This document shows, piece by piece, positions 1 to 64,000 of a stretch of DNA of 64,000 nt. A model generated the notes under the pieces. That model was not told where the DNA came from. It saw only the letters and a list, made by a program, of their open reading frames with translations, and made no database searches. Within the stretch, counting starts at the first letter, position 1. Each line of letters begins with the position of its first letter. The position numbers and the translations under genes were made by a program. Where the stretch lies: NCBI GenBank assembly GCA_012838425.1, contig DUPG01000021.1, positions 21,413 to 85,412 on the forward strand. Direction: 5' to 3'. This DNA comes from Clostridiales bacterium (GTDB lineage Bacteria; Bacillota; Clostridia; Christensenellales; CAG-138).

Positions 1-165
1 ACGCATACGCGAAACAAACGGGAATGACGACACGCTAATATCGGCAATATTCATGTAAAAAAGCTGTACTTTCAGCACAAAAAAACTCCTCAAAGCTTGA
101 TTGGCATTATTATACTTGAAATTCTATGGCTTTCAAACCTTTTTGGGCGCATTGGCATAGTTTGC

Positions 166-194
166 TTGACTATTTTCAAAAAATGAATTATATT
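166..194 (+). promoter_or_regulatory. candidate sigma-A-type promoter for purA-purB
   Basis: TTGACT (166-171), 17-nt spacer, TATATT (189-194), about 55 nt upstream of the purA ATG. Confidence 0.45.
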
Positions 195-249
195 TAGTCT
201 GTTGCGTTAAGTAATATTTATCGCAAATATTAACTTTAAGGAGTCTATA

Positions 250-1527
250 ATGTCAACATGTGCGATAGTCGGAATAAACTGGGGCGATGAGGGCAAGGGC
301 CGAATGGTCGATTTGCTTGCAGAACAGTTCAATATTGTAGTGCGCTATCAAGGCGGCAGCAACGCAGGGCATACTGTTATAAACGAGTTCGGCAAGTTCG
401 CGCTGAACCTGTTGCCTTCGGGTATTTTCCGCTCAGATGTAATAAATGTGTTGGGAAACGGCGTAGCGCTTGACCCCGAGCACCTAAGCGGTGAAATAGA
501 CAGGCTTCGTTCTGTTGGCGTTATCATTACACCCGATAACCTGAAGATTTCTGACCGCGCATGTATTGTTTTCCCATTTCACAAACTTTTAGACGAATTA
601 GAGGAAATCAGGCTAAGCGATAAGAAATACGGTTCTACAAAGCGTGGAATAGCACCTATTTACGGCGACAAATATCAAAAGAAGGCAATTCAGGCAGGCG
701 AGGTGCTTACTCCCGACTATTTGAGAGAACGCCTGCACGACATAGTTGCGTGGAAGAATCTAACTATATCCGGCGTGTACGGTGCAAAGCCCATTGACGA
801 AAAAGAGCTGTGGGACTGGTGTGAAAAGTTCTTGTTGCCCTTAGCGCCATTTATCTGTAACACGGGCAAGCTGCTTGAGGAAGCACATAGAGATAATAAG
901 AGCATATTGTTTGAAGCACAATTAGGTGCATTACGCGATATTGACTATGGTATTTACCCCTACTCTACTTCTTCATCGCCCTTGGCAAGCTATGCGCCCA
1001 TTGGTTCCGGCGCACCCTGGATACAGATTGACGATTGCTTGGGCGTTGTTAAAGCATTTTCTACCTGCGTAGGCGAAGGACCTTTCGTGGTTGAGCTGTT
1101 CGGGGAAGAAGCCGAAAAGCTAAGAGAAATTGGAAACGAGTATGGCGCAGCGACAGGGCGCCCCCGCAGGGTTGGCCCGTTAGACTTAGTGGCTACGCGC
1201 TATGGCGTACGCGTGCAGGGCGCAACACAGTTGGCATTGACAAAGCTTGATGTGCTTTCCTACATGGATAAAATACCTGTTTGCGTTGCGTATAAGCTTA
1301 AAGATGGCACAATTACAACCGATTTCCCGTTCACACCCTATCTTTACGGCGCAACTCCTATAATCGAATACTTCGACGGCTTTAATTGCGACATATCGGG
1401 AATTCGCGAATACGATAAGCTGCCCAAAGCCGCTAGGGAATACATTGAATATATAGAAGAAAAGGTAGATTGCAAGATAACCTACATATCAGTAGGTCCC
1501 AAACGCGAGGAGATAATTATTCGTTAA
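250..1527 (+). CDS. purA: adenylosuccinate synthetase
   Basis: 425 aa. N-terminal GINWGDEGKGR and QGGSNAGHTV motifs are typical of PurA. AAGGAG RBS lies 7 nt before the ATG. purB follows 12 nt later. Confidence 0.95.
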   Translation: MSTCAIVGINWGDEGKGRMVDLLAEQFNIVVRYQGGSNAGHTVINEFGKFALNLLPSGIFRSDVINVLGNGVALDPEHLSGEIDRLRSVGVIITPDNLKISDRACIVFPFHKLLDELEEIRLSDKKYGSTKRGIAPIYGDKYQKKAIQAGEVLTPDYLRERLHDIVAWKNLTISGVYGAKPIDEKELWDWCEKFLLPLAPFICNTGKLLEEAHRDNKSILFEAQLGALRDIDYGIYPYSTSSSPLASYAPIGSGAPWIQIDDCLGVVKAFSTCVGEGPFVVELFGEEAEKLREIGNEYGAATGRPRRVGPLDLVATRYGVRVQGATQLALTKLDVLSYMDKIPVCVAYKLKDGTITTDFPFTPYLYGATPIIEYFDGFNCDISGIREYDKLPKAAREYIEYIEEKVDCKITYISVGPKREEIIIR

Positions 1528-1539
1528 TAGGAGAACCAT

Positions 1540-2970
1540 ATGGAAAAAACCGTTTACGAAAGCCCATTGTGCAGCCGATATGCTTCAGATGAAATGCAAT
1601 ATCTGTTCTCGCCTGACATGCGCTATCACACATGGCGCAGGTTATGGGTTGCATTGGCAAAGGCAGAAAAGGAATTAGGGCTTGATATTACGCAAGAGCA
1701 GATTGATGAGCTAATAGCAGGCATAGAGCATATTGACTACGAAGCGATTGCTAAAAAAGAGAAAGAAACACGCCACGATGTAATGTCGCACATATACGGA
1801 TATGGGCTTAACTGCCCCAATGCTAAGGGCATAATTCATCTTGGGGCAACAAGCTGTTATGTTACCGATAACGCCGATGCTTTAATCTATATAGACGCGC
1901 TGAAGCTTGTTATAAAGAAGGTTCTTAATGTTATTGCTAACTTAGCTGAATTTGCTGAGCAATACAAGGACTTGCCTACATTGGGCTATACCCATTTTCA
2001 GCCTGCACAGCCTACGACTGTTGGCAAACGCGCATGCTTGTGGATACAGGACTTCATGCTTGACCTTGAAGAGCTGACTTTCGTAAAGAACACTACCAAG
2101 CTATTAGGCTGCAAGGGAACAACAGGCACACAGGCAAGCTTTTTAAGTCTCTTTAACGGAGACCACGAAAAAGTAAAGAAACTGGACAAGCTTATTGCGC
2201 AGGAATTCGGAATGAGCGACACCTACCCTGTTTCAGGGCAGACATATCCGAGAAAAGCAGACTCAAGAATACTTAATGTTCTGTCATCCGTCGCACAAAG
2301 CGCATATAGATTCGCGAACGATATGCGCCTGTTGCAGCACATGAGAGAGATTGAGGAGCCTTTTGAAAAGAATCAGATAGGTTCATCTGCTATGGCATAT
2401 AAGCGCAATCCTATGAGGTGTGAGCGCATCTGCTCGCTTTCAAGGTATGTAATCACCAACGCGCAGAACGCAGCTAATACTGCAGCTACACAGTGGTTAG
2501 AGCGCACATTAGACGATTCGGCGAATAGGCGAATCTCACTTCCCGAAGGCTTCTTGGCAATAGACGCTGTACTTAACCTGATGATAAATGTAACAAGCGG
2601 CTTGGTTGTATATCCAAAGGTTATTGAAAAAAACCTTATGGAATTCCTGCCCTTTATAGCTACTGAAAACCTGCTTATGAGCGCAGCAAAGGCCGGCGGC
2701 GACCGTCAGGAAATGCACGAAATTATACGAAAGCACTCTATGGACGCTGCTGCGCGTATGAAATTAGAGGGCAAGGATTGTGATTTGCTGCACCGCCTTG
2801 CTAACGATACGGCGTTTATACTCGATAAAGAGCAGATAGAAAGTGCTTTGAACCCGAAGGACTATGTAGGCAGAGCACCGCAGCAGGTTACTGAATATCT
2901 TAATGAGTATGTGTACCCTGCTTTGAAGGCTAATGACTTTGAAAAGGTTATAGCTGAAGTGAATGTATAA
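1540..2970 (+). CDS. purB: adenylosuccinate lyase
   Basis: 476 aa with the fumarate-lyase superfamily signature GSSAMAYKRNP. Length and N-terminus (SPLCSRYAS) fit B. subtilis-type PurB. AGGAG RBS. Confidence 0.95.
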   Translation: MEKTVYESPLCSRYASDEMQYLFSPDMRYHTWRRLWVALAKAEKELGLDITQEQIDELIAGIEHIDYEAIAKKEKETRHDVMSHIYGYGLNCPNAKGIIHLGATSCYVTDNADALIYIDALKLVIKKVLNVIANLAEFAEQYKDLPTLGYTHFQPAQPTTVGKRACLWIQDFMLDLEELTFVKNTTKLLGCKGTTGTQASFLSLFNGDHEKVKKLDKLIAQEFGMSDTYPVSGQTYPRKADSRILNVLSSVAQSAYRFANDMRLLQHMREIEEPFEKNQIGSSAMAYKRNPMRCERICSLSRYVITNAQNAANTAATQWLERTLDDSANRRISLPEGFLAIDAVLNLMINVTSGLVVYPKVIEKNLMEFLPFIATENLLMSAAKAGGDRQEMHEIIRKHSMDAAARMKLEGKDCDLLHRLANDTAFILDKEQIESALNPKDYVGRAPQQVTEYLNEYVYPALKANDFEKVIAEVNV

Positions 2971-2990
2971 TCAAGTAAAACAATAGGCTC

Positions 2991-3018
2991 AAAGCCCCAC
3001 TATTTCAGCGGGGCTTTT
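2991..3018 (+). terminator. rho-independent terminator after purB
   Basis: AAAGCCCC (2991-2998) pairs with GGGGCTTT (3010-3017) across an 11-nt loop, followed by a T-rich run. Confidence 0.65.
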
Positions 3019-3029
3019 ACTATTCTTTG

Positions 3030-3419
3030 CTACTCATTGAATGAGCCTATTTCTATTAAATTCCCCTCAGGGTCTGCTGCATAACAGGTACGCTGTCCCC
3101 ATGGCTGAGTCGCAGGTGCCATTACAGGTACTGCGCCTATTGATACTACTTCATCAAAAGCAATGTCAACTGCTGAAAAGCTTTCTACGCTCAAGGCTAT
3201 CTCGTAATGTCCGTTGATTTTCTCGGCATAATCGAACTTCCTGCCTGTCATTTTCTCAATATCGTTTCTTCCGTAAAGCATAAAAAGTGTACCGTCTTTT
3301 ATCAAATACACAATTGATGTATCTTCACCTTCTGTTATTTCAAACCCAAGCACATCTCTGTAAAAGCGCAACATGCTTGCCATGTCCTTAACGAATATCC
3401 CAAAACCGTCTAATCTCAT
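3030..3419 (-). CDS. VOC/glyoxalase-bleomycin resistance family protein
   Basis: 129 aa. Start pattern MRLDGFGIFVKD...FYRDVLGF and C-terminal DPEGNLIEI are typical of the vicinal-oxygen-chelate fold. GGAGGAAAAAT RBS. Confidence 0.75.
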   Translation of the reverse strand: MRLDGFGIFVKDMASMLRFYRDVLGFEITEGEDTSIVYLIKDGTLFMLYGRNDIEKMTGRKFDYAEKINGHYEIALSVESFSAVDIAFDEVVSIGAVPVMAPATQPWGQRTCYAADPEGNLIEIGSFNE

Positions 3420-3485
3420 ATTTTTCCTCCAAGCTTTTCAACGATTATATTAGTTAGCACTCGTATAGGCAAACCGTTTGTCCAA

Positions 3486-3527
3486 CAAATAAAAACAAAA
3501 GCGTTTGAGATATTCCCAAACGCTTTC
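3486..3527 (-). terminator. rho-independent terminator after the prepilin-like gene
   Basis: Perfect 10-bp stem AAAGCGTTTG / CAAACGCTTT (about 3498-3526). On the minus strand it is followed by TTTTGTTTTTATTT. Confidence 0.65.
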
Positions 3528-3554
3528 ATCAGATTTATTAACGGATAATTAAGC

Positions 3555-5039
3555 TTACGCGCCTAAGTTGCGAACCTTGCCGCCTGCGATTCTGCCAATG
3601 AGTTCAGAAGAAGCATTTGTTTGAATAGCAACTGAGCCATCGTGGTTGTATATCGTTACATTGTTGGTAATTGCGTTGCCAAACTTGTCAAAGCCTGTGA
3701 AATAACCAGTGGAACCGCTGCTGGGAGTACCTACTATCTTGCTGCCGGCGCCAACTGTGAAATTCTTGAACTCGGCATCCTGCTCAATATGATATGCAAT
3801 CATATATCCTGCTGTCAATGTGCCTGTTGACTCTTGAGTCATTGTGCCTGTGTATGAGCAGTCGATTATAGATGTTTCATTACCTGTCTGCGCAGCGATA
3901 CCACCCATCAATGTGTTACCTGTTGTGAGTGTGGTTGTGAAATCAGCGTTTACATGGCAGTTCTTGAATGTTGAGCCTGCTGTGTACCATGCAATACCGC
4001 CTATCTGTTTAGTGCCAATGAGTTTACCCGAAACATTGATGTTCTGGAATACGCAGTCATAGCCATAATATGCTGCAGCCGCAAGACAGTCATTCGAGTC
4101 GTCAGTCTTGACATTTACAAAATTGACATTCTTAATGCAAGACTTTGTTTCGCCGTCCCAATATGTGCCGCCAAACAAAGCGCAGCCTGTAATCTGTACA
4201 GTATTTCCTTCGCCGTCTATGTAAGGCAAGGTAATAACATCAGTAGAGTTCAGGTCGTAAATTGTATGACCGTTGCCATCGAATGTTCCCAAGAAGGAAT
4301 CATTGTAGTCGCCTATGGGAGTCCACTCAATACCGCCCAAGAAAATATCGCAGTCTAATTTCAAATTAGTCGCCAAATCAAGCTGACCGTTGTTAAAATA
4401 CTGTGCGAAGGAATACAAATCGCGTGTGCTCTTAATCAATATCGCTTCTTTAGTAACACCATTTGCGTCTGTTACAGTAGTTGTTTGGTTTTGCAATGTT
4501 GCAAGAGGAGTTAATACGCTGAAATATGCGTTTGTATCCTGCATATCACCGGTTATTCTGCCTTCATATATATGAACATTAGTGAGATGCGCCCCGATTT
4601 GCGTTCTGCCGATTACCGCAGAGGATGAGCCAAGCACTACAGTACGGCTGACCAAATCATCAAGCACGGCCTCAATAGCAACACGAAGCTGCTCCTCGTA
4701 ATCCGCAGCATTTTTGTTAACGGAGCAATCAAAAACCAACTCGGTTTCCTTAACGCTTCCGCCGATATCCGACACATATTCAAAAACATATAGCTTATTC
4801 GCTTTGTGAACGAATATTAGTGAGTCTGGAACTACCGCGCCAGCGCCCTCGGGATTGTCAGCAGTTTCGATAATGTGATTAGTAATCTCATTCTTTGCAT
4901 CAGCATATGCTGACTTGCGATTAGACTTCTCAATAATATTTGAGAAGGACGGTATCAAAATTGCAGCTAATATGCCTATTACCGCAATCACTATAATCAA
5001 CTCAACAATAGTGAACGCTCTTTTGCTCTTGTTTTTCAT
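3555..5039 (-). CDS. prepilin-type N-terminal cleavage/methylation domain protein with large GLUG-motif/beta-helix C-terminal domain
   Basis: 494 aa. The N-terminus MKNKSKRA|FTIVELIIVIAVIGILAAILIP is a class III (type IV pilin) signal with Glu at +5. The C-terminal ~300 aa carry an FDGNGHTIYDL motif and repeated G-G-[IT]-[AY] turns (LFGGT, IGGIAW, MGGIAAQ, IGRIAGG), as in GLUG-motif adhesin repeats. AGGAG RBS. Confidence 0.8.
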   Translation of the reverse strand: MKNKSKRAFTIVELIIVIAVIGILAAILIPSFSNIIEKSNRKSAYADAKNEITNHIIETADNPEGAGAVVPDSLIFVHKANKLYVFEYVSDIGGSVKETELVFDCSVNKNAADYEEQLRVAIEAVLDDLVSRTVVLGSSSAVIGRTQIGAHLTNVHIYEGRITGDMQDTNAYFSVLTPLATLQNQTTTVTDANGVTKEAILIKSTRDLYSFAQYFNNGQLDLATNLKLDCDIFLGGIEWTPIGDYNDSFLGTFDGNGHTIYDLNSTDVITLPYIDGEGNTVQITGCALFGGTYWDGETKSCIKNVNFVNVKTDDSNDCLAAAAYYGYDCVFQNINVSGKLIGTKQIGGIAWYTAGSTFKNCHVNADFTTTLTTGNTLMGGIAAQTGNETSIIDCSYTGTMTQESTGTLTAGYMIAYHIEQDAEFKNFTVGAGSKIVGTPSSGSTGYFTGFDKFGNAITNNVTIYNHDGSVAIQTNASSELIGRIAGGKVRNLGA

Positions 5040-5097
5040 AGCTTACGCTCCTTTCTTTACAAGCGTTAATAATTACTACGCTCGCTACAAAAAATGT

Positions 5098-5126
5098 AGC
5101 ATATCATATTTGTTGAATGTTGTCAA
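5098..5126 (-). promoter_or_regulatory. candidate sigma-A-type promoter for the prepilin-like gene
   Basis: Minus strand reads TTGACA (5126-5121), 17-nt spacer, TATGCT (5103-5098), about 55 nt upstream of the ATG at 5039. Confidence 0.4.
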
Positions 5127-5184
5127 TAAAGTAAGCGAAATTATTTATTCAAAATTTCATAGATTTTTAATTGTTCTTGGCTTT

Positions 5185-6462
5185 TTATATCAAAGCCATG
5201 CCTAAAGTCAGAATACCGATATTATTGCTATAGATTATCGGGAACTGCGACAAAGGCAGGGGACTTGTGCCTACGCCGACCTCAATAGTATAGCCCGGTC
5301 GGTTATATGTTTGAATGAACCAATCCTTATAGCCTGCGTATGCGGATTCAGGCGGAGTCAATGAAAGCTCATAGCCGCTTGACGCCGCAAAGGCTTCGCC
5401 GATTTCGCGTGAACGCGGGGGCTCATAGTCAAGATACTTCCAATAGATTACCCTACCCTGTGTATGATATGCCAATATCAGCCTGAAATCATTCTGTAAT
5501 GTGAACTGCTCCATAGCTTGACTTTCAGGCGCACTCAAGGGTTCAGTGCCTACATAATCACGCGGAGCAGGCGATGTAAAGCCCTGCGCGAACTTAATAT
5601 CACGCGCTAACTCCCAGCCTGCTGGGTAGTTCAGATTCAAATCTGTGCCCAATATGTTCGCCTTCCAGCCTTCAGGGAACGGAACATCAGGGTATGCGGC
5701 TGAAATTGCACGCGCTTGATTATAGAAGGTGCCCTGCGATAATACACCTGTTACCAAATCAACACCGTCGGGGTTTACCATAGGAATTACTGTTAGGTTC
5801 ACATTGTTCAGCAATTCATTCGCGCTTATGTTGTATATGTTACCGCCTGACGCAAATGCGCGGCTTAAATCCTCAACATATTTCAATAATACATATGATG
5901 TTATCCACTCGTTTGCGTGATGAGCGGCGTTATATGCAACCTGCGTTCTGCCCGTTCCCAAACGCATGAAAAGCAAATCCTTGCCCATTACGCTGGTACC
6001 TAAAGAGCCAACGCGAATAAAGGGATAGCGCATAGCCAAGCCTTCAATCATAAGCGCGTTGAGCTCAGACGATATGGGAATGTCCGTCGGCACTACATCA
6101 AAGCTGAGGGGAACTATTATTCGCGTTCCTACCTGAATATTCAGGGGGTTGATGTTCGGGTTTGCTGTTCTTATCGCGCTGACACTCGTATTGTATTTTT
6201 CGGCTAACTGCCAGAAGGTTTCTCCCCTGTTTATAGAGTGGGTAACATAGCCTACAAGATATGGCCTCAGCATTGACCAAGTAAGCATACCCACTATACC
6301 GTCTGCGACTAAACCATTGGCTCTTTGGAAGCGTTGAACTGCTGAAAGCGTGCGCGTACCGAATATTCCGTCAATCTCACCGGGATTGTAGTCGGCTCTA
6401 TCCAGTGCCGTTTGCAGTACAAAAACCTCTTGTCCTGCGCTTCCAACTCTTAGCGTTCTCAT
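5185..6462 (-). CDS. M14-family gamma-D-glutamyl-(L)-meso-diaminopimelate peptidase-like protein with PG_binding_1 and LysM domains
   Basis: 425 aa. N-terminal peptidoglycan-binding repeat (GSAGQEVFVLQTAL...DGIFGTRTLSAVQRFQ...DGIVG) is followed by a LysM (GETFWQLAEKYNTSVSAIRTANP) and then a zinc carboxypeptidase core with HHANEW (HxxE). No signal peptide. GGAGGAG RBS. Confidence 0.8.
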   Translation of the reverse strand: MRTLRVGSAGQEVFVLQTALDRADYNPGEIDGIFGTRTLSAVQRFQRANGLVADGIVGMLTWSMLRPYLVGYVTHSINRGETFWQLAEKYNTSVSAIRTANPNINPLNIQVGTRIIVPLSFDVVPTDIPISSELNALMIEGLAMRYPFIRVGSLGTSVMGKDLLFMRLGTGRTQVAYNAAHHANEWITSYVLLKYVEDLSRAFASGGNIYNISANELLNNVNLTVIPMVNPDGVDLVTGVLSQGTFYNQARAISAAYPDVPFPEGWKANILGTDLNLNYPAGWELARDIKFAQGFTSPAPRDYVGTEPLSAPESQAMEQFTLQNDFRLILAYHTQGRVIYWKYLDYEPPRSREIGEAFAASSGYELSLTPPESAYAGYKDWFIQTYNRPGYTIEVGVGTSPLPLSQFPIIYSNNIGILTLGMALI

Positions 6463-6504
6463 AGACTCCTCCTAACAAATTTAGATACTGAAATCGCGAT
6501 AATA

Positions 6505-6522
6505 TGGGGGCATATGCCCCCA
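6505..6522 (-). terminator. GC-rich palindromic hairpin after the SBP gene (possible terminator)
   Basis: TGGGGGCATATGCCCCCA is a perfect palindrome. The downstream U-tract on the minus strand is weak (TATTATCGCGATTT). Confidence 0.4.
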
Positions 6523-6540
6523 ATGAAAGCTATACGGAGC

Positions 6541-7539
6541 TTATTCGCCTACTATTTTTTGAGCAAAGCTGTTATCTACCAAATCCGTAAAATCAACTCT
6601 TGACTTAAGCTCTCCGGCGGTTTCTATAACATCGAGCAAGCGGTTAAAGGAATCCTCTGTCATAATGGGATTCTGCATCCAACAGTCTGCTTCGCGATAG
6701 CTCTTTGCGACCGCTTCAAGTATTTCTATTGAGGTGTCGGGGAAGAATGGCTGAACAGCAGTCGCTATTTCATTGTCTGTAGCTGTAACAACCCATTTTT
6801 GCGCAGCATAGATTGAGCGCAAGAACGCTTCTATGAATTGCGGGTCATCTTTTATCATCTTTTGAGTTACCATGAATGTCGTATAAGGTATTTCGCCCGA
6901 TTCAAGACCTATTTGGCTTACTATGTAGCCCTTGCCCTCTTTTACCAGCATGGAAGCTGTGGGCTCAAACAAAGGTACATAATCGCCTGTTCCACCCTCA
7001 AATGCACCAGCTATGAGGTTGAATTGAATATTATCAAGCACAGTAACATCAACGCCGGGGGTTAAGCCATGCTTTTTGAGAATGTACTCAAGCGTCATAA
7101 AGGGCATACCGCCGCGTCTGCCGCCTATAATCGTCTTACCCTCTAAGCTTTCCCAAGTGAAAGTATCCTTTTCATCAACACGCGAAATCAAAAATGAGCC
7201 GTCGCGCTTTGTTAGCTGCCCTATTATTACGGGGTGGTCTTCTTTACCTTCGTTTATTACATATACGCCTGTTTCCGGTCCCATGAGAGCAATTTCCGCG
7301 TCGCCGGCTAACAGCGCCGTCATGCTCTTGTCGCTTCCGCCGCCAGTTACTATTTCGATTTTCAAGCCATTTTCCTCAAAAAAGCCCTTTGAAGCGGCAA
7401 CATAAAGCGGCGTATAGAATACCGAGCGCGTTACCTCATTCAATGTGAACTCCCTTAGTTTCTCCTCATTGTTTTCACAGCCTGCAAGCATTGTGAAAAT
7501 AAGCAATAAGCACATTAAAGCTAAGATAATCTTTTTCAT
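6541..7539 (-). CDS. ABC transporter substrate-binding lipoprotein, NMT1/THI5-SsuA/TauA-like
   Basis: 332 aa. Signal peptide with canonical lipobox LAGC. Body resembles the NMT1-like periplasmic binding fold (FYTPLYVAASKGFFEENGLKIEI). GGAGG RBS. Confidence 0.8.
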   Translation of the reverse strand: MKKIILALMCLLLIFTMLAGCENNEEKLREFTLNEVTRSVFYTPLYVAASKGFFEENGLKIEIVTGGGSDKSMTALLAGDAEIALMGPETGVYVINEGKEDHPVIIGQLTKRDGSFLISRVDEKDTFTWESLEGKTIIGGRRGGMPFMTLEYILKKHGLTPGVDVTVLDNIQFNLIAGAFEGGTGDYVPLFEPTASMLVKEGKGYIVSQIGLESGEIPYTTFMVTQKMIKDDPQFIEAFLRSIYAAQKWVVTATDNEIATAVQPFFPDTSIEILEAVAKSYREADCWMQNPIMTEDSFNRLLDVIETAGELKSRVDFTDLVDNSFAQKIVGE

Positions 7540-7710
7540 ATTAAAAGAACCTCCAGTTTTGACTTTATTACAGCATATTCAACAAGGCTTGTTTGGGTTA
7601 CAAAATATTTCTGTTTCGTTGTGATTTAATTTATGATTGCAAAATCCGCCATGATATTATATAATTGATAAGTATTGATATAGGCAGCATAAACCATGGA
7701 GGTAGTACAT

Positions 7711-9372
7711 ATGAAATGTCCTGTTTGCGGCACTGAAAACCCCGATAATCACAAGTTTTGCTCTGAATGTGCATATCCTCTCTCAAAGGCTGATAACAGC
7801 ACAAAAGAAGGCGAATCAGATATAAACACAGACGAAAATCCCCCGGCGGAGCAGGCTGATAGCCGCCCCAAACAGCGTGCGTTGTCGGAATCCGCGCAGA
7901 GAATACTTGATAATCTTTTCGACGACGAGGAATCTGATAATTCAGAGAAAGCAACGGACGACGAAGAGGAATTCGACGAAGAGCTTGATGAAGAAGAGTA
8001 TGACGACGAAGAGCTTTTAGACGATTCAGACGATGAGGAGGAATACGAGGAAGCTCCGCGCCGCAAAGAAAAGAAGGTTATGAGAGAAAATACAGAAAGA
8101 GAAAAGAAAACAAAGAATAAACGCAAGGCAGAAGGCGGCGGCAACGCACCATTCATATTTGTAACAATTGTGCTTATTGTGCTTATTGCCGCACTGTTCT
8201 ATGTTTATCTTTTGAAGGAATTTAACGGCAGCTTAAACCTGTTGGTTTCTAATTACTTCGGCACTAATCCTATAACTGCGCCTGCAACCATTACCGAGGT
8301 TACGACCGAAGACGGCGAGCCTGCGCTATTGATTACCGTATATGCAAAGAAGGGATATATTGTGCTGTTTGAAGAAGGCTCCGCACGAAAAGAGGCAGTA
8401 GTCGAGGGTCATTCAGTATCCTTCAGGGTGCCGCAGTCGCTGTGGATTCCGCAGGACGCTTCGGAAACCGATGTAATAGAGATAAAGCCTACTGTTTTTG
8501 TGAAAGACCCGAACACGAATGTAATCACACAGGTTGAGTTCACGCCCTTTGTGATTCATATACCTTCTGTTACGGTTACTATACTGCTTCCCGAAACGCT
8601 TACTTTTGTTACCAGCTCCTCAACTGTTGAGATAGCAGGCTATGTGAGCGACCCGACAGCAAGCGTTTTCATGGGTAACACTCAGCTTCAAACAGACGCG
8701 AACGGTTACTTCAGAGGTATATACCATTTAGAAAAGTTAGGCGAAACACAGGTTAAAATCGAAGCGCGCAAGGCAGGCTATGCCGTAGGCAGCGCAGTCA
8801 TTAGCATTACATACACAAAGAGCGAGATTAACCTGAACATTACTAACGATACTATGCGCACATTTACCGACACAATAGAGATTAAGGGCACTATTGACCC
8901 GGGCGCTACGCTTTCGGTATCAGGCATTGAGGTTGAAGGCGATATATCAGTTAATGAAGACGGTTCTTTCAGCTTCATAGCAAAGGTGCCTAATGTAGGG
9001 CTGTATACTCCTAAGCTCACAGTATCACATGGTGATGTTACATCATCTGTGGATATTTATATAGAGCACGCCCCCGACCTTGACGAGTACATTCAGACCG
9101 CATGGGCATTAGACTATCAATGGATGTTAGAGCACCCGAGCATGAACCGCCACTTCGGCTTTACATGCAAGGTTATTGAGGTTATGCAGTCTGAGCCGTT
9201 CGTTATAGCCAAGGTCAGAACAGACAGCGGCGATTTGATAGTTTACTACTACCACACCACATTGGTAGAGGCTAATGACGGCAAGAATTACAGAATGTAC
9301 GCCTACTTAGACGGCAAGGACTTAGAAACCGGCTTGCCCATAATGTACTGCTGGTTCATTTACAAGAGCTGA
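7711..9372 (+). CDS. zinc-ribbon / polyacidic / single-TM membrane protein with Ig-like extracytoplasmic repeats (TcaA/YvbJ-like architecture)
   Basis: The ORF track starts at 7696, but GGAGG at 7698-7702 favours the ATG at 7711 (MKCPVCGTENPDNHKFCSECAYPL, a CxxC...CxxC ribbon). A D/E-rich tract follows, then a K/R patch, a TM segment (FIFVTIVLIVLIAALFYVYLL) and ~380 aa of beta-rich sequence. Confidence 0.7.
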   Translation: MKCPVCGTENPDNHKFCSECAYPLSKADNSTKEGESDINTDENPPAEQADSRPKQRALSESAQRILDNLFDDEESDNSEKATDDEEEFDEELDEEEYDDEELLDDSDDEEEYEEAPRRKEKKVMRENTEREKKTKNKRKAEGGGNAPFIFVTIVLIVLIAALFYVYLLKEFNGSLNLLVSNYFGTNPITAPATITEVTTEDGEPALLITVYAKKGYIVLFEEGSARKEAVVEGHSVSFRVPQSLWIPQDASETDVIEIKPTVFVKDPNTNVITQVEFTPFVIHIPSVTVTILLPETLTFVTSSSTVEIAGYVSDPTASVFMGNTQLQTDANGYFRGIYHLEKLGETQVKIEARKAGYAVGSAVISITYTKSEINLNITNDTMRTFTDTIEIKGTIDPGATLSVSGIEVEGDISVNEDGSFSFIAKVPNVGLYTPKLTVSHGDVTSSVDIYIEHAPDLDEYIQTAWALDYQWMLEHPSMNRHFGFTCKVIEVMQSEPFVIAKVRTDSGDLIVYYYHTTLVEANDGKNYRMYAYLDGKDLETGLPIMYCWFIYKS

Positions 9373-9644
9373 TGAGAATTTGGTGCAGAATCATAGTCGA
9401 CCAAAGGAAAGTAAAGGAATGTACCGTTGACATTCCGATTCAAAAGCGAGCAGAAATCACCGGCAGCGAAGAAATGCTGTTGAAGGCATTGAGCGAAGCG
9501 GCAAAGCTGTTGGATATTGAGAGGCCCTTGGTATCTAACAAGCACACTAAGGAGATTTCCGAATATGGCTTAACAGCATTTTCGCCGAGCGACTTCATGG
9601 ACTCTGTCGGCTTTGATAAGATGACTGTTGAGCTGATACAGTAG
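9372..9644 (+). CDS. hypothetical 90-aa protein, translationally coupled (ATGA overlap) to the upstream gene
   Basis: The start ATG overlaps the TGA stop of the 7711-9372 gene. The ORF exactly fills the space up to a terminator at 9668. I recognise no family and the RBS is weak. Confidence 0.45.
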   Translation: MRIWCRIIVDQRKVKECTVDIPIQKRAEITGSEEMLLKALSEAAKLLDIERPLVSNKHTKEISEYGLTAFSPSDFMDSVGFDKMTVELIQ

Positions 9645-9667
9645 TTTGAGCTTTTATAACCTATTAT

Positions 9668-9692
9668 AGCGGAGCTTATGTTCCGCTTTTTG
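9668..9692 (+). terminator. rho-independent terminator
   Basis: AGCGGA (9668-9673) pairs with TCCGCT (9682-9687), followed by TTTTTG. Confidence 0.6.
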
Positions 9693-9729
9693 CTTGAAGT
9701 ATATATTTTCTGCAATATACCCTTAACCC

Positions 9730-9758
9730 TTGACGATTATAGACATATTTGTTAGATT
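9730..9758 (+). promoter_or_regulatory. candidate promoter for carbamate kinase
   Basis: TTGACG (9730-9735), 17-nt spacer, TAGATT (9753-9758). Confidence 0.35.
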
Positions 9759-9785
9759 AAGAACAGTATTTTTATGGAGGACTAA

Positions 9786-10730
9786 ATGGAGAAAATAGTA
9801 ATAGCCCTTGGTGGAAATGCGCTTCAGGAGGGAAATGGCGCAGCGACTGCCGAATCCCAGCTTGAAGTTGTGAAAAAAACATCGCAGCACATAGCCGACA
9901 TAATTGATGCGGGCTACAATGTAATAATAGCGCATGGCAACGGTCCGCAGGTCGGGCGAATTGTGCTTCAAAACGAATATGCTTCGAGCATAACACCCGC
10001 TATGCCTTTTGATGTATGCGGTGCTATGAGTCAAGGCATGATTGGGTATCACATTCAACAAGCATTGAAAACAGTATTGAAGGAAAGAAACATAAACCGA
10101 GATGTTGTAACAGTTGTAACTCAAGTAGTTGTTGATAAGAACGACCCGGCATTCTTACACCCCACAAAGCCCATAGGTCCTTTCTATACAAAGGAAGAAG
10201 CTGAAAAAATCGAGAAGGAAAAGGGCTACACATTTGTTGAGGATTCCGGTCGCGGATACAGGCGCGTTGTCGCTTCGCCCAATCCTATTGAAATCGCTGA
10301 GCTTAATGCGGTTAACTGCTTGGTTGAAAACGGCTTTATAGTGGTTACGGTTGGCGGCGGCGGAATTCCCGTAATAAAAGATGAAAATGGCAATTTGACA
10401 GGCACAGCAGCGGTTATAGACAAGGATTTGGCAAGTGAACGCTTGGGCGAGGATATGGACGCGGACATTCTGCTGATACTGACCGCTGTTGAGAATGTTT
10501 ATATTAACTACGGCAAGCCAGACCAGCTTCGCCTTGATACACTGAGCGTTGAGCAGGCAAGAAAGTATATGAACGAAGGGCATTTTGCTCCCGGTTCTAT
10601 GAAGCCTAAGATTGAGGCCGCTTGCCGCTTCGCTGCTTCTAAAAAAGGCAGAAGAGCTATAATCACTTCATTGGATAAGGCTGTTTATGCTTTATCGGGC
10701 AACGCAGGCACCGTTATTGTTAACGAATAA
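9786..10730 (+). CDS. arcC: carbamate kinase
   Basis: 314 aa. N-terminus KIVIALGGNAL and HGNGPQVG are amino-acid-kinase/carbamate kinase hallmarks. GGAGG RBS. Confidence 0.9.
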   Translation: MEKIVIALGGNALQEGNGAATAESQLEVVKKTSQHIADIIDAGYNVIIAHGNGPQVGRIVLQNEYASSITPAMPFDVCGAMSQGMIGYHIQQALKTVLKERNINRDVVTVVTQVVVDKNDPAFLHPTKPIGPFYTKEEAEKIEKEKGYTFVEDSGRGYRRVVASPNPIEIAELNAVNCLVENGFIVVTVGGGGIPVIKDENGNLTGTAAVIDKDLASERLGEDMDADILLILTAVENVYINYGKPDQLRLDTLSVEQARKYMNEGHFAPGSMKPKIEAACRFAASKKGRRAIITSLDKAVYALSGNAGTVIVNE

Positions 10731-10753
10731 CAAGCTCTTTACTAATTGAATCA

Positions 10754-10784
10754 GGCGACCTTTCGGGGTCGTCTTTTCTCTTTT
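10754..10784 (+). terminator. rho-independent terminator after arcC
   Basis: GCGACC / GGTCGT stem with TTTCGG loop, followed by CTTTTCTCTTTT. Confidence 0.6.
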
Positions 10785-10843
10785 ATTGGAATTGCATATA
10801 TGCTATAATACTTTTATACTCGTATCGCTACAAAGGAGGGAAA

Positions 10844-12958
10844 ATGAGTAAGCTTCGCATATTTGCTTGTATCCTGCTATGCGCAGTAATGCTATTTAGC
10901 TCTTGCACTTATTCTGAAGTTACGGGAAGCGAATTTGCAAGGATATTTTTAGCTGATATTTGCAATATGGACTTTTCCTCTGCCTATAAGAAAGTTAACG
11001 AGTCTACAAAAAACACAATATCGCAAGACGAGTTTGTTGCGCTGTATAATCAGATAATAGAAGGGCTGTCCGTTGAGTCTATATCCTATAAATTTATATC
11101 CCAACAGGAAAGCATAAACACAACTGTATTCAAATATGAGCTTACATATCACAGCACATTTGCCGGCGAAATCACTGACGAATACCGCTTATGCGTTTCA
11201 AAAGGTCAAAACGAGAAATGGTGCGTGCTATGGTCGCCATCATTGATACTGCCTGAGATGGAGTACGGAGCGACAATTAAAACATCAAGGATACTGCCCC
11301 AGCGCGGCGAGATATTAGCGAGCAATGAAGTGCTTGCAACCAATATATACACTACTGCGCTATCAGTTGTAACGCACGAAAAAACAGATGAGGAGTTAGA
11401 CAGCATAGCCACAGAGATTCATAGGCTATTGCCTGACCTTCCAAAAGATAAAATACTAACACAAATGAAGGAAAAGTCGTACAACGGCGTAGCGTTGATA
11501 CGCGAGTTCTTTCCTAACAGTTTAAGCGACGAATTGAAAGACAAGCTGTCTGAGATAAATGGCGTGAGGATTGAGCGCAGTTCAGTAAGTACCGTAAGAT
11601 ACTACCCCCACTCTACTATGCTTTCACACTTTTTGGGCTATGTGCAAAGCCCTACCGAAGAAGAAATTGAGAATCTGAACTCAGCGCTTGGCGAAGATGA
11701 CTGGAAGTACGATAATAGCTCAAAAATAGGCATGAGCGGCTTAGAAAAGGTTTATGAGAAATACCTGCGCGGCGAGCCCGGGTACTCTGTGTATCTTTCT
11801 TCAAAAGACGGTGTAAGGCTTAGAACGCTATACTCAGAGCCAGCGAAGAACGGCTATGATATTCAGTTGACAATAGATTTTGAGCTGCAGCAACGCACAG
11901 AGGAGCTATTACAAAACATACTCATAGACGAAGAAGATATGACAGGAGCCGTTGTAGTGCTTCAACCTAAAACGGGAGATGTGCTTGCCGCGGCTTCGTA
12001 TCCGTCATTTGACCTGAATATGTTTGTACGCGGCATAACCGATTCGGAATATCAGGCGTTGCAGAACAACAATGCGCTTTTCAACCGCGTATTGCAGGGC
12101 AGGTATCCGCCGGGCTCAACATACAAGGTATTTACTGCGGCTGCCGCCTTAAATTACGGAGTATTGAGCAAGGACTATGTGTTTACGGGAACCATAGTTG
12201 AGGATTATTGGACTCCCACAGAGTATGGTCCTTGGATTTGGCCTGCAATAAAGCGCGCGACAGTAAAGAGGCGTGAAACTCCACTGAATATGCGAAATGC
12301 GCTGCTGCATTCCGACAACATTTATTTTGCTAATGCCGCCTTGATGCTTGGCGATGACAGAATGATAGAGTTCTGGAACAGCTTAGGGCTTGATAAGGCA
12401 ATAGATTTTGAGCTTCCCGTGGCGACATCACAATACAAAGGCAACGAGGAGCGCCACTATAAGTATTTAGCCGACAGCGGTTACGGGCAAGGCACTATGC
12501 TGGTTACTCCCATACAGCTTGCGGCAACCTACTGCGCTTTTGCGAATGGCGGCTCTATTCCTACTCCGCATATAATTGACAGCATTTGCGAAATGCAGGG
12601 TAAGGACTATTTAACCGTTTATCAAACAGGCACTACGCTTTGGCGTGAGAATGCGATTCACAGAAATATTATAAACACGCTGCTACCCATGATGAAGGAT
12701 ATTATGAGCAGCGAATACAACGGCACCGGTCAACGCCTTAAAGTAAGAAGCTGTGTAGCCGCAGGCAAGACGGGCACAGCGCAGATTGGCGGCGATGACA
12801 GCCACGAGATCTCTTGGATTGTGGCATTCAGAACAGGCGTTGACGCGAAAGACGAGCGCCTTGTATTAGTAATGCTTGAGATACCAAACAACGACGCGTA
12901 TTCGGAATTCAAGTTCACAATAGCAAGAGAGTTATTGGAGTTGAAGGATAACGAATGA
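10844..12958 (+). CDS. class B penicillin-binding protein (transpeptidase) with NTF2-like (MecA_N-type) N-terminal domain, probable lipoprotein
   Basis: 704 aa. Signal sequence ends ...MLFSSC. Active-site motifs are STYK (GSTYKVF), SDN (HSDNIYF) and KTGTA. AAGGAGGG RBS. Confidence 0.9.
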   Translation: MSKLRIFACILLCAVMLFSSCTYSEVTGSEFARIFLADICNMDFSSAYKKVNESTKNTISQDEFVALYNQIIEGLSVESISYKFISQQESINTTVFKYELTYHSTFAGEITDEYRLCVSKGQNEKWCVLWSPSLILPEMEYGATIKTSRILPQRGEILASNEVLATNIYTTALSVVTHEKTDEELDSIATEIHRLLPDLPKDKILTQMKEKSYNGVALIREFFPNSLSDELKDKLSEINGVRIERSSVSTVRYYPHSTMLSHFLGYVQSPTEEEIENLNSALGEDDWKYDNSSKIGMSGLEKVYEKYLRGEPGYSVYLSSKDGVRLRTLYSEPAKNGYDIQLTIDFELQQRTEELLQNILIDEEDMTGAVVVLQPKTGDVLAAASYPSFDLNMFVRGITDSEYQALQNNNALFNRVLQGRYPPGSTYKVFTAAAALNYGVLSKDYVFTGTIVEDYWTPTEYGPWIWPAIKRATVKRRETPLNMRNALLHSDNIYFANAALMLGDDRMIEFWNSLGLDKAIDFELPVATSQYKGNEERHYKYLADSGYGQGTMLVTPIQLAATYCAFANGGSIPTPHIIDSICEMQGKDYLTVYQTGTTLWRENAIHRNIINTLLPMMKDIMSSEYNGTGQRLKVRSCVAAGKTGTAQIGGDDSHEISWIVAFRTGVDAKDERLVLVMLEIPNNDAYSEFKFTIARELLELKDNE

Positions 12959-14160
12959 TTACATATTCAGCAGTAAAAACAGTAGCGTTATCGGGAAGCA
13001 CACCCATTGATAACCTGTTCATATTAGAGCATATGCGCACAGCGCCCGAGGGATATGTTAAGGTGTATCTGTTCGCTTTAATGCAGTATAAAAACCCCTA
13101 TTTTGCTAATGAGGACATAGCACTTGCTTTGAATATGAGCGATTCTGAAATAGTCAAGGCATTCTCATATTGGCAGGAAAAGGGCTTGGTTCGAATATTG
13201 CGCTATGACCCATTGCACATAGAATTCGTTGCGCACGACGAAAACAGCTTCGTGCCATCTACATCATATCGATTCAATGATTTAGTTAAGGCGCTTAACG
13301 AAGTATTAGGCACGCGCAGATTTACCTCTACCGAGTTGAAAACCGTATATGACTGGGTTGATGTTTTCGGGCTGAGCGAGGACGCGGTAATAGTATTGGT
13401 AGCGCATTGCTTAGACAAGAAGGGTCAAAGAACCTCTGTAAAGTATATGGACGCAGTCGCAAAAACTTTAGCCGACGCGAATATATTGACCGCTGACGAG
13501 GTAAAGAATTACCTGCTCAATCAGTCAGTAAGCTCACAGGAGGAAGAGCTGGCGAAAACCATTATCAAACGCTGGAACCTGCGCAGAAAAGCCACGCACG
13601 ACGAGCTTGAGCTTATAAGAAAGTGGCTGAATGACTGGCAGGTGCCCTTCAGCGTTGTTACGATGGCTTGTGAAGAAATGGTGTATGCGACTAATCCCTC
13701 ATTCGGCTATCTTGACAGGATATTGGAAACATACAGAGAACGCGGAACATTAGACGCAGACACATTACAGGCGTACCGCAAAAAGCGCATGGAGATTGAA
13801 GAGCTCACAAGGCAGATATTAAACAACGCCGGCATTGGCAAAAAGCCAACAACTATGCAGGTAGATAAGGTTGATATATGGTGCTCTGATTGGCATATTC
13901 CAAAAGATGCGCTGTTGCTGTTGAGCGAATACGCAAGCTCTGCTTCACAACCCTTTGCATATATGACAAAGATAGTAAAGGATTGGCAGAATGCGGGTAT
14001 AAAGAATATTGACGACGCTAAGAAGTACTTTGAGGGCAATGCTGCCGGCAAGCCGAATAAAAAAGCACCTAACAAGTTTGCGCAGCGCAAGTATTCACAA
14101 GAAGAATTGAGCAAATTCGGGCACCGAATTGGAGTTATAGACGATGGCGAAAATACCTGA
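12955..14160 (+). CDS. DnaD-domain replication initiation/membrane attachment protein (B. subtilis DnaB-like)
   Basis: 401 aa. Three DnaD-like (DDBH2) repeats contain Y-[ML]-x-x-[IV]...W/Y motifs (YMDAVAKTL, YLDRILETY, YMTKIVKDW). The start overlaps the PBP stop (ATGA) and dnaI follows. Confidence 0.75.
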   Translation: MITYSAVKTVALSGSTPIDNLFILEHMRTAPEGYVKVYLFALMQYKNPYFANEDIALALNMSDSEIVKAFSYWQEKGLVRILRYDPLHIEFVAHDENSFVPSTSYRFNDLVKALNEVLGTRRFTSTELKTVYDWVDVFGLSEDAVIVLVAHCLDKKGQRTSVKYMDAVAKTLADANILTADEVKNYLLNQSVSSQEEELAKTIIKRWNLRRKATHDELELIRKWLNDWQVPFSVVTMACEEMVYATNPSFGYLDRILETYRERGTLDADTLQAYRKKRMEIEELTRQILNNAGIGKKPTTMQVDKVDIWCSDWHIPKDALLLLSEYASSASQPFAYMTKIVKDWQNAGIKNIDDAKKYFEGNAAGKPNKKAPNKFAQRKYSQEELSKFGHRIGVIDDGENT

Positions 14161-15082
14161 GGCAATTTTAGAAGAATATAAGCAAAAAAAGCAGCGTGCT
14201 GAGAGGGAATTCGAGCGCCGTCAAGCGTATGTGTTCAAAGAAGCCCCTGAAATTGAGAAAATCGAGGAAAGCATGCGCAGCTTGGCGTATGAATTAGGCT
14301 TAGCCCATTTTTCGCTTACTCCAGAAGAATATGTGCATAAAAAGGCAGCGACTAACGAAATAATCGGAATGTTGAAGAAGAAGCAGGAGAAGCTATTAGC
14401 TACTATGGGGCTGCCCGCAGACTATATAAGCCGCATACCCTACGAATGTCAAAAATGCGAGGACACAGGGCTTATAGGTCTTGAGTTCTGCGAGTGTATG
14501 AAGCAAAGAATAATGCAATATGAATATGCAAGCTCTAATATAGACGGCAGAGAGTCATTCGAAGCATTCGATTTTACGATATTCCGTAATCCTTTGCAGC
14601 AGAAGCAGATGAAGGCGCTGTATGACTACGCTTTGAATTATTCAAACGCCCTGCCTGAGTTTACTCCCCCTAACCTATTGCTGATAGGCGCTGCGGGCTT
14701 AGGCAAAACATTTTTACTCAACTGCATAGCAAAGCGGTGCTTTGAGCGTGGATTGTCGGTTGTAAAGATAACTGCCTACAACCTGATAAACGCGACTATA
14801 AAAGCATTTAACGGCGAGCCTCCCTTATTCGACTTTTACGGCTGTGATGTGCTCTTAATTGACGATTTGGGCACAGAGCCGCAGATTCCGAATATAACAA
14901 CAGAGACCTTCTTTTCAATTATAAACGAAAGGGGCATAAGCTCTAAGCCCATAGTTATTGCTACAAACAAAACCGAATGTCAGCTGTTAGAAACCTATGA
15001 CGAGCGTATATGCTCACGCTTGCTTTCAAAGCGCAATACCGCTATTTGCTGTTTGGAAGGCGAAGACCTGCGCCAGTGCTGA
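14144..15082 (+). CDS. dnaI: primosomal helicase loader DnaI (DnaC/IstB-like AAA+ ATPase)
   Basis: 312 aa. N-terminal Cys cluster CQKCEDTGL...CEC, Walker A GAAGLGKTF, Walker B LLIDDLG. Overlaps the upstream DnaD-like gene by 17 nt. Confidence 0.8.
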   Translation: MAKIPEAILEEYKQKKQRAEREFERRQAYVFKEAPEIEKIEESMRSLAYELGLAHFSLTPEEYVHKKAATNEIIGMLKKKQEKLLATMGLPADYISRIPYECQKCEDTGLIGLEFCECMKQRIMQYEYASSNIDGRESFEAFDFTIFRNPLQQKQMKALYDYALNYSNALPEFTPPNLLLIGAAGLGKTFLLNCIAKRCFERGLSVVKITAYNLINATIKAFNGEPPLFDFYGCDVLLIDDLGTEPQIPNITTETFFSIINERGISSKPIVIATNKTECQLLETYDERICSRLLSKRNTAICCLEGEDLRQC

Positions 15083-15136
15083 GAGTAAATATATCTATAT
15101 AATTCAGTTGAAAACACAAAATTCCGTTCGAAAACA

Positions 15137-15144
15137 TGTATAAT
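15137..15144 (+). promoter_or_regulatory. candidate extended -10 promoter element for iorAB
   Basis: TGTATAAT (TGn + TATAAT) lies about 33 nt upstream of the TTG start. No good -35 seen. Confidence 0.35.
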
Positions 15145-15176
15145 GTAATCAAAGCATATTATGAGGGGGGATTCTC

Positions 15177-16898
15177 TTGAAAAAACTAATGTTAGGCAAT
15201 GAGGCAATAGCGCGCGGCGCATATGAGGCCGGCGTGAAGGTTTCTTCGGCATATCCGGGTACTCCAAGCACTGAGATAAACGAGAATATTGCAAAGTATA
15301 AGGAAATCTACGCGGAATGGGCGCCGAATGAGAAGGTGGCTGTTGAGGTCGCTTTGGGCGCTGCTGTAAGCGGAGTCAGGGCAATGGCATGTATGAAGCA
15401 TGTTGGGCTTAATGTCGCAGCCGACCCCGTATATACTGCAAGCTATACGGGCGTAAACGCAGGTCTTGTAATAGTATCTGCTGATGACCCCGGCATGCAC
15501 TCATCTCAGAATGAGCAGGATACGCGAATGATTGCGAAGGCGGCGCATGTTCCCTGCTTTGACCCTTCGAATTCGCAGGAGTGCAAAGACTTTATGAGAA
15601 TAGCCTTAGAAATAAGCGAAAAGTACGATACACCCTGCATATTAAGAGTAACTACACGCATTGCGCACGCAAGAACCGTAGTTGAGCTTGCAGACAGGGT
15701 TGAGCCTGAGAACAAGCCATATGTAAAGAATAAGAAGTTTATCTCCATGCCCGCAAATATGATAGGCAGGCATGTTGAAGTTGAAAAGCGTGAAATTGCG
15801 CTTGCTGAGGAAGCGTCAAGCATGCCGATTAACAGAATTGAGATGCGGGATAAATCGCTGGGCGTTATTACCTCCGGTGCGGCATACAATTATGTTAGGG
15901 AAGCGCTTCCCAACGCTTCTGTTCTGAAATTAGGGCTTGTGTATCCATTGCCGAAGGACTTGATTATTGAGTTCGCAAATCAGGTTGACGAGCTTGTAAT
16001 CATAGAGGATATGGAGCCATTCTTCGAAGAAGCAATTAAGTCTTGGGGCATAAAGTGTTATGGCAAAGAAAAGACTGGTGTATTAGGCGAGCTATTTGCC
16101 GCCAAGATTGCTAAGGAGTTCGCCGATAAAGAGGTTGAAGAAGTAGAGTTTGAGGACCTGCCTGCGCGTCCGCCGGTGCTGTGCCCGGGCTGTCCGCACA
16201 GACCGCTGTTCTATGTGCTAAACAAGCTGAAGCTTACAGTATGCTCGGATATTGGCTGTTACACATTGGGCGCATTGCCACCACTGAATGCGGTTGATAC
16301 CTGTGTTTGCATGGGCGCGTCTATTGGTATGGCGCATGGCTTTGAAAAAGCGTTAGGCAGAGAGCAGGCAAAGAAAACCGTAGCGGTGCTGGGCGATTCT
16401 ACATTCTCACACAGCGGAATGACGGGTCTGCTTAACATGGTATATAACCGCTCAACAGGTACGGTTATCATAGCGGATAACTCGATTACAGGCATGACAG
16501 GGCATCAGCACAACCCATCAAGCGGCTATGATATTCACGGCAATTCAGCCCCGCAAGTAGATTTTGAAAAGCTTTGCAGGGCTATGGGCATAAACGATGT
16601 TCATGTAGTTGACCCGTTCGACATAAAGCTTATGGAAAAAACTATTCGTGAAGCATTAGCAAAGGATGAGCTTTCCGTAATAATTTCTAAGAGTCCATGC
16701 GCTTTGATAATCAAGCAGACGGAACAGCCCTATTACAGCGACACAGATGTATGCAAAAAGTGTTATATGTGCATGAAAATTGGCTGTCCTGCTATTCAGA
16801 AAAAGGCTGAAGGTGGCGTAAAGGTTGACGAAACGCTATGCTTTGGCTGCGGACTGTGCGCGAGCGTTTGCCCGTTCGGCGCAATGAAAAACGAGTAA
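15177..16898 (+). CDS. iorA: indolepyruvate ferredoxin oxidoreductase subunit alpha
   Basis: 573 aa. TTG start sits 6 nt after GAGGGGGG. The N-terminus LMLGNEAIARGAYEAGV and TPP-binding region are present. The C-terminus has two 4Fe-4S motifs (CKKCYMCMKIGCP; CFGCGLCASVCP). Confidence 0.9.
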   Translation: MKKLMLGNEAIARGAYEAGVKVSSAYPGTPSTEINENIAKYKEIYAEWAPNEKVAVEVALGAAVSGVRAMACMKHVGLNVAADPVYTASYTGVNAGLVIVSADDPGMHSSQNEQDTRMIAKAAHVPCFDPSNSQECKDFMRIALEISEKYDTPCILRVTTRIAHARTVVELADRVEPENKPYVKNKKFISMPANMIGRHVEVEKREIALAEEASSMPINRIEMRDKSLGVITSGAAYNYVREALPNASVLKLGLVYPLPKDLIIEFANQVDELVIIEDMEPFFEEAIKSWGIKCYGKEKTGVLGELFAAKIAKEFADKEVEEVEFEDLPARPPVLCPGCPHRPLFYVLNKLKLTVCSDIGCYTLGALPPLNAVDTCVCMGASIGMAHGFEKALGREQAKKTVAVLGDSTFSHSGMTGLLNMVYNRSTGTVIIADNSITGMTGHQHNPSSGYDIHGNSAPQVDFEKLCRAMGINDVHVVDPFDIKLMEKTIREALAKDELSVIISKSPCALIIKQTEQPYYSDTDVCKKCYMCMKIGCPAIQKKAEGGVKVDETLCFGCGLCASVCPFGAMKNE

Positions 16899-16910
16899 GG
16901 CGGTGAGAGT

Positions 16911-17480
16911 ATGTTTAATATAGTAATTGTTGGTGTAGGCGGTCAAGGAACCTTGCTTGCAAGCAAGCTTTTGGGCGACATTGGTTTGAGTTTAGGCTAC
17001 GATGTGCGCGTAAGCGAGGTGCATGGCATGAGTCAGCGCGGCGGAAGCGTAATCACCTATGTAAGACTTAGCAATGACGCACCCTTGTATTCTGCCTTAG
17101 TAGAGTACGGAGAAGCAGACATTATATTGGCGTTTGAGAGCTTAGAAGCATTGCGCGCCCTGCCCTATTTGAAGAAAGGCGGCAAGCTTATTGTGAACAC
17201 GCAGGAGATTCCGCCGATGCCTGTAATTGTTGGTGCGGCTGAATATCCGAAAAACATATTAGAGAAGCTAAAAGAAAGCGCAGATGTTTACGCTACAAAC
17301 GCAACCGAAATTGCGGTAGAGTGCGGTACGGCAAAGGCTGCTAATGTGGTGCTGCTTGGCATGCTTTCAAAGCATTTACCATTTACCTATGAAGCGTGGA
17401 TCGATGCGATAAAGCGCAATGTAAAGCCCCAGTTCGTTGATATAAACATATTAGCTTTCAACAAAGGCAGAGAAGCGTAA
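16911..17480 (+). CDS. iorB: indolepyruvate ferredoxin oxidoreductase subunit beta
   Basis: 189 aa. VGVGGQGTLLASK motif of the pyruvate/ketoisovalerate oxidoreductase gamma-type domain. Immediately follows iorA. Confidence 0.9.
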   Translation: MFNIVIVGVGGQGTLLASKLLGDIGLSLGYDVRVSEVHGMSQRGGSVITYVRLSNDAPLYSALVEYGEADIILAFESLEALRALPYLKKGGKLIVNTQEIPPMPVIVGAAEYPKNILEKLKESADVYATNATEIAVECGTAKAANVVLLGMLSKHLPFTYEAWIDAIKRNVKPQFVDINILAFNKGREA

Positions 17481-17496
17481 AAGCCTTTATGCACTT

Positions 17497-17527
17497 GGCC
17501 GAGTCGTAAAGATTCGGCTATTTTTAT
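17497..17527 (+). terminator. rho-independent terminator after iorB
   Basis: GCCGAGTC / GATTCGGC stem (one G-U pair), followed by TATTTTTA. Confidence 0.55.
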
Positions 17528-17580
17528 ACCCTAATATGTTGTATAATGTAAAATATTAGTGTGGCTTATCCGGAGGAAAT

Positions 17581-20500
17581 ATGAATTGGACCGATGAACA
17601 AAGAGAAGCTATAAGAGTTGAAGGCAACGTGCTTGTTTCCGCGGCGGCCGGGTCGGGCAAAACAGCGGTGCTTACAGAGCGTGTAATTGATAGAATTATA
17701 AAGGGCACAGATATTAGCGAAATACTTGTTGTAACCTTCACTAACCTTGCAGCCGAGGAAATGAAGAAGCGCATTGAAACAAAGCTATACGAAAGAGCGC
17801 ATACTGTGGAGGATAGCAAGCTGAAGGAAAGGCTGTATGCGCAGGCGCAAGGTGTAGCGAAGGCAAACATTTCTACATTGCACTCATTTTGCTTGTATCT
17901 GATAAAGCGCAATTACTTCAAAACCGACTTGCCGCCGGTGATAAGACCTATTGACGAAAATGAGCAAGAGCTTCTCATGAGCGAAGCTATGGAGGAAACA
18001 TTAGACAACCTGTTCGATAATGACTCTTCCTCAGCAATAAAGCTGATTTCAGTATTCGGCGGCGAAGAAAAACTCATAGAAATAATAAAGCAGATATACT
18101 TCTTCATGTGTCAACGCCCCAAAGGCGAAGAATGGCTTAGCAGGGCTGTTGAAGCGTACAAAGTAGCAAAGGAGGAGCTTGCTTCCTCAATGCTGATAAA
18201 TGAGTTTTGGTGGCGTGTAAAGGAGCAATTAAAAATCGCTATTTACCATTACAATAAAGCGTTGGATTTAGTCTGCTCAACATCTGACTCTATATACGAA
18301 GCATTGAATGACAAGCTTGATTACTGCGATAATGCATATTCAGCTGACAGCTATGAGTTAATGATATGTATTTTAGAAAACAATAAGCCTAAAGCCAAAA
18401 GGGGTAAGGCGAAAGACGCTGATTATACAGACATAAACAAAATAAATGCTCATAAAAAGCAAGCAGAAAAAGCACTGAAAGCCACAAGCAAATATAAGGT
18501 TTCTATTACAGACGAAGCAAAAAAGCTAAACCATTTATACCCCTATATGCAGCAGCTGGCGCAGGCTGTGCTCACATTCCGCGATAAGTATTCGAAAAAG
18601 AAGCAGCAAGTGGGCGCTATTGACTTTTCTGACATGGAGAATCACGCTTTGAAGCTGCTTAATGACCCGTCAATATGCGAGGCGTGCAAAGAGCGATTCA
18701 AGTACATTTTCGTTGACGAGTACCAAGATATAAACCTTTTACAAGATAGCATAATTTCTGCTATTAAGCGCGACGACAACATATTCTTTGTAGGCGATGT
18801 CAAGCAGTCCATATACAGATTCAGAAATGCCGAGCCCAAGCTGTTCATCAAAAAAGCGGCACAGTATTCTAACGGACTTAACGGCTGTACGCTGAACCTT
18901 AGCTCAAACTTCAGAAGCTCAGATAGCGTTATCAATTTCACGAATGAAATATTTTCGGTAATAATGAACGAACGAACTGGCGAAATAAACTATGACGAAA
19001 CCTGCAAGCTTAAAAAGGAAGGTCAAGCAGGCGTAGGCAGCATAGACTTTGAGATAATTGAACATAATAAAAGCGCTGATAATGAATGCACGGATGCAGA
19101 AGAAGAAAGCAATAATGAGAATGCAGAAAATTCAGAATATCAGGAGAGTGAAACGAATACAGATGACAACGAAAAGGAAGATGATTCGGAAGAGGAGATA
19201 GACGCATTAGAGGCTGAAGCAAAATTAGCTGCGCAGTATATACACGATTTAATGCAAAGCGATGGTTTTTATGCCCCTAATGAGAAGGTGTTTAGAAAGT
19301 ACAGATATTCGGACTTTGCAATACTTATGCGCTCCGTCGCTAACCGCTCTGACATATTCGCAAGCATATTAGCGGCTGAGGGCATACCATGCTATACAGA
19401 CCAAAAGGGCGGCTTCTACGATGCGCTCGAAGTACAGGTGTTTGTTAATCTGTTGCGCGTATTGAATAACAGACAGCAGGATATTCCGTTGCTTAGCGTT
19501 ATGCGCTCGGCTCTGGGCAATTTCGATGCTGAGGAATTAGCTAAAATAAGAGTGTTAACAAACAGCACACGAGCCCAAGGTAAAAAAAGCGTTATAGATT
19601 GCTTGTTTGAGATTTCAGCCGTAAACAATCCATTGGGACAAAAAGCAAAAGCATTTATAGAGAAACTCGACAAGTGGTACAGATACACACAGCTGATTAC
19701 TATGGAGGAAATAGTGTCAAAGCTGCTTCATCATACAGGCTATTACGCATATGTAAGCGCATTGCCTAACGGTTATACGCGCACGCTGAACCTCGATATG
19801 CTCAAAGAGGTTGCCAGCGCATTTGACAGCAACATAGGCGGCGGACTGCACAGCTTTTTGCGGTATTTAGAGGGAATTGCGAAATCAAGTCAGCAGAGTG
19901 AAGCGCAGGACAGCAGTGCAGACGTGGTTCAAATAATGACGATTCACAAAAGCAAGGGCTTGGAATTCAATGTAGTAATAATTCCTTGCTTAGATAGGAA
20001 AATGATAAGCAAAGAACCATCAAGCTCTAATGTATTACTGCACAATGATTATGGCATAGGCGTGAGATTCATTGATTTAGACACTAACGCTAATTCAAAA
20101 TCCTTGATATTCAACGCAAACGCTCTTGTAAAGACTGATGAAGAAAGAAGCGACGCAATGAGAATACTCTATGTTGCTTTGACGCGCGCGAGAGAAAAAC
20201 TGCTTCTGATTGCTTCGAATAAAAGCGCGGAGGGCTTGCGCTCAACTATTCAAAGCATTGACAAGTATGGTGATAATACCGTAACTCAAACGCTTAGCGC
20301 AAAGTCCTTCTACGAATGGCTGCTTATCGGAATAAAGAATTCGCGTTATTCTGACGCGCTTAACGCCGCGCTGATAAATGGCGAAGGTTGCGTTGACACT
20401 CTGCGCATAAAAAGACGGCATATTTCAGAGTTTACGCTGGAATTTGATGATAGCAAAAAGGAAGCTGTATTTAATGCGCTTGACGAGTTCAAGAATATTG

Positions 20501-21180
20501 AGCTGTGCGACGAAGATTACTGTTTGACTTGGGAATACCCATACATAGGGGCTTACGCTGTTCCCACAAAGCGTTCTGTAACAAGCTTGAGAACAAGAAT
20601 TTCACCGCCTGATGTTCCGCTGTTCATTGCGGAGCAGGAGGACACACCGCTTACCGCAGTGCAGATAGGTACGGCAACACACTTGGTGTTTGAAAAAATA
20701 GCTATAAAGCCACATGATGAAAGCACAGTACGCGAAGAAATAAAAGGGCTGGTCGAAGCAGGCTTCCTGACACAAAGGGAAGCCGACAGCATATACATAC
20801 AAGGAATTGTAGATTTCTTTACGAGTGATTTGGGCAAAAGGCTTATTGCCTCGCCGCATTATGTGCGTGAACAGGAGTTTATATGCAGAATGAAGGCAGA
20901 TGAGCTGTTGAGCTCTGATTATGCTTCGGAATATATGCTTTTGCAAGGCGTAATAGACTGCTGCTTCATAGAAAACGATAAATGGGTGTTAATAGACTAT
21001 AAGACAGACAATGTTAAGGGTTATTCACAAGAGGAGCTGTATGTACACTCACAGCACCATATACAGCAGTTAAGGAATTACGCAAGGGCTTTGGAAATCA
21101 TAACTAAGCGAAAGGTTAAACAAGCATATATTCATTATGTATATGCAGGTAGTGTAAAAATGTTCGATAATATAGAATAA
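17581..21180 (+). CDS. addA: ATP-dependent helicase/nuclease AddA (UvrD/Rep-type helicase with C-terminal RecB-family nuclease)
   Basis: 1199 aa. Walker A AAAGSGKT, helicase motifs (FVDEYQD, TIHKSKGLEF, LYVALTRA) and a C-terminal nuclease motif GVIDCCF...LIDYKTD. GGAGG RBS. Confidence 0.9.
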   Translation: MNWTDEQREAIRVEGNVLVSAAAGSGKTAVLTERVIDRIIKGTDISEILVVTFTNLAAEEMKKRIETKLYERAHTVEDSKLKERLYAQAQGVAKANISTLHSFCLYLIKRNYFKTDLPPVIRPIDENEQELLMSEAMEETLDNLFDNDSSSAIKLISVFGGEEKLIEIIKQIYFFMCQRPKGEEWLSRAVEAYKVAKEELASSMLINEFWWRVKEQLKIAIYHYNKALDLVCSTSDSIYEALNDKLDYCDNAYSADSYELMICILENNKPKAKRGKAKDADYTDINKINAHKKQAEKALKATSKYKVSITDEAKKLNHLYPYMQQLAQAVLTFRDKYSKKKQQVGAIDFSDMENHALKLLNDPSICEACKERFKYIFVDEYQDINLLQDSIISAIKRDDNIFFVGDVKQSIYRFRNAEPKLFIKKAAQYSNGLNGCTLNLSSNFRSSDSVINFTNEIFSVIMNERTGEINYDETCKLKKEGQAGVGSIDFEIIEHNKSADNECTDAEEESNNENAENSEYQESETNTDDNEKEDDSEEEIDALEAEAKLAAQYIHDLMQSDGFYAPNEKVFRKYRYSDFAILMRSVANRSDIFASILAAEGIPCYTDQKGGFYDALEVQVFVNLLRVLNNRQQDIPLLSVMRSALGNFDAEELAKIRVLTNSTRAQGKKSVIDCLFEISAVNNPLGQKAKAFIEKLDKWYRYTQLITMEEIVSKLLHHTGYYAYVSALPNGYTRTLNLDMLKEVASAFDSNIGGGLHSFLRYLEGIAKSSQQSEAQDSSADVVQIMTIHKSKGLEFNVVIIPCLDRKMISKEPSSSNVLLHNDYGIGVRFIDLDTNANSKSLIFNANALVKTDEERSDAMRILYVALTRAREKLLLIASNKSAEGLRSTIQSIDKYGDNTVTQTLSAKSFYEWLLIGIKNSRYSDALNAALINGEGCVDTLRIKRRHISEFTLEFDDSKKEAVFNALDEFKNIELCDEDYCLTWEYPYIGAYAVPTKRSVTSLRTRISPPDVPLFIAEQEDTPLTAVQIGTATHLVFEKIAIKPHDESTVREEIKGLVEAGFLTQREADSIYIQGIVDFFTSDLGKRLIASPHYVREQEFICRMKADELLSSDYASEYMLLQGVIDCCFIENDKWVLIDYKTDNVKGYSQEELYVHSQHHIQQLRNYARALEIITKRKVKQAYIHYVYAGSVKMFDNIE

Positions 21181-21207
21181 TCTTTTGAATTTTTTTACAA
21201 GAAACGC

Positions 21208-21236
21208 TTGACAAGCCTGTTAGTTATATGTATCAT
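21208..21236 (+). promoter_or_regulatory. candidate strong sigma-A-type promoter for the PurF-like gene
   Basis: TTGACA (21208-21213), 17-nt spacer, TATCAT (21231-21236). Confidence 0.55.
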
Positions 21237-21244
21237 GTTTAATG

Positions 21245-21300
21245 GGAATTATTTTTCCTAACGCATTATTGCTTTGGAGAAATAATTCCATAAAATTTTT
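21245..21300 (+). promoter_or_regulatory. 5' leader hairpin (possible attenuator) upstream of the PurF-like gene
   Basis: 14-bp stem GGAATTATTTTTCC (21245-21258) / GGAGAAATAATTCC (21276-21289) with one G-U pair and a 17-nt loop, followed by ATAAAATTTTTATT. Lies between the predicted -10 and the RBS. Confidence 0.4.
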
Positions 21301-21325
21301 ATTGAGAGGTAAAAAGAGGTTAAAC

Positions 21326-22750
21326 ATGAGTGGTTTATTTGGTGTTGTATCAAAAACGGATTGCGTAAGCGATGTATTTTTCGGCACAGACTATCATTCA
21401 CACTTAGGCACAAAGCGCGGAGGAATGGCGATTCTCAACTGCGAAGGCTTCAACAGGGCAATTCACAACATTGAGAATTCCCCCTTCAGAACAAAGTTTG
21501 ATGCTGAAATCGCTACTATGAAGGGCAACAGCGGCATAGGCTGCATATCAGACTCTGACCCGCAACCCCTGATTGTACGCTCACACCTTGGCAACTATGC
21601 GATAATGGGTGTAGGGCGTATCAACAATGTGGACGAGCTTGTTGAGCACACATTCAAAAACGGCAGAACACAATTCTTAGAGATGAGCGGCGGTAAAATC
21701 AACAATGTTGAACTTTGCGCCGCTTTAATCAATGAGTGCGAATCTATTCCTGAGGGTATCAGGTTCGCGCAGCAGAAAATCGACGGTTCTATGTCAATAC
21801 TTGTGCTGACTTCTGACGGAATATATGCCGCACGCGACTACTGCGGAAGAACTCCGTTAGTAATCGGCAAGAAGGAAGGCGCATACTGCGTAGCGTTCGA
21901 GAGCAGCTCATTCATCAACTTAGATTACGAATTCCACAGGGAGATAGGGCCCGCAGAAGTCGTGTTCATAACCGCAGAAGGCGAGCAGACTGTACTCCCC
22001 GCATTAGACACAATGCAGATTTGCACATTCCTTTGGGTATATTACGGCTACCCCACCTCAATTTACGAAGGCGTAAATGTTGAGGCTATGAGGTACAAGG
22101 GCGGCGAAATACTTTCACAGCGCGATCGTGGCATTGATATTGATTCTGTTGCGGGAATACCGGATTCGGGCTCGGCATACGCTATTGGCTATTCAAACGC
22201 CTCTAACATTCCTTTTGCCCGTCCTTTCATTAAATACACACCTACTTGGCCGCGTTCGTTCATGCCATCAAATCAGGCGCAGCGCAACCGTATCGCGCAC
22301 ATGAAGCTGATACCCGTTAAGGCGTTGATAGAAAACAAGAAGCTGCTTCTGATTGACGACTCAATTGTTCGCGGAACGCAAATGGGCGAAACCACAGAAT
22401 TCTTGTATAGAAGCGGCGCTAAGGAAGTGCATGTTAGAGCGGCCTGCCCTCCCCTGATGTTCGGATGTAAGTTTTTGAACTTCTCGCGCTCAACCTCTGA
22501 AATGGAATTGATTGCAAGGCGCGTTGTTCATGAGCTTGAAGGCGATGTTACAAGGGAAAGGCTGTTAGATTACACTAACACAGACAGCGCGGAATACGAA
22601 GCAATGGTAGAGGGCATAAGAAAGCAGCTCAACTTCACTTCTCTGAAATTCCACAAGCTTGAGGACATGGTGGCTTCTACCGGATTGCCTGAATGCAAGC
22701 TGTGCACATATTGCTGGAAGGGCAAGGACGGTTGCTGCAAGGCGAACTAA
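21326..22750 (+). CDS. amidophosphoribosyltransferase (PurF)-like protein lacking the N-terminal Cys nucleophile
   Basis: The ORF track starts at 21242. AAAGAGGT RBS favours the ATG at 21326 (MSGLFGVV..., 474 aa). Collinear with PurF: PRPP loop LLLIDDSIVRGTQ, and Cys residues at Fe-S ligand positions. Confidence 0.8.
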   Translation: MSGLFGVVSKTDCVSDVFFGTDYHSHLGTKRGGMAILNCEGFNRAIHNIENSPFRTKFDAEIATMKGNSGIGCISDSDPQPLIVRSHLGNYAIMGVGRINNVDELVEHTFKNGRTQFLEMSGGKINNVELCAALINECESIPEGIRFAQQKIDGSMSILVLTSDGIYAARDYCGRTPLVIGKKEGAYCVAFESSSFINLDYEFHREIGPAEVVFITAEGEQTVLPALDTMQICTFLWVYYGYPTSIYEGVNVEAMRYKGGEILSQRDRGIDIDSVAGIPDSGSAYAIGYSNASNIPFARPFIKYTPTWPRSFMPSNQAQRNRIAHMKLIPVKALIENKKLLLIDDSIVRGTQMGETTEFLYRSGAKEVHVRAACPPLMFGCKFLNFSRSTSEMELIARRVVHELEGDVTRERLLDYTNTDSAEYEAMVEGIRKQLNFTSLKFHKLEDMVASTGLPECKLCTYCWKGKDGCCKAN

Positions 22751-22760
22751 AATGAAACTT

Positions 22761-22785
22761 CGCGCCCCGAAAGGGGCGTTTTTTG
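22761..22785 (+). terminator. rho-independent terminator
   Basis: CGCCCC-GAAA-GGGGCG hairpin followed by TTTTTTG. Confidence 0.75.
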
Positions 22786-22889
22786 TACTTACAGCAAGCT
22801 ATTGACAATCTGGTATGAAAAGAGGAATTTTAGCTGCTAATCTCACAATTTAATGTAATTTACTTCCAAGTGATGTTTTCACGCTCCCC

Positions 22890-22918
22890 TTGTGCTCCCC
22901 CAAAAACTCATATATAAT
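22890..22918 (+). promoter_or_regulatory. candidate promoter for BMP lipoprotein gene
   Basis: TTGTGC (22890-22895), 17-nt spacer, TATAAT (22913-22918). Confidence 0.4.
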
Positions 22919-22948
22919 TAACCTATAATGTGCTTGCGGAGGTAACGA

Positions 22949-24130
22949 ATGAGAAAATATATTGCATTTACACTGATTGCGCTATTTATTGTGCTTACGC
23001 TGTTCGGGTGCAGCAAAAAAGCTAATACCAATCAAACGCCTGACCCAAGCTATGCTCCTAACACCCCAAAGATAAACAATGAGGACGCTATTACGAGAAC
23101 ACCTAACTCAATAGGCATTTTTCCACCTGTTGAAAAGGAAGAAATCAAGATAGGCGTAATCTACAATTCTGACCCTGAGGCTGTTGCTTCCGACTCATAC
23201 GCGCATGACCAAGGCATTGAAGAAGCAAGAGAGGTTTTTGAGCTGAAAAGCAGTCAGATAATCAAAAAAACTAATGTCAGCGAAAAAGATGAAGCCGCTA
23301 TAAAGCAAGCTATTGAAAGCTGCATTAAAGCAGGATGTCATATTATATTTGGCACAAATGCAGGCTACGCAAAGGTTATGGGCGAATACGCGGAGCTGTA
23401 TCCCAATGTAATATTCTCAAATGCCGGCGGTAACAAATCTAACGATACTAATTTCAATAACTATTCGGGTGATATTTATCAGGCATGGTATTTGGCAGGA
23501 ATAGTCGCAGGAATGTCAACAGAGTCTGACCTAATAGGCTTTGTTGCGTCATTCGGCACTAATAATAATGAGATTACTGTCGCGATAAACGCATTCGCAA
23601 TGGGTGTGAACTCTGTGAATTCCAAAGCGAAAGTACATTTGCAGATTACTAACTCAAAGTTTGACGCGGAGCAGGAGCACTTTGCGGCTGTCGCGCTGAT
23701 AGAAAAGGGCTGTGATGTGCTGGCTCAGCATTGCGGTTCGAGCATTCCCCAAACAACTGCGCAGAATCAAAAGGTGTACGGCATTGGCTATAATGAGGAT
23801 ATGAGCAAGGACGCTCCTAAGGCTGTGCTTACCTCTGTGGTTTATAACTGGGATATTTACTACAAGCTTGCAATCTACTATGTAATAGCGGGCGAATGGA
23901 CTAATGAGAATTACAGAGGCACTTTAGGCGAAGGCTTTGTGGATATAACGCCTTTGGCGAACTTCAGCGCAAAGGGTGCAGAAGAAAAAGTTGAAGAAGC
24001 AAAAGCAAATTTTGCGCGTGGAGACTGGGATATTTTCAAAGGCGAAATACCTGCGAACGATGGCTCATCAAAGACAGTATCAGATTTAAGCGAAATAGAC
24101 TGGTATTTTAAGAATATAATAGTTGAATAA
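22949..24130 (+). CDS. BMP-family (PnrA/Med-like) ABC substrate-binding lipoprotein
   Basis: 393 aa. Signal peptide with lipobox LFGC, a low-complexity linker, then a BMP/periplasmic-binding fold (KIGVIYNSDP..., GFVASFG, GIGYNEDM). GGAGG RBS. Confidence 0.8.
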   Translation: MRKYIAFTLIALFIVLTLFGCSKKANTNQTPDPSYAPNTPKINNEDAITRTPNSIGIFPPVEKEEIKIGVIYNSDPEAVASDSYAHDQGIEEAREVFELKSSQIIKKTNVSEKDEAAIKQAIESCIKAGCHIIFGTNAGYAKVMGEYAELYPNVIFSNAGGNKSNDTNFNNYSGDIYQAWYLAGIVAGMSTESDLIGFVASFGTNNNEITVAINAFAMGVNSVNSKAKVHLQITNSKFDAEQEHFAAVALIEKGCDVLAQHCGSSIPQTTAQNQKVYGIGYNEDMSKDAPKAVLTSVVYNWDIYYKLAIYYVIAGEWTNENYRGTLGEGFVDITPLANFSAKGAEEKVEEAKANFARGDWDIFKGEIPANDGSSKTVSDLSEIDWYFKNIIVE

Positions 24131-24145
24131 TCCTACAAGCCTTAT

Positions 24146-24181
24146 GAGCTATGGCGCATTATACATGCCATAGCTCTTTTG
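24146..24181 (+). terminator. rho-independent terminator of the BMP gene, overlapping the 3' end of convergent glgP
   Basis: Perfect 10-bp stem GAGCTATGGC (24146-24155) / GCCATAGCTC (24167-24176), followed by TTTT. Confidence 0.6.
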
Positions 24182-26504
24182 CGTATTGCAGTATTGTGCG
24201 ATCGCTTGAAAACATTCCTGCAGAGGCGACATTCATAAGACACTTCTTTGAGAATTCGATTCTGTCGTTATAGTCTCTGTTTGCTTTGAGCTTTGCTTCC
24301 ATGTATGAGTTGAAGTCCGCTAATATATAGTGATGGTCGGGTCTATGCCAATATGTGCCGTAAAGAATAGAGTCATACAGCTCTGCGAACGAATAGTCGT
24401 GCGTATCGTGCATTGAACCGTTTATAAGAGAATCCAATACACGCCTAATATTCGCATCGGAATCGTAAATCGCCTTAGGGTTATAGCTATGCTTTATTCT
24501 TTCTATATCCTCAACGCGAAGCCCAAAAATATAGTTGTTCTCAAAGCCCGCCTGCTGAACAATCTCGATGTTCGCGCCGTCGTATGTGCCCAAAGTAACC
24601 GCTCCGTTAAGCATAAACTTCATATTGCCTGTGCCTGATGCCTCTGTTCCTGCCGATGAAATCTGCTCGGAAATATCCGCTGCGGGTATTATTCTTTCAG
24701 CATATGATAGATTGTAGTTTTCAACGAAAACCACGCGCAATAAATCCTGCATTGATGTATCAGAGTTTATTGTTCGTGCAACCTCATTTATGAATTTGAT
24801 TATGCCCTTTGCGCGCTTGTATCCCGGCGCCGCCTTTGCACCGAATATAAATGCTGTGGGTGTAAAATCGGTTAATGTACCGTCCTTTATCTGATAATAG
24901 ATGTTGAGAATTGACAGCGCATTCATTAGCTGACGCTTGTATTCGTGCAATCGCTTAACTTGAATATCGAATATGAAATCTGGCGGCAATACTATGCCTT
25001 CGCGCTTCAAAATATGCTCGGAAAGCTGAATTTTCTTCTGCTTTTTAATAGCCGCAAAGCTTTGTGCGGTTTCATCGTTTACATGCGGCTTTAAGCCCTC
25101 AATGAGCGATAAATTCTTGACAAAGTCGTAGCTGCCGAGTATGTTCGCAATGAATTCGGTCAATTCAGGGTTGCAAAGCGATAAGAATCGGCGCTGCGTT
25201 ATGCCGTTTGTCTTGTTCTGAAACCTTTCGGGGTATATTGCGTACCAGTCCTTCAGCACATTAGCTTTCAAGATTTCAGTATGAATTTTCGCGACGCCAT
25301 TCACATACGACGAAACGAAGGTAGCTAAATTAGCCATTACTATTCGGTTGCCCTGTATTATCTGCATATTATGCCTTTGCTCGCAATCGACCGCGCGAGT
25401 GTCTAAAACGCGGTTCAGCATATCGTTTATGCGCTGAATAATGCTGAAAATCTCGGGAATAACGCTGTTGAATAAATCTATTTCCCAGCTTTCTAAGGCT
25501 TCGCTCATAATAGTATGGTTGGTGTATGAGAATGTTTTCTGCGCTATGTCAAACGCTTCGTCGAAAGATACTCCATAGCTTTGCAGAACTCTTATCAGTT
25601 CAGGAATAGCGACTGTTGGGTGCGTGTCGTTAAGCTGTATAGCGTTGTATTCATGAAAGCGTGAAAAGTCCTTGCCATGCGCGCTAATATAGCTTCTGAC
25701 TATATCGGTAATGCCTGCGCAGCACAGAAAATACTGCTGCTTTAAGCGCAAGCGCTTGCCCTCGTATGAGTTTTCATTGGGATATAGAACCCTTGTGATG
25801 TTCTCTGCCCTATTCTTTTCCGCTACTGACTGCTCATACTCAAAATTGTTGAACAGCTGAAAATCAAATTCCTTTACGGCTTCGCTTTGCCATAGCCTTA
25901 GCGTGCTAATATTGTCTGTCATATAGCCTATAACGGGCATATCGTATGGAATAGCAAGCACTTTTTGGTCTAAAAAGTTCACTTCTACGGCTAAATCATC
26001 ACGGCGTTTGCACCAAGGCATACCAAAACGCTGCCAATCGTCTGCCACCTCAAGCTGTTCGCCATTTACTATTTGCTGCTTGAATAGCCCATACTTATAC
26101 AATAAACCATGACCGTCTAAGGGTATATTGTGTGTTGCTGCGCTATCCAAGAAGCAAGCGGCTAACCTGCCCAAACCGCCATTGCCCAAAGCAATATCCT
26201 CAAGTTCTTCAAAAATGCTTATGTCTATGCCGCGTTGCTCTAATAGGCTTGATACTTCTTTTAGAATTCCAAGATTGTTCAGGTTGTTTGTGAGCATTCT
26301 GCCTAAAAGATACTCGGCTGAAAAGTAATATACCCTTCTTTTTGCGCTGCGCGATAATGTGCTATTATGCCAGTTTTCAGCAATAGCCGATAATAAGCCC
26401 TCCGCTATTGCGGCGCGTAATTGATGGGCGTTAGCTTCCTCTAACTTAATAAAGTAGTTCGTATATAGCCATTCTTCAGCTTTTTTTATAATGTTATGCT
26501 TCAT
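24159..26504 (-). CDS. glgP: glycogen/alpha-glucan phosphorylase
   Basis: 781 aa. PLP-lysine region EASGTGNMKFMLNGA. GT35-family length and overall conserved blocks. Confidence 0.95.
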   Translation of the reverse strand: MKHNIIKKAEEWLYTNYFIKLEEANAHQLRAAIAEGLLSAIAENWHNSTLSRSAKRRVYYFSAEYLLGRMLTNNLNNLGILKEVSSLLEQRGIDISIFEELEDIALGNGGLGRLAACFLDSAATHNIPLDGHGLLYKYGLFKQQIVNGEQLEVADDWQRFGMPWCKRRDDLAVEVNFLDQKVLAIPYDMPVIGYMTDNISTLRLWQSEAVKEFDFQLFNNFEYEQSVAEKNRAENITRVLYPNENSYEGKRLRLKQQYFLCCAGITDIVRSYISAHGKDFSRFHEYNAIQLNDTHPTVAIPELIRVLQSYGVSFDEAFDIAQKTFSYTNHTIMSEALESWEIDLFNSVIPEIFSIIQRINDMLNRVLDTRAVDCEQRHNMQIIQGNRIVMANLATFVSSYVNGVAKIHTEILKANVLKDWYAIYPERFQNKTNGITQRRFLSLCNPELTEFIANILGSYDFVKNLSLIEGLKPHVNDETAQSFAAIKKQKKIQLSEHILKREGIVLPPDFIFDIQVKRLHEYKRQLMNALSILNIYYQIKDGTLTDFTPTAFIFGAKAAPGYKRAKGIIKFINEVARTINSDTSMQDLLRVVFVENYNLSYAERIIPAADISEQISSAGTEASGTGNMKFMLNGAVTLGTYDGANIEIVQQAGFENNYIFGLRVEDIERIKHSYNPKAIYDSDANIRRVLDSLINGSMHDTHDYSFAELYDSILYGTYWHRPDHHYILADFNSYMEAKLKANRDYNDRIEFSKKCLMNVASAGMFSSDRTILQYAKELWHV

Positions 26505-26565
26505 GCTTATACCTTTGCTTGCTTTTTCTCAATAGTTTGCGGCGAAAATAACAAACTTATTTACT

Positions 26566-26596
26566 ATTAAAATAAAGAGCTTATTTCTAAGCTCTT
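26566..26596 (-). terminator. rho-independent terminator after the trxA/95-aa pair
   Basis: Perfect 8-bp stem AGAGCTTA / TAAGCTCT (26576-26595). On the minus strand it is followed by TTATTTTAAT. Confidence 0.5.
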
Positions 26597-26616
26597 CATC
26601 GCACATTCTCTTTGCT

Positions 26617-26904
26617 TCAAGCCTTTTCCCACTTAGTGATTAAATCCTTAGCGCGTTGATAGTCCCTTCGCTTTACATAGGTCATATATACATACTGCGT
26701 GATATTATCAACAGGCATAGCATATTTAACGCTTGCTGCGGCGCGATAATCCATAGTCCTTGTTATCACAGAATTGCCACCCTGTGTTACGGTTTTCTGA
26801 TAATACTCAATTTTGTTTTCTTTCAATACGCTTGCGACGCGCTGCGCTTCCTCTTGAGAAATATCAGTTGTTAATAAACACTGATTTATAAATGGTATTA
26901 TCAT
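26617..26904 (-). CDS. hypothetical 95-aa protein, overlaps trxA stop by 4 nt
   Basis: The ORF overlaps the trxA stop, so it is probably translationally coupled. No motif recognised. A terminator follows. Confidence 0.5.
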   Translation of the reverse strand: MIIPFINQCLLTTDISQEEAQRVASVLKENKIEYYQKTVTQGGNSVITRTMDYRAAASVKYAMPVDNITQYVYMTYVKRRDYQRAKDLITKWEKA

Positions 26905-27215
26905 TTATCCACTACTAAATTCTGTAATGCTTCTTTGCTTCTCATGCCTACTTCACGCGCGACCTCAACGCCGTCCTTAAACACTACGAAGGTGGGAATG
27001 TTACGTATTCCGTACTTGCTTGCTAAATCGGGTTCGGCGTCGATATCCACTTTACCGACTACATAGGCGTCATTCGCTTCGTTTGAAAGCTCATCAACTA
27101 TGGGAGCCATCATTCTGCAGGGACCGCACCATGAAGCCCAAAAGTCAACCAGCACCGGCACATTTGCCTTCAAAACAACTTCTTCAAAATTCTTGCTGTT
27201 AAGTTCAATAGCCAT
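26901..27215 (-). CDS. trxA: thioredoxin
   Basis: WCGPC active site (FWASWCGPCRM). The ORF-track TTG at 27227 contains the RBS itself (GGAGG 27225-27221), so the ATG at 27215 (MAIELNS) is preferred. Confidence 0.9.
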   Translation of the reverse strand: MAIELNSKNFEEVVLKANVPVLVDFWASWCGPCRMMAPIVDELSNEANDAYVVGKVDIDAEPDLASKYGIRNIPTFVVFKDGVEVAREVGMRSKEALQNLVVDK

Positions 27216-27271
27216 ACTAACCTCCAACTTTCATTTATATTATGATAACCAAAACGCTTCTTTTCAATAAT

Positions 27272-28792
27272 TCAATCGCGCTTGGGCTTCATTGTCGGGA
27301 ACAATAGCACATCGCGGATTGACGAGCTATCCGTCAGAAGCATAACAAGCCTGTCTATGCCTATGCCTATACCGCCTGTGGGGGGCATACCATATTCAAG
27401 CGCCAAGCAGAAGTCCTCGTCTATCATCATGGCTTCGTCGTCGCCCTTTGCCTTTTCAAGCGCTTGCTGTGTAAAGCGTTCTCTCTGGTCTATGGGGTCG
27501 TTGAGCTCGGAGAATGCGTTTGCGTACTCGCTTCCCGCAATGAAAAGCTCAAAACGCTCTGTCAAACGCGGGTCGGAGGGCTTTCTCTTTGAAAGCGGCG
27601 AAACCTCTACGGGATAATCTATTACGAATGTAGGCTGTATTAGCTTATCCTCTACAAGCTCATCGAAAACCTCGAATAGAATCTTGCCTGTGGTAGCTGT
27701 TTTATCATCTATAGTTACACCCAGCTCCTTTGCGGCCTTACGCGCTTTTTCATCGTCGTTGAGCGCAGAGAAATCAATGCCCGTATGCTCCTTTACCAGG
27801 TCAGACATTGATATACGCCTGAAAGGAGGGGTTAAGTCGATTTCATTGCCTTGATAAACTACCTTTGTTGTGCCGCAAACTGTTTTTGCGCAATGGGAAA
27901 TCAAGTCCTCGGCAAGCTTCATCATACCATTGTAGTCAGTATATGCTTCGTACAGCTCAAGCATTGTGAATTCGGGGTTATGTGATGAATCCATACCCTC
28001 GTTTCTGAAAACTCTGCCTAACTCGTAAACGCGCTCTAAGCCGCCTACTACACATTGCTTCAAGTGAAGCTCTAACGCAATGCGCAGGTACATATCAATA
28101 TCAAGCGAATTGTGATGGGTTATGAAGGGGCGCGCGTTAGCTCCGCTTGCCGCTGTGTTCAGAACTGGAGTTTCAACCTCTAAATAGCCGCGCGAATCCA
28201 AAAAACGACGCACTTCGCTTATTATCCTGCTGCGCTTTACGAAGGTTTCCTTTACATCGGCATTAACTATCATATCAAGATAGCGCTGCCTGTATCTTAA
28301 CTCATTATCTCTAAGTCCATGAAACTTTTCCGGTAATGGATGCAATGACTTCGAAAGCAAGGTTATGCTGTTTACATGAATGCTTATCTCGCCAGTCTTT
28401 GTTTTGAAAACAATGCCGTGCGCGCCAACAATGTCGCCAATATCAAACGCCTTGAAATCGCTGTACGCTTCTTCACCTATATCGTTCATGCGGATATAGA
28501 GCTGAATACGCCCTTCACTGTCCTGAATCTGAGCAAAGCTTGCCTTGCCCATTATGCGCTTAGACATTATCCTGCCGGCAACACCGACAGTTTGACCTTC
28601 CAAGCTTTCGTAATTGCTTATTATGTTTTTACTGTAATGGGTTTGGTCGTACTTAACATTTTTATACGGGTCAAGATTACGCTTTTGTAGAGCATTCAGC
28701 TTTTCTATACGAATCTGCGTCTGCTCGCTCATATCCTGTTCGAGTAATTCGGTGTTGATTTCGGGGGTATCACCATTATTTATGTTGTCCAT
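27272..28792 (-). CDS. lysS: lysine--tRNA ligase (class II)
   Basis: 506 aa. OB-fold anticodon domain plus class II motifs ([16 protein letters not shown]). GGAGG RBS. Confidence 0.95.
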
Positions 28793-28805
28793 ACGACCTC
28801 CAAAT

Positions 28806-29273
28806 TTATTTCGTTATCTCCAACAGCTTGTAAAGTACAGGACCAGAAGGAGTTTGAACCTCGACTATATCACCTATTGAATGACCCAAAATTGCCTTGC
28901 CTACGGGCGATTCATTAGAAATACTGCCTTTTGAGATGCTCGCCTCCGCTTCAGACACAATGCGGAATTCCATCTCCAAATTCTTATTGAGATTGCAAAG
29001 ACGAACCTTTGCGCCTTCGTTTACAACATTTGTATCAATTTCGTTCTCGTCGATAATTATAGCATCGCGCAGAATCCTTTCCAACTCTTGAATCCTGCGC
29101 TCAGTTTCCGCCTGTCTGTTCATCGCTGCATCATATTCCGCATTTTCGCTTATATCGCCATGCGCGCGGGCGTCCTTTATCTCTTCGGAAATCTGAGCCA
29201 TTAACACATTTTTTAAATAGTCGAGTTCCTTTTCAGCCTCTTCTTTGTACTGTGCTGTAATTTTCTTAGTCAT
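28806..29273 (-). CDS. greA: transcription elongation factor GreA
   Basis: Coiled-coil N-terminus, [11 protein letters not shown] motif and a C-terminal FKBP-like domain. The ATG at 29273 is preceded by GGAGGATAAA. The ORF-track start at 29285 overlaps that RBS. Confidence 0.9.
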
Positions 29274-29341
29274 TTTATCCTCCAAGCAAAAGTTAAACTT
29301 TCAACTGCATTGAAAGATTATAATATTTTGCCGGAGTATTG

Positions 29342-31126
29342 TCAATCAGCTTTTCCCCCTTCGAGATAATTTCTTCCCGGGAGCTTGTACTTCGCTTTAT
29401 ACTGCTTATACAACTCAATGTATTGAGAATTGGGCTCTTCCTTCAAGCGATTCAAATATTCGTGCGTATCGAAGGAATTGTTCTCCTTAACCTCAATTAA
29501 GGTAACAGCTATATTTGAACAGTGGTCGGATATGCGCTCATAGTTTGTCAAAATATCCGACAATACAAAGCCCATCTGAATTGTGCAGAAGCCGTTTTGC
29601 AAGCGTATTATGTGGTTTGCCTTGATTTCGGTTATCATCCTGTCTATTACCTGCTCTAAGGGCTCAACCTTTGCGGCAAGCTCTATATCGTCGTTCATGA
29701 AAGACTGCATTGTAATATCAAGTATCTCTCTTATCGCCGCTGTGAGCACCTCAAGCTCCTTCTTCGCCATATCCGAAAAGTCGATTTGACGCTCGTACAT
29801 TTCCTTCGCGGCATTGCTTAAATTTACAGCATGGTCGCCAAGCCTTTCAAAATCGCCTATTGAATGAAGCATCTTGAATACCTGCTTGCTATCTTTATCA
29901 GACAATTCCTTACTGGATAGCTTTACTAAGTATGTTCCAAGCTTGTCCTCATACTTGTCAAGCTCGCTTTCCTTTTCGGATACCAATTCAGCCTGACTTT
30001 CGCTGAAATTCTTGAACAAGGACATAGACAGCAGTATTATCTCATGTGCGGTTGACGCCATTTTGCGTGTAACATTGTTGCATTCAGCAACAGCAAATGA
30101 GGGGGTGAGAAGCAGGCGCTCGTCAACAAGAGTGTATTTCTCCGAATGCTTCGAATCGGGGACAATAAGGTTTACCAGCTTCTCTAACTGTTTTACGAAG
30201 GGCAGCAGGAATATTGAAGTAATGATGTTAGATGAGGTTTGGACTATTGCAATGTAAAATGGCTGAACATCGCTTTGCGCAAGTCCCAGCTTGAATATGC
30301 TGTCTATTAAATAGAATACTATAAGGCAAATTACCGCGCCTAAAACATTGAACAACAGGTGAATTACTGCAACGCGCTTTGCGTTCTTATTTGCGCCCAC
30401 GCTTGATACCAGCGCAGTTGCGCAAGTGCCTATCTCAAAGCCCATCATAATAGGCAGCGCCATGCCGAAGGTTATTCCGCCGCTTACAGATAACGACTGC
30501 AATATAGCGACCGAAGCCGCAGAGCTTTGAATAACTACTGTAAATACCGCCCCGACTATTACACCCATAACGGGGTTAGTGAACATAGTCATTATGTTTA
30601 CAAACTGCGGGATTTCCTGCAAGCCGCTGACGGCTGTTTTCATAACCGACATGCTATACATAAGAATTGAGAAGCCCAGCAATACAGTTCCAAAATGCTT
30701 TCTGCGCTGCTTCTTTGAAAGCACTGAAAGGGATATGCCTATCAGCGCGGTTATCATAGCAATATTTTCGGGCTTGAACAGTAATAAAAAGCCGGCTTCT
30801 TCGCTTATTCCTACTAAAGAAAGCAGCCAGCTTGTAAGAGTTGTACCTATATTCGAACCGAATATTATGCCGATTGCCTGTCGAAACGACATAAGACCGG
30901 AGTTTGCGAAGCCAACAAGCATTACCGTAACGGCAGTTGAGGATTGCAGCGCAACAGTAAGCCCTGCGCCTAATATAATGCTTTTTATCAGATTTGAAGT
31001 TAATCGTCTTAATGAGCTTTCAAGTTTTCTGCTTGCGATTTTCTCTAACCCAAGCGACATAAGATTCATTCCAAACAAAAAAAATGCAATGCCGCCAAGC
31101 AGAGTCAATACATCAAAAAAATCCAT
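29342..31126 (-). CDS. Na+/phosphate cotransporter family protein with C-terminal PhoU-like domains
   Basis: 594 aa. Polytopic N-terminal half contains duplicated QSS-type motifs (LQSSTAVTVM, IQSSAASVAI). The C-terminal helical PhoU-like repeats end ...ERLGDHA / ERISDHC. Confidence 0.85.
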   Translation of the reverse strand: MDFFDVLTLLGGIAFFLFGMNLMSLGLEKIASRKLESSLRRLTSNLIKSIILGAGLTVALQSSTAVTVMLVGFANSGLMSFRQAIGIIFGSNIGTTLTSWLLSLVGISEEAGFLLLFKPENIAMITALIGISLSVLSKKQRRKHFGTVLLGFSILMYSMSVMKTAVSGLQEIPQFVNIMTMFTNPVMGVIVGAVFTVVIQSSAASVAILQSLSVSGGITFGMALPIMMGFEIGTCATALVSSVGANKNAKRVAVIHLLFNVLGAVICLIVFYLIDSIFKLGLAQSDVQPFYIAIVQTSSNIITSIFLLPFVKQLEKLVNLIVPDSKHSEKYTLVDERLLLTPSFAVAECNNVTRKMASTAHEIILLSMSLFKNFSESQAELVSEKESELDKYEDKLGTYLVKLSSKELSDKDSKQVFKMLHSIGDFERLGDHAVNLSNAAKEMYERQIDFSDMAKKELEVLTAAIREILDITMQSFMNDDIELAAKVEPLEQVIDRMITEIKANHIIRLQNGFCTIQMGFVLSDILTNYERISDHCSNIAVTLIEVKENNSFDTHEYLNRLKEEPNSQYIELYKQYKAKYKLPGRNYLEGGKAD

Positions 31127-31212
31127 TATTCCTCCTCACGAACGCAAATTGCGACAAATGCATTATACCCAAGTATTATTGCAAATGCAATATGCTATTT
31201 TGCCTTATGCCA

Positions 31213-31872
31213 TTATACAAGCTGCTGTTCGTTTATTATTAGCTTGAATTGCAGCCCAAGCATTGCTGCCGCCTGCTTGCACATAAGCATTCTATTTAGA
31301 AATATCTGAAAGTAGTCCATTACAGAGCAGTAGTGCGTATCAACCTCTAACTTAATCTTTATAAGCGTACGCTCCTCATTTATTTTTAGTATTGACTTCT
31401 TGACCGAGTAGTTTACACGGTCGTGAATATCGAAGTCTTGAGCATTTATGCTTCTCACTCTGCTTCTACGAACGTCGGACTTATCAGCTAATATCAACGC
31501 GGCGGCGATAGCATTTACCGGCACTCCTGTACCTTCATCGTGATTGCCAATAGCGCTTACTATTGTGGCTACCTCCTCCGGCGGCATATTCAGCTTATTA
31601 AGTATTTGAAAAGCCATTAAAGCACCGCTTTGCGAGTGTGAATCCCTGTTTACAAGGTTACCTATGTCGTGCAGATAGCCTGCGATTTTTGCAAGCTCTA
31701 CCTCACGCTTTGAATAGCCTAATGTTTCTAAAATATAGCCCGCATTCTCTGCGACCAGTGTAACATGGGCTGTGCTATGCTCTGTATATCCCAACGCTAA
31801 CAATGCTTTATCCGCATTTGCGATATATGTATTCACTTCTTGATTATTCTTTATATCTTGGTATGTTATCAT
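31213..31872 (-). CDS. HD-domain phosphohydrolase family protein
   Basis: 219 aa. H...HD motif (HSTAHV ... GYLHDIGN) and a later NHDEG. Confidence 0.7.
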   Translation of the reverse strand: MITYQDIKNNQEVNTYIANADKALLALGYTEHSTAHVTLVAENAGYILETLGYSKREVELAKIAGYLHDIGNLVNRDSHSQSGALMAFQILNKLNMPPEEVATIVSAIGNHDEGTGVPVNAIAAALILADKSDVRRSRVRSINAQDFDIHDRVNYSVKKSILKINEERTLIKIKLEVDTHYCSVMDYFQIFLNRMLMCKQAAAMLGLQFKLIINEQQLV

Positions 31873-31890
31873 TCATTTCCCCATTTCGTG

Positions 31891-33471
31891 TTAATCTTTA
31901 ATAGTAATCTTTACATCATCTGTTCCTAAACAGCTTAACAGACCGTCAATCATCTCATCGTCTTCATCGCCCTCTATTAGCTTTGGCGAAAACACCAAGC
32001 CGTTTTGGAGCTTGTCTAACTCCGCTTGAATCAGATCCTTCTTTTCCTTTACTAAGTTATAATGCGTCCTTTCTATATAGCAAGGCACTAAGCATTCTCC
32101 CGAAAGCTCTATTGACCTGAATTTTCCCATCGAAAGCGGTAAGAACACCGTATCATCTAACTTTGACACCGCTTCGATTAAGTCCTTCATAAGCTTGCGC
32201 GCATCGTCTTGCTTCTTTGCAGGCTGACTTTTAGCTTCTTCCTTTGGTTTTTTAGGCTTAGCCGCCAGCTTTTCCTGCTTGACTTCGTGCATTTCTTCGA
32301 TTTTCGGCTTGGCTTCTGCGAATACGCCCTGCTCAAGCTGCTTTTCTAATACAGCAATTCTATCGAGCGCCGCCTGCATGGTTTGCTCGGTTTCGGGACT
32401 GCAAATCTTTATCAAGGCAGTTTCAATAAGCACTCTTGGCTGAGGGAAGTACCTTAGCTGCGATTGCGTGTTGGTCAGTATATCCATTGAGCGCATAAGG
32501 CGTTCTGTTGAAACATCCTTGCCAAGCTCTATGGCTCTATTCATAAAGTCTTCGGTGCAGTCTAATATCTCCGCGCAGTTGCCACAAAGCTTTCCGTACA
32601 GTATTCCGCGAAAAATAGCCGTAAGCTCTGTTACGAATACGGGAACATCCCTGCCTGCAATCATTTCGTCAAAAAGTCTTAACGCTTCTTGAATATTTGA
32701 TTTGATAAGCTCGCCGGCAATCCTGAATAGATTCTCGGAATCCAAGCTGCCTAATATGTGGTGAACATCCTCAGCAGTTACATTGTTGCCGCAGAATGAA
32801 ATACACTGATCAGCCAACGACAGCGCGTCGCGCATACCGCCATTAGCTTTTGAGGCTATGGTGAGCAGACCTTCATGCTCTATTGTTGCGCCCACCTGCT
32901 GCAATACAGATGTTAGGCACTGTATGATATCCTTTGATTTCAGCCTTCTGAACTCAAACCTCTGGCAGCGTGAAGCTATTGTAGGTATGATTTTATGCGG
33001 TTCGGTTGTAGCTAATATGAAAAGTACATGGTCCGGCGGCTCCTCAAGCGTTTTTAAGAGAGCATTGAACGCGCTTGAAGTAATCATGTGCGCTTCGTCG
33101 ATTATATACACCTTCTTACGCATCTTAATTGGCGAGAACACCGCCTTTTCTATAAGCGCGCGCATATCGTCAACGCGGTTGTTCGATGCCGCGTCAAGCT
33201 CTATTATATCGACATTATCTTCTATGCTTTCCTTGCAGGCTTCACAAACCAAGCAAGGCTCTCCTTCAATAGGATTCAGGCAGTTTACCGCGCGGGAAAG
33301 TATTTTCGCGGTGCTTGTTTTACCCGTTCCCCTTGAACCGGAAAACAAATAGGCGTGTGAAACCTGCCCGGAGGATATTTGATTCTTCAAAACTGTCGTA
33401 ATATGCTCCTGACCTATTACTTCTGAAAACCTTTGCGGTCTGTATTTTCTATATAGTGCCTTGTACTCCAT
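31891..33471 (-). CDS. dnaX: DNA polymerase III subunit gamma/tau
   Basis: 526 aa. YRKYRPQRF start, Walker A GSRGTGKTS, zinc module CLNPIEGEPCLVCEAC, and SRC motif (ASRCQRF). Confidence 0.93.
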   Translation of the reverse strand: MEYKALYRKYRPQRFSEVIGQEHITTVLKNQISSGQVSHAYLFSGSRGTGKTSTAKILSRAVNCLNPIEGEPCLVCEACKESIEDNVDIIELDAASNNRVDDMRALIEKAVFSPIKMRKKVYIIDEAHMITSSAFNALLKTLEEPPDHVLFILATTEPHKIIPTIASRCQRFEFRRLKSKDIIQCLTSVLQQVGATIEHEGLLTIASKANGGMRDALSLADQCISFCGNNVTAEDVHHILGSLDSENLFRIAGELIKSNIQEALRLFDEMIAGRDVPVFVTELTAIFRGILYGKLCGNCAEILDCTEDFMNRAIELGKDVSTERLMRSMDILTNTQSQLRYFPQPRVLIETALIKICSPETEQTMQAALDRIAVLEKQLEQGVFAEAKPKIEEMHEVKQEKLAAKPKKPKEEAKSQPAKKQDDARKLMKDLIEAVSKLDDTVFLPLSMGKFRSIELSGECLVPCYIERTHYNLVKEKKDLIQAELDKLQNGLVFSPKLIEGDEDDEMIDGLLSCLGTDDVKITIKD

Positions 33472-33616
33472 TTTCCCCTCATAAAATACTGTCTTTAATT
33501 ATTATAGCACAAAACTGCCTTATAGGATAATTCTTGTCGCTGTGCTTCGACATATTTCTGCACCTATACCGCAAAAAAAGAATAACATAATTGTATGAAC
33601 GACTAAGGGGGTAAAA

Positions 33617-34408
33617 ATGCATCCGCTTGTTGAAGTAAAAAATGTCGGTTTAGTTTATCACGAACCGCACGCGGAAACTCAAGCACTAAAAAATCTGAAT
33701 ATGACTGTAAACGAGGGCGAGTTCGTTGCAATAATTGGTCCATCGGGCTGTGGAAAGACTTCGCTTCTTTCCTTGCTGTCGGGCTTCATAAAACCATCGG
33801 AGGGCGAAGTGCTGATAAGAGGAAAAAGCATAGATGAAACAGACGCATCAAAATCACAAATAGGCTATATGCTACAGCACGACCACCTGTTAGACTGGCG
33901 CACCATCGAAGGCAATGTGCTTTTAGGCTTGCAGGTGAAGCATATGCTTACACCTGAAACGCACGAATACGCGCTTGAGCTTTTGAACAGGTATGGGCTG
34001 TATGAGTTCAGAAACCACTATCCAAGACAGCTCTCAGGCGGTATGCGACAGAAAGCCGCGCTTATCAGAACGCTTGCTTTTTCGCCTTGCCTGCTTCTGC
34101 TTGACGAGCCTTTTTCTTCATTAGACTATCTTACAAGGCTGAAGCTTGGAGATGAAGTATATAAAATCATCAAATCAGAAGGCAAAACGGCTATTTTAGT
34201 GACGCACGATATAGCCGAAGCAATCTCTATGGCGAACAGAATATATGTGTTTACGCAGCGACCGGCCTCTGTGCGTTCTGAATACAATATTGAGTTAAAC
34301 AAAGATAACGGCGCATTGGCAACACGGAATCTGCCCGGATTCAAGGAATATTTCGATACCCTATGGAAGGAGTTAGACCATGAGCAAACGAAAAATCGCG
34401 CTGAATGA
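33617..34408 (+). CDS. ABC transporter ATP-binding protein (nitrate/sulfonate/taurine NitT/TauT-type)
   Basis: 263 aa. Walker A GPSGCGKTS, signature LSGGMRQ, Walker B LLLLDEP. AAGGGGG RBS. Confidence 0.9.
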   Translation: MHPLVEVKNVGLVYHEPHAETQALKNLNMTVNEGEFVAIIGPSGCGKTSLLSLLSGFIKPSEGEVLIRGKSIDETDASKSQIGYMLQHDHLLDWRTIEGNVLLGLQVKHMLTPETHEYALELLNRYGLYEFRNHYPRQLSGGMRQKAALIRTLAFSPCLLLLDEPFSSLDYLTRLKLGDEVYKIIKSEGKTAILVTHDIAEAISMANRIYVFTQRPASVRSEYNIELNKDNGALATRNLPGFKEYFDTLWKELDHEQTKNRAE

Positions 34409-35213
34409 GTATTCGCAGGAGCATTTATTATATTTGGAATCCATAAAGCGAAAAAAGCTGCTTATAAGCATATTGCGCTACGCTTTATTCATTATATTTA
34501 TCGCGTTGTGGGAGGTATTGGCGCGGTTCAATATTATTGACCCGTTTATATTCAGCAGCCCTTCAAGAGTAATACAAACCACAATAAACCTATACAATGG
34601 CGGAGAGCTTTTCATGCACATTGGGGTAACATTGGCGGAAACCGTATTGGGCTTTTTGTTAGGAACGCTTGCCGGAACAAGTATTGCTATTATACTTTGG
34701 TGGTCGGAAACGATACAGAGGGTATTAGACCCTTACTTAGTTGTGCTGAACGCGCTTCCTAAAATTGCTTTGGGACCGATTATCATAGTGTGGATTGGCG
34801 CAGGTATGAATTCGATTATTGTAATGGCTTTGCTAATATCGCTTATAGTTACTATTATGACAGTGCTATCCGGCTTTATGGAGGAAAATGCGCAAAAGCA
34901 AATGCTTATGAAAACCTTAGGCGCAAGCAAGTGGCAGATATTTTCACTCGTGGTGCTGCCTGCAAGCGTGCCAACTATTGTATCCGCGTTGAAAATAAGC
35001 GTAGGTATGAGCTGGGTAGGCGTTATAGTGGGCGAATACTTGGTTTCGAAAGCGGGACTTGGCTACTTAATAGTATATGGCGGGCAGGTGTTTAAGCTTG
35101 ATTTGGTTATGACGAGCATTGCGATAATCAGCGTGCTTGCCGCCCTGATGTATTTTGGTGTGTCATGGCTTGAAAAAGCGCTTATAAACTGGCGTTCTCA
35201 TAGCAAGGGATAA
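34380..35213 (+). CDS. ABC transporter permease (BPD_transp_1, SsuC/TauC-like)
   Basis: 277 aa and polytopic. Overlaps the ATPase gene by 29 nt. EAA-like loop region (MKTLGASKWQIFSLVVLPASVP). Confidence 0.85.
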   Translation: MSKRKIALNEYSQEHLLYLESIKRKKLLISILRYALFIIFIALWEVLARFNIIDPFIFSSPSRVIQTTINLYNGGELFMHIGVTLAETVLGFLLGTLAGTSIAIILWWSETIQRVLDPYLVVLNALPKIALGPIIIVWIGAGMNSIIVMALLISLIVTIMTVLSGFMEENAQKQMLMKTLGASKWQIFSLVVLPASVPTIVSALKISVGMSWVGVIVGEYLVSKAGLGYLIVYGGQVFKLDLVMTSIAIISVLAALMYFGVSWLEKALINWRSHSKG

Positions 35214-35216
35214 CAC

Positions 35217-35243
35217 GATAAGGCGGGAGTTACCCCGCCTATC
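35217..35243. other. GC-rich hairpin between convergent permease and GntR genes (weak terminator candidate)
   Basis: AGGCGGG (35221-35227) / CCCGCCT (35234-35240) plus a flanking GAT/ATC. No U-tract follows on either strand, so terminator function is uncertain. Confidence 0.3.
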
Positions 35244-35268
35244 GAAAAATAAAGGAGAGTAAAAATGC

Positions 35269-35952
35269 TTAAAGCAACACTGGAGAATTTATCAGCAGCA
35301 CCTTAGTTGTTTCTAAGTGAGTGCGTAAAATAGCGTTTGCTAATTCAACATCTCTCGCGCGGCAGGCCTCAAGCAATAGGATATGGTCTTCATAAGCGTT
35401 CTTATGAATCTGATTTTCTGAGTAAAACGGACGAACATACCTATCGACATTAGCGTGCAGCTGGTCAATGTATTGCTCTAATATCGGGTTGTTTGCTGGA
35501 CGGTACAAAGTGAAGTGGAACTCTAAGTTCAAATCTTCAAGTCGGTTCAAATCGGTTTCATTCTTAAATTCTTCGCAAATCGCGTGTGCCGCGTCGATAA
35601 CCTCATCTGTCATAGCAGTTGATGCGACTGCCGCACGAATAGCGCCAAGCTCTAAGAGTATGCGAATATCCATGATGTTCTTCATCTCTTCAAGCGTCAA
35701 CTTAGTAACGACAGCGCCCCTGTTAGGATAAATGCGTACTAAACCTTGAGCTTCTAACTGCCTGAATGCTTCACGAACAGGAATGTGACTTACGCTTAGC
35801 GCTTGTGAGATTTCATCTTGACGAAGTGGTACACCGCCCGGTAATACTCCTCTAATGATTGCGGTACGAATGACTTGAAAAACCCAATCTCTTGCAGCCA
35901 TTGATTTAGGCTGCAGCTCTTCTGCAATAGCTCTTAAATCCATAACCCTCAC
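35269..35952 (-). CDS. GntR-family transcriptional regulator (FadR/FCD subfamily)
   Basis: N-terminal wHTH (LRQDEISQALSVSHIPVREAFRQLEAQGLV) plus a helical FCD-type C-terminal domain. The start is either GTG at 35952 or ATG at 35943. Confidence 0.85.
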   Translation of the reverse strand: MRVMDLRAIAEELQPKSMAARDWVFQVIRTAIIRGVLPGGVPLRQDEISQALSVSHIPVREAFRQLEAQGLVRIYPNRGAVVTKLTLEEMKNIMDIRILLELGAIRAAVASTAMTDEVIDAAHAICEEFKNETDLNRLEDLNLEFHFTLYRPANNPILEQYIDQLHANVDRYVRPFYSENQIHKNAYEDHILLLEACRARDVELANAILRTHLETTKVLLINSPVLL

Positions 35953-35966
35953 CTATCCTATTTTAT

Positions 35967-35984
35967 TAGCACACACGCGTGCTA
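35967..35984. promoter_or_regulatory. inverted repeat, candidate GntR operator
   Basis: TAGCAC-ACACGC-GTGCTA (6-6-6) begins 15 nt upstream of the GntR-family gene start. Confidence 0.3.
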
Positions 35985-36137
35985 TGTATATTTTATATAG
36001 GAGAAACGATTTTGTCAACACTTGATTTAATTTCCCGACAAAAAAGTTATTATATCAAACTATTTTTCAAAAGCAATGTTATAGTATGACGAAACGAAAA
36101 AGCTGCTGCCGCATATTGCAGGCTGTATTTACATAGC

Positions 36138-36166
36138 TTGCATATTACCTGCTTTTTTAATATACT
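36138..36166 (+). promoter_or_regulatory. candidate promoter for the miaB-mutSL-miaA-hfq block
   Basis: TTGCAT (36138-36143), 17-nt spacer, TATACT (36161-36166). Confidence 0.4.
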
Positions 36167-36201
36167 AACCTAGTGAATTTATATTAGAATAGGAAGAAGC
36201 T

Positions 36202-37599
36202 ATGACGAATAGAACCAGGCTTCATATATCCGATGAAGCGATACAGCACGCAAACGAAACAGCAAAACGCATACGAGAGCAATACGGTGCGGGCAAGAGG
36301 TACATAGTTGAATCATATGGCTGTCAAATGAACGCGCATGATTCGGAACGTCTGCGCGGCATGCTTGAAATAATGGGCTATGCGCCTACAGATAACAAGA
36401 ACGAAGCTGATTTTATAATATTCAACACCTGCTGTGTGCGCGAGCACGCGGAGAAGCGGGTATTCGGCAATGTAGGAGCGTTAAAGAAGCTGAAAGACGA
36501 GAAACCAAGCCTTATTGTAGGCGTATGCGGCTGTATGATGCAGCAAAAAGCGGTGTCAGACAGGCTATATAAGCGATTCCCGTTCGTTGACCTTATTTTC
36601 GGCACAAACGAGCTGCACGAGTTCCCTCAGATGTTTGAAAAGGTGTTGATGGGTGAAAGAATCAAGCGTGTGCAGGATTTAGAGGGCGAGATACCTGAGG
36701 GCTTGCCTGCTTCACGCACAAGCACGCTTTCAACCAATGTTGTTGTTATGTACGGCTGCGATAACTTCTGCTCATACTGCATTGTGCCATATGTGCGCGG
36801 CAGGGAGCGTTCACGCGAGATATCAGACATAATTGACGAAGTGAAGCAATTAGCTAAACAGGGCTACAAGGAAATCACGCTTTTGGGGCAGAATGTGAAC
36901 TCATATAAGTCTGCTGACGGGCACGATTTTGCTGACATACTTTACGCTTTGAACGATTGCGAGGGCATACGACGTATTCGCTTTATGACATCGCATCCTA
37001 AAGACTTATCCGAAAAGCTCATAGACGCTATGACGAATTTAGACCATGTGTGCAACCATATTCACCTGCCTGTGCAGTCGGGAAGCGACAGGATATTAAA
37101 GCTGATGAACCGCAAATATACCTCAGCGCATTATATGCACTTAGTTGATGAGCTGCGAAAAAGGGTTAAGGATATTGAGATTACAACAGATATAATTGTG
37201 GGCTTTCCTACTGAAACAGACGAGGATTTCGAAGCGACACTTGATATAGTTAAACGCGCGGAATTCTCTGCGGCATTTACATTCAAGTATTCTCCGCGCA
37301 CAGGTACTGCCGCCGCGAAAATGGACGGGCAGATTGCCGAAGCCGTAAAGAAGCAAAGGCTTAAAATACTAAACGAATGCTGCGCTGAAGCGACAAAAAA
37401 GAGCAACGAAAAGTATATTGGCACAATTGGCGAAGTGTTTGTTGAGGGTATGGACGCGCGCGACATTCCATTGGGTTACGGAAGGCTCGGCAATTTCAAA
37501 ACTGTTTATTTCCCGACGGACAGGGACTTAACCGGGCAGTTTGTGAATGTGAAAATTACTGGCATTAAGAACAGCTCGCTTTTTGGAGAGCTTATATAG
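36202..37599 (+). CDS. miaB: tRNA-2-methylthio-N6-dimethylallyladenosine synthase (radical SAM methylthiotransferase)
   Basis: 465 aa. UPF0004 N-terminal domain (YGCQMN), radical SAM CDNFCSYC, C-terminal TRAM domain. Confidence 0.9.
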   Translation: MTNRTRLHISDEAIQHANETAKRIREQYGAGKRYIVESYGCQMNAHDSERLRGMLEIMGYAPTDNKNEADFIIFNTCCVREHAEKRVFGNVGALKKLKDEKPSLIVGVCGCMMQQKAVSDRLYKRFPFVDLIFGTNELHEFPQMFEKVLMGERIKRVQDLEGEIPEGLPASRTSTLSTNVVVMYGCDNFCSYCIVPYVRGRERSREISDIIDEVKQLAKQGYKEITLLGQNVNSYKSADGHDFADILYALNDCEGIRRIRFMTSHPKDLSEKLIDAMTNLDHVCNHIHLPVQSGSDRILKLMNRKYTSAHYMHLVDELRKRVKDIEITTDIIVGFPTETDEDFEATLDIVKRAEFSAAFTFKYSPRTGTAAAKMDGQIAEAVKKQRLKILNECCAEATKKSNEKYIGTIGEVFVEGMDARDIPLGYGRLGNFKTVYFPTDRDLTGQFVNVKITGIKNSSLFGELI

Positions 37600-37613
37600 C
37601 ATACGGAGGAAAT

Positions 37614-40232
37614 ATGACACTTACAACAGATAAGCTGTCGCAGGCGCAGTTGCAAAAATTGTCGCCTATGATGAAGCAATACCTGAAGATAAAGGCAGAA
37701 CACCCCGACTGCATAGTTTTCTTTCGACTGGGCGACTTTTATGAGATGTTCTTTGATGACGCGCTTCTTGTTTCTAAAGAGTTGAATCTTACACTCACAG
37801 GCAGGGATTGCGGCTTGGAGGAGCGTGCGCCCATGTGCGGAGTTCCCCACCATGCGCGAGTACAGTATCTCAACGCATTGATAAAGCGCGGCTACCATGT
37901 TGCTATATGCGAGCAGACCACCGATCCAGCGGCTTCCTCGGGCTTGGTTGAAAGGGAGGTTTTACGCATTGTAACTCCCGGCACAGTAATTGACGAAGAG
38001 GTGTTAGATGAGCGCTCAAACAATTTCATAGCCGCTTTGTATTCAAGCAAGGAAGGCATAGGGCTTGCGTATTCCGATATTTCAGTAGGCAGCTTTTATA
38101 TAATGGAGTTTACAGGTGAAAACCTTTTGCAAAGCCTTAGTAATGAGCTGAAGCGCATAAAGCCTTCAGAAATAATAGTTCCCGAAACGCTTGTGGACTC
38201 TGACCGTTTATTTGCGAAGATTAAGGGAGCGTATTACACACACAGCTATTCCGATAAAGAATTCGAATATAAGAACGCTACTAACACATTGCTTACGCAT
38301 TTTCGCGCTTCGACGCTTGGCGCATTAGGGGCTGAGAGCGTGAAGCTGGCAGTTTGCGCAGGCGGCGCATTGATAAGCTACTTCCTGCAGACTCAGATGA
38401 ACGCTTTACAGCATATAAACAAGCTGACAGTGCTTCATAACAGCGACTATATGCACATTGATGACTTTACTATTACGAATTTAGAGCTTATATCCCCGCT
38501 AAACCCCAACGCTTCGAAAAACAACACGCTTTTAGGGACAATAGACAATACGCGTACTCCAATGGGCAGCAGATTATTAAAGCAATGGCTGACACACCCT
38601 CTGCTCGACATAGGCAGGATAAACGCAAGGCTGAATGCTGTTCAGGAGATATTTGAAAATGAGATATTGTCGGACAATCTAAACCAGACTTTGCGCGGAA
38701 TATGCGATATTGAAAGGCTTTGCGCACGGCTGACATACGGCTCGTTCAATCCAAAGAACTGCGTGGCTATTACTTCTGCGTTAGAAAAGATAAATGAGCT
38801 GAAGCAAGCGCTTGCGAATTGCAAAACGGATAATCTTATTAGGATTGCGAATGAATTAGACTTTCTGCCTGAGCTGCTGGTTTTATTGAAAAACGCTATC
38901 GTCGATGACCCACCCACTAACATAAAGGACGGCGGAGCGATAAAAGAGGGCTTTGATTCGCAATTAGACGAGTACAGGCAAGTAGCGCATAATTCAAAGC
39001 GCTTTTTAGCCGAGCTGGAAGCGGCGGAGCGCGAAAGCACGGGCATCAAGACATTGAGAGTCGGCTATAACCGCGTGTTCGGCTATTATTTCGAGGTTTC
39101 GAAGTCGTACATAAAGAATGTGCCTGATAGATTCATACGAAAGCAGACATTAGCGAACAGCGAAAGATACTACACCGTTGAGCTAAAGCAATTAGAAGAA
39201 AAAGCGTTGAACGCAGAGGAATTGAGTATTGAAAGAGAGGTTGAGCTTTTCAACGACATATACGACTATCTCTTGCGCGTGCTTAACAGACTGAAGAACA
39301 ACGCTGAACTGGTAGCGGAGCTTGACTGTTATGTTTCATTCGCGCGTGCGGCAAGAAAGAACAGCTATGTAAAGCCCGAAATGAATACAGACGGGAAATT
39401 AGAGCTTATTGCGTGCAGACATCCTGTGGTTGAGCGCACTATTACAGAAAGCTTCAACCCGAACGATATAAATATGGATATGCAAAATAACCGCGTGCTG
39501 ATAATAACAGGTCCTAATATGGCGGGCAAAAGCACATATATGCGGCAGGCGGCTCTATCCGTGCTTATGGCGCATATAGGCTGCTTTGTGCCTGCAAATA
39601 GGGCTGAAATATGCGTGGTTGACAGGATATTCACAAGAGTAGGCGCAAGTGACAACCTATCCTCCGGACAAAGTACATTCATGGTTGAGATGAGCGAAAT
39701 GGCGTGCATACTGAACACCGCCACAAAGAACAGCCTGCTGATATTAGACGAAATAGGCAGAGGAACGGCAACCTACGACGGTTTGAGCATAGCTTGGGCA
39801 GTATTGGAGCATATCGTAAAGGTAACCGGCGCAAAGACCATGTTTGCGACACACTATCACGAGCTGACTGTGCTTGAAAACGAGTTAGAGGGCGTGAAAA
39901 ACCTATCCGTTTCCGTAAAAGAGCTTGGCGATAACATAGTATTTTTACACAAGATAGTGCAAGGCGGCGCTGACAGGAGCTTCGGAATACAGGTAGGCGC
40001 ATTGGCAGGGCTGCCCGATTCAGTAGTATGGCGCGCAAAGCAGATATTAAAGGGCTTGGAGAAAAAACCTAAGCAAAACGGCTTGACACTTGAGGATTAC
40101 GCGCAAAGCGTTGTGGTTGACGAGGTGTATTCGCAGATAAAGCGCATTGACCCCGATGAGCTTTCTCCAAAGGAAGCGCTGAATCTATTATTCCATCTGC
40201 ACAAAATAGTAAACACAGACAAGGCGAACTGA
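37614..40232 (+). CDS. mutS: DNA mismatch repair protein MutS
   Basis: 872 aa. N-terminus TPMMKQYL-like (SPMMKQYLKIK...GDFYEMF), Walker A GPNMAGKST, and DEIGRGT. Confidence 0.97.
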   Translation: MTLTTDKLSQAQLQKLSPMMKQYLKIKAEHPDCIVFFRLGDFYEMFFDDALLVSKELNLTLTGRDCGLEERAPMCGVPHHARVQYLNALIKRGYHVAICEQTTDPAASSGLVEREVLRIVTPGTVIDEEVLDERSNNFIAALYSSKEGIGLAYSDISVGSFYIMEFTGENLLQSLSNELKRIKPSEIIVPETLVDSDRLFAKIKGAYYTHSYSDKEFEYKNATNTLLTHFRASTLGALGAESVKLAVCAGGALISYFLQTQMNALQHINKLTVLHNSDYMHIDDFTITNLELISPLNPNASKNNTLLGTIDNTRTPMGSRLLKQWLTHPLLDIGRINARLNAVQEIFENEILSDNLNQTLRGICDIERLCARLTYGSFNPKNCVAITSALEKINELKQALANCKTDNLIRIANELDFLPELLVLLKNAIVDDPPTNIKDGGAIKEGFDSQLDEYRQVAHNSKRFLAELEAAERESTGIKTLRVGYNRVFGYYFEVSKSYIKNVPDRFIRKQTLANSERYYTVELKQLEEKALNAEELSIEREVELFNDIYDYLLRVLNRLKNNAELVAELDCYVSFARAARKNSYVKPEMNTDGKLELIACRHPVVERTITESFNPNDINMDMQNNRVLIITGPNMAGKSTYMRQAALSVLMAHIGCFVPANRAEICVVDRIFTRVGASDNLSSGQSTFMVEMSEMACILNTATKNSLLILDEIGRGTATYDGLSIAWAVLEHIVKVTGAKTMFATHYHELTVLENELEGVKNLSVSVKELGDNIVFLHKIVQGGADRSFGIQVGALAGLPDSVVWRAKQILKGLEKKPKQNGLTLEDYAQSVVVDEVYSQIKRIDPDELSPKEALNLLFHLHKIVNTDKAN

Positions 40233-40233
40233 A

Positions 40234-42105
40234 ATGAGCAAAATAATTGTATTAGACAAGCTGATATCGAATAAAATCGCCGCCGGAGAGGTGGTTGAGC
40301 GTCCTGCTTCGGTTATAAAAGAGCTTGTGGAAAACTCAATAGACGCGCAAAGCACAGCGATTGCGATAGAGATAGTTGACGGCGGAATTACATATATGCG
40401 CGTTGCCGACAATGGCGTAGGCATGGACGAGGATGATGCAAAAACCGCATTTCTGCGCCACGCCACAAGCAAGTTAAAAAGCGAGGAGGACTTATACGCA
40501 ATAGCTTCACTTGGTTTTCGCGGCGAAGCATTGGCGTCAATAGCCGCTGTTTCAAAGGTGAGTTTGAAAACGCATACGGATAGTGCCGAATACGGAACCG
40601 CGGTAAGCATATCGGGCGGCATTATGGAAAGCGTGTTGCCCTGCGGTTGCCCTACCGGTACAACTATTGAGGTAAAGGATTTATTCTACAATGTGCCAGC
40701 GCGTTTGAAGTTCTTAAAAGCAGCAAGAACCGAAGCGAGCTATATAATCGATTATGTGGCGCGAATGATACTGGCAAGGCCTGATATTTCATTCAAGCTG
40801 ACGAGCAACGGCAAGGTGATTTACCATTCGCGCGGGGATTCAAACCTAAAAAACGCCATATACAGCGTGCATGGCGCTGAATTTATGCCCCACTTGAAAG
40901 AAGTAAGCTACAATGACGGGGCAATATCCATTACAGGCTATGTAGGCACAGAGCATATAAGCAGGTCAACAAGGCAGCATCAATCCGTATTTGTAAACGG
41001 AAGATATATACGGTCGGCGCTTATCTCTCAAGCGGTTTCGGAAGCGTATGATACGCGCATAATGGCGGGCAGATTTCCTTTCTTTGTGCTGTCTGTAAAA
41101 ATCGATTATTCAGAAGTCGATGTGAATGTGCACCCCAATAAAATGGAGGTGCGTTTCCGCGATGAGCATAGAGTTTCCGCAGCTGTAACTGAAGCTGCAA
41201 AGCACGCGTTAGGTGCGTCACAAGTGCCTTTATATTTCGTAGAACAGCCAAGCACACCTGAAACCAAGTTTATAGCCGACGAAAGCGAAACAGAAGCACC
41301 GCAGGATATTGAAGCAGCCAACATATCTGAAGACACCCAGCAGAAGCTAAAAAGCATTCATGAGTTTATATATGGCAAGGCCGAGCCATCACCCATAATT
41401 CCCGAAAGCAATACGGCAGAAGTGTTTTTGAGCGACTCTGTTGAAAAAGCGGAAGAAAATGATTTGCCGCCCGTGTTTTTTTCCCCAAAGATGCAGGAAA
41501 GCAAGTATGAGCCGGTGCAGTTGAGTTTCGGCATAGAGCCCTTTGATGTGCTGGGCTGTGCGTTCAATTCGTTTTGGTTCTTCACTCAGAACGATACAGT
41601 GTTCATAGTTGACCAGCACGCCGCACATGAGCGTATGCTTTATGAAGGGTTGATGAAAGGCACATTGGCGAGCGATACTCAGCTATTATTGGTGCCATTA
41701 GTTGTAACGCTTACGGCGCATGAGTATAGGCTGTATTCTGAAAACGCCGATATTTTCAAAGAGCTTGGCTTTGTGATTGAGGAGTTCGGCACTATGACTG
41801 TGCGCATAACCGCAGTGCCTAATGTGTTTGACAAAGCGCAGGACGAATCGTTTTTCAGAGACGCTTTAGAGGCTCTTGCGAAAAGCAGTTCACTGACAAT
41901 GAAAAGTGCAAAGCGCGACGCGATAATATCGGCGTCATGCAAGTCGGCTGTGAAATCCGGCTCACCGCTTCCAAAGGAGTTTATCGAAAGCTTGCTGGAA
42001 GAATACAAAACTAACGAGACTCCCCTAACCTGCCCGCACGGGCGTCCGGTTATGGTTGCGATAACCAAGAAATCATTATATAAAATGTTTAAGCGGATAG
42101 TGTAG
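40234..42105 (+). CDS. mutL: DNA mismatch repair endonuclease MutL
   Basis: 623 aa. GHKL ATPase N-terminus (IAAGEVVERPASVIKELVENSIDA). C-terminal DQHAAHERMLYE and CPHGRP motifs. Confidence 0.97.
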   Translation: MSKIIVLDKLISNKIAAGEVVERPASVIKELVENSIDAQSTAIAIEIVDGGITYMRVADNGVGMDEDDAKTAFLRHATSKLKSEEDLYAIASLGFRGEALASIAAVSKVSLKTHTDSAEYGTAVSISGGIMESVLPCGCPTGTTIEVKDLFYNVPARLKFLKAARTEASYIIDYVARMILARPDISFKLTSNGKVIYHSRGDSNLKNAIYSVHGAEFMPHLKEVSYNDGAISITGYVGTEHISRSTRQHQSVFVNGRYIRSALISQAVSEAYDTRIMAGRFPFFVLSVKIDYSEVDVNVHPNKMEVRFRDEHRVSAAVTEAAKHALGASQVPLYFVEQPSTPETKFIADESETEAPQDIEAANISEDTQQKLKSIHEFIYGKAEPSPIIPESNTAEVFLSDSVEKAEENDLPPVFFSPKMQESKYEPVQLSFGIEPFDVLGCAFNSFWFFTQNDTVFIVDQHAAHERMLYEGLMKGTLASDTQLLLVPLVVTLTAHEYRLYSENADIFKELGFVIEEFGTMTVRITAVPNVFDKAQDESFFRDALEALAKSSSLTMKSAKRDAIISASCKSAVKSGSPLPKEFIESLLEEYKTNETPLTCPHGRPVMVAITKKSLYKMFKRIV

Positions 42106-42107
42106 AT

Positions 42108-43055
42108 ATGAAGCGGATTATTTGCTTAGTCGGAGCGACTGCAACAGGAAAAACAGGTGTTGGAATAGAGCTTGCGAAGCTCATAAATGCCGAGGTCGTT
42201 TCCGCAGACTCGATACAGGTTTATAAGGGGCTTGACATTGGTTCAGCTAAGCCAACGCCTGATGAAATGCAGTCCATACCGCACTATTTGCTTGATGTTA
42301 CGGAGATTGACAACGCGGATTTCAGCGTTTCGGAATATAGAAGGCTTGCAAAGCAGGCTATTGACTATATTTTAGTGCGTGGAAAAGTGCCGCTTGTTGT
42401 CGGCGGAACAGGGCTGTATATAAATGCGCTGACATATCCTCTTAGCTTTGCGCAAGTGAAGGCGGATAACGAGCTACGCACGGAGCTATTAGAAAAAGAA
42501 AAGGCAGAGCCGTATATACTGCACAGGATTTTGGAGGAGGTTGACCCCGTATCTGCACAACGCCTTCACAAAAACGATACTAAGCGCATAGTACGGGCTT
42601 TAGAAGTGTATTACTTGACGGGCAAGCCGCTTTCTGAGCATGGTAACAGCTTTCAAAACCCAGATGGAGAGCTTGAGTATTCGCCAATATTGTTTGGACT
42701 GACTATGCCGAGAGAGCTGCTGTATGAGCGAATAAACATTCGCGTTGACAAAATGATTGAAAGCGGTTTAATAGAAGAAGTTAATGGCATAATGCGCCGC
42801 GGCTATGACCCGAGCTTGCCCGCGCTGCAAGGCATAGGCTACAAGCAGCTGATTGCGTACTTATCGGGCAACAGCACTGAAACATTAGAGGAAACCATAG
42901 AGCTTATTAAGCGTGAAACGCGCAGGTTCGCTAAAAGGCAGATTACATGGTTCAAGCGCGATAAGAGAATACATTGGATAGACATAACGCAATTTGCAAC
43001 GCAAAAGGATATCGCCGAGCATATTGCACAATCGATATATAAGGAGGAAGCATGA
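42108..43055 (+). CDS. miaA: tRNA dimethylallyltransferase
   Basis: 315 aa. P-loop GATATGKTG, SADSIQVYKGLDIGSAKP. Confidence 0.95.
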   Translation: MKRIICLVGATATGKTGVGIELAKLINAEVVSADSIQVYKGLDIGSAKPTPDEMQSIPHYLLDVTEIDNADFSVSEYRRLAKQAIDYILVRGKVPLVVGGTGLYINALTYPLSFAQVKADNELRTELLEKEKAEPYILHRILEEVDPVSAQRLHKNDTKRIVRALEVYYLTGKPLSEHGNSFQNPDGELEYSPILFGLTMPRELLYERINIRVDKMIESGLIEEVNGIMRRGYDPSLPALQGIGYKQLIAYLSGNSTETLEETIELIKRETRRFAKRQITWFKRDKRIHWIDITQFATQKDIAEHIAQSIYKEEA

Positions 43056-43276
43056 AAAGTTTACAGGACAGGTTTTTGAATACGCTGCGAAAAAGCAAGA
43101 TACCCTGCACAATAATAATCGTTAACGGGTATCAGCTTAAAAACGCGATAGTGCATGAATTCGATAACTTTGTTATAGTTGTAATGGTTGAGGGCACGCA
43201 AAAAATGCTTTACAAGCATTCGATTTCATCTATTACGCCTGTTGAGCCCATAAGCTATAAAGATGAGGACGAGTGA
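43052..43276 (+). CDS. hfq: RNA chaperone Hfq
   Basis: 74 aa. Sm1/Sm2-like LQDRFLNTLRKSKIPCTIIIVNGYQLKNAIVHEFDNFVIVV...LYKHSISSI. The start overlaps the miaA stop. AAGGAGG RBS. Confidence 0.9.
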   Translation: MKSLQDRFLNTLRKSKIPCTIIIVNGYQLKNAIVHEFDNFVIVVMVEGTQKMLYKHSISSITPVEPISYKDEDE

Positions 43277-44496
43277 TGAGGGCTGAAGCAATAATAGCCT
43301 GCGCTGAAAAAGAAGCAGCGGATATTTTTCAAAAAATCGACGAAACAGAATTTGAGAATCAGAAGCGCGTAGTTGCAGCTTTTTCGAATAATCGCGTATC
43401 GACAAGGCATTTTGCGCCGACATACGGCTATGGCTACAGCGATATAGGCAGAGATACATTCGAGAGCGTATTTGCTGAAGCTATGTTTTGCGAAGCCGCT
43501 ATCGCAAGGCTGCATATATTGTCGGGCACTCATGCTATATACATGGCGTTAGACGGTTTGTTAAACTCGAACGACACAATAGTATTTGCTACGGGAGTTC
43601 CGTATGACACATTAAAAACCGCAATAGAACATGAGAGGTCATTCAAAAGCAGGGGTGTTAACTGTGTAACCGTTGATTTGTTAGAAAACGGCAATATTGA
43701 TGTTGAATGCGTACTGCATGCTGTAAAAAGCACAAATGCGAGGATTGTTTATGTGCAGCGTTCGCGCGGGTACTCTTGGAGAAACTCAATACTTCCAGGC
43801 GAAATGGAGGGGCTGTTCTCTGCTGTTCGGAATATAAGCCAAGATATTATCACTTTTGTTGACAACTGCTATGGCGAATTCGTGTGCGATGTGGAGCCGA
43901 CTTGCTTTGGCGCAGATATAATTGCGGGCTCTATGATAAAGAATCCCGGCGGCGGATTTGCGCCAACCGGGGGCTACATAGCAGGCAAGGAAAAGCTTAT
44001 TGAGCAATTAGAGCACCGACTCACCGCACCTGCAATAGGCAGAGAGATTGGCTCGTACGCCGGAAGCTACTTGCCTTTGTATCAAGGGCTTTTCATGGCT
44101 CCGCACGCTACTGCGCAGGCTCTCAAAACTGCTGTGCTGTTTTCAAAGGCATTTGAATTGATGAACCTTGAAACAAGCCCGAAGTCTGATTCAATTCGCT
44201 CGGACATTGTTCAGGCGGTGAAATTCAAAGACGAGAAAAGCTTAGTAAGGTTCTGTCAGGTGGTGCAGTCGGTATCGCCCATAGACGCGTTTGCGATTCC
44301 CGAACCCTCGGATATGCCGGGATATGAGCACAAGGTTATTATGGCTGCCGGCACTTTCGTGCAGGGTGCTACTATTGAGCTTTCAGCCGACGGACCTATT
44401 CGCCCGCCATATACCGCGTATATTCAAGGCGCGTTGACATATTCTCATGGGAAATACGCTGCGTTGAAATGCGTAGAATCACTGTTGGAGGGGTAA
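43273..44496 (+). CDS. YnbB/aluminium-resistance family PLP-dependent protein (Met_gamma_lyase-like)
   Basis: 407 aa. Conserved position downstream of hfq. Fold-type I PLP-like central region (IAGSMIKNPGGG). The start overlaps the hfq stop. Confidence 0.75.
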   Translation: MMRAEAIIACAEKEAADIFQKIDETEFENQKRVVAAFSNNRVSTRHFAPTYGYGYSDIGRDTFESVFAEAMFCEAAIARLHILSGTHAIYMALDGLLNSNDTIVFATGVPYDTLKTAIEHERSFKSRGVNCVTVDLLENGNIDVECVLHAVKSTNARIVYVQRSRGYSWRNSILPGEMEGLFSAVRNISQDIITFVDNCYGEFVCDVEPTCFGADIIAGSMIKNPGGGFAPTGGYIAGKEKLIEQLEHRLTAPAIGREIGSYAGSYLPLYQGLFMAPHATAQALKTAVLFSKAFELMNLETSPKSDSIRSDIVQAVKFKDEKSLVRFCQVVQSVSPIDAFAIPEPSDMPGYEHKVIMAAGTFVQGATIELSADGPIRPPYTAYIQGALTYSHGKYAALKCVESLLEG

Positions 44497-45975
44497 ATGA
44501 TACGGGTTTTGATTTCAAAAGGCGCAAAACTGCTTGATTCGCATATGATTTATGATGCAGAAATACCTTCAATGGTGCTTATGGAGAACGCTGCTGCGGC
44601 GGTGTGTTCACAATTAAGCAATATTGAGGGCAGAATAGTTGTTCTGTGCGGTCAGGGGAACAATGGCGGCGACGGTTTGGCTGTTGCGCGAAAGCTGTTC
44701 GTTGACGGCAAAGATGTGGCGGCTGTTCTATTTGGCGCTACTAACACAAATGACGCAAGGCTGAATCTGAGCATAGCCAAGAAGTTAGGCGTGCCGATTG
44801 AATTCATAAATACTGCCGATGAGCTGCAAAGAATATTTGATCAAAAGCCAGCTGCGATAGTTGACGCGCTTTTCGGGATAGGTTTGAGTAGGGATATAGG
44901 CGGAATATACGCTGAAGCTATTGAGTCAGCAAACAACTGTACCGCTATCAAAATAGCTGTGGATATACCTTCGGGGATAAACGCGGATACGGGGGCTGTT
45001 ATGGGTGCGGCCTTCAAAGCTGATATTACTATTACTTTTCAAACAGCAAAGCGCGGGCATTTGCTTTTCCCGGGGAGAGAATATGCAGGCGAGTTAGTCA
45101 TTTCGAAAATCGGTGAGGCTGTGAAGGGATATAGTTACGAATCCGACGAGTATTTGTTGGAAGAAGCGGACTTAACAAAACTGCTTCCCGAACGAAAAGC
45201 AAACTCACACAAGGGCAATTACGGCAAAGCGCTTTTGATTGCTGGCAGCAACGAATATGTAGGCGCGTGCGTTATGGCGGCAAAAGCCTGTTTGCGCGCC
45301 GGTGCCGGGCTGTTGAAGGTTGTAACTCCAAAAAAAGTCGCACAGGTGCTGTATAACAGCTTGCCGGAAGCTATTGTTTTTAGCGAGTTTGACGAATGGG
45401 ACGGCGCATTATCACATTCAAAAGAACTTGAAAAGCTGCTCGATTGGGCAGACTGCATAGCGATAGGCAGCGGCATGGGCGAGAATGAGGAGATACCTTC
45501 AATTATCAAAATGGCGCTTCAAACTAATAAACCCATTATCATTGACGCTGACGGATTGAATGCGCTTGCAAAAAGCAAATTAACTCTGCATAAAAATACA
45601 ATGCTTACACCCCACATTGGCGAGTTCAGCCGATTGACTAACAGACAAAAGGAAGATATATCAGCCGCTCCTGTAAATATGGCGCAAGATTTCGCGAAAG
45701 TGAAAGGCGTTGTGTTGTTGTTGAAGGGCGCAACCACGATAATAAGCGCGTATGGTGAAAGAACCTATTATGACATTTCGGGCAACGCGGGGCTGGCTAC
45801 GGGAGGAAGCGGCGATGTGCTGACAGGCTTAATATTAGGCATGCTGGCACAGGGATTGCCCATAGAAAACGCGGCGTGCTGCGGCACTCTGCTGCTTGGC
45901 ATTGGGGCTGACAGAGCCGCTAAGCATATTTCTTTGCGCGGAATACTGCCTACTGATGTGATCGAAGCTATATAG
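44497..45975 (+). CDS. nnr: bifunctional NAD(P)H-hydrate repair enzyme (epimerase + ADP-dependent dehydratase)
   Basis: 492 aa. YjeF_N (CGQGNNGGDG) fused to a carbohydrate-kinase-like YjeF_C (HKGNYGK..., GGSGDVLTG). Confidence 0.9.
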   Translation: MIRVLISKGAKLLDSHMIYDAEIPSMVLMENAAAAVCSQLSNIEGRIVVLCGQGNNGGDGLAVARKLFVDGKDVAAVLFGATNTNDARLNLSIAKKLGVPIEFINTADELQRIFDQKPAAIVDALFGIGLSRDIGGIYAEAIESANNCTAIKIAVDIPSGINADTGAVMGAAFKADITITFQTAKRGHLLFPGREYAGELVISKIGEAVKGYSYESDEYLLEEADLTKLLPERKANSHKGNYGKALLIAGSNEYVGACVMAAKACLRAGAGLLKVVTPKKVAQVLYNSLPEAIVFSEFDEWDGALSHSKELEKLLDWADCIAIGSGMGENEEIPSIIKMALQTNKPIIIDADGLNALAKSKLTLHKNTMLTPHIGEFSRLTNRQKEDISAAPVNMAQDFAKVKGVVLLLKGATTIISAYGERTYYDISGNAGLATGGSGDVLTGLILGMLAQGLPIENAACCGTLLLGIGADRAAKHISLRGILPTDVIEAI

Positions 45976-46031
45976 TCACTTTTCCTTATTCAAAATAAAC
46001 GCCTTTATGTGAGAAAATTACATAAAAAGTA

Positions 46032-46060
46032 TTGACAAAGCATATAATACTGACTAAAAT
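46032..46060 (+). promoter_or_regulatory. sigma-A-type promoter of hsp20
   Basis: TTGACA (46032-46037), 17-nt spacer, TAAAAT (46055-46060), immediately upstream of CIRCE. Confidence 0.6.
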
Positions 46061-46064
46061 ATAA

Positions 46065-46091
46065 TTAGCACTCAACGATGTAGAGTGCTAA
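46065..46091 (+). promoter_or_regulatory. CIRCE operator (HrcA binding site)
   Basis: Perfect match to the consensus TTAGCACTC-N9-GAGTGCTAA: TTAGCACTC (46065-46073), AACGATGTA, GAGTGCTAA (46083-46091). Located between the -10 and the RBS of hsp20. Confidence 0.85.
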
Positions 46092-46117
46092 CAAAAATAT
46101 ATAAAGGAGTTGATATT

Positions 46118-46537
46118 ATGGCATTAGTACCGTTCAGGCCACGCAGTGCTTTGAGCACATTTGACGATTTCAATAACTTCTTTGACAGCTTCTTCACAGA
46201 CTTTTGGTCTGGTAGAAGGAACTACATCAAGCTTGATGTTTCCGAAGATGAGAAGGGCTACACAATCGAAGCCGAGGTGCCCGGAATCAACAAGGATGAA
46301 ATAAATATCACCCTTGAGGAAGGGTTGCTCAGGATTTCGATTGAGAAGGAGGAGAATGTTGAAAACACTGCGAAGAACTACATTCACAAGGAAAGACGCT
46401 ACACATCGGCAAGCAGAAGCCTTATGCTTCCCAATGCTGCTGCAGACGGTGTAAAGGCAAGGTTGGACAACGGAATATTGACAATCAATGTTCCTAAGGT
46501 AACTCCCGGTCCTGTCAATCGCATTGAGATTGAATAA
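46118..46537 (+). CDS. Hsp20/alpha-crystallin family small heat-shock protein
   Basis: AAGGAG RBS lies 8 nt before the ATG at 46118 (MALVPFRP...). The ORF-track GTG at 46085 lies inside CIRCE. Alpha-crystallin domain (DVSEDEKGYTIEAEVPGINKDEINI...ILTINVPK). Confidence 0.9.
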   Translation: MALVPFRPRSALSTFDDFNNFFDSFFTDFWSGRRNYIKLDVSEDEKGYTIEAEVPGINKDEINITLEEGLLRISIEKEENVENTAKNYIHKERRYTSASRSLMLPNAAADGVKARLDNGILTINVPKVTPGPVNRIEIE

Positions 46538-46541
46538 GGCG

Positions 46542-46567
46542 AACGGCGGAAACCCCGCCGTTTTTTT
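46542..46567 (+). terminator. rho-independent terminator after hsp20
   Basis: AACGGCGG / CCGCCGTT stem with a 5-nt loop, followed by a T7 run. Confidence 0.75.
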
Positions 46568-46571
46568 GCGC

Positions 46572-47345
46572 TTATTTTGGGGTGCTATCAGTAAGCAAAA
46601 ATGAATGGGCCTTGCAGAATTTTGCGATTGCTTTAATCGTGTGCTCGCCGCAAATGCCGTCAGGCACACCGCAGTAATAGCCCAAAGCATTTAGGGCAAT
46701 TTGTAGGGCTTTTATATCATCACCACGCATTAGAGGAGTTTTTATTCTCAAAACGCTTGGCACTTCTATAATTTCTTCATACGAAAACAGCTTAGTCATT
46801 AGCCCGCGATACTCCCACTTGTACTCGCTTTCCCTTGTAATAACGCAGCCATACATCAAGCCCCTATTATGCAGAAACAAGGGTTTCCCGCTATGCTCAA
46901 AGCCGAAGACCCAGCCTATGTGCGCCTTTTTCGTGCTTGTGCCATTAAAGACCGCTTCTCCAATTACCCATGGCCTATTTATGTCATCGATTGCACCTTT
47001 TTGGGTGCAGTGCTTTACGAAAACGCCGTTTGCGGTTGTGCTTAAATCTAAAAATTTGCTGAGCAAGCCCACACAATCGCCGACCATTACCTGTCTTTCG
47101 ACCCAGCCTTCTGTTGCTTTTTTATATTGCTCGCGTGAGTAGCTTATATGTTTTGAATAGTGGTTCTTCCAGCATTCTTCAAGCAATTCATGAGTGGCTA
47201 TTTCACCTTTTGTGCCTTCTAAGCACTCCCATTCACCCTCAGAACCAATCCTCTCATATGGAATCGGGTATATTGCGTCAACAGGCGCGCTTGCCTTTTT
47301 CACGTGCGTAAGCGCAAAGCGTATGAATTCATGTATGTTTGCCAT
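46572..47345 (-). CDS. putative NlpC/P60-like cysteine peptidase with C-terminal PG_binding_1 domain, no signal peptide
   Basis: 257 aa. GDCVGLL (Cys motif resembling DCSGL) and AHIGWVFG (His motif resembling HVGIY). The C-terminus GDDIKALQIALNALGYYCGVPDGICGEHT is a peptidoglycan-binding repeat. GAGAGG RBS. Confidence 0.55.
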   Translation of the reverse strand: MANIHEFIRFALTHVKKASAPVDAIYPIPYERIGSEGEWECLEGTKGEIATHELLEECWKNHYSKHISYSREQYKKATEGWVERQVMVGDCVGLLSKFLDLSTTANGVFVKHCTQKGAIDDINRPWVIGEAVFNGTSTKKAHIGWVFGFEHSGKPLFLHNRGLMYGCVITRESEYKWEYRGLMTKLFSYEEIIEVPSVLRIKTPLMRGDDIKALQIALNALGYYCGVPDGICGEHTIKAIAKFCKAHSFLLTDSTPK

Positions 47346-47475
47346 GTTTACCTCTCCAGCGCATTTATTTAAAATATATGTTGCTCATTTCAATATAGAA
47401 TGAAGAGTTCACTGCTTGTGAATTATTGAGTGTATTCCAGCATAAATATTTCTAAATCATGTTGAGGAGCGGAAA

Positions 47476-48120
47476 ATGGAAACTAATTTAAGCAATTTTT
47501 CAAGCTATGAGCCGCATAGAAGGGCTAAATATAATCACCGTAATTTGAGGAGAAGCCGCAAGAACAGCGGCGGACTTATGCCGATTAAAATTGGCTTATG
47601 TGTGGGAATATGCCTTGTTGTGGTAATGGTGAATGTGTTTCTTTCACCGCTTATGGCACGCGTAACGCAGATTGCCGAAGAGCCGAAAAGCACCGATGAC
47701 GGCGTATTAGGCAGGCTGCGGTTTGTGGAGCTTCCCGGTATTATTGAGGTCTTTGCGGGAGGTGACAGGTTGACTCTCCCTGTGAATTATCAATCGGCTT
47801 CGCTTGACGCGACAAGCACCGAGCTTGAATTAAAGTGCGCACCATACGCGACTGTAACAACCTGTGCCGAGGGTGTTGTAAAAAGCATAGGTATAGACGA
47901 TAGACTGGGAATGTATATAGTAATTCGCCATGACGGTGATATAGAGAGCTTATACTATGGGTTTAGCGCAATTACGGTTGAGGAAGGTCAACCCATTGAA
48001 AAGCTCGACACATTGGGCGTATTAGATGAAAATGGGCTGCTTGTTATGAAGATAAATCATTCGGGCGTGCCTAAGAACCCATGCGATTACTTTCCTGTTT
48101 CATCAGTAGCGAAAAAATAG
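47476..48120 (+). CDS. SpoIVFA-like membrane protein with degenerate M23/LytM domain
   Basis: 214 aa with one TM (IGLCVGICLVVVMVNVFL). C-terminal LytM-like block IVIRHDGDIESLYYGF...MKINHSGVPKNP lacks the full metal-ligand set. Sits immediately upstream of the spoIVFB-like gene, as in B. subtilis. Confidence 0.6.
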   Translation: METNLSNFSSYEPHRRAKYNHRNLRRSRKNSGGLMPIKIGLCVGICLVVVMVNVFLSPLMARVTQIAEEPKSTDDGVLGRLRFVELPGIIEVFAGGDRLTLPVNYQSASLDATSTELELKCAPYATVTTCAEGVVKSIGIDDRLGMYIVIRHDGDIESLYYGFSAITVEEGQPIEKLDTLGVLDENGLLVMKINHSGVPKNPCDYFPVSSVAKK

Positions 48121-48121
48121 T

Positions 48122-49009
48122 ATGGAATTATTCACAATCGGAAGAATAAGCGTGCGATGCAGCATATTTTGCCTGCTGTTTATTCTAATTGCAGTAGCAT
48201 TCAATTCATTGCTGACATTTTTTCTGATTACACTTGCGCTGACTTTGCACGAGGTATGCCATACATTTGTAGCTGTAAGGCTGGGAGTTGAAGTAAGCGC
48301 AATTGAGATTCAACCATTCGGCTTCGTAGCAAGGTTGAGAACAAAGAACATACCCTGCAGCGACGAGCTATACATATCCGCAGCAGGTCCTTTATTTAGC
48401 CTGCTATCCGGCTTATGCGCAGTTGCTATTATGCAGTTGACTTCATTTGAAAGCAAAGTATTATGGGACTTTGCATTGATTAGCATTTCTTTGGGTGTGA
48501 TTAACCTTCTTCCTGCCCTACCCCTTGACGGCGGGCGAATGTTAGCCGCAATTATTGAGCGTGTTTCATCATATCGCACAGCATTGCTGATAACTGCGTG
48601 GATTGGGATAATAATTGCTGTAATTGCGATAATAGCCGGAGTATATATACTGCTTTTCTATTCGGTAAATGTAACGCTGCTTATTATGGGCTTGTTTTTG
48701 CTTTTTGCAGCTATTAAGGAGATTAAGCTATCACGAACAGCTAAGATTTCTGAAATGTTCAGAAGAAGTAATGCGTTAAAAAGCGGACACTCCTTGAGAA
48801 TAAACCAGCTTGTGCTTCACAGGGGCGTATATGCTATAGACGCGCTGAAAATGCTAAACTCAAACAGCTATAATGTGTTTGTAGTATTAGATGACAGTAT
48901 GCAGAAGCTAGGCGAATTCGGGGAAAATGAGCTGTTGCGCTCGTTAGCTTCTTTAGGAAATGAAATCACAGTCGGCGACATAGCAAAAAGGGCAAAAAAC
49001 AGCGGCTGA
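48122..49009 (+). CDS. spoIVFB: M50 site-2 protease, SpoIVFB-like (with C-terminal CBS-like domain)
   Basis: 295 aa. HEVCH (HExxH) in a TM helix and NLLPALPLDGG (NxxPxxxLDG). Polytopic. Confidence 0.8.
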   Translation: MELFTIGRISVRCSIFCLLFILIAVAFNSLLTFFLITLALTLHEVCHTFVAVRLGVEVSAIEIQPFGFVARLRTKNIPCSDELYISAAGPLFSLLSGLCAVAIMQLTSFESKVLWDFALISISLGVINLLPALPLDGGRMLAAIIERVSSYRTALLITAWIGIIIAVIAIIAGVYILLFYSVNVTLLIMGLFLLFAAIKEIKLSRTAKISEMFRRSNALKSGHSLRINQLVLHRGVYAIDALKMLNSNSYNVFVVLDDSMQKLGEFGENELLRSLASLGNEITVGDIAKRAKNSG

Positions 49010-49023
49010 TTGCTCAGCCGCTG
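48994..49023 (-). terminator. rho-independent terminator of gdhA, embedded in the 3' end of convergent spoIVFB
   Basis: Perfect 10-bp stem CAGCGGCTGA (49000-49009) / TCAGCCGCTG (49014-49023). On the minus strand it is followed by TTTTTTGCCCTTTTT. Confidence 0.6.
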
Positions 49024-49049
49024 AAAACTCTCAGCAAGGAGTCTAATTA

Positions 49050-50399
49050 TTATACATAGCCCTGAGCTATCATAGCTTCTGCAACCTTCTTAAAGCCTGC
49101 GATGTTTGCACCTGCAACGAGGTTGTAGCCAAGACCGTACTCTGCAGCTGCCTCAGCAGATGCCTTGTGTATATTCTTCATTATTGTAACCAGTCTCTGA
49201 TCAACTTCTTCTTCGCTCCAAGAGAGTCTCAAAGAGTTCTGGCTCATCTCTAAGCCCGAAACTGCAACACCGCCAGCATTAACTGCCTTTGAAGGCGCAA
49301 CAATCAAGCCCTTCTCCATCAAGAAATAGAGAGCTTCGTTTGTTGTGGGCATATTTGCAACTTCGATATAGTACTTAGCGCCGCTTGCAACTATCATCTT
49401 AGCGTCATCCATATTGACTTCGTTCTGATATGCGCAAGGCATATAGATATCAGCCTTCTGCTCCCAAGGCTTTTTGCCGGGGAAGAATTGAACGCCGGGG
49501 AACTTATCTGCATAGTCCTTAGCGCGGTTGCGGCCCGAATTGCGCATTTCACGCATATAGTCGTGCTTTTCTTTTGTTGAAATGCCTTCGGGGTCATAGC
49601 AATAACCGTCGGGACCTGCGAGAGTTACAACCTTAGCGCCCAGCTCTGTAGCCTTAACTGCAACGCCCCATGCTACATTGCCGAAACCGGACATAACGAT
49701 TGTTTTGCCCTTTATTGTATCCTTCTCATGCTCTAATACTTCATTGAGGTAATATACAGCGCCAAAGCCTGTTGCTTCGGGACGAATCAAGCTGCCGCCG
49801 TATGACAAGCCCTTGCCTGTAAGAACGCCGTTCTCGTAATTGCCACGAATCCTCTTATACTGACCGAACATATAGCCAATTTCGCGTGCGCCTACGCCAA
49901 TATCACCAGCAGGAACGTCGGTATTAGGACCGATATGACGATAGAGCTCAGTCATGAAAGCTTGGCAGAAACGCATGATTTCGCCGTCGCTCTTTCCTGT
50001 GGGGTCAAAATCTGAACCGCCCTTGCCGCCGCCCATGGGCAATGATGTCAAGCTGTTTTTGAATGTCTGCTCGAAAGCCAAGAACTTCATAACAGAAAGG
50101 TTTACATGGGGAGCAAAGCGCAAACCGCCCTTGTAGGGACCAATAGCACTATTAAACTGTACTCTGTAACCGCGATTTACTTGGGGTTTTCCGCTATCAT
50201 CTGTCCAAGTTACACGAAACTCAACAACGCGCTCAGGTTCAACCATTCTCTCCAAAAGCGACATCTTCTGATATTCGGGATGCTTGTCAATGATAGGCTC
50301 TAAAGACCTAAGAACTTCTTCAACTGTTTGGATAAATTCTGGTTCGTGCGAGTCCTTCTTCCTAACTTTTTCAATGACCTCTTCGATGTAAGCGTTCAT
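49050..50399 (-). CDS. gdhA: NADP-specific glutamate dehydrogenase
   Basis: The ATG at 50399 (MNAYIEEVIEKV) is preceded by GGAGGTATTTC. The ORF-track extension to 50498 lacks an RBS. Contains the GGGKGGSDFDP catalytic-Lys motif and a Rossmann GFGNVAWG. Confidence 0.93.
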   Translation of the reverse strand: MNAYIEEVIEKVRKKDSHEPEFIQTVEEVLRSLEPIIDKHPEYQKMSLLERMVEPERVVEFRVTWTDDSGKPQVNRGYRVQFNSAIGPYKGGLRFAPHVNLSVMKFLAFEQTFKNSLTSLPMGGGKGGSDFDPTGKSDGEIMRFCQAFMTELYRHIGPNTDVPAGDIGVGAREIGYMFGQYKRIRGNYENGVLTGKGLSYGGSLIRPEATGFGAVYYLNEVLEHEKDTIKGKTIVMSGFGNVAWGVAVKATELGAKVVTLAGPDGYCYDPEGISTKEKHDYMREMRNSGRNRAKDYADKFPGVQFFPGKKPWEQKADIYMPCAYQNEVNMDDAKMIVASGAKYYIEVANMPTTNEALYFLMEKGLIVAPSKAVNAGGVAVSGLEMSQNSLRLSWSEEEVDQRLVTIMKNIHKASAEAAAEYGLGYNLVAGANIAGFKKVAEAMIAQGYV

Positions 50400-50460
50400 G
50401 GAAATACCTCCGAATATTTTTTTGCCAAAACTTTTTCCACACATCTTGGCACTATCGTTA

Positions 50461-50489
50461 TCATAAAACAATAATAGTAAAAAGTCAAC
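50461..50489 (-). promoter_or_regulatory. candidate promoter for gdhA
   Basis: Minus strand reads TTGACT (50489-50484), 17-nt spacer, TATGAT (50466-50461). Confidence 0.45.
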
Positions 50490-50604
50490 GAATAACAAGA
50501 GATATATTGAATATAATTAAGCGCATTTGCCTGCTTTATAATTCATAATTGATACTTTATAGACATACCTATTTGATAATGAATGAATTGAACGGTGATT
50601 CTAT

Positions 50605-51189
50605 ATGATGAACGCTTTTTGGGGGATAATTATTTTCGCGAGCCTGCTGTTTGGACTGATAGCTGGGCAGAAGGGCGAGCTTATCACCGCATTGATTACT
50701 GGTGCAAACGATGCGGTTATACTTGTTTTCAATCTTGCGGGCGCATACATGGTATGGATGGGGCTAATGGAGGTTGCTAACGATATGGGAGTTGTTAAAA
50801 AGCTATCAAACGCCGTTCAGCCGCTGCTAAAAAAGCTGTTCCCTAAATCAAAAAGCGCAGTTGCGCCTATTACGCTAAACCTTGCAGCTAACTTTTTCGG
50901 CTTAGGAAGTGCCGCTACGCCATTCGGAATAAAAGCTATGCAGGAGCTGCAAAAGTACAACCCCCACCCTGCAATCGCGACTACCGAAATGTGTATGTTT
51001 ATTGCATTAAACGCGTCAGCATTGGAGCTTTTGCCTACTACTGTGCTTTCTATGCGCGCAGCCGCGGCTTCTAATAATGTGTATATAGTTGTTGTGCCTA
51101 CATTTATTGCTTCTATCGCGGCATTTGCTACTGCTGTTTTGTGCTGTAAATTCTTTGAATCCTTAGAAAAAAGAAAAGGGAATTGCTGA
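50605..51189 (+). CDS. spmA: spore maturation protein A (nucleoside-recognition/Gate domain membrane protein)
   Basis: 194 aa, polytopic. Paired with a second similar protein, as in B. subtilis spmA-spmB. Confidence 0.75.
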   Translation: MMNAFWGIIIFASLLFGLIAGQKGELITALITGANDAVILVFNLAGAYMVWMGLMEVANDMGVVKKLSNAVQPLLKKLFPKSKSAVAPITLNLAANFFGLGSAATPFGIKAMQELQKYNPHPAIATTEMCMFIALNASALELLPTTVLSMRAAAASNNVYIVVVPTFIASIAAFATAVLCCKFFESLEKRKGNC

Positions 51190-51190
51190 T

Positions 51191-51700
51191 TTGGAAGTAA
51201 TTATACCCATACTGCTGCTTGTTATGTTCATAGCGGCGGCATATAAGAAAACAAGCGTGTATGATTCATTTGTACGCGGGGCGAAAAACGCACTTCCTGT
51301 GCTTGTTTCTATACTTCCATACTTGGCGGCTATGTTGGCTGCAATAAATATTTTCAGGGCATCGGGAGCGCTGCAAGGCTTCATAGACTTGTCATCACCT
51401 GTTATGGAGAGCATAGGAATACCAAAAGAGCTCACGCCGTTGGTAGTCTTACGCCCTTTTTCGGGAAGTGCCGCAATAGCTTTGTTAGACGATATATTCA
51501 AGACCTGCGGACCTGATTCATACCAAGGAGTATTGGCTTCCGTTATGTTAGGCTCAACGGAAACGATATTCTACACAGTAGCGCTATATTTCGGCTCAAT
51601 AGGAATAAAGAAAACGCGATACAGCATACCTACAGCACTAATAAGCGGCATAGCGGGAATTGCGGCATCTATAATTGCAGTAAAGCTCATGTATGATTAA
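51191..51700 (+). CDS. spmB: spore maturation protein B
   Basis: 169 aa. TTG start 1 nt after the spmA stop. Polytopic Gate-domain-like protein. Confidence 0.75.
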   Translation: MEVIIPILLLVMFIAAAYKKTSVYDSFVRGAKNALPVLVSILPYLAAMLAAINIFRASGALQGFIDLSSPVMESIGIPKELTPLVVLRPFSGSAAIALLDDIFKTCGPDSYQGVLASVMLGSTETIFYTVALYFGSIGIKKTRYSIPTALISGIAGIAASIIAVKLMYD

Positions 51701-54700
51701 GACTTATCCTTAGTAACGCCAAGCTGAACAGCTGCGCCCTTAAACACAGGGAGCTTTTGAATGTTTCTTCTTTTTAGCTTCTGCACAAACTCCTCTTCAC
51801 TCATAGGCATATCGAAATAATAGCCCTGCACAATATCACAGCCTGCACTACGCACCAACTCAAACTGCTCCTTAGTTTCAACGCCCTCAGCAATGGTTAA
51901 CAGCTTGTGCTTCTTAGCATAGTAGAATACACATTCTAAAATAGTGTCTAACACCAATGATGATTTGTTGCTCTTCAATAAGCTCTTATCTATTTTAATA
52001 ATATCGCATTGAACATCCTTCAACAAAGCTAATGTAGAAAGACCTGTGCCGAAATCGTCAATCGAAACCAAGAAGCCTGCCTCTCTTATGCTGTTCATGC
52101 AGGATACTATGCTGTCGTGATTGAATACGAATGCGGACTCGGTGAGCTCAATTTCCAACAGTCTGCGGGGAATATCATACTTTGCCGCAGTCGATATCAG
52201 GCGATATACGAATTCGGGCCCGAAGTTATGCACGCGCGAGAAGTTTACCGAGATGGGTACGCAGGGATTGCCCAAGTCAATTTGCTTGCGTAAAAACTCG
52301 CACACGGTTTCGAACATGAACCAATCAAGCTTGATAATCAGCTTGTTTCTCTCAAACAGGCTAATAAACCTTTCCGGCAATAACAGCTCGCCATTAGGTT
52401 TTTTCCAGCGCACCAACGCTTCTGCGCCTACAACCTTTTCAGTCTTACAGTCATATTTAGGCTGATAGTAGGCTATGAACTCCTTGTTCTGCAAAGCGTG
52501 CTCCATGCTGCTGCTCAGCCGTAATTCCTCCATCATTCTTTGGTGGATTTCATTGCTGTAAATAGCTATGTTGTTTTCGTAATTGCCTTTTATTGTACGC
52601 TTTGCTGTTCGCGCCTTATCAAGCATTGTGCTAATATCTTCGCTATAATCATCGATTTCATATAGACCGTAGCTCAATAGCAGGTTAAAGCCTTGAATCA
52701 AGTTCTTTAATTTCTTGTCAAGCGCTTTGATTGCCTTCATAGCCGCTTGCACATTATCGAAAGACAATAGCGCGACGAAATGATCGGATTCAGTATGTGC
52801 GCAAATATCATTTTCACCGCAAATATTGGATAAGTGGCTTGCTACCTTACGCAGCAAATCATCGCTTATTTCGCTGCCGAAGAAGCAATCTAAATTCTCG
52901 AAGCGGTTTATATCGAAATCGAGGACATATCTCTTCTTATTGTCATTCTTATTAGCAAGAAGCTCTGTCGCCTTATGCTTGAAGCCATAGTAATTGAGAA
53001 TGCCCGTAAGCGAATCCTTATATTCCTTTACGGTAGTGACTTCAAACAGAGTTTTCTTGCGGGTGTTTTCATGTATGCTTTGCTTGATTTGGTACATAGT
53101 GTCCTCAGCTTTTTTCTGAAGCAAACGCATAAACATAGGGCTGATGTGAGTTACCTTTTCATCTATATAGCCGCACGCCGCAGAAAGCTTGAAGGTGCTT
53201 TGCTGATTGTATCGCTCTATCGCGTTTTCTAACTTTTGAAGCACATTTTCAGGCACTTCGTCAACGAAAATCAGCGCGAATTCATCTCCGCCAATTCTGA
53301 AGCACTCGCCTACTCCACCCGAAGCAGACTGCATACACATAGCAAGCGCGACAATGAGCCTGTCGCCGACTTCGTTGCCGTAATTGTCGTTAATAGCCTT
53401 TGTTCCGTTAATATCAGCAATTATAATTGCTATGCGGCTGAAAGAAATATTGCCGCTGCCCAACTCCATTAGCCTTTGGTCGTATGCCGCGCGGTTGCCT
53501 ACGCCTGTCATAGCATCGGTATATGCCATACGCTTGTAGAGATTGAAGTGAACATGCTCGCTCGTGAGCTTCTGGTTCTTATTCCACGCTATGAATGACA
53601 AGAACACCAAGTATGCCGATAAGCTTGCACGGCATAACAGCGCATAGCCTTTTCCATATCTATAGCCTGCGCAAAGCAACGCAATGATCAAGAAGAAAAG
53701 TAAAGAGCCTGCAAAAACTACCTTTGCCTGTGGAGCCCGCTTAAAATTCCTGTAAAGAATGGACAAGAGAATCAGCACGGACACTGTCATTATTACTATA
53801 GTAATAGCAAGTGAATTCTCTAATCCCATTATTCCCGTTAGGTACAGGAATGATATTAGAAATACATTCAAAATATGCAGTATAGAAAGTAAATAGAAAG
53901 CCCTTGCTCCCCTTTGAGTTACGCCCTTCAAGAACAAAAAGTACGGTATGGGCATTACCATGAAGGTGTAGTATTTTATAAGCTCGATTAAGCGACCGTT
54001 TTTGAGCAATAGCTGCAGCAGCTGCGAATCTGCCAACATCCAAATAGCTGTAAGGAAAATATGGAATGACAGGTACAGAGTCGTCATGCTGCTTTCGCTG
54101 TCTAATCTGCGCTGAGATGTGAACATTATAAGCAATGCTATGCTGAATGCAAACAGCGCACCTACTATCGCGAAAGACGACGCCCTTTGCTGCAAAAACA
54201 GCGACAACGCCGAGCCGCTTGAGCCTATGCTTATGTCCGGAATCTTAACCTTGTTGTTTACGCCTACAAGCTGTACCGAAAGCGTTTTGCCTGCTGAGTT
54301 CGCAGGGATATGCACTACGCAGTAGTTATTGCCTATTATGTTCTGCGGGTCGGACAGATCTTCCATAGCATAATCAAAAATAACGTCGTCATTTATAGAT
54401 ACGCGAACAGCTTGAAGCTCACTTAAGAAAAACATTGTATTATATAAGTTCACTTCATTTGGCAGAGTTTTATATAAAGTAAATGACTTTTTGTTGATTA
54501 CTCCTAACTGGTCTAAATGAGATACATGAACGGTTTTTGCTTCATCAAAATAGTACCATGATGCGCCAAAGTCCATGTAATCATCAAAATCGATAGCTGA
54601 ATCAGATTTGCCGAAATTATAGCCTTTTAAGAAAAATAATACAACAACAGAAACTACTATTACTGCAACCAAAATTGCAAGCACTCGTAACGGCCTAAAG

Positions 54701-54756
54701 CCCTTGTTCGAAGTGTCTTGACTATTTGCAAAGTTAATATTGCTTTCAGCAATCAT
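51697..54756 (-). CDS. membrane c-di-GMP signalling protein: 7TMR-DISM-like sensor + GGDEF + degenerate GGDEF + EAL
   Basis: 1019 aa. N-terminal TM, ~150-aa extracytoplasmic domain, then seven predicted TM helices. GGDEF domain 1 has an intact RIGGDEF. Domain 2 reads TESDHF at that position. The EAL domain has EALVRW, DDFGTG, EGVET and QGYYF. Confidence 0.85.
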   Translation of the reverse strand: MIAESNINFANSQDTSNKGFRPLRVLAILVAVIVVSVVVLFFLKGYNFGKSDSAIDFDDYMDFGASWYYFDEAKTVHVSHLDQLGVINKKSFTLYKTLPNEVNLYNTMFFLSELQAVRVSINDDVIFDYAMEDLSDPQNIIGNNYCVVHIPANSAGKTLSVQLVGVNNKVKIPDISIGSSGSALSLFLQQRASSFAIVGALFAFSIALLIMFTSQRRLDSESSMTTLYLSFHIFLTAIWMLADSQLLQLLLKNGRLIELIKYYTFMVMPIPYFLFLKGVTQRGARAFYLLSILHILNVFLISFLYLTGIMGLENSLAITIVIMTVSVLILLSILYRNFKRAPQAKVVFAGSLLFFLIIALLCAGYRYGKGYALLCRASLSAYLVFLSFIAWNKNQKLTSEHVHFNLYKRMAYTDAMTGVGNRAAYDQRLMELGSGNISFSRIAIIIADINGTKAINDNYGNEVGDRLIVALAMCMQSASGGVGECFRIGGDEFALIFVDEVPENVLQKLENAIERYNQQSTFKLSAACGYIDEKVTHISPMFMRLLQKKAEDTMYQIKQSIHENTRKKTLFEVTTVKEYKDSLTGILNYYGFKHKATELLANKNDNKKRYVLDFDINRFENLDCFFGSEISDDLLRKVASHLSNICGENDICAHTESDHFVALLSFDNVQAAMKAIKALDKKLKNLIQGFNLLLSYGLYEIDDYSEDISTMLDKARTAKRTIKGNYENNIAIYSNEIHQRMMEELRLSSSMEHALQNKEFIAYYQPKYDCKTEKVVGAEALVRWKKPNGELLLPERFISLFERNKLIIKLDWFMFETVCEFLRKQIDLGNPCVPISVNFSRVHNFGPEFVYRLISTAAKYDIPRRLLEIELTESAFVFNHDSIVSCMNSIREAGFLVSIDDFGTGLSTLALLKDVQCDIIKIDKSLLKSNKSSLVLDTILECVFYYAKKHKLLTIAEGVETKEQFELVRSAGCDIVQGYYFDMPMSEEEFVQKLKRRNIQKLPVFKGAAVQLGVTKDKS

Positions 54757-55001
54757 TGCTTTCCCCTATACTCTGCATGAAAGCAGTCGAGCGCATATTC
54801 AGAACCCATAAAGTAATTTTATCCTCTTTTTTGGCGAAAATCAATATATTTGCGATACAAACAATATGAACTTTGAAATAATATTTTGAACAATTTGAGA
54901 AATACGCAAGCTCTCATATAAATACTTGATGGCAAGTAAAATTTGCTTTCGAACAGGCAGCATCGAAGAAGCGAATAGCGGCTTATCAGCAAAACGCTCT
55001 G

Positions 55002-55030
55002 TTGACTTTATCCTTTAAATGCTTTATCAT
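55002..55030 (+). promoter_or_regulatory. candidate promoter for the 55068 gene
   Basis: TTGACT (55002-55007), 17-nt spacer, TATCAT (55025-55030). Confidence 0.45.
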
Positions 55031-55067
55031 CAATTTTAGACAAAAAACCAACCATAATAGAGGTATT

Positions 55068-55679
55068 ATGCCTAAGCCGAACGACAAAAAAACGGTTATA
55101 TCATTGCTGATTCTTCTAAGCATTATCGGTTTTTGCATATATGCTATTTTTGCGCGAATGTTTTCTTTGAGTCCTGTGGTAACTCCAAGGGAAACCACTG
55201 TGCCAAACACTGGTCAAAACGATAAGCCCACCGTAAAGCAGTTAATAAACAACATAAAGCGAGTAAATGGAAGCCTGTTAAAGCCTAATTCTGAGGATAG
55301 CTATGCTTTGATAGTCTATAATAACGACTCCCACGGCGAAATGACTATCGCCATAGATAACGGCTGTGTTGAAATGATCGTGATAGAGTATCCTGCACCC
55401 ATAAAACCGGAAGAACCCGATGATGCTTTTCCCATAAAGGTTGAGCTGTATAAAATGGATTTGAAAAAGTATTACGATTACTGCGACGAGATTTGTATTT
55501 CTGTTCAAACCGTATTCGACGGATATTTGAACGGACGTGCGATTTCAAATGCCGATGCACTGAAATTTGAATTAGCAATAAAAGACGCTATTGAGAACAA
55601 GTCAAGCGCAGCTTTGACTGCTGGCGGTATAAGCATAACGATAAAAAGCGGCGATACGCTTAGAATAATAATCGAATAA
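55068..55679 (+). CDS. hypothetical membrane-anchored protein
   Basis: ATG at 55068 after AGAGG. N-terminal anchor VISLLILLSIIGFCIYAIF. No recognised motif. Confidence 0.5.
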   Translation: MPKPNDKKTVISLLILLSIIGFCIYAIFARMFSLSPVVTPRETTVPNTGQNDKPTVKQLINNIKRVNGSLLKPNSEDSYALIVYNNDSHGEMTIAIDNGCVEMIVIEYPAPIKPEEPDDAFPIKVELYKMDLKKYYDYCDEICISVQTVFDGYLNGRAISNADALKFELAIKDAIENKSSAALTAGGISITIKSGDTLRIIIE

Positions 55680-55682
55680 GCG

Positions 55683-56354
55683 TCACTTTGCGGGCGTAAT
55701 CAGCTTAAACTTATTTTTGTTAAACTCTATTAAGCCTTCATCACGCATTTTGCATAGCTCGTTTGACATAGCACTCCTATCAACGGATAAATAATCCGCA
55801 AGCTCCTGCCTGTTGAATGGAATAGAAAAGCTGTTGCTCATTGCGATCTCCGCCTGCTGACTGAGGTATGAAAGCAGCTTTTGGCGTGTAGTGCGTTTTG
55901 AGCAATGCTGAATCTTCGTCAATAGCTCGTCCGCCTTTTTTGCAAGCACTGCAAGCAGGTTTTGAATCAGCTTTGTGTGGAACTTGCAAGCTGTTGTGCA
56001 TACGGTTGTTACCTTTTGAACATTCATAAATAATACATAGGTCTTTTCAACCGCAACGACATTTACCTTCAGCTTCATAGCAGGGTTGCAGGCATATACC
56101 TCGCCAAATAGCTGAGGAGCGGTTACTGAGCTCAGAATGTTTCTGTTACCTAAATAGTCCTCTTCGATTATGTGAACATTTCCGCTCAACACCATGCCTA
56201 AGCTGCTCATAGTATCGCCTACATAAAATATGAAGTCGCCCTTATCATATGAAACTATTTTAGCGTTAAGGCAGTTAAGCATCATAAGTATATCGTCTTC
56301 CGCCATTCCATGAAAAAGCGGCGAGTTTTTTATTATGGGCAAATATTTTTCCAT
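55683..56354 (-). CDS. Crp/Fnr-family transcriptional regulator (HcpR-like by context)
   Basis: The ATG at 56354 (MEKYLPIIKNSPLFHGM) is preceded by GGAGGTTTTT. cNMP-binding-like beta-barrel plus a C-terminal HTH (RQELADYLSVDRSAMSNELCKM). Divergent from the hcp operon. Confidence 0.85.
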   Translation of the reverse strand: MEKYLPIIKNSPLFHGMAEDDILMMLNCLNAKIVSYDKGDFIFYVGDTMSSLGMVLSGNVHIIEEDYLGNRNILSSVTAPQLFGEVYACNPAMKLKVNVVAVEKTYVLFMNVQKVTTVCTTACKFHTKLIQNLLAVLAKKADELLTKIQHCSKRTTRQKLLSYLSQQAEIAMSNSFSIPFNRQELADYLSVDRSAMSNELCKMRDEGLIEFNKNKFKLITPAK

Positions 56355-56416
56355 AAAAACCTCCAAATTTTTTATATTCCGTTTGAAAAACAACGGAATT
56401 GTTATTTATATTATGC

Positions 56417-56431
56417 TACACTTTCAGTGTA
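56417..56431. promoter_or_regulatory. perfect inverted repeat in the regulator/hcp divergent intergenic region (candidate Crp/Fnr-type operator)
   Basis: TACACT-TTC-AGTGTA (6-3-6). Confidence 0.35.
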
Positions 56432-56464
56432 AAGTCAACAGCACTAAATGTTATTGAGAATATA

Positions 56465-56483
56465 TAGCATATATGATATGCTA
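56465..56483. promoter_or_regulatory. second perfect inverted repeat next to a possible -10
   Basis: TAGCATAT-ATG-ATATGCTA (8-3-8), overlapping TAAAAT at 56482-56487. Confidence 0.3.
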
Positions 56484-56510
56484 AAATATAGAATGAAAGG
56501 AAATACAAAA

Positions 56511-57230
56511 ATGATACGCAAAATCATCAAAATTGACGAAGAAAAGTGTAACGGTTGCGGCGCCTGCGTTACCGCCTGCCACGAGGGAGCAATAGGCATG
56601 GTAAACGGCAAGGCTAAGCTATTGCGCGATGACTACTGCGACGGTTTGGGCAACTGCCTGCCCGCCTGCCCCACAGGTGCAATATCTTTCGAAGAAAGAG
56701 AAGCCGCAGCATATGACGAAGCCGCAGTTCAAGCGAATATGCAAGCGAAGCAGCACAGCGGGCAGAGCACCGAAAACAAGCTGCCTTGCGGCTGCCCCGG
56801 CACTCATAGCAAGGTATTAGAACGCAAAGCGCATGAAAGCACAGAAGCAGTTAATGTGAATGTCGAGAGCAAATTAGCGCAATGGCCTGTTCAGATAAAG
56901 TTAGTTCCTGTGAACGCGCCATACTTCAAAAATGCCAAGCTGCTTATAGCGGCTGACTGCACAGCATACGCATATGGCAACTTCCACAACGAGTTTATGA
57001 AGGGTCATGTTACGATTATTGGCTGTCCTAAGCTTGATATGGTGGACTATACCGAAAAGCTCACCGAGATAATTAAGCACAACGACATTAAGAGTGTTAC
57101 AGTAGTGCGAATGGAAGTGCCTTGCTGCGGCGGTATCGAAAACGCTGTAAAGGCTGCATTGCAGAACAGCGGCAAGTTCATACCCTGGCAGGTTGTAACA
57201 GTAAGCACCGACGGAAGAATACTCGACTAA
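56511..57230 (+). CDS. 4Fe-4S dicluster ferredoxin-like protein co-transcribed with hcp
   Basis: The ATG at 56511 (MIRKIIKIDEEKCNGCGACVTAC...) follows AAAGGAAA. Two ferredoxin-type Cys motifs (CNGCGACVTAC; CDGLGNCLPACP) plus C-terminal Cys residues (PCCGG). Confidence 0.8.
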   Translation: MIRKIIKIDEEKCNGCGACVTACHEGAIGMVNGKAKLLRDDYCDGLGNCLPACPTGAISFEEREAAAYDEAAVQANMQAKQHSGQSTENKLPCGCPGTHSKVLERKAHESTEAVNVNVESKLAQWPVQIKLVPVNAPYFKNAKLLIAADCTAYAYGNFHNEFMKGHVTIIGCPKLDMVDYTEKLTEIIKHNDIKSVTVVRMEVPCCGGIENAVKAALQNSGKFIPWQVVTVSTDGRILD

Positions 57231-57274
57231 TGCTTCAAAGCCTGATGGCTTAAATAAAAATTTAAGGAGGAATT

Positions 57275-58858
57275 ATGGAAACTAATATGTTTTGCTATCA
57301 ATGCGAACAGACAGCAGGTTCGAAAGCCTGCATGGGAAGAGCGGGGGTATGCGGAAAGCAGTCAAGCACTGCTAACCTGCAAGACGAGCTCACAGGGGCA
57401 ATGATTAACTTAGCAAGGCTTGCTAAGGACAAGAATCCCGACCATAACACAGATAGGCTGATATTATCAGGGCTGTTTACGACTATAACAAATGTAAACT
57501 TCAATGACGAAACCGTAAAGCAGCTTATAAACGAAGTACACGCAGAAGCGCGCAAATACGGCTGCGAATGCAAGGGCGACGATTGTGAATACGATTACAA
57601 TATGCAGGATTTATGGAATGACAATGAGGACATTCGCTCGTTGAAGTCGCTGATACTGTTCGGCTTGCGCGGAATGGCCGCATACGCATATCACGCAATG
57701 GTCGCAGGATATACTGACGAGGTTGTAAACAGCTTCTTCTATGAAGGGCTTGCAGCAATTGGCTATGAGAGCAATGCTGATAAGCTGTTACCCTTAGTTC
57801 TGAAAACAGGCGAAGTGAACCTGCGCTGCATGGAGCTTCTTGACAAAGCGAATACAGAAACATTCGGCACGCCTGAGCCCGCAACAGTATCGTTGACAGT
57901 AGAAAAGGGACCTTTCATTGTAGTATCAGGACACGACTTGGTTGACCTGAAGCTTTTATTAGAGCAGACAAAGGATAAGGGAATCAATATATATACACAT
58001 GGCGAAATGCTGCCCGCGCATGGCTATCCGAAATTAAGGCAGTATCCGCACCTAAAAGGCAATTTCGGCACAGCATGGCAGAATCAGCAAAAGGAGTTCG
58101 ACAACATTCCCGGCGCTATACTCTTTACAACCAACTGCTTAATGCCCGTTAAGCCCTCATACGCAGACAGAGTTTTCACAACCGAGGTTGTATCGTATCC
58201 CGGCTTGGTTCACATAGGCGAGGATAAGGACTTCACGCCGGTTATCAACAAGGCGCTTGAGCTTGGCGGATACGACAAGGACATGGAGTTTACAGGCATA
58301 AACGGAGGCAATACCGTTATGACTGGCTTTGCGCACGGAACTGTGCTTTCGGTTGCTGATAAGGTTATAGATGCTGTGAAGCAGGGCGCAATTAAGCACT
58401 TCTTCTTGGTTGGCGGATGCGACGGCGCAAAGCCCGGAAGAAACTACTACACAGATTTTGTGAAGAAAACGCCCAAGGATACAGTGGTTCTAACGCTTGC
58501 TTGCGGCAAATACCGCTTCAATGATTTAGACATAGGCACAATAGGCGGTCTGCCGCGAATAATGGATATGGGTCAATGCAACGACGCGTATTCGGCAATT
58601 CGTGTAGCGGTTGCGTTAGCAGAAGCATTTGGCTGTGGTGTAAACGATCTGCCCTTGACATTAGTGCTTTCATGGTATGAGCAAAAGGCGGTTTGCATAC
58701 TGCTTACGCTGCTGTATCTTGGACTGAAAAACATATACTTAGGTCCAACACTGCCCGCGTTTGTATCACCTAACATATTGAAGTTCTTAGTTGAGAACTA
58801 CAATATTACGCCCATAAGCACTCCCGATGAGGATTTAGCAAAGATTTTAGGTAAGTAA
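57275..58858 (+). CDS. hcp: hybrid-cluster protein / hydroxylamine reductase
   Basis: 527 aa. N-terminal FCYQCEQT Cys motif. Conserved hybrid-cluster ligand regions (GHDL, LACGKYR, MGQCNDAYS). AAGGAGG RBS. Confidence 0.95.
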   Translation: METNMFCYQCEQTAGSKACMGRAGVCGKQSSTANLQDELTGAMINLARLAKDKNPDHNTDRLILSGLFTTITNVNFNDETVKQLINEVHAEARKYGCECKGDDCEYDYNMQDLWNDNEDIRSLKSLILFGLRGMAAYAYHAMVAGYTDEVVNSFFYEGLAAIGYESNADKLLPLVLKTGEVNLRCMELLDKANTETFGTPEPATVSLTVEKGPFIVVSGHDLVDLKLLLEQTKDKGINIYTHGEMLPAHGYPKLRQYPHLKGNFGTAWQNQQKEFDNIPGAILFTTNCLMPVKPSYADRVFTTEVVSYPGLVHIGEDKDFTPVINKALELGGYDKDMEFTGINGGNTVMTGFAHGTVLSVADKVIDAVKQGAIKHFFLVGGCDGAKPGRNYYTDFVKKTPKDTVVLTLACGKYRFNDLDIGTIGGLPRIMDMGQCNDAYSAIRVAVALAEAFGCGVNDLPLTLVLSWYEQKAVCILLTLLYLGLKNIYLGPTLPAFVSPNILKFLVENYNITPISTPDEDLAKILGK

Positions 58859-58876
58859 CACATATCTAACTAATAT

Positions 58877-58907
58877 AAGCCGCTTTCATGAGAGAGCGGC
58901 TTTTTTA
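58877..58907 (+). terminator. rho-independent terminator after hcp
   Basis: AAGCCGCT / AGCGGCTT stem followed by TTTTTTATT. Confidence 0.7.
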
Positions 58908-59007
58908 TTGCTTGAAAAAATGCCAAATGTGGGTTATGAGATAATATTACATGCCAAACGCACACTTTCGCATATAGCAGCTTGCAATACAGATTGCGAA
59001 GTTATAA

Positions 59008-59040
59008 GCAAACACAAAGCCGCCCGATTCAGAGCGGCTT
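59008..59040 (-). terminator. rho-independent terminator after the S8 protease gene
   Basis: AAGCCGC (59017-59023) / GCGGCTT (59034-59040). On the minus strand it is followed by TTTGTGTTTG. Confidence 0.55.
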
Positions 59041-59066
59041 ATGTATAGAGCAAATACTTGATAGCT

Positions 59067-62000
59067 TCAGCTTACATGTTTCAGAATAGCTGTGGCGTCG
59101 CCCGTGTTGATTACGCTGTCCTCATTGAAGTCTGCGACTGCTAACTGGCTATCATTCAAGGTAACAAGACCAGCGACATGGCGCAATACTAACACAGCGT
59201 CGCCCGCGTCAATCCTTCCGTCCTTGTTGATATCGCCTAACTCGGGAGACAGCACTTCATACATCGCAGTAATTACAGTATCTGACACTATGGGCGTTTT
59301 GTCGTAATCCCAGCCCACAAACTTGTATCCATCGTGCTCCGGCGGAAACGGGAAGTTCTTAATAATAGTTCCATGCGCTACTTCGGTTGTTTTAAGGATT
59401 TTTCCGTCAACCCCGTCAACGAACTTAACCTCGTATGTAACATACCTAAACTTAGCATATACATCGATATTCCTTGGCGGCATTGTCTGCGGCAGGCCTT
59501 CCCACTCTAAGAACACTTGCCCCTCATAAGGCGATTCGGGGTCCTCGGGCGGTACTATTGCTTCACCGACCGCATAGTCCTGCGTGGTGTATAACTCTTC
59601 ACCAACATAGTATGATACTGTGAAATACGGGCTTTCATCATTGTAGTATATAGCAAAATCGTCAACCATGATTATGTATTGGTCTGTAGATTCATAGTGA
59701 CGCAATGCGATATGCACTTTTTCGCCCGCATACTCGGTTAGGTTTATTACGCGCTCGCTCCATTCGGGGTCAAATATTTTCTCGGAGAATAAGAGCTCAT
59801 AGGTTGTATAGTCTGTGCCTGTACCGATATATATGGCGTATTTCTCCTTATAATAGCTCTTATCAGGCGCGCCGACAAAGTATGTCAACACTACCGACAT
59901 GGCGTCTTGGGGTATCTCTATTTCGGGAGATATAAGCCAGTTGTCTGGCGTTAACGCGCCTACATCATTTATATAAGATGATGAGTAGGCAACGCCCTTG
60001 CCATGATATGCTGTCAGGTCTGTTGTCTGATCCCAGCCATAGCCGTCACCATCTGCATCAACGAATGTCCAGCCAGTCGGAAACTTCTCAAAGCTCTCGC
60101 CGAACAACAGCTTACCATATGGAGAGGAGGTGTCGGGCAGCTTATACAGCCTTATTGTATCAAGCTTTAGGAAGAAACCGTCTGTGCAGTCATAGTGCCG
60201 CCATGCAAAGCGAACTGTCTTGCCTGCATAGTCGGCTAAATCTACGCTGTACTTGGTGTATTCCTTGCTTGTGAAGGGCTTTTCTGTAATAACAGACTTA
60301 AAGTCTTTATAATTCTGACCATCTAAGCCAATATAGAACCCGAACGCTTCGTCAGAATCAAGCGTTGACATATAGAACTCTAATGTATATTCACCGCCAT
60401 CGTCCTCAAGCTTTATGGGCTTGCTTATCAGCCAGTTATCCGGCGTCAAGGGCTTTTGAGCTGCATTATCGTATGAGGCTGAGCCTGCCCAATATTGACC
60501 CTTATGCGCTTCGTGCGGAGTGCTGTAAACGCCCCATTCAAAGCCGTCGCCATCAGCGTCTACTGTATCCCAATAATCGTATGTGCTTTCATTTTCCCAT
60601 GTTTCTTCCCATACGATTTCTCTATCGTCGGGCGCTTCATAGAAGGGGTTGCCGTCAATTTTTGTTACTACATTCTTGTCTAAATCGACCTTGTAGCCCT
60701 GACCATTGCCTGCGTAATCGGCACAGAACACATATACAACGCCGCTGTAGCCTGTAACGCTTGTTACCTTGTTGCGCTGTTGCTCGAATACGCCCATTGC
60801 CGCGTTCTCGGAGTACAGGTTCTTAAACTCGTTATCCGAATATACGCCTATATAGGCGACATAGTGCGAATCCTGAACATTTATAGTCTTATTGCTGCCT
60901 ATTGTGAGAACAGGCGCCACAGTATCGTATGTAACAGGTATTACCCACCTGCCCGACTCGTTGTTTTCGGGCTTGTAGTCCTCATGGTCTAACCATGTTT
61001 CTAATACTAAGTTTACGGTTTCGCCCTCGCTCATGCCCGCGGGGTTGAATTCGAATGAGAAATCGCAGTATGTATAGCCTGACAGGGTTACGAAGTCCTT
61101 GCGCCATGTGCGCTCGTTGGATTCGTACAATATATCGGTATGGTCTGAGTACTCAGCTTTCATATAAACCATTCTTGCGTTTCTCAGCAATGTGAAGGCG
61201 ATATAGTCTATATAGTCCTGAATACCGTCGTCATTAGGTGAGAATGCGCCCCAATCGGGATTGAACTCAACACCCTCCATGCTTTCTACATAGGGGTTCA
61301 AGCCTACCGCAACACCTCTGCCCTTGTCGCTGCCTATGTAGTTGTAATCTATGCCTGTACCGCTGTTCCAGTTAAATTCGCCTGTGGCGGCCTGCCAGTA
61401 GTATCCGCGGTCTAACATTGAAGCGTAATCCCAATCGCCTACAAAGCCTAAAAATGGGATAGACAATTCCGCGTCCAAGGTACCGTCGGAATACTTCTCG
61501 GGAACGAACTTCACAAAGCCTTCAAGATATGAGCCTGATGGGAAGTTCTTTGCGTAGAAGTCAAGCAGTGCATTTTTAGCAGCCATTTTTATCTCGATTG
61601 TCTTGCTCTTGCCTGCTTCGACTGTTACTTTTTCGGGAGCTGTTATATCGCAATCGGCCGTAACATCAATCGATTCGTTATTGGTTGCGATTATGTCTTT
61701 TCCGTCGTGCTCGCCTATTACTACGGGCTTATCAGCAAGCGCTAATACATCAATATTGTATGTGATAGCCTCATCGCCGAAATTGTTTATAATTACCTTG
61801 AAAGTCCATTCGCCCTTGTCGTTCTCGCCAAGCTCAAGCTTAGGACGGTCAACGCCCTCTACCGACAGATACGCATTCGTAACAGTTGCGCCTGCAAGGT
61901 TTAATAGACCTGCGCCCTGCTCGCGCACATTTTCATTATCCAATATTGTAGCTGTGCTCATTAAGATTGCGTTAACAACCTTTGCACGCTCGCTCGGTGT

Positions 62001-63800
62001 AAGTCCGGGCAGCTTATCCATTACATACTTGTTTACTATAGCCATAGCCGCCGCGACATGAGGCGACGACATTGAAGTGCCGTCCCATGTTTCATACGCG
62101 CTGTTGCCTTGGAAGCCCACTGCTGAGGTGATTGAACCGCCGGGAGCTGTGATTTCGGGCTTAATTAGCAAGTCTGCGGTTGTTCCTCTGCTTGAGAATG
62201 AGGATATGACATTCGCATTTGTCATATCCATAAACAGCTTGCTCTCAACTGTCAGCTTGCCATAGCCGTTTGCATCAGCCTTCTCTACCATTTTCTGACC
62301 CCATTGCTGCAATATAGACACAACAGGAACGGTAGATTCAACCGACATCAGCAGTATTCCATCAACATTGTTATAGATAATTACCGCTACAGCACCCGCA
62401 TCAACAGCATTCTTGGCCTTTTCGGTGAATGTGATCTCGCCGCGCTCTATAAGCGCAATTTTGCCGGACAGATCCTTGCCATCAAAATCTGCCTTTTTGC
62501 CTAATCCACAGAAAACATAGTCGTAATCGCCGCTTAACCTTGAAAAATCCTTATCTGTGCCCTCGAACGGGTCTGTATAGCCGAATTGCATATCGCCGCA
62601 AATAATCGAAGCTGCGGAAAGCATAGCGTTATCCGACGACGCGACGCTCAAGGGCAGCGAATATGTTGAGGGAGAACCTACTGTGCCGTAATCGGGGTTA
62701 GATGAAAGCTGATAGCCTTCCCACGCGTTGCCGTCGGCTGTGGTTCCCTCATTGCCTGCGGAGGCCGATACATTGATACCGGCGTTTACAAGCGTTTCGA
62801 ACACCTTGTCGAAAGAATCGTTAAAGTATTTTGAGAAGCCTGCGCCTGAGCCTAAGCTCATATTTATTGAATCTATGCCCAAGTAGGCGCAATCCTCCAA
62901 CGCCGCCATTACCTTTTCCCACGCTGTGCCGCCCTCTGCGGAGAACACCTGCATTACAACAAGCTGCGCGTCATAGGCAACGCCCTTGAAGTCCTTGCCG
63001 TTATTGCCTGCCGCTATAGCCGCAACATGCGTTCCATGATCGCTTGCAGTATGCTTGGGGTCGTAATTCTCGAACTGATAATCCCAGCCGAAAGGTATTT
63101 TGTCGCTTTTATACAGCTTATCAACCTCTTTGCCGGCGTGCATGAACTCGCCGTATTGATTCATAATCTGCTGCAGCTTATCCTTTGTTAACTTCAATGT
63201 AGAAGAATCGGGCATTACGGAAAACGCTTCGTGCGTGAGCAATATGCCTGTATCCAATATCGCTATTGCCGTACCCTCGCCCGTGTAGCCTAAGTCCCAT
63301 GCCGATAATGCGTTAACCAATGAAGTGCTCGCCGTCATTTTCGGTTCCGGAGCTTCGTATGTAGGCGCACGGAAAGCCCTCATTCCATTGATTGAGTTTA
63401 TTTGGGGAATGAGCTTGGCTTCACCCTTGAAAACAAAACCGTTGAAAAGAAGCGAATAATTATAGATCGGATTTACTTTTGCGCCTAACTTTTTCTCTAA
63501 TGATTTTTGCGCTGTTACCTGTTTTTTAAGCAGTTCCCTTTGATATGAAGCATTAGTGGTTTTCAGCTTGCCCGAAGCCTTCAATGCAGGCTCGTCAGAC
63601 AGCAATTCAACCACTATTGATACTATTTCATTATCTTCTGCCCCACCCTTGCTGTCGCTCAACAGCTCTTGCTTATGTATGCCCGCTTGGATACCATTGC
63701 TTATCAATACCTTCGCCGCAAATACGGTTGCGTATAAGCTCGAAAGCATAATCAGCATGGCTAATACATAAGCTAATATGCCTTGAACATGTTTTTTCAT
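59067..63800 (-). CDS. secreted S8 (subtilisin/lactocepin-C5a-peptidase-like) serine protease with PA insert, two gingipain-type adhesin (choice-of-anchor-J-like) modules, Listeria-Bacteroides-type repeats and a C-terminal type I dockerin
   Basis: The ATG at 63800 (MKKHVQGILAYVLAMLIMLSSLYATVFA signal) follows GGGGG. Catalytic triad contexts are AILDTGI, HGTHVAAIAAG and GTSMSSPHVAAA. The PA-like insert is GKIALIERGEITFTEKAKNAVDAGAVAVIIYNN. Duplicated DADGDG[FY].W ... LTPDNWLIS modules are present. YEVKFVDG...GYKFVGWD is the repeat. The dockerin is GDINKDGRIDAGDAVLVL / ADFNEDSVINTGDATAIL. Confidence 0.9.
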   Translation of the reverse strand: MKKHVQGILAYVLAMLIMLSSLYATVFAAKVLISNGIQAGIHKQELLSDSKGGAEDNEIVSIVVELLSDEPALKASGKLKTTNASYQRELLKKQVTAQKSLEKKLGAKVNPIYNYSLLFNGFVFKGEAKLIPQINSINGMRAFRAPTYEAPEPKMTASTSLVNALSAWDLGYTGEGTAIAILDTGILLTHEAFSVMPDSSTLKLTKDKLQQIMNQYGEFMHAGKEVDKLYKSDKIPFGWDYQFENYDPKHTASDHGTHVAAIAAGNNGKDFKGVAYDAQLVVMQVFSAEGGTAWEKVMAALEDCAYLGIDSINMSLGSGAGFSKYFNDSFDKVFETLVNAGINVSASAGNEGTTADGNAWEGYQLSSNPDYGTVGSPSTYSLPLSVASSDNAMLSAASIICGDMQFGYTDPFEGTDKDFSRLSGDYDYVFCGLGKKADFDGKDLSGKIALIERGEITFTEKAKNAVDAGAVAVIIYNNVDGILLMSVESTVPVVSILQQWGQKMVEKADANGYGKLTVESKLFMDMTNANVISSFSSRGTTADLLIKPEITAPGGSITSAVGFQGNSAYETWDGTSMSSPHVAAAMAIVNKYVMDKLPGLTPSERAKVVNAILMSTATILDNENVREQGAGLLNLAGATVTNAYLSVEGVDRPKLELGENDKGEWTFKVIINNFGDEAITYNIDVLALADKPVVIGEHDGKDIIATNNESIDVTADCDITAPEKVTVEAGKSKTIEIKMAAKNALLDFYAKNFPSGSYLEGFVKFVPEKYSDGTLDAELSIPFLGFVGDWDYASMLDRGYYWQAATGEFNWNSGTGIDYNYIGSDKGRGVAVGLNPYVESMEGVEFNPDWGAFSPNDDGIQDYIDYIAFTLLRNARMVYMKAEYSDHTDILYESNERTWRKDFVTLSGYTYCDFSFEFNPAGMSEGETVNLVLETWLDHEDYKPENNESGRWVIPVTYDTVAPVLTIGSNKTINVQDSHYVAYIGVYSDNEFKNLYSENAAMGVFEQQRNKVTSVTGYSGVVYVFCADYAGNGQGYKVDLDKNVVTKIDGNPFYEAPDDREIVWEETWENESTYDYWDTVDADGDGFEWGVYSTPHEAHKGQYWAGSASYDNAAQKPLTPDNWLISKPIKLEDDGGEYTLEFYMSTLDSDEAFGFYIGLDGQNYKDFKSVITEKPFTSKEYTKYSVDLADYAGKTVRFAWRHYDCTDGFFLKLDTIRLYKLPDTSSPYGKLLFGESFEKFPTGWTFVDADGDGYGWDQTTDLTAYHGKGVAYSSSYINDVGALTPDNWLISPEIEIPQDAMSVVLTYFVGAPDKSYYKEKYAIYIGTGTDYTTYELLFSEKIFDPEWSERVINLTEYAGEKVHIALRHYESTDQYIIMVDDFAIYYNDESPYFTVSYYVGEELYTTQDYAVGEAIVPPEDPESPYEGQVFLEWEGLPQTMPPRNIDVYAKFRYVTYEVKFVDGVDGKILKTTEVAHGTIIKNFPFPPEHDGYKFVGWDYDKTPIVSDTVITAMYEVLSPELGDINKDGRIDAGDAVLVLRHVAGLVTLNDSQLAVADFNEDSVINTGDATAILKHVS

Positions 63801-63864
63801 AACATTAACCCCCTTTGTATTACACGAAAAATCTCCCCCAAAAATTGAGAGTAAACGCAAGATT

Positions 63865-63893
63865 ATTATATCATTACGGTTATATTATATCAA
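63865..63893 (-). promoter_or_regulatory. candidate strong promoter for the S8 protease gene
   Basis: Minus strand reads TTGATA (63893-63888), 17-nt spacer, TATAAT (63870-63865), about 65 nt upstream of the ATG. Confidence 0.5.
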
Positions 63894-63929
63894 CTTGTAT
63901 TAAAATAATAAAAGTGTAAATTTGTTCAC

Positions 63930-63958
63930 TTTACATCTATGTATATTTTCTATATAAT
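63930..63958 (+). promoter_or_regulatory. candidate promoter for the gene starting at 63992
   Basis: TTTACA (63930-63935), 17-nt spacer, TATAAT (63953-63958). Confidence 0.35.
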
Positions 63959-63991
63959 AATTTAGAGCATATAATTTGGAGGGATATAGTA

Positions 63992-64000
63992 ATGAGAAAG
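63992..64000 (+). CDS. 5' end of an unidentified CDS running off the window (3 codons, MRK...)
   Basis: GGAGGG (63978-63983) lies 8 nt before the ATG at 63992. The product cannot be assessed. Confidence 0.3.

Follow-up and report, generated by a model that had tools for sequence, protein, structure and literature searches.

The window analyzed here, a 64,000-nucleotide stretch of DNA from a Clostridiales bacterium (metagenome contig DUPG01000021.1), carries on its minus strand a 494-aa open reading frame with an ATG start at positions 3555..5039, as the original prediction had described it. The product bears a prepilin-type name in NCBI (HHT87035.1). According to Pfam annotation, its neighbors encode a Glyoxalase/VOC protein, an M14 peptidase with PG_binding and LysM domains, and an NMT1-type binding protein, which agrees with the neighbors named earlier (a VOC protein, an M14 peptidase and an ABC binding protein). 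The following features were revealed at the locus.

5098..5126, minus strand: promoter-like site TTGACA-17-TG-TATGCT (10 of 12 consensus matches, TG-extended), about 59 nt upstream of the ATG
5048..5052, minus strand: Shine-Dalgarno sequence AGGAG, read from the sequence, 8 nt before the ATG
3555..5039, minus strand: coding sequence of the modular type IV pilin-like protein (494 aa and stop codon), identical to NCBI HHT87035.1
5016..5039, minus strand: class III leader peptide MKNKSKRA (residues 1-8), short and basic, with Ala at -1 (from the sequence, HMMs and the register with solved pilins)
4857..5015, minus strand: alpha1 helix (residues 9-61) with F+1, E+5, hydrophobic alpha1N and amphipathic alpha1C (from HMMs, the model and phmmer)
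4542..4856, minus strand: rest of the pilin-like module (residues 62-166; from the model and family alignment)
4455..4541, minus strand: Thr-rich linker (about residues 167-195), of low confidence in the model and seen in the homologue alignment
3720..4454, minus strand: GLUG beta-helix module (about residues 196-440; from the model, Foldseek and homologues)
3939..4013, minus strand: best Pfam Glug stretch (residues 343-367)
3558..3719, minus strand: C-terminal tail (residues 441-494, 54 aa), Gly/Asn/Ser/Thr-rich and poorly modelled (pLDDT 26-40)
3494..3530, minus strand: hairpin of 17 pairs with a 3-nt loop and a T-run behind it, resembling an intrinsic terminator, 25 nt past the stop codon

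The gene is intact in four metagenome assemblies, where its position and synteny are kept; the strain variants differ by only 3-4 nucleotides, too few for selection analysis. A copy with at least 90% identity was found on a 1.49-Mb NCBI contig, and exact matches of LysS and PurA were found on 83-140-kb contigs, all of them covering the same region as the window; an S8 peptidase, looked up in order to reach beyond the end of the window, had no matching record. Both the promoter-like element and the terminator that had been predicted for the gene were found. As to its monocistronic status, which had been derived from them, they are consistent with it rather than indicative of it, since the counts of such sites in the region did not exceed shuffled expectation in the promoter/terminator scan. 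A riboswitch in the 145-nt leader was considered and rejected, as no credible Rfam match was found there; the whole window contained no match to a c-di-GMP or other riboswitch at the Rfam gathering score.

The N-terminus of the protein reads MKNKSKRA|FTIVELIIVIAVIGILAAILIP and has Ala at -1, Phe at +1 and Glu at +5. It matched both Pfam N_methyl (PF07963; 26.5 bits against a cut-off of 21.2) and TIGR02532 (23.6 bits against 16.3), while the full-length equivalog models of PilA, GspG and ComGC aligned with its first ~50 residues only, at scores far under their cut-offs. Using phmmer, we found that residues 2-54 (53 residues) match 22 solved pilins and pseudopilins with E-values down to 4.7e-10, and that F9 aligns with residue 1 of their mature chains. 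In the predicted structure, residues 11-61 form a helix with pLDDT of 88-97. F9 (F+1), E13 (E+5) and further alpha1 positions are invariant in the family alignment. Among the 120 homologues listed, 91 are prepilin-type; the residue at -1 is Gly in 52 of these and Ala in 35, and Glu at +5 is present in 86. Thus, the Ala at -1 and the Glu at +5 noted in the original prediction are indeed there, and the Ala cannot be called unusual, since it occurs in more than a third of the listed prepilin-type homologues.

Behind the signal, a single beta-helical domain of ~460 aa had been expected. Instead, in the model a long alpha1 is followed first by a small beta-sheet and then, past a linker, by a beta-helix: the pilin-like module extends to about residue 166, the beta-helix comprises ~250 aa (about residues 196-440) and the 54-aa tail closes the chain. 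Residues 62-166 were modelled as three beta-strands (73-79, 82-89 and 95-104; pLDDT 70-88) and a helix (111-130), followed by a variable stretch. The closing motif of this module, VHIYEGRITG, is conserved in the family, and G160 and G164 are nearly invariant. The pilin-like part past alpha1 has almost no relatives beyond the closest homologues. When a separate model of residues 1-190 was compared with the PDB by Foldseek, no pilin was matched significantly, and the best hits (E 0.1) were to unrelated folds. At the position of the linker, homologues carry Pro/Thr/Gly-rich linkers. N_methyl and Glug are found on one polypeptide, in modules that are separate in the model and joined by a low-confidence linker.

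The predicted coupling of a prepilin signal to a GLUG, IgA-protease-type beta-helix was upheld by HMMs, fold comparison and homologues. Pfam Glug (PF07581) was matched by two stretches with a borderline score (21.0 bits against a cut-off of 20.5), so that in the HMM scan all three models exceeded their cut-offs, Glug just barely. The module contains the motifs WTPIG, FDGNGHTIYDL and GGIA; the last occurs twice (residues 347 and 379), in accordance with the repeated GG[IT]A-type turns reported for it, and FDGNGHTIYDL is at residues 253-263, that is, in the middle of the protein and not in its C-terminal third as had been stated. The beta-helix was predicted with pLDDT of about 80-97. Its best Foldseek match was 3n6z (E 1.9e-7, TM 0.48 on the target); it also matched the IgA1 proteases 7uvk, 7uvl, 6xja and 7jgj in their N-terminal beta-helices, the E-values in total ranging from 1.9e-7 to 2.6e-3. 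At the sequence level the match to IgA1 protease is marginal and falls inside the beta-helix region. The module has 1277 homologues, mostly repeats within giant surface proteins; when 30 of its relatives were compared with Pfam, 12 matched Glug (best E 7e-25) and seven Peptidase_M26_N.

It should be noted that in IgA1 proteases this beta-helix is a gating domain that contacts the substrate (PMC9637739), and the HEMTH motif of the solved enzymes is located in other domains. No HExxH or H...H motif is present anywhere in the 494 aa, and no Pfam match to Peptidase_M26_C or another catalytic family was found in the protein. The absence of HExxH argues that the protein is not a peptidase, and the suggestion of an enzyme-like module has to be abandoned. 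The modelled passenger corresponds to a non-catalytic part of M26 IgA1 proteases, their beta-helix, and to that of 3n6z.

The gene is indeed an orphan, as had been proposed from its 64-kb surroundings. By Pfam, the large ORFs of the window comprise only housekeeping genes and no pilus machinery. A six-frame motif scan of the window revealed no prepilin N-terminus besides that of the gene at 3555-5039, and in a tblastn search of the window and its known flanks (~74 kb) with all proteins of two Clostridia pilus operons this gene alone was matched. No second copy of the passenger was found in the window. Comparison of the neighborhoods of homologues showed completely different surroundings, and a functional link with the M14 peptidase, the VOC protein or the binding protein was therefore rejected.

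The relatives of the protein are large prepilin proteins (median 616 aa) of uncultured Clostridia, and most of their genes are likewise orphans among housekeeping genes. Several MAGs hold at least two copies of this family. On one conserved N-terminal region of ~90 residues its members carry different passengers, namely Glug, Flg_new, LRR_5, Big_2 and M26_N. The 80 loci listed from a tighter homologue alignment included no genome of the same species, and the 431-aa PilM/N-like protein of a related operon (L003, see below), used as a query, gave no match traceable to the organism of the window.

Two loci connect the family with pilus operons. In a related metagenome, a 606-aa pilin is encoded by the first gene of a complete pilus operon (L003), which also contains minor pilins, an A24 peptidase (PilD), T2SSF (PilC) and T2SSE (PilB); the N-terminus of this pilin, MKNNKRA|FTIVEL..., has a nearly identical alpha1 and also Ala at -1. 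In the MAG CAYXWN01, a pilus operon of this kind (L012) coexists with orphan prepilins of 440 aa (L017); the short major-type pilin of L012 and our protein share 59% identity in alpha1 over 54 residues. Orthology with the operon-encoded pilin P0054 was rejected, as no significant similarity remained after removal of alpha1; the link to the pilus operon is thus a link through the alpha1 segment. At another locus (L088), the passenger has a tandem paralogue that apparently carries an ordinary Sec signal, located directly upstream of it in a different frame, which suggests that the passenger needs no pilin carrier. In view of this Sec signal, we rejected for L088 the idea that truncated passenger copies, found downstream of P0017 and P0014, are silent (pilS-like) cassettes.

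Taken together, these data suggest that the gene probably encodes a modular type IV pilin that displays a GLUG beta-helix, the pilus machine being encoded elsewhere. We favor this reading because (i) the class III signal scores above curated cut-offs and alpha1 is in register with solved pilins; (ii) F+1, E+5 and other alpha1 residues are invariant across the family; (iii) a nearly identical alpha1, with Ala at -1, heads a pilin within the L003 operon; (iv) CAYXWN01 has a pilus operon and orphan prepilins side by side; (v) the gene has a Shine-Dalgarno sequence, a promoter-like site and a terminator, and is intact and syntenic in four assemblies; and (vi) the design fits that of published modular pilins, whose catalogue includes IPR012902-IPR011493. 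For the original proposal, in which a minor or tip pilin is displayed by a pilus whose genes lie elsewhere, the register of alpha1 in point (i) and points (iii) and (iv) are indirect support. Against this reading count the absence of pilus machinery or another pilin in ~74 kb, the N-terminal model without a significant Foldseek match to solved pilins, the link to operon-encoded pilins through alpha1 only, and the Glug score barely over its cut-off.

For such a pilin we infer processing, incorporation into a pilus, a position at the tip and an adhesive function. A prepilin peptidase encoded elsewhere would remove the 8-residue basic leader at Ala8|Phe9, and the hydrophobic alpha1 (residues 9-61) would initially keep the protein in the membrane. 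Next, a PilB/PilC/PilD machine encoded elsewhere would build a type IV pilus, with alpha1 docking the compact pilin module (to residue ~166) in the filament. The linker would extend the ~250-aa GLUG beta-helix and the C-terminal tail outward, and there, most likely at the pilus tip or close to it, they would serve for binding as an adhesin without enzymatic activity.

The prevalence of orphans among the large relatives also fits a route without a pilus, in which, as in the alternative offered by the original prediction, the prepilin signal serves as a processing or anchoring device: after cleavage, alpha1 held in the membrane, or a short pseudopilus-like stub, would show the beta-helix at the surface, and the protein would belong to a set of orphan surface proteins built on a common handle. 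The repeated copies in MAGs, the exchange of passengers on one N-terminal region and the Sec signal of the L088 paralogue are in line with it. However, Glu +5 and the entire alpha1 are strictly conserved, as filament packing predicts, pilins encoded in operons have this alpha1 as well, and a membrane tether with a linker of ~30 residues would be expected to leave the domain beneath the cell wall of a monoderm. We regard this route as rather unlikely.

The resemblance of alpha1 to that of the short major-type L012 pilin, the conserved Glu +5 and the first position of the 606-aa pilin in L003 could also point to a major-like subunit of the filament body, with the pilus decorated by beta-helices along its length; given a flexible linker, a location in the body cannot be excluded (PMC8179133). 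Nevertheless, a passenger of ~330 aa per subunit would be sterically hard to pack, following the reasoning of the same work, and an orphan, monocistronic gene suggests low abundance, which makes such an arrangement quite improbable. A generic membrane-anchored or secreted GLUG protein, with an ordinary signal anchor or Sec signal at its N-terminus and a fortuitous N_methyl match, is very improbable. The N_methyl motif is short, its scores are modest, machinery is absent nearby and Foldseek found no pilin fold, but every hallmark position is present and invariant in the family, the 53-residue match (E 4.7e-10) is in register with mature N-termini of solved pilins, and the same N-terminus occurs within a pilus operon. 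Finally, an M26-type (IgA-protease-like) peptidase carried by the pilus, to which the IgA1 protease matches and the wording of PMC8179133 for IPR012902-IPR011493 might lead, is hardly conceivable and was rejected, because the HExxH motif and a catalytic domain are missing and the matched part of IgA1 protease is its non-catalytic beta-helix.

If the modular pilin reading is true, the GLUG beta-helix is a further module that has been grafted onto type IV pilins in bacteria, and modular pilins of uncultured Clostridia become candidate adhesins of interest for gut and digester ecology. Large pilins of these bacteria are usually encoded apart from the pilus operon, and operon-based surveys will therefore miss them. 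On a wider scale, one may speculate, with little expectation of being right, that uncultured gut and digester Clostridia use prepilin peptidase and a near-invariant alpha1 handle as a general route of surface display, parallel to sortase anchoring and dockerins. In this scheme mostly orphan genes would swap passengers (GLUG, Flg_new, BspA-type LRR, Big_2), some proteins would perhaps never enter a long pilus, and GLUG on the type V-like carriers of Bacteroidota would mark this passenger as one that different phyla have recruited for adhesion by filaments. None of this overturns current understanding, and the NCBI annotation is already prepilin-type.

The entry IPR011493 is presumably that of the GLUG motif, which would fit the 'M26' wording used for it in the published catalogue. 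There, in Dataset S1, the IPR012902-IPR011493 architecture is listed for six proteins and its module is read as an M26 peptidase (PMC8179133). These proteins apparently have the same two-domain architecture as the 494-aa protein, which is thus one more modular pilin, of the N_methyl-IPR011493 type already catalogued by Raynaud et al. (2021). In contrast to the M26 reading, the catalytic motif is absent here and the module is a non-catalytic beta-helix, by which the guess of a pilus-borne M26 peptidase is corrected for this architecture.

Modular pilins are typified by PilB (vWA module) and PilC (lectin module) of Streptococcus sanguinis (Raynaud et al. 2021, PMC8179133; PMC9934059). Like them, our protein has a class III signal with IPR012902 and a small pilin module, to which a linker attaches a bulky module of a kind not confined to pili; ligand binding at the pilus tip is the function proposed in both cases. 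It differs in that the module is a GLUG beta-helix instead of vWA or lectin and the gene is an orphan outside a pil locus; furthermore, it is known from sequence and models, its pilin fold being modelled without Foldseek support. Additional beta-domains also occur in large pilins of the tip or minor type, such as Thermus ComZ (beta-solenoid), ETEC CofB and GspK of T2SS (PMC8179133). In these, too, a structural domain is added to a pilin carrier with a proposed location at the filament tip, and ComZ is a precedent for a solenoid-type domain on a pilin. Unlike our protein, they are encoded alongside the machinery that they belong to, and partners or ligands are known for them (DNA, CofJ); no sequence similarity to them was detected past alpha1.

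As to the passenger, NTD2 of M26 IgA1 protease (6xja, 7uvk, 7uvl) and BACOVA_03286 of Bacteroides ovatus (3n6z) have in common with it the GLUG-bearing right-handed beta-helix fold, at an identity of only 13-15%. Compared with IgA1 proteases, the 494-aa protein lacks the G5, middle and catalytic domains and the LPXTG anchor, and its carrier is a pilin. The Bacteroidota lipoproteins that combine Mfa_like_1 (PF13149) with Glug (P0061, P0094) differ from it in their lipoprotein signal, type V pilus-like carrier and phylum. However, they contain the same beta-helix (25-32% identity over about 200-300 residues), and their carrier is itself related to pilus subunits, the fimbrillins of type V pili.

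The minus strand of the window carries an open reading frame (ORF) at 3555..5039 with an ATG start and a product of 494 aa; this protein is identical to NCBI HHT87035.1, already named there as prepilin-type. The best-supported reading, which we consider reasonably probable, is that it is a modular type IV pilin. This reading is based on sequence and structural features, from which we infer processing, incorporation, position and adhesion. The original prediction placed a single beta-helix of ~460 aa after the signal; two AlphaFold2 models and family alignments revealed instead a pilin-like part, a linker, a beta-helix and a tail.

Domain layout of the ORF product (AlphaFold2 models and family alignments)
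Residues 1-8: leader
Residues 9-61: alpha1 helix (pLDDT 88-97)
Residues 73-104: three-stranded sheet
Residues 111-130: helix after the sheet
Then: variable stretch closed by the conserved VHIYEGRITG (G160 and G164 nearly invariant)
After VHIYEGRITG: short Thr-rich linker (Pro/Thr/Gly-rich linkers at the same point in homologues)
Residues ~196-440: beta-helix, the passenger, confidently modelled
Last 54 residues: C-terminal tail, no structure resolved by the model

Prepilin-type proteins made up 91 of the 120 best homologues (median length 616 aa). Ala at -1, described originally as a departure from the usual Gly, is a common variant of this family, being found in 35 of the 91 (Gly in 52), and Glu stands at +5 in 86. 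The closest homologues share ~55% identity across the first ~90 residues, yet carry differing passengers (Glug, Flg_new, LRR_5, Big_2, M26_N). The other 29 are mostly Bacteroidota lipoproteins combining Mfa_like_1 with the same GLUG module; thus, in a second phylum the passenger sits on a pilus-type carrier that is unrelated. These lipoproteins (for example P0061, P0094 and P0089) have a LAAC lipobox, and Mfa_like_1 is type V pilus fimbrillin-like.

The closest GLUG-bearing homologues, P0017 and P0014, are followed downstream by paralogous passenger copies without a prepilin N-terminus.

Passenger copies at homologue loci
L088 7237-8817: passenger paralogue, 526 aa
L089 3928-4491: passenger fragment, 187 aa
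L090 11740-11985 and 12171-12734: passenger fragment of 187 aa, main gene seemingly split

An ordinary Sec-type signal, MKRTSIIKALSLLIAIAMALL, stands immediately upstream of the 526-aa copy in another frame, so this copy is frameshifted or mis-assembled; the main gene of L090 is seemingly split (562 aa and an 81-aa ORF). These copies read as tandem duplication and decay, and they show one passenger on two kinds of signal.

Most large family members are orphans amid housekeeping genes (loci L002, L007, L008, L010, L011, L014-L017, L020, L023, L088-L090). As originally described, the pilin gene of the window lies beside genes for a Glyoxalase/VOC protein, an M14 peptidase with PG_binding and LysM domains and an NMT1-type ABC binding protein, with no pilus genes within 64 kb. 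A six-frame motif scan of the window revealed a prepilin N-terminus in this ORF only, and tblastn with all proteins of two Clostridia pilus operons detected no pilus machinery in the window and its known flanks (~74 kb), the pilin gene itself being the sole match. No match traceable to the organism of the window was obtained with a pilus-operon-specific protein, and the loci retained from a reference-genome scan included none from the same species. The remaining DNA of the window, which belongs to an 83-kb contig from JGI metagenome 3300002898, carries housekeeping genes of a Clostridia-type organism (44% G+C).

Expression signals of the pilin gene
5126..5098, minus strand: TG-extended promoter-like site upstream of the gene
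Before the ATG, minus strand: AGGAG Shine-Dalgarno sequence
3530..3494, minus strand: terminator with a 17-bp stem downstream of the gene

The gene had been credited with its own promoter-like element and a strong terminator and described as apparently monocistronic. Both elements were recovered, and together with the Shine-Dalgarno sequence they are compatible with a monocistronic gene; since the scan counts were not above shuffled expectation, they go no further than that. The leader contains no riboswitch, including one for c-di-GMP, or other known RNA; no Rfam family reached the gathering score on either strand of window 1-64000. Four metagenome assemblies carry the gene intact at the same position, and its product differs only by N246Y (nt 4302-4304) and C318N (nt 4086-4088), both in the beta-helix (compared with L095-L097). 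A near-identical copy is carried by a 1.49-Mb contig. The assemblies are otherwise 99.7-100% identical, with zero or one mostly synonymous change in the flanking genes, counts too few for a selection test.

According to the main rival explanation, the prepilin signal serves for processing and anchoring alone, without a long filament. That most large members are orphans, that genomes can hold several copies, that passengers are exchanged and that the L088 tandem paralogue seemingly bears a Sec signal instead are all compatible with it; we nevertheless regard it as rather unlikely.

A link to pilus operons is provided by P0054 (606 aa), whose gene comes first in a complete operon from a related metagenome (L003). 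The order of this operon is pilin, pilin, minor pilin, 431-aa protein, further small proteins, A24 peptidase, T2SSF and T2SSE, the last bearing an MshEN domain. P0054 begins with MKNNKRA|FTIVELVIVIAVIGILAA, with Ala at -1 as in the ORF. A syntenic operon (L012) was found in MAG CAYXWN01, which also holds the orphan locus L017 with two 440-aa prepilins. In two uncultured Clostridia MAGs (L016 5062-7990; L017 740-3660), prepilin-type paralogues of 440-444 aa lie in tandem pairs; they have almost the same leader, MNLKKKKG|FTI(A/V)ELVIVIA..., and lack any recognised passenger domain. Once alpha1 was removed, the ORF product had no significant similarity to P0054, so by sequence comparison the connection with the operons is a shared alpha1 handle, not whole-protein orthology.

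For the modular pilin, the following mechanism can be proposed. A8|F9 would be cut by a prepilin peptidase encoded elsewhere, alpha1 would dock the small pilin module into a pilus whose assembly machine is also encoded elsewhere, and the linker would hold the GLUG beta-helix outward as a putative binding module, probably at the pilus tip. The original suggestion of a tip or minor pilin was accurate as to the features, which are real; display of the modelled beta-helix on a pilus is plausible, not proven. A smaller variant, in which the protein is built in along the filament body, seems to us improbable.

The N-terminus, MKNKSKRA|FTIVELIIVIAVIGILAAILIP, has all hallmarks of a class III (prepilin) signal: a basic 8-residue leader, Ala at -1, Phe at +1, Glu at +5 and a hydrophobic stretch. 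The class III signal originally proposed was borne out by Pfam N_methyl (26.5 bits; cut-off 21.2) and TIGR02532 (23.6 bits; cut-off 16.3), while matches to the full-length PilA, GspG and ComGC models were confined to the first ~50 residues. Over residues 2-54 the protein aligns with solved pilins and pseudopilins, namely Geobacter PilA-N (E 4.7e-10), PAK pilin, gonococcal PilE, S. sanguinis PilE1 and GspG. F9 is aligned with residue 1 of the mature chain in all of these matches, and we therefore expect cleavage at A8|F9. The N-terminal model had no significant pilin match in Foldseek. Thus, homology to pilin alpha1 is established at the sequence level, whereas a globular pilin fold is not. By sequence-level criteria the protein is a class III signal protein and a modular pilin, and a chance signal anchor at its N-terminus is very improbable.

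GLUG or IgA-protease-type beta-helix motifs had also been predicted, and they were recovered: Pfam Glug passed narrowly in two stretches (21.0; cut-off 20.5), FDGNGHTIYDL occupies residues 253-263 and GGIA is found twice, at 347 and 379. Searched exhaustively with HMMER, residues 40-494 yielded 1277 relatives, nearly all aligned solely to ~residues 190-455; the majority are giant surface proteins (1000-4900 aa) with several copies of the unit each. Among 30 mid-sized relatives, 12 contained Glug (best E 7e-25) and seven Peptidase_M26_N. By Foldseek, the model matched B. ovatus BACOVA_03286 (3n6z; E 1.9e-7) as well as IgA1 proteases from Gemella and S. pneumoniae. In IgA1 protease the beta-helix (NTD2) is not catalytic but serves for gating and substrate contact, and the HEMTH motif sits outside it, where other domains meet (PMC9637739). 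These proteases share the beta-helix with the ORF product but, unlike it, have the HEMTH catalytic motif: HExxH is absent from the protein, and its Pfam scan matched no catalytic-domain family. The passenger is therefore predicted to be a scaffold or binding domain, not the enzyme-like module considered originally as one of two options; M26 peptidase identity was rejected, and a pilus-borne peptidase can practically be dismissed.

Several other genes of the window deserve mention. A 1597-aa protein (59067-63860, minus strand) contains Peptidase_S8, PA, fn3_5, two Cleaved_Adhesin domains and a C-terminal type I dockerin, and just beyond the window a dockerin is also found on a transglutaminase-core protein (L001 17635-18816). 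These dockerins suggest that the organism has a cohesin-dockerin display system, here with non-cellulolytic enzymes. A 1019-aa GGDEF-EAL protein is encoded at 51697-54756 (minus strand), and L003 17428-19125 encodes a pilus ATPase with an MshEN domain, which binds c-di-GMP; it is conceivable from these sequences that pili of this lineage are controlled by c-di-GMP. A 558-aa protein (7696-9372, plus strand), kept beside the pilin locus in all assemblies, combines a zinc ribbon at its N-terminus with a long low-complexity stretch of acidic character, rich in Asp and Glu, a single hydrophobic segment and a C-terminal part that is Ig-like (Glucodextran_B-like).

IPR011493 is presumably the GLUG entry. 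"Modular pilins" were defined by Raynaud et al., who found >1,200 proteins with 264 architectures in InterPro and cited ComZ, CofB and GspK as related designs (PMC8179133). Their Dataset S1 lists an IPR012902-IPR011493 architecture with 6 proteins, and the text reads the IPR011493 module as an M26 peptidase (PMC8179133). Given this listing and our assumption about the entry, the architecture of the ORF product has been catalogued before but not characterised, and our evidence indicates that its module was misread as enzymatic. The proven modular pilin S. sanguinis PilB (PMC8179133) is of the same general design, but its module is vWA, whereas that of the ORF product is a GLUG beta-helix.

Follow-up and report, generated by a model that had tools for sequence, protein, structure and literature searches.

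The committed step of purine synthesis, and the one under the heaviest regulation, is catalysed by PurF, an enzyme that serves as a model of how amidotransferases channel ammonia. The gene described here belongs to a subfamily of [4Fe-4S]-type PurF that is large and monophyletic; we call it PurF*. With the canonical [4Fe-4S] enzyme (EC 2.4.2.14; the B. subtilis type, 1ao0/1gph) PurF* shares the two-domain fold, the PRPP loop DDSIVRGT, the flexible loop, the PDS motif, the four cysteines and, as a family, a position in pur operons. Unlike it, PurF* is without Cys1, Arg26, the Arg73/Tyr74 loop, Asn101 and Asp127; it is 8 residues shorter at one place and 5 longer at another, and about 26 residues are inserted in its C-terminal region.

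The closest precedent for PurF* is the crenarchaeal PurF' (Brown et al. 2011, PMC3261824), which likewise has no N-terminal Cys and is pur-linked, being encoded beside purF and other pur genes; that paper put forward, untested, the idea that it is an ammonia-dependent PRPP aminotransferase. At the Cys position the archaeal PurF' carries Ala or Val, and the bacterial PurF* Gly or Ser; PurF* differs further in that it often occupies the purF slot alone or is a stand-alone gene, and in that the Fe-S ligand positions are retained. A characterisation of a bacterial Cys-less PurF was not found in the literature, only the note on archaeal PurF' (PMC3261824). According to PMC3261824 and PMC12017579, E. 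coli PurF C1A and C1S, and wild-type PPAT as a side activity, form PRA from PRPP and free NH3, as is proposed below for PurF*. These cases are mutants made in the laboratory, or a side activity, with the glutamine site otherwise intact; PurF*, in contrast, arose naturally, its entire glutamine site and loop having been remodelled and thereafter strongly conserved. Two AsnB homologues whose class II amidotransferase domain no longer functions, beta-lactam synthetase and carbapenam synthetase, are a precedent, by analogy only, for a class II (Ntn) N-domain outliving glutaminase chemistry, their synthetase domain and chemistry being unlike those of PurF*; they turn up among the distant Foldseek matches of PurF* as 1mbz and 1jgt. 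In a neighbour-joining tree the closest outgroup of PurF* is a Cys1-containing group (P0211, P0262) that shares with it the shortened glutamine loop and a C-terminal LCxxCWTG. Unlike PurF*, this group keeps Cys1 and HRGQ, and therefore may retain some amidotransferase chemistry.

The window gene and its expression signals

The window, the whole stretch of 64,000 nucleotides that was analysed, holds the following features.

250-1527: purA
1540-2970: purB
21208..21236, plus strand: sigma-70-type promoter, TTGACA-17 nt-TATCAT, 11 of 12 matches, same in the relative L092
21242..22750, plus strand: mechanical open reading frame from the ORF listing
21245..21303, plus strand: leader element found by folding, a hairpin (21245-21289), then an A/U-rich stretch that includes TTTTT
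21314..21319, plus strand: ribosome-binding site AAGAGG, read from the sequence, 6 nt 5' of the ATG
21326..22750, plus strand: PurF* coding sequence, glutaminase-dead Fe-S-type PurF homologue, 474 amino acids plus stop
21326..22009, plus strand: N-terminal Ntn-fold domain without glutaminase residues, about residues 1-228, from Pfam GATase_7 and residue mapping
22010..22525, plus strand: type I phosphoribosyltransferase domain, about residues 229-400, from alignments
22022..22024, plus strand: Cys233, by alignment at the position of Cys236, a [4Fe-4S] ligand in B. subtilis PurF, Cys in 95 of 97 members
22343..22381, plus strand: PRPP-binding loop LLLIDDSIVRGTQ, residues 340-352, intact by alignment
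22466..22468, plus strand: Cys381, by alignment at the position of Cys382, a [4Fe-4S] ligand in B. subtilis PurF, Cys in 97 of 97 members
22703..22714, plus strand: Cys460-x-x-Cys463 (LCTYCW), aligned by MAFFT with the C-terminal CxxC Fe-S ligands
22762..22785, plus strand: intrinsic terminator GCGCCCCGAAAGGGGCGT and T-run (hairpin 22762-22779), from a sequence scan

The true start is the ATG at 21326, fixed by the family N-termini (MGG[FIL]FGV) together with the ribosome-binding site; the 502-aa frame starting at 21242, which appears in some JGI gene calls, was dropped on the same grounds. The initial annotation had placed a Ser where the Cys nucleophile should be, whatever the start codon, and this holds: the residue is Ser2, and the in-frame extension upstream of the ATG (MGIIFPNALLLWRNNSIKFLLRGKKRLN) contains no Cys, so that no propeptide plus Cys is hidden there. 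A protein 99% identical to that of the window occurs on 43 contigs. The window sequence is therefore no sequencing error, which had been named as a way in which the reading might fail.

The promoter, structured leader and terminator previously ascribed to the gene were all recovered, and the window PurF* is a stand-alone, monocistronic gene outside any pur operon. Its leader hairpin has a folding energy of -24.3 kcal/mol (z = -3.76), and the stem arms and T-run are kept in L092, an 85%-identical relative; elsewhere the upstream regions (25 homologous loci) were not alignable. The element is terminator-like and is possibly an attenuator. A riboswitch in this leader was rejected on two Rfam scans: at gathering thresholds over the entire window no family matches it, and a permissive scan of 21150-21360 returned a single sub-threshold match on the wrong strand. 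Likewise, no riboswitch was found 5' of PurF* at 11 stand-alone homologous loci. The genes purA and purB are present in the window, as had been reported, and no second PurF-family gene lies within it. Calling the window gene a paralogue takes for granted that its genome also carries a canonical purF.

The two half-sites of PurF*

Profile and structure comparisons agree with the earlier view of a PurF-like protein. The AF2 model (pLDDT 87.2) has the two-domain PurF fold in Foldseek, with TM scores of 0.81/0.84 to 1ao0_A and PurF entries as all of the top 17 matches, and phmmer relates the protein to B. subtilis PurF at E = 1.7e-43. The PurF equivalog TIGR01134 scores 174.9 bits, below its cut-off of 350, and Pfam GATase_7 gives a weak match over residues 75-194 (31.3 bits; gathering threshold 25). 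The type I phosphoribosyltransferase model PF00156 stays under its gathering threshold of 26.3 at 15.9 bits, even though the PRPP motif is present; many homologues do score. Identity to canonical PurF is 24-31% in the N-domain and 36-41% in the phosphoribosyltransferase domain. More than 8000 homologues of PurF*, 54-70% identical across phyla, occur in Clostridia, Erysipelotrichaceae, Planctomycetota, Lentisphaerae and Fibrobacterota.

Residues were mapped by HMMER alignment to B. subtilis PurF 1ao0 and by MAFFT alignment, with glutamine-site residues in E. coli numbering. In the window protein Cys1 corresponds to Ser2, HRGQ reads HLGT, GHVRYAT reads GCISDS in a glutamine loop that is 8 residues shorter, AHNGNL reads MGVGRI, and SSDTE reads INNVE just after a 5-residue insertion. 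The replacement of the glutaminase motifs had been recognised from the window alone and applies to every one of them, except that the R-Y motif was taken as merely substituted, its loop being in fact shortened. Among Arg26, the Arg73/Tyr74 loop, Asn101-Gly102 and Asp127 only the Gly survives, the equivalents being Leu, a deleted loop, Val-Gly, and Asn or a variable residue. Across 97 diverse family members, Leu stands at the Arg26 position in 85, the glutamine loop is deleted in all 97, the Asn101 position is V, I or D, and that of Asp127 varies. Met is followed by Gly in 65 of these members, by Ser in 18, by Thr in 3 and by Ala in 3, and among the 120 closest homologues by Gly in 103 and by Ser in 7; no nucleophile is conserved across the family. 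Since most homologues have Gly there, the Ser of the window, to which attention had first been drawn, is not catalytic and has no special meaning. On the alignments, the glutamine-hydrolysing half-site of PurF* is dismantled, which upholds the earlier inference that the protein cannot hydrolyse glutamine in the canonical way. The N-domain has conserved motifs specific to the family (GTDYHSHLGT, GIGCISD and EMSGGxIN) and conserved family-specific polar residues (D22, Y23, H26, H47, S75, N101, N126 and E129); its mean identity to the window query is 0.50 among 96 diverse members from several phyla.

The phosphoribosyltransferase half-site, by the same mapping, is fully kept, with the PRPP loop, the flexible catalytic loop (K303...K327) and the pyrophosphate-binding PDSG motif. 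The PRPP loop had rightly been called intact: D345, S346, R349, G350 and T351 are near-invariant in the 97 members. Conservation is at least 90% for each of K303, R310, S311, Q317, R320, K327, D280 and S281, and 85-100% for the phosphoribosyltransferase set when D344 and Y239 are included. One family signature adjoins the PRPP site, where Q352 replaces a Thr (Thr353) in 96 of the 97. The four cysteines noticed at the positions of the B. subtilis [4Fe-4S] ligands are there as well: C233, C381, C460 and C463 match C236, C382, C437 and C440 by alignment and are predicted to be ligands. All four vary hardly or not at all (Cys in 95-97 of 97 diverse members); Cys460 and Cys463, which match the CDGCFTG of L052's canonical PurF in the alignment, are conserved in at least 90%.

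Operon context

We sampled the neighbourhoods of 80 species-representative GTDB loci. Genes for purine synthesis adjoin PurF* in 36 of them, in at least five different gene orders, and PurF* there takes the purF slot (purE-(purC)-PurF*-purM-purN-...). Many anaerobes of gut and sediment show this arrangement. The Pfam-confirmed operon of L047 reads purE-PurF*-purM-purN-IMP cyclohydrolase-purH-purD, with PurF* overlapping the purM start and translationally coupled to it, and in L098 and L099, with flanks extended to 10 kb, the full operon extends to purL. Of the 11 operon loci scanned, 6 (L047, L050, L051, L059, L065 and L085) have a ZMP/ZTP riboswitch immediately 5' of purE-PurF*; purine and folate genes are the usual targets of ZTP riboswitches. 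The repeated occurrence of PurF* where purF stands in pur operons places the family in de novo purine biosynthesis.

One and the same operon occurs in three states, with canonical purF only (L089, L090), with PurF* and purF in tandem (L052, L056, L087, L094, L096), or with PurF* only. Tandems of PurF* with a canonical Cys1 purF were seen at 9 of the 80 loci. Such pairs, apparently co-transcribed and in either order, occur in Ruminococcus, in Fimenecus and at seven Planctomycetota loci. GCA_045613085.1 and GCA_051892415.1 exemplify the operon with PurF* only and GCA_051881435.1 the tandem; isolates with PurF* include Catenibacillus scindens DSM 106146, [Clostridium] aminophilum and Ileibacterium valens. 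Within the flanking DNA examined, PurF* is the sole PurF-family gene of the pur operon at 34 of the 80 loci; purC, too, is missing from the purE-PurF*-purM operons, so that a canonical purF could sit elsewhere together with it. All-against-all clustering of the 80 loci gave no conserved non-pur neighbour, only lineage-specific Planctomycetota neighbours beyond pur, and no enrichment of thiC or other cofactor genes around PurF*. New here are the purF-slot operons, the association with the ZMP/ZTP riboswitch, and the tandem with canonical Cys1 purF.

Under the genus name Candidatus Fimenecus both an operon-type and a stand-alone-type PurF* are found, mutually 55-58% identical, so that a diverged role of the stand-alone type is conceivable.

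Proposed ammonia-dependent phosphoribosylamine synthesis and competing readings

Given the purF slot and the retained sugar-phosphate chemistry, PurF* probably makes the same product as PurF, directly from ammonia. We give about even chances to its being a glutamine-independent, NH3-dependent phosphoribosylamine synthase that acts beside or instead of canonical PurF. The reaction would be PRPP + NH3 -> 5-phosphoribosylamine + PPi, with free ammonia as donor, and PurF* would serve in ammonia-rich anaerobic habitats as an isozyme beside canonical PurF, in some lineages perhaps replacing it. In canonical PurF the glutamine loop comprises R73-E84, and Y74 and I335 form the channel wall (PMC7953260). 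Canonical PPAT uses NH3 from its surroundings, the glutamine site being the way in (PMC12017579), and PurF with Cys1 changed to Ala or Ser has lost the use of glutamine and kept that of ammonia, according to PMC3261824, which cites Mei and Zalkin. The 8-residue deletion in PurF* removes Arg73 and the channel-wall Tyr74; the former glutamine pocket would thereby stay permanently open, and external NH3 could pass into the channel between the domains. What would keep the N-domain in place is that both the channel and the closed phosphoribosyltransferase active site are formed against it. Of the three functions initially offered, the NH3-dependent PRA synthase is favoured, because of the purF slot, the control by ZTP riboswitches and the tandem with canonical purF; an unrelated phosphoribosyltransferase or a sensor is disfavoured.

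Several observations run against the ammonia model. The N-domain is conserved far beyond what a scaffold needs (50% mean identity across phyla), its family-specific polar motifs are ones that the model has no need of, the co-transcribed tandem pairs of two phyla fit a physical partnership at least equally well, and the window copy lies outside a pur operon.

PurF is a dimer or tetramer, and PurF* might instead be a non-autonomous partner of canonical PurF, making no PRA of its own and altering feedback, stability or Fe-S/O2 sensing in hetero-oligomers. The tandem pairs of Ruminococcus, Fimenecus and the seven Planctomycetota loci speak for such a role, as do the highly conserved N-domain with its new motifs and the changes of Arg26 to Leu and Arg307 to Thr, residues that we take to be allosteric nucleotide-binding positions of B. 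subtilis PurF. Crenarchaeal purF and purF' are likewise adjacent (PMC3261824). We nevertheless consider this partnership unlikely, since the catalytic residues and flexible loop of the phosphoribosyltransferase domain are under strong purifying selection across phyla, unlike in a purely regulatory pseudo-enzyme, since PurF* is the operon's only PurF-family gene at the 34 loci noted above (within the flanking DNA examined), and since PurF* lies far from any purF in many genomes, as it does in the window.

Somewhat less probable again is a PRPP-dependent transferase with another nucleophile or product (a thiamine or cofactor ribosylamine, for example, or another amine), for which the operon link would mean shared regulation only. 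The exchange of Thr353 for Gln beside the PRPP site would suit it, and so would the conserved inserted motif EMSGGxIN, the insertion of about 26 residues in the C-terminal region, and, if that copy is a PurF*, the thiC-linked second purF known in clostridia (the C. ragsdalei thiC-purF operon, PMC6505512). Against it, pur genes are the only conserved neighbours in the 80 loci, with no enrichment of thiC or cofactor genes, and PurF* sits in the exact purF slot in several independent gene orders, with coupling to purM and with ZTP riboswitches.

Ser, Thr and Cys can all be Ntn nucleophiles in the wider Ntn superfamily, and the window protein does have Ser after Met. That Ser2 is an alternative N-terminal nucleophile, still hydrolysing glutamine or another amide, is nonetheless very improbable and was rejected on family conservation: Gly is the usual residue there in diverse and close orthologues alike, there is no Asn for the oxyanion hole and no Arg73 or Asp127 to bind glutamine, and in E. 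coli PurF C1S glutamine-dependent activity is undetectable (PMC3261824). A decaying pseudogene or a sequencing or assembly artefact of canonical purF, for which nothing but the unusual motifs speaks, has a negligible chance and is refuted by the intact frame with its promoter, ribosome-binding site and terminator, the near-identical copies on other contigs, the thousands of homologues and the confident structure model.

Returning to the ammonia-dependent synthase, we tentatively suggest a bolder version: in a sizeable set of gut, rumen and sediment anaerobes PurF* may be the sole enzyme of the committed step, running on free ammonia, and its N-domain (D22, H24/H26, H47, S75, N101, N126, E129) may be no relic and act as an ammonium-recruiting or gating module or as a new allosteric site. 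If the ammonia-dependent reading is true, it would show anaerobes of ammonia-rich habitats rewiring the entry of nitrogen into nucleotides, and would provide a natural experiment on the roles of the Ntn domain and the channel when glutamine is not hydrolysed. Thousands of database entries named plain "amidophosphoribosyltransferase", to which metabolic models give a glutamine stoichiometry, would then need correction. The question raised in 2011 by archaeal PurF' becomes testable in tractable bacterial proteins.

The window protein and its glutaminase site

The gene for PurF*, as we call this glutaminase-dead PurF homologue, lies within a mechanical ORF at 21242-22750. A start at 21326 (474 aa) is preferred over 21242 because homologues begin with MGG[FIL]FGV and AAGAGG lies upstream; the 502-aa version from the 21242 ATG in some JGI gene calls (P0300, P0302 and P0304, the same protein) is disfavoured by these family N-termini and the ribosome-binding site. 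The in-frame extension upstream of 21326 was scanned for Cys and contains none, which excludes a hidden propeptide plus Cys1. Residues were mapped with a HMMER alignment to B. subtilis PurF (structure 1ao0, E = 1.7e-43) and a MAFFT alignment with canonical (Cys1, glutamine-dependent) PurFs. Both bear out the initial annotation in that the nucleophile Cys1 is replaced by Ser, HRGQ by HLGT, HNGN by GVGR, and SDTE by NNVE, the last preceded by a 5-residue insertion. The Arg-Tyr motif is missing as claimed, though not by mere substitution: the glutamine loop is 8 residues shorter. The PRPP loop (LLLIDDSIVRGTQ) is indeed intact, and four cysteines (C233, C381, C460, C463) occupy the Fe-S ligand positions. 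These residues show that the canonical Ntn glutaminase reaction is impossible for the window protein, and that everything known for PRPP binding and activation is retained.

Against the curated PurF model TIGR01134 (cut-off 350 bits) the window protein scores 174.9 bits; in Pfam, the GATase_7 match is weak and the Pribosyltran match below threshold. An AlphaFold model from 111 sequences is confident (pLDDT 87.2), and its top structural matches are all PurF (TM 0.81/0.84 to 1ao0). The divergent PurF relative first noticed is real: PurF* is a PurF homologue, yet outside the glutamine-dependent equivalog, and we treat it as a separate PurF subfamily because its score, Cys1 position and glutamine-site residues all depart from that equivalog.

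Conservation and phylogeny of the family

More than 8000 homologues were scored, the best 120 being 66-99% identical to the window protein (nearly all 66-70%). A search among 1.8 billion cluster representatives brought up full-length members down to about 35% identity, and even these keep GTDYHSHLGT and the C-terminal LCTYCWTG. Species-representative genomes carry PurF* at 54-66% identity to the window protein in the following groups:

Lachnospiraceae, Oscillospiraceae, Acutalibacteraceae
Erysipelotrichaceae, Anaeroplasmataceae
Planctomycetota, Lentisphaeria, Victivallales
Chitinispirillaceae

Met is followed by Gly in 65 of 97 diverse members, by Ser in 18, by Thr in 3 and by Ala in 3, exactly the small residues that permit Met removal. 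The Ser variant therefore does not hold up as a conserved feature, no nucleophile being conserved, and the Ser of the window protein is a red herring. Arg26 is Leu in 85 members and all 97 lack the glutamine loop; V, I or D stands at the Asn101 position, and that of Asp127 is not conserved. Each Fe-S cysteine is fully or almost fully conserved (95-97 of 97), Gln replaces the final Thr of the PRPP loop in 96 as a family signature, and the following PRTase residues are 85-100% conserved:

D344, D345, S346, R349, G350, T351
Flexible loop: K303, R310, S311, Q317, R320, K327
D280, S281; Y239

Mean identity to the window protein in the diverse set is 0.50 for the N-domain versus 0.61 for the PRTase domain. 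The N-domain is not in decay; new polar motifs (DYHSH, H47, S75, N101, EMSGGxIN) are very strongly conserved in it.

In a neighbour-joining tree PurF* falls into one clade, which a long branch separates from canonical PurF. The sister group (P0211, P0262) retains HRGQ as well as Cys1, the latter following a short propeptide; its Arg-Tyr glutamine loop is already gone and Ser stands at the Asn101 position. This group resembles either an intermediate stage in evolution or a third subfamily of PurF-like proteins.

PurF* belongs to the de novo purine regulon

For 80 GTDB loci, every ORF lying up to 6 kb away was clustered. The recurrent neighbours are purE (30 loci), purM (29), purN (27), purH (24), IMP cyclohydrolase (IMPCH, 23), purC (16), purD (14) and also purL; apart from lineage-specific neighbours in Planctomycetota, the clustering gave none other than pur genes. 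Pur genes adjoin PurF* in 36 of the 80 loci, in at least five arrangements:

purE-purC-PurF*-purM-purN-IMPCH-purH-purD
purE-PurF*-purM-...-purL
purC-PurF*-purE-purM-purN (Erysipelotrichaceae)
purE-purC-purM-purN-PurF*-purH (Anaerovoracaceae)
purH-purD-PurF* (Anaeroplasmataceae, Bacilli)

At locus L047 Pfam confirmed the pur assignments, and PurF* overlaps the purM start; in 10-kb flanks (L098, L099) the operon continues to a 1229-aa purL. Six of 11 operon loci scanned have a ZMP/ZTP riboswitch directly upstream of purE-PurF*-purM (about 5200-5440; L047, L050, L051, L059, L065, L085). Membership of the family in the de novo purine regulon is thereby shown. L085 has an additional glycine riboswitch (75-158). 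Upstream of PurF* in [Clostridium] aminophilum (L031, about 5820-5850), AACGTTCTTTTTTCGAACATTCGTTCA carries inverted CGAAC/GTTCG-type half-sites, candidates that presumably resemble Firmicutes PurR boxes.

By tblastn, canonical Cys1 PurF adjoins PurF* in only nine of the 80 loci: two in Ruminococcaceae (PurF*-purF) and seven in Planctomycetota (purF, 523 aa, then PurF*). Lookups started from canonical PurF and from operon-type PurF* gave three states of the Oscillospirales operon:

Canonical purF only (L089, L090)
PurF* and purF in tandem (L087, L094, L096)
PurF* as the operon's sole PurF gene (L098, L099)

Since purC is also absent from the purE-PurF*-purM operons (10-kb flanks), purC, and possibly purF too, may sit elsewhere. 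Otherwise conserved Oscillospirales operons are interrupted by extra genes (L094 14540-15283; L090 8419-9069 and 13149-13595): one for a class I methyltransferase separating purN from the IMP cyclohydrolase gene, one for a HAD hydrolase separating purE from purC, and small unknown ORFs.

PurF* stands alone, with unconserved neighbours, in Lachnospiraceae and in the window. The window protein shares only 55% identity with the Oscillospirales operon type, and its subclade mixes stand-alone and operon members. Candidatus Fimenecus MAGs carry two types, 58% identical to each other (P0285/P0072 versus P0451/P0463), one stand-alone and window-like, the other in purE-purC-PurF*-purF-purM (L094, L096); the role of the stand-alone copy may thus have diverged somewhat. 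If one Fimenecus genome holds both types, it has three PurF-family genes. Features of the window are:

250-2970 (+), purA and purB in tandem (AMP branch and SAICAR lyase)
9786-10730 (+), carbamate kinase (arcC equivalog, 422 bits), about 11 kb upstream of PurF*
21208-21236, promoter of PurF*, 11/12 matches
21245-21303, leader hairpin (z = -3.8), A/U-rich, then a T-run (terminator-like), between promoter and RBS
22762-22779, terminator of PurF*
22949-24130 (+), orphan PnrA/Bmp-family lipoprotein (nucleoside-binding ABC receptor family), directly downstream of PurF*

The promoter, structured leader and terminator all agree with the initial annotation, as do purA and purB as the only de novo pur genes in the 64 kb, which hold no second PurF-family gene. 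The hairpin and U-run are kept in one 85%-identical relative (L092, about 380-440), match no Rfam family, and may form an attenuator. The PnrA/Bmp gene has its own leader, lacks adjoining permease or ATPase genes, and is a possible purine-salvage neighbour. Carbamate kinase, which in arginine or purine fermentation yields ATP and releases ammonia, is consistent with an ammonia-rich physiology.

Ammonia as the probable nitrogen donor

The nearest published concept is crenarchaeal PurF', noted in 2011 (PMC3261824). A literature search on the bacterial family found nothing, and databases name its proteins simply "amidophosphoribosyltransferase"; the new information is their genomic context. We know of no characterisation of PurF' since 2011, and the literature searched contains none. 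The second purF copy of Clostridium ragsdalei lies in a thiC-purF operon (PMC6505512); it may be of the PurF* type or canonical.

Replacing Cys1 of PurF by Ala or Ser abolishes glutamine use and leaves ammonia use in place (PMC3261824), and the wild-type enzyme makes 5-phosphoribosylamine (PRA) from ambient NH3, thought to enter the channel via the glutamine site (PMC12017579). The glutamine loop is R73-E84 and the flexible loop K326-L350, Y74 and I335 forming one channel wall (PMC7953260). We infer that PurF* is an NH3-dependent PRA synthase, in which ammonia would enter through the former glutamine pocket, left open by the shortened loop; the N-domain would persist because it is the surface against which the closed PRTase site and the channel are built. 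The model leaves unexplained the conservation of the new N-domain polar motifs and the co-transcribed pairing with canonical purF, which keep two rivals alive: that PurF* is a hetero-oligomer or regulatory partner, which we consider unlikely, and that it uses a different nucleophile, which seems somewhat less likely still. NH3-dependent PRA synthesis would suit the ammonia-rich anaerobic habitats of the host organisms, and would spare the ATP otherwise spent on glutamine synthesis.
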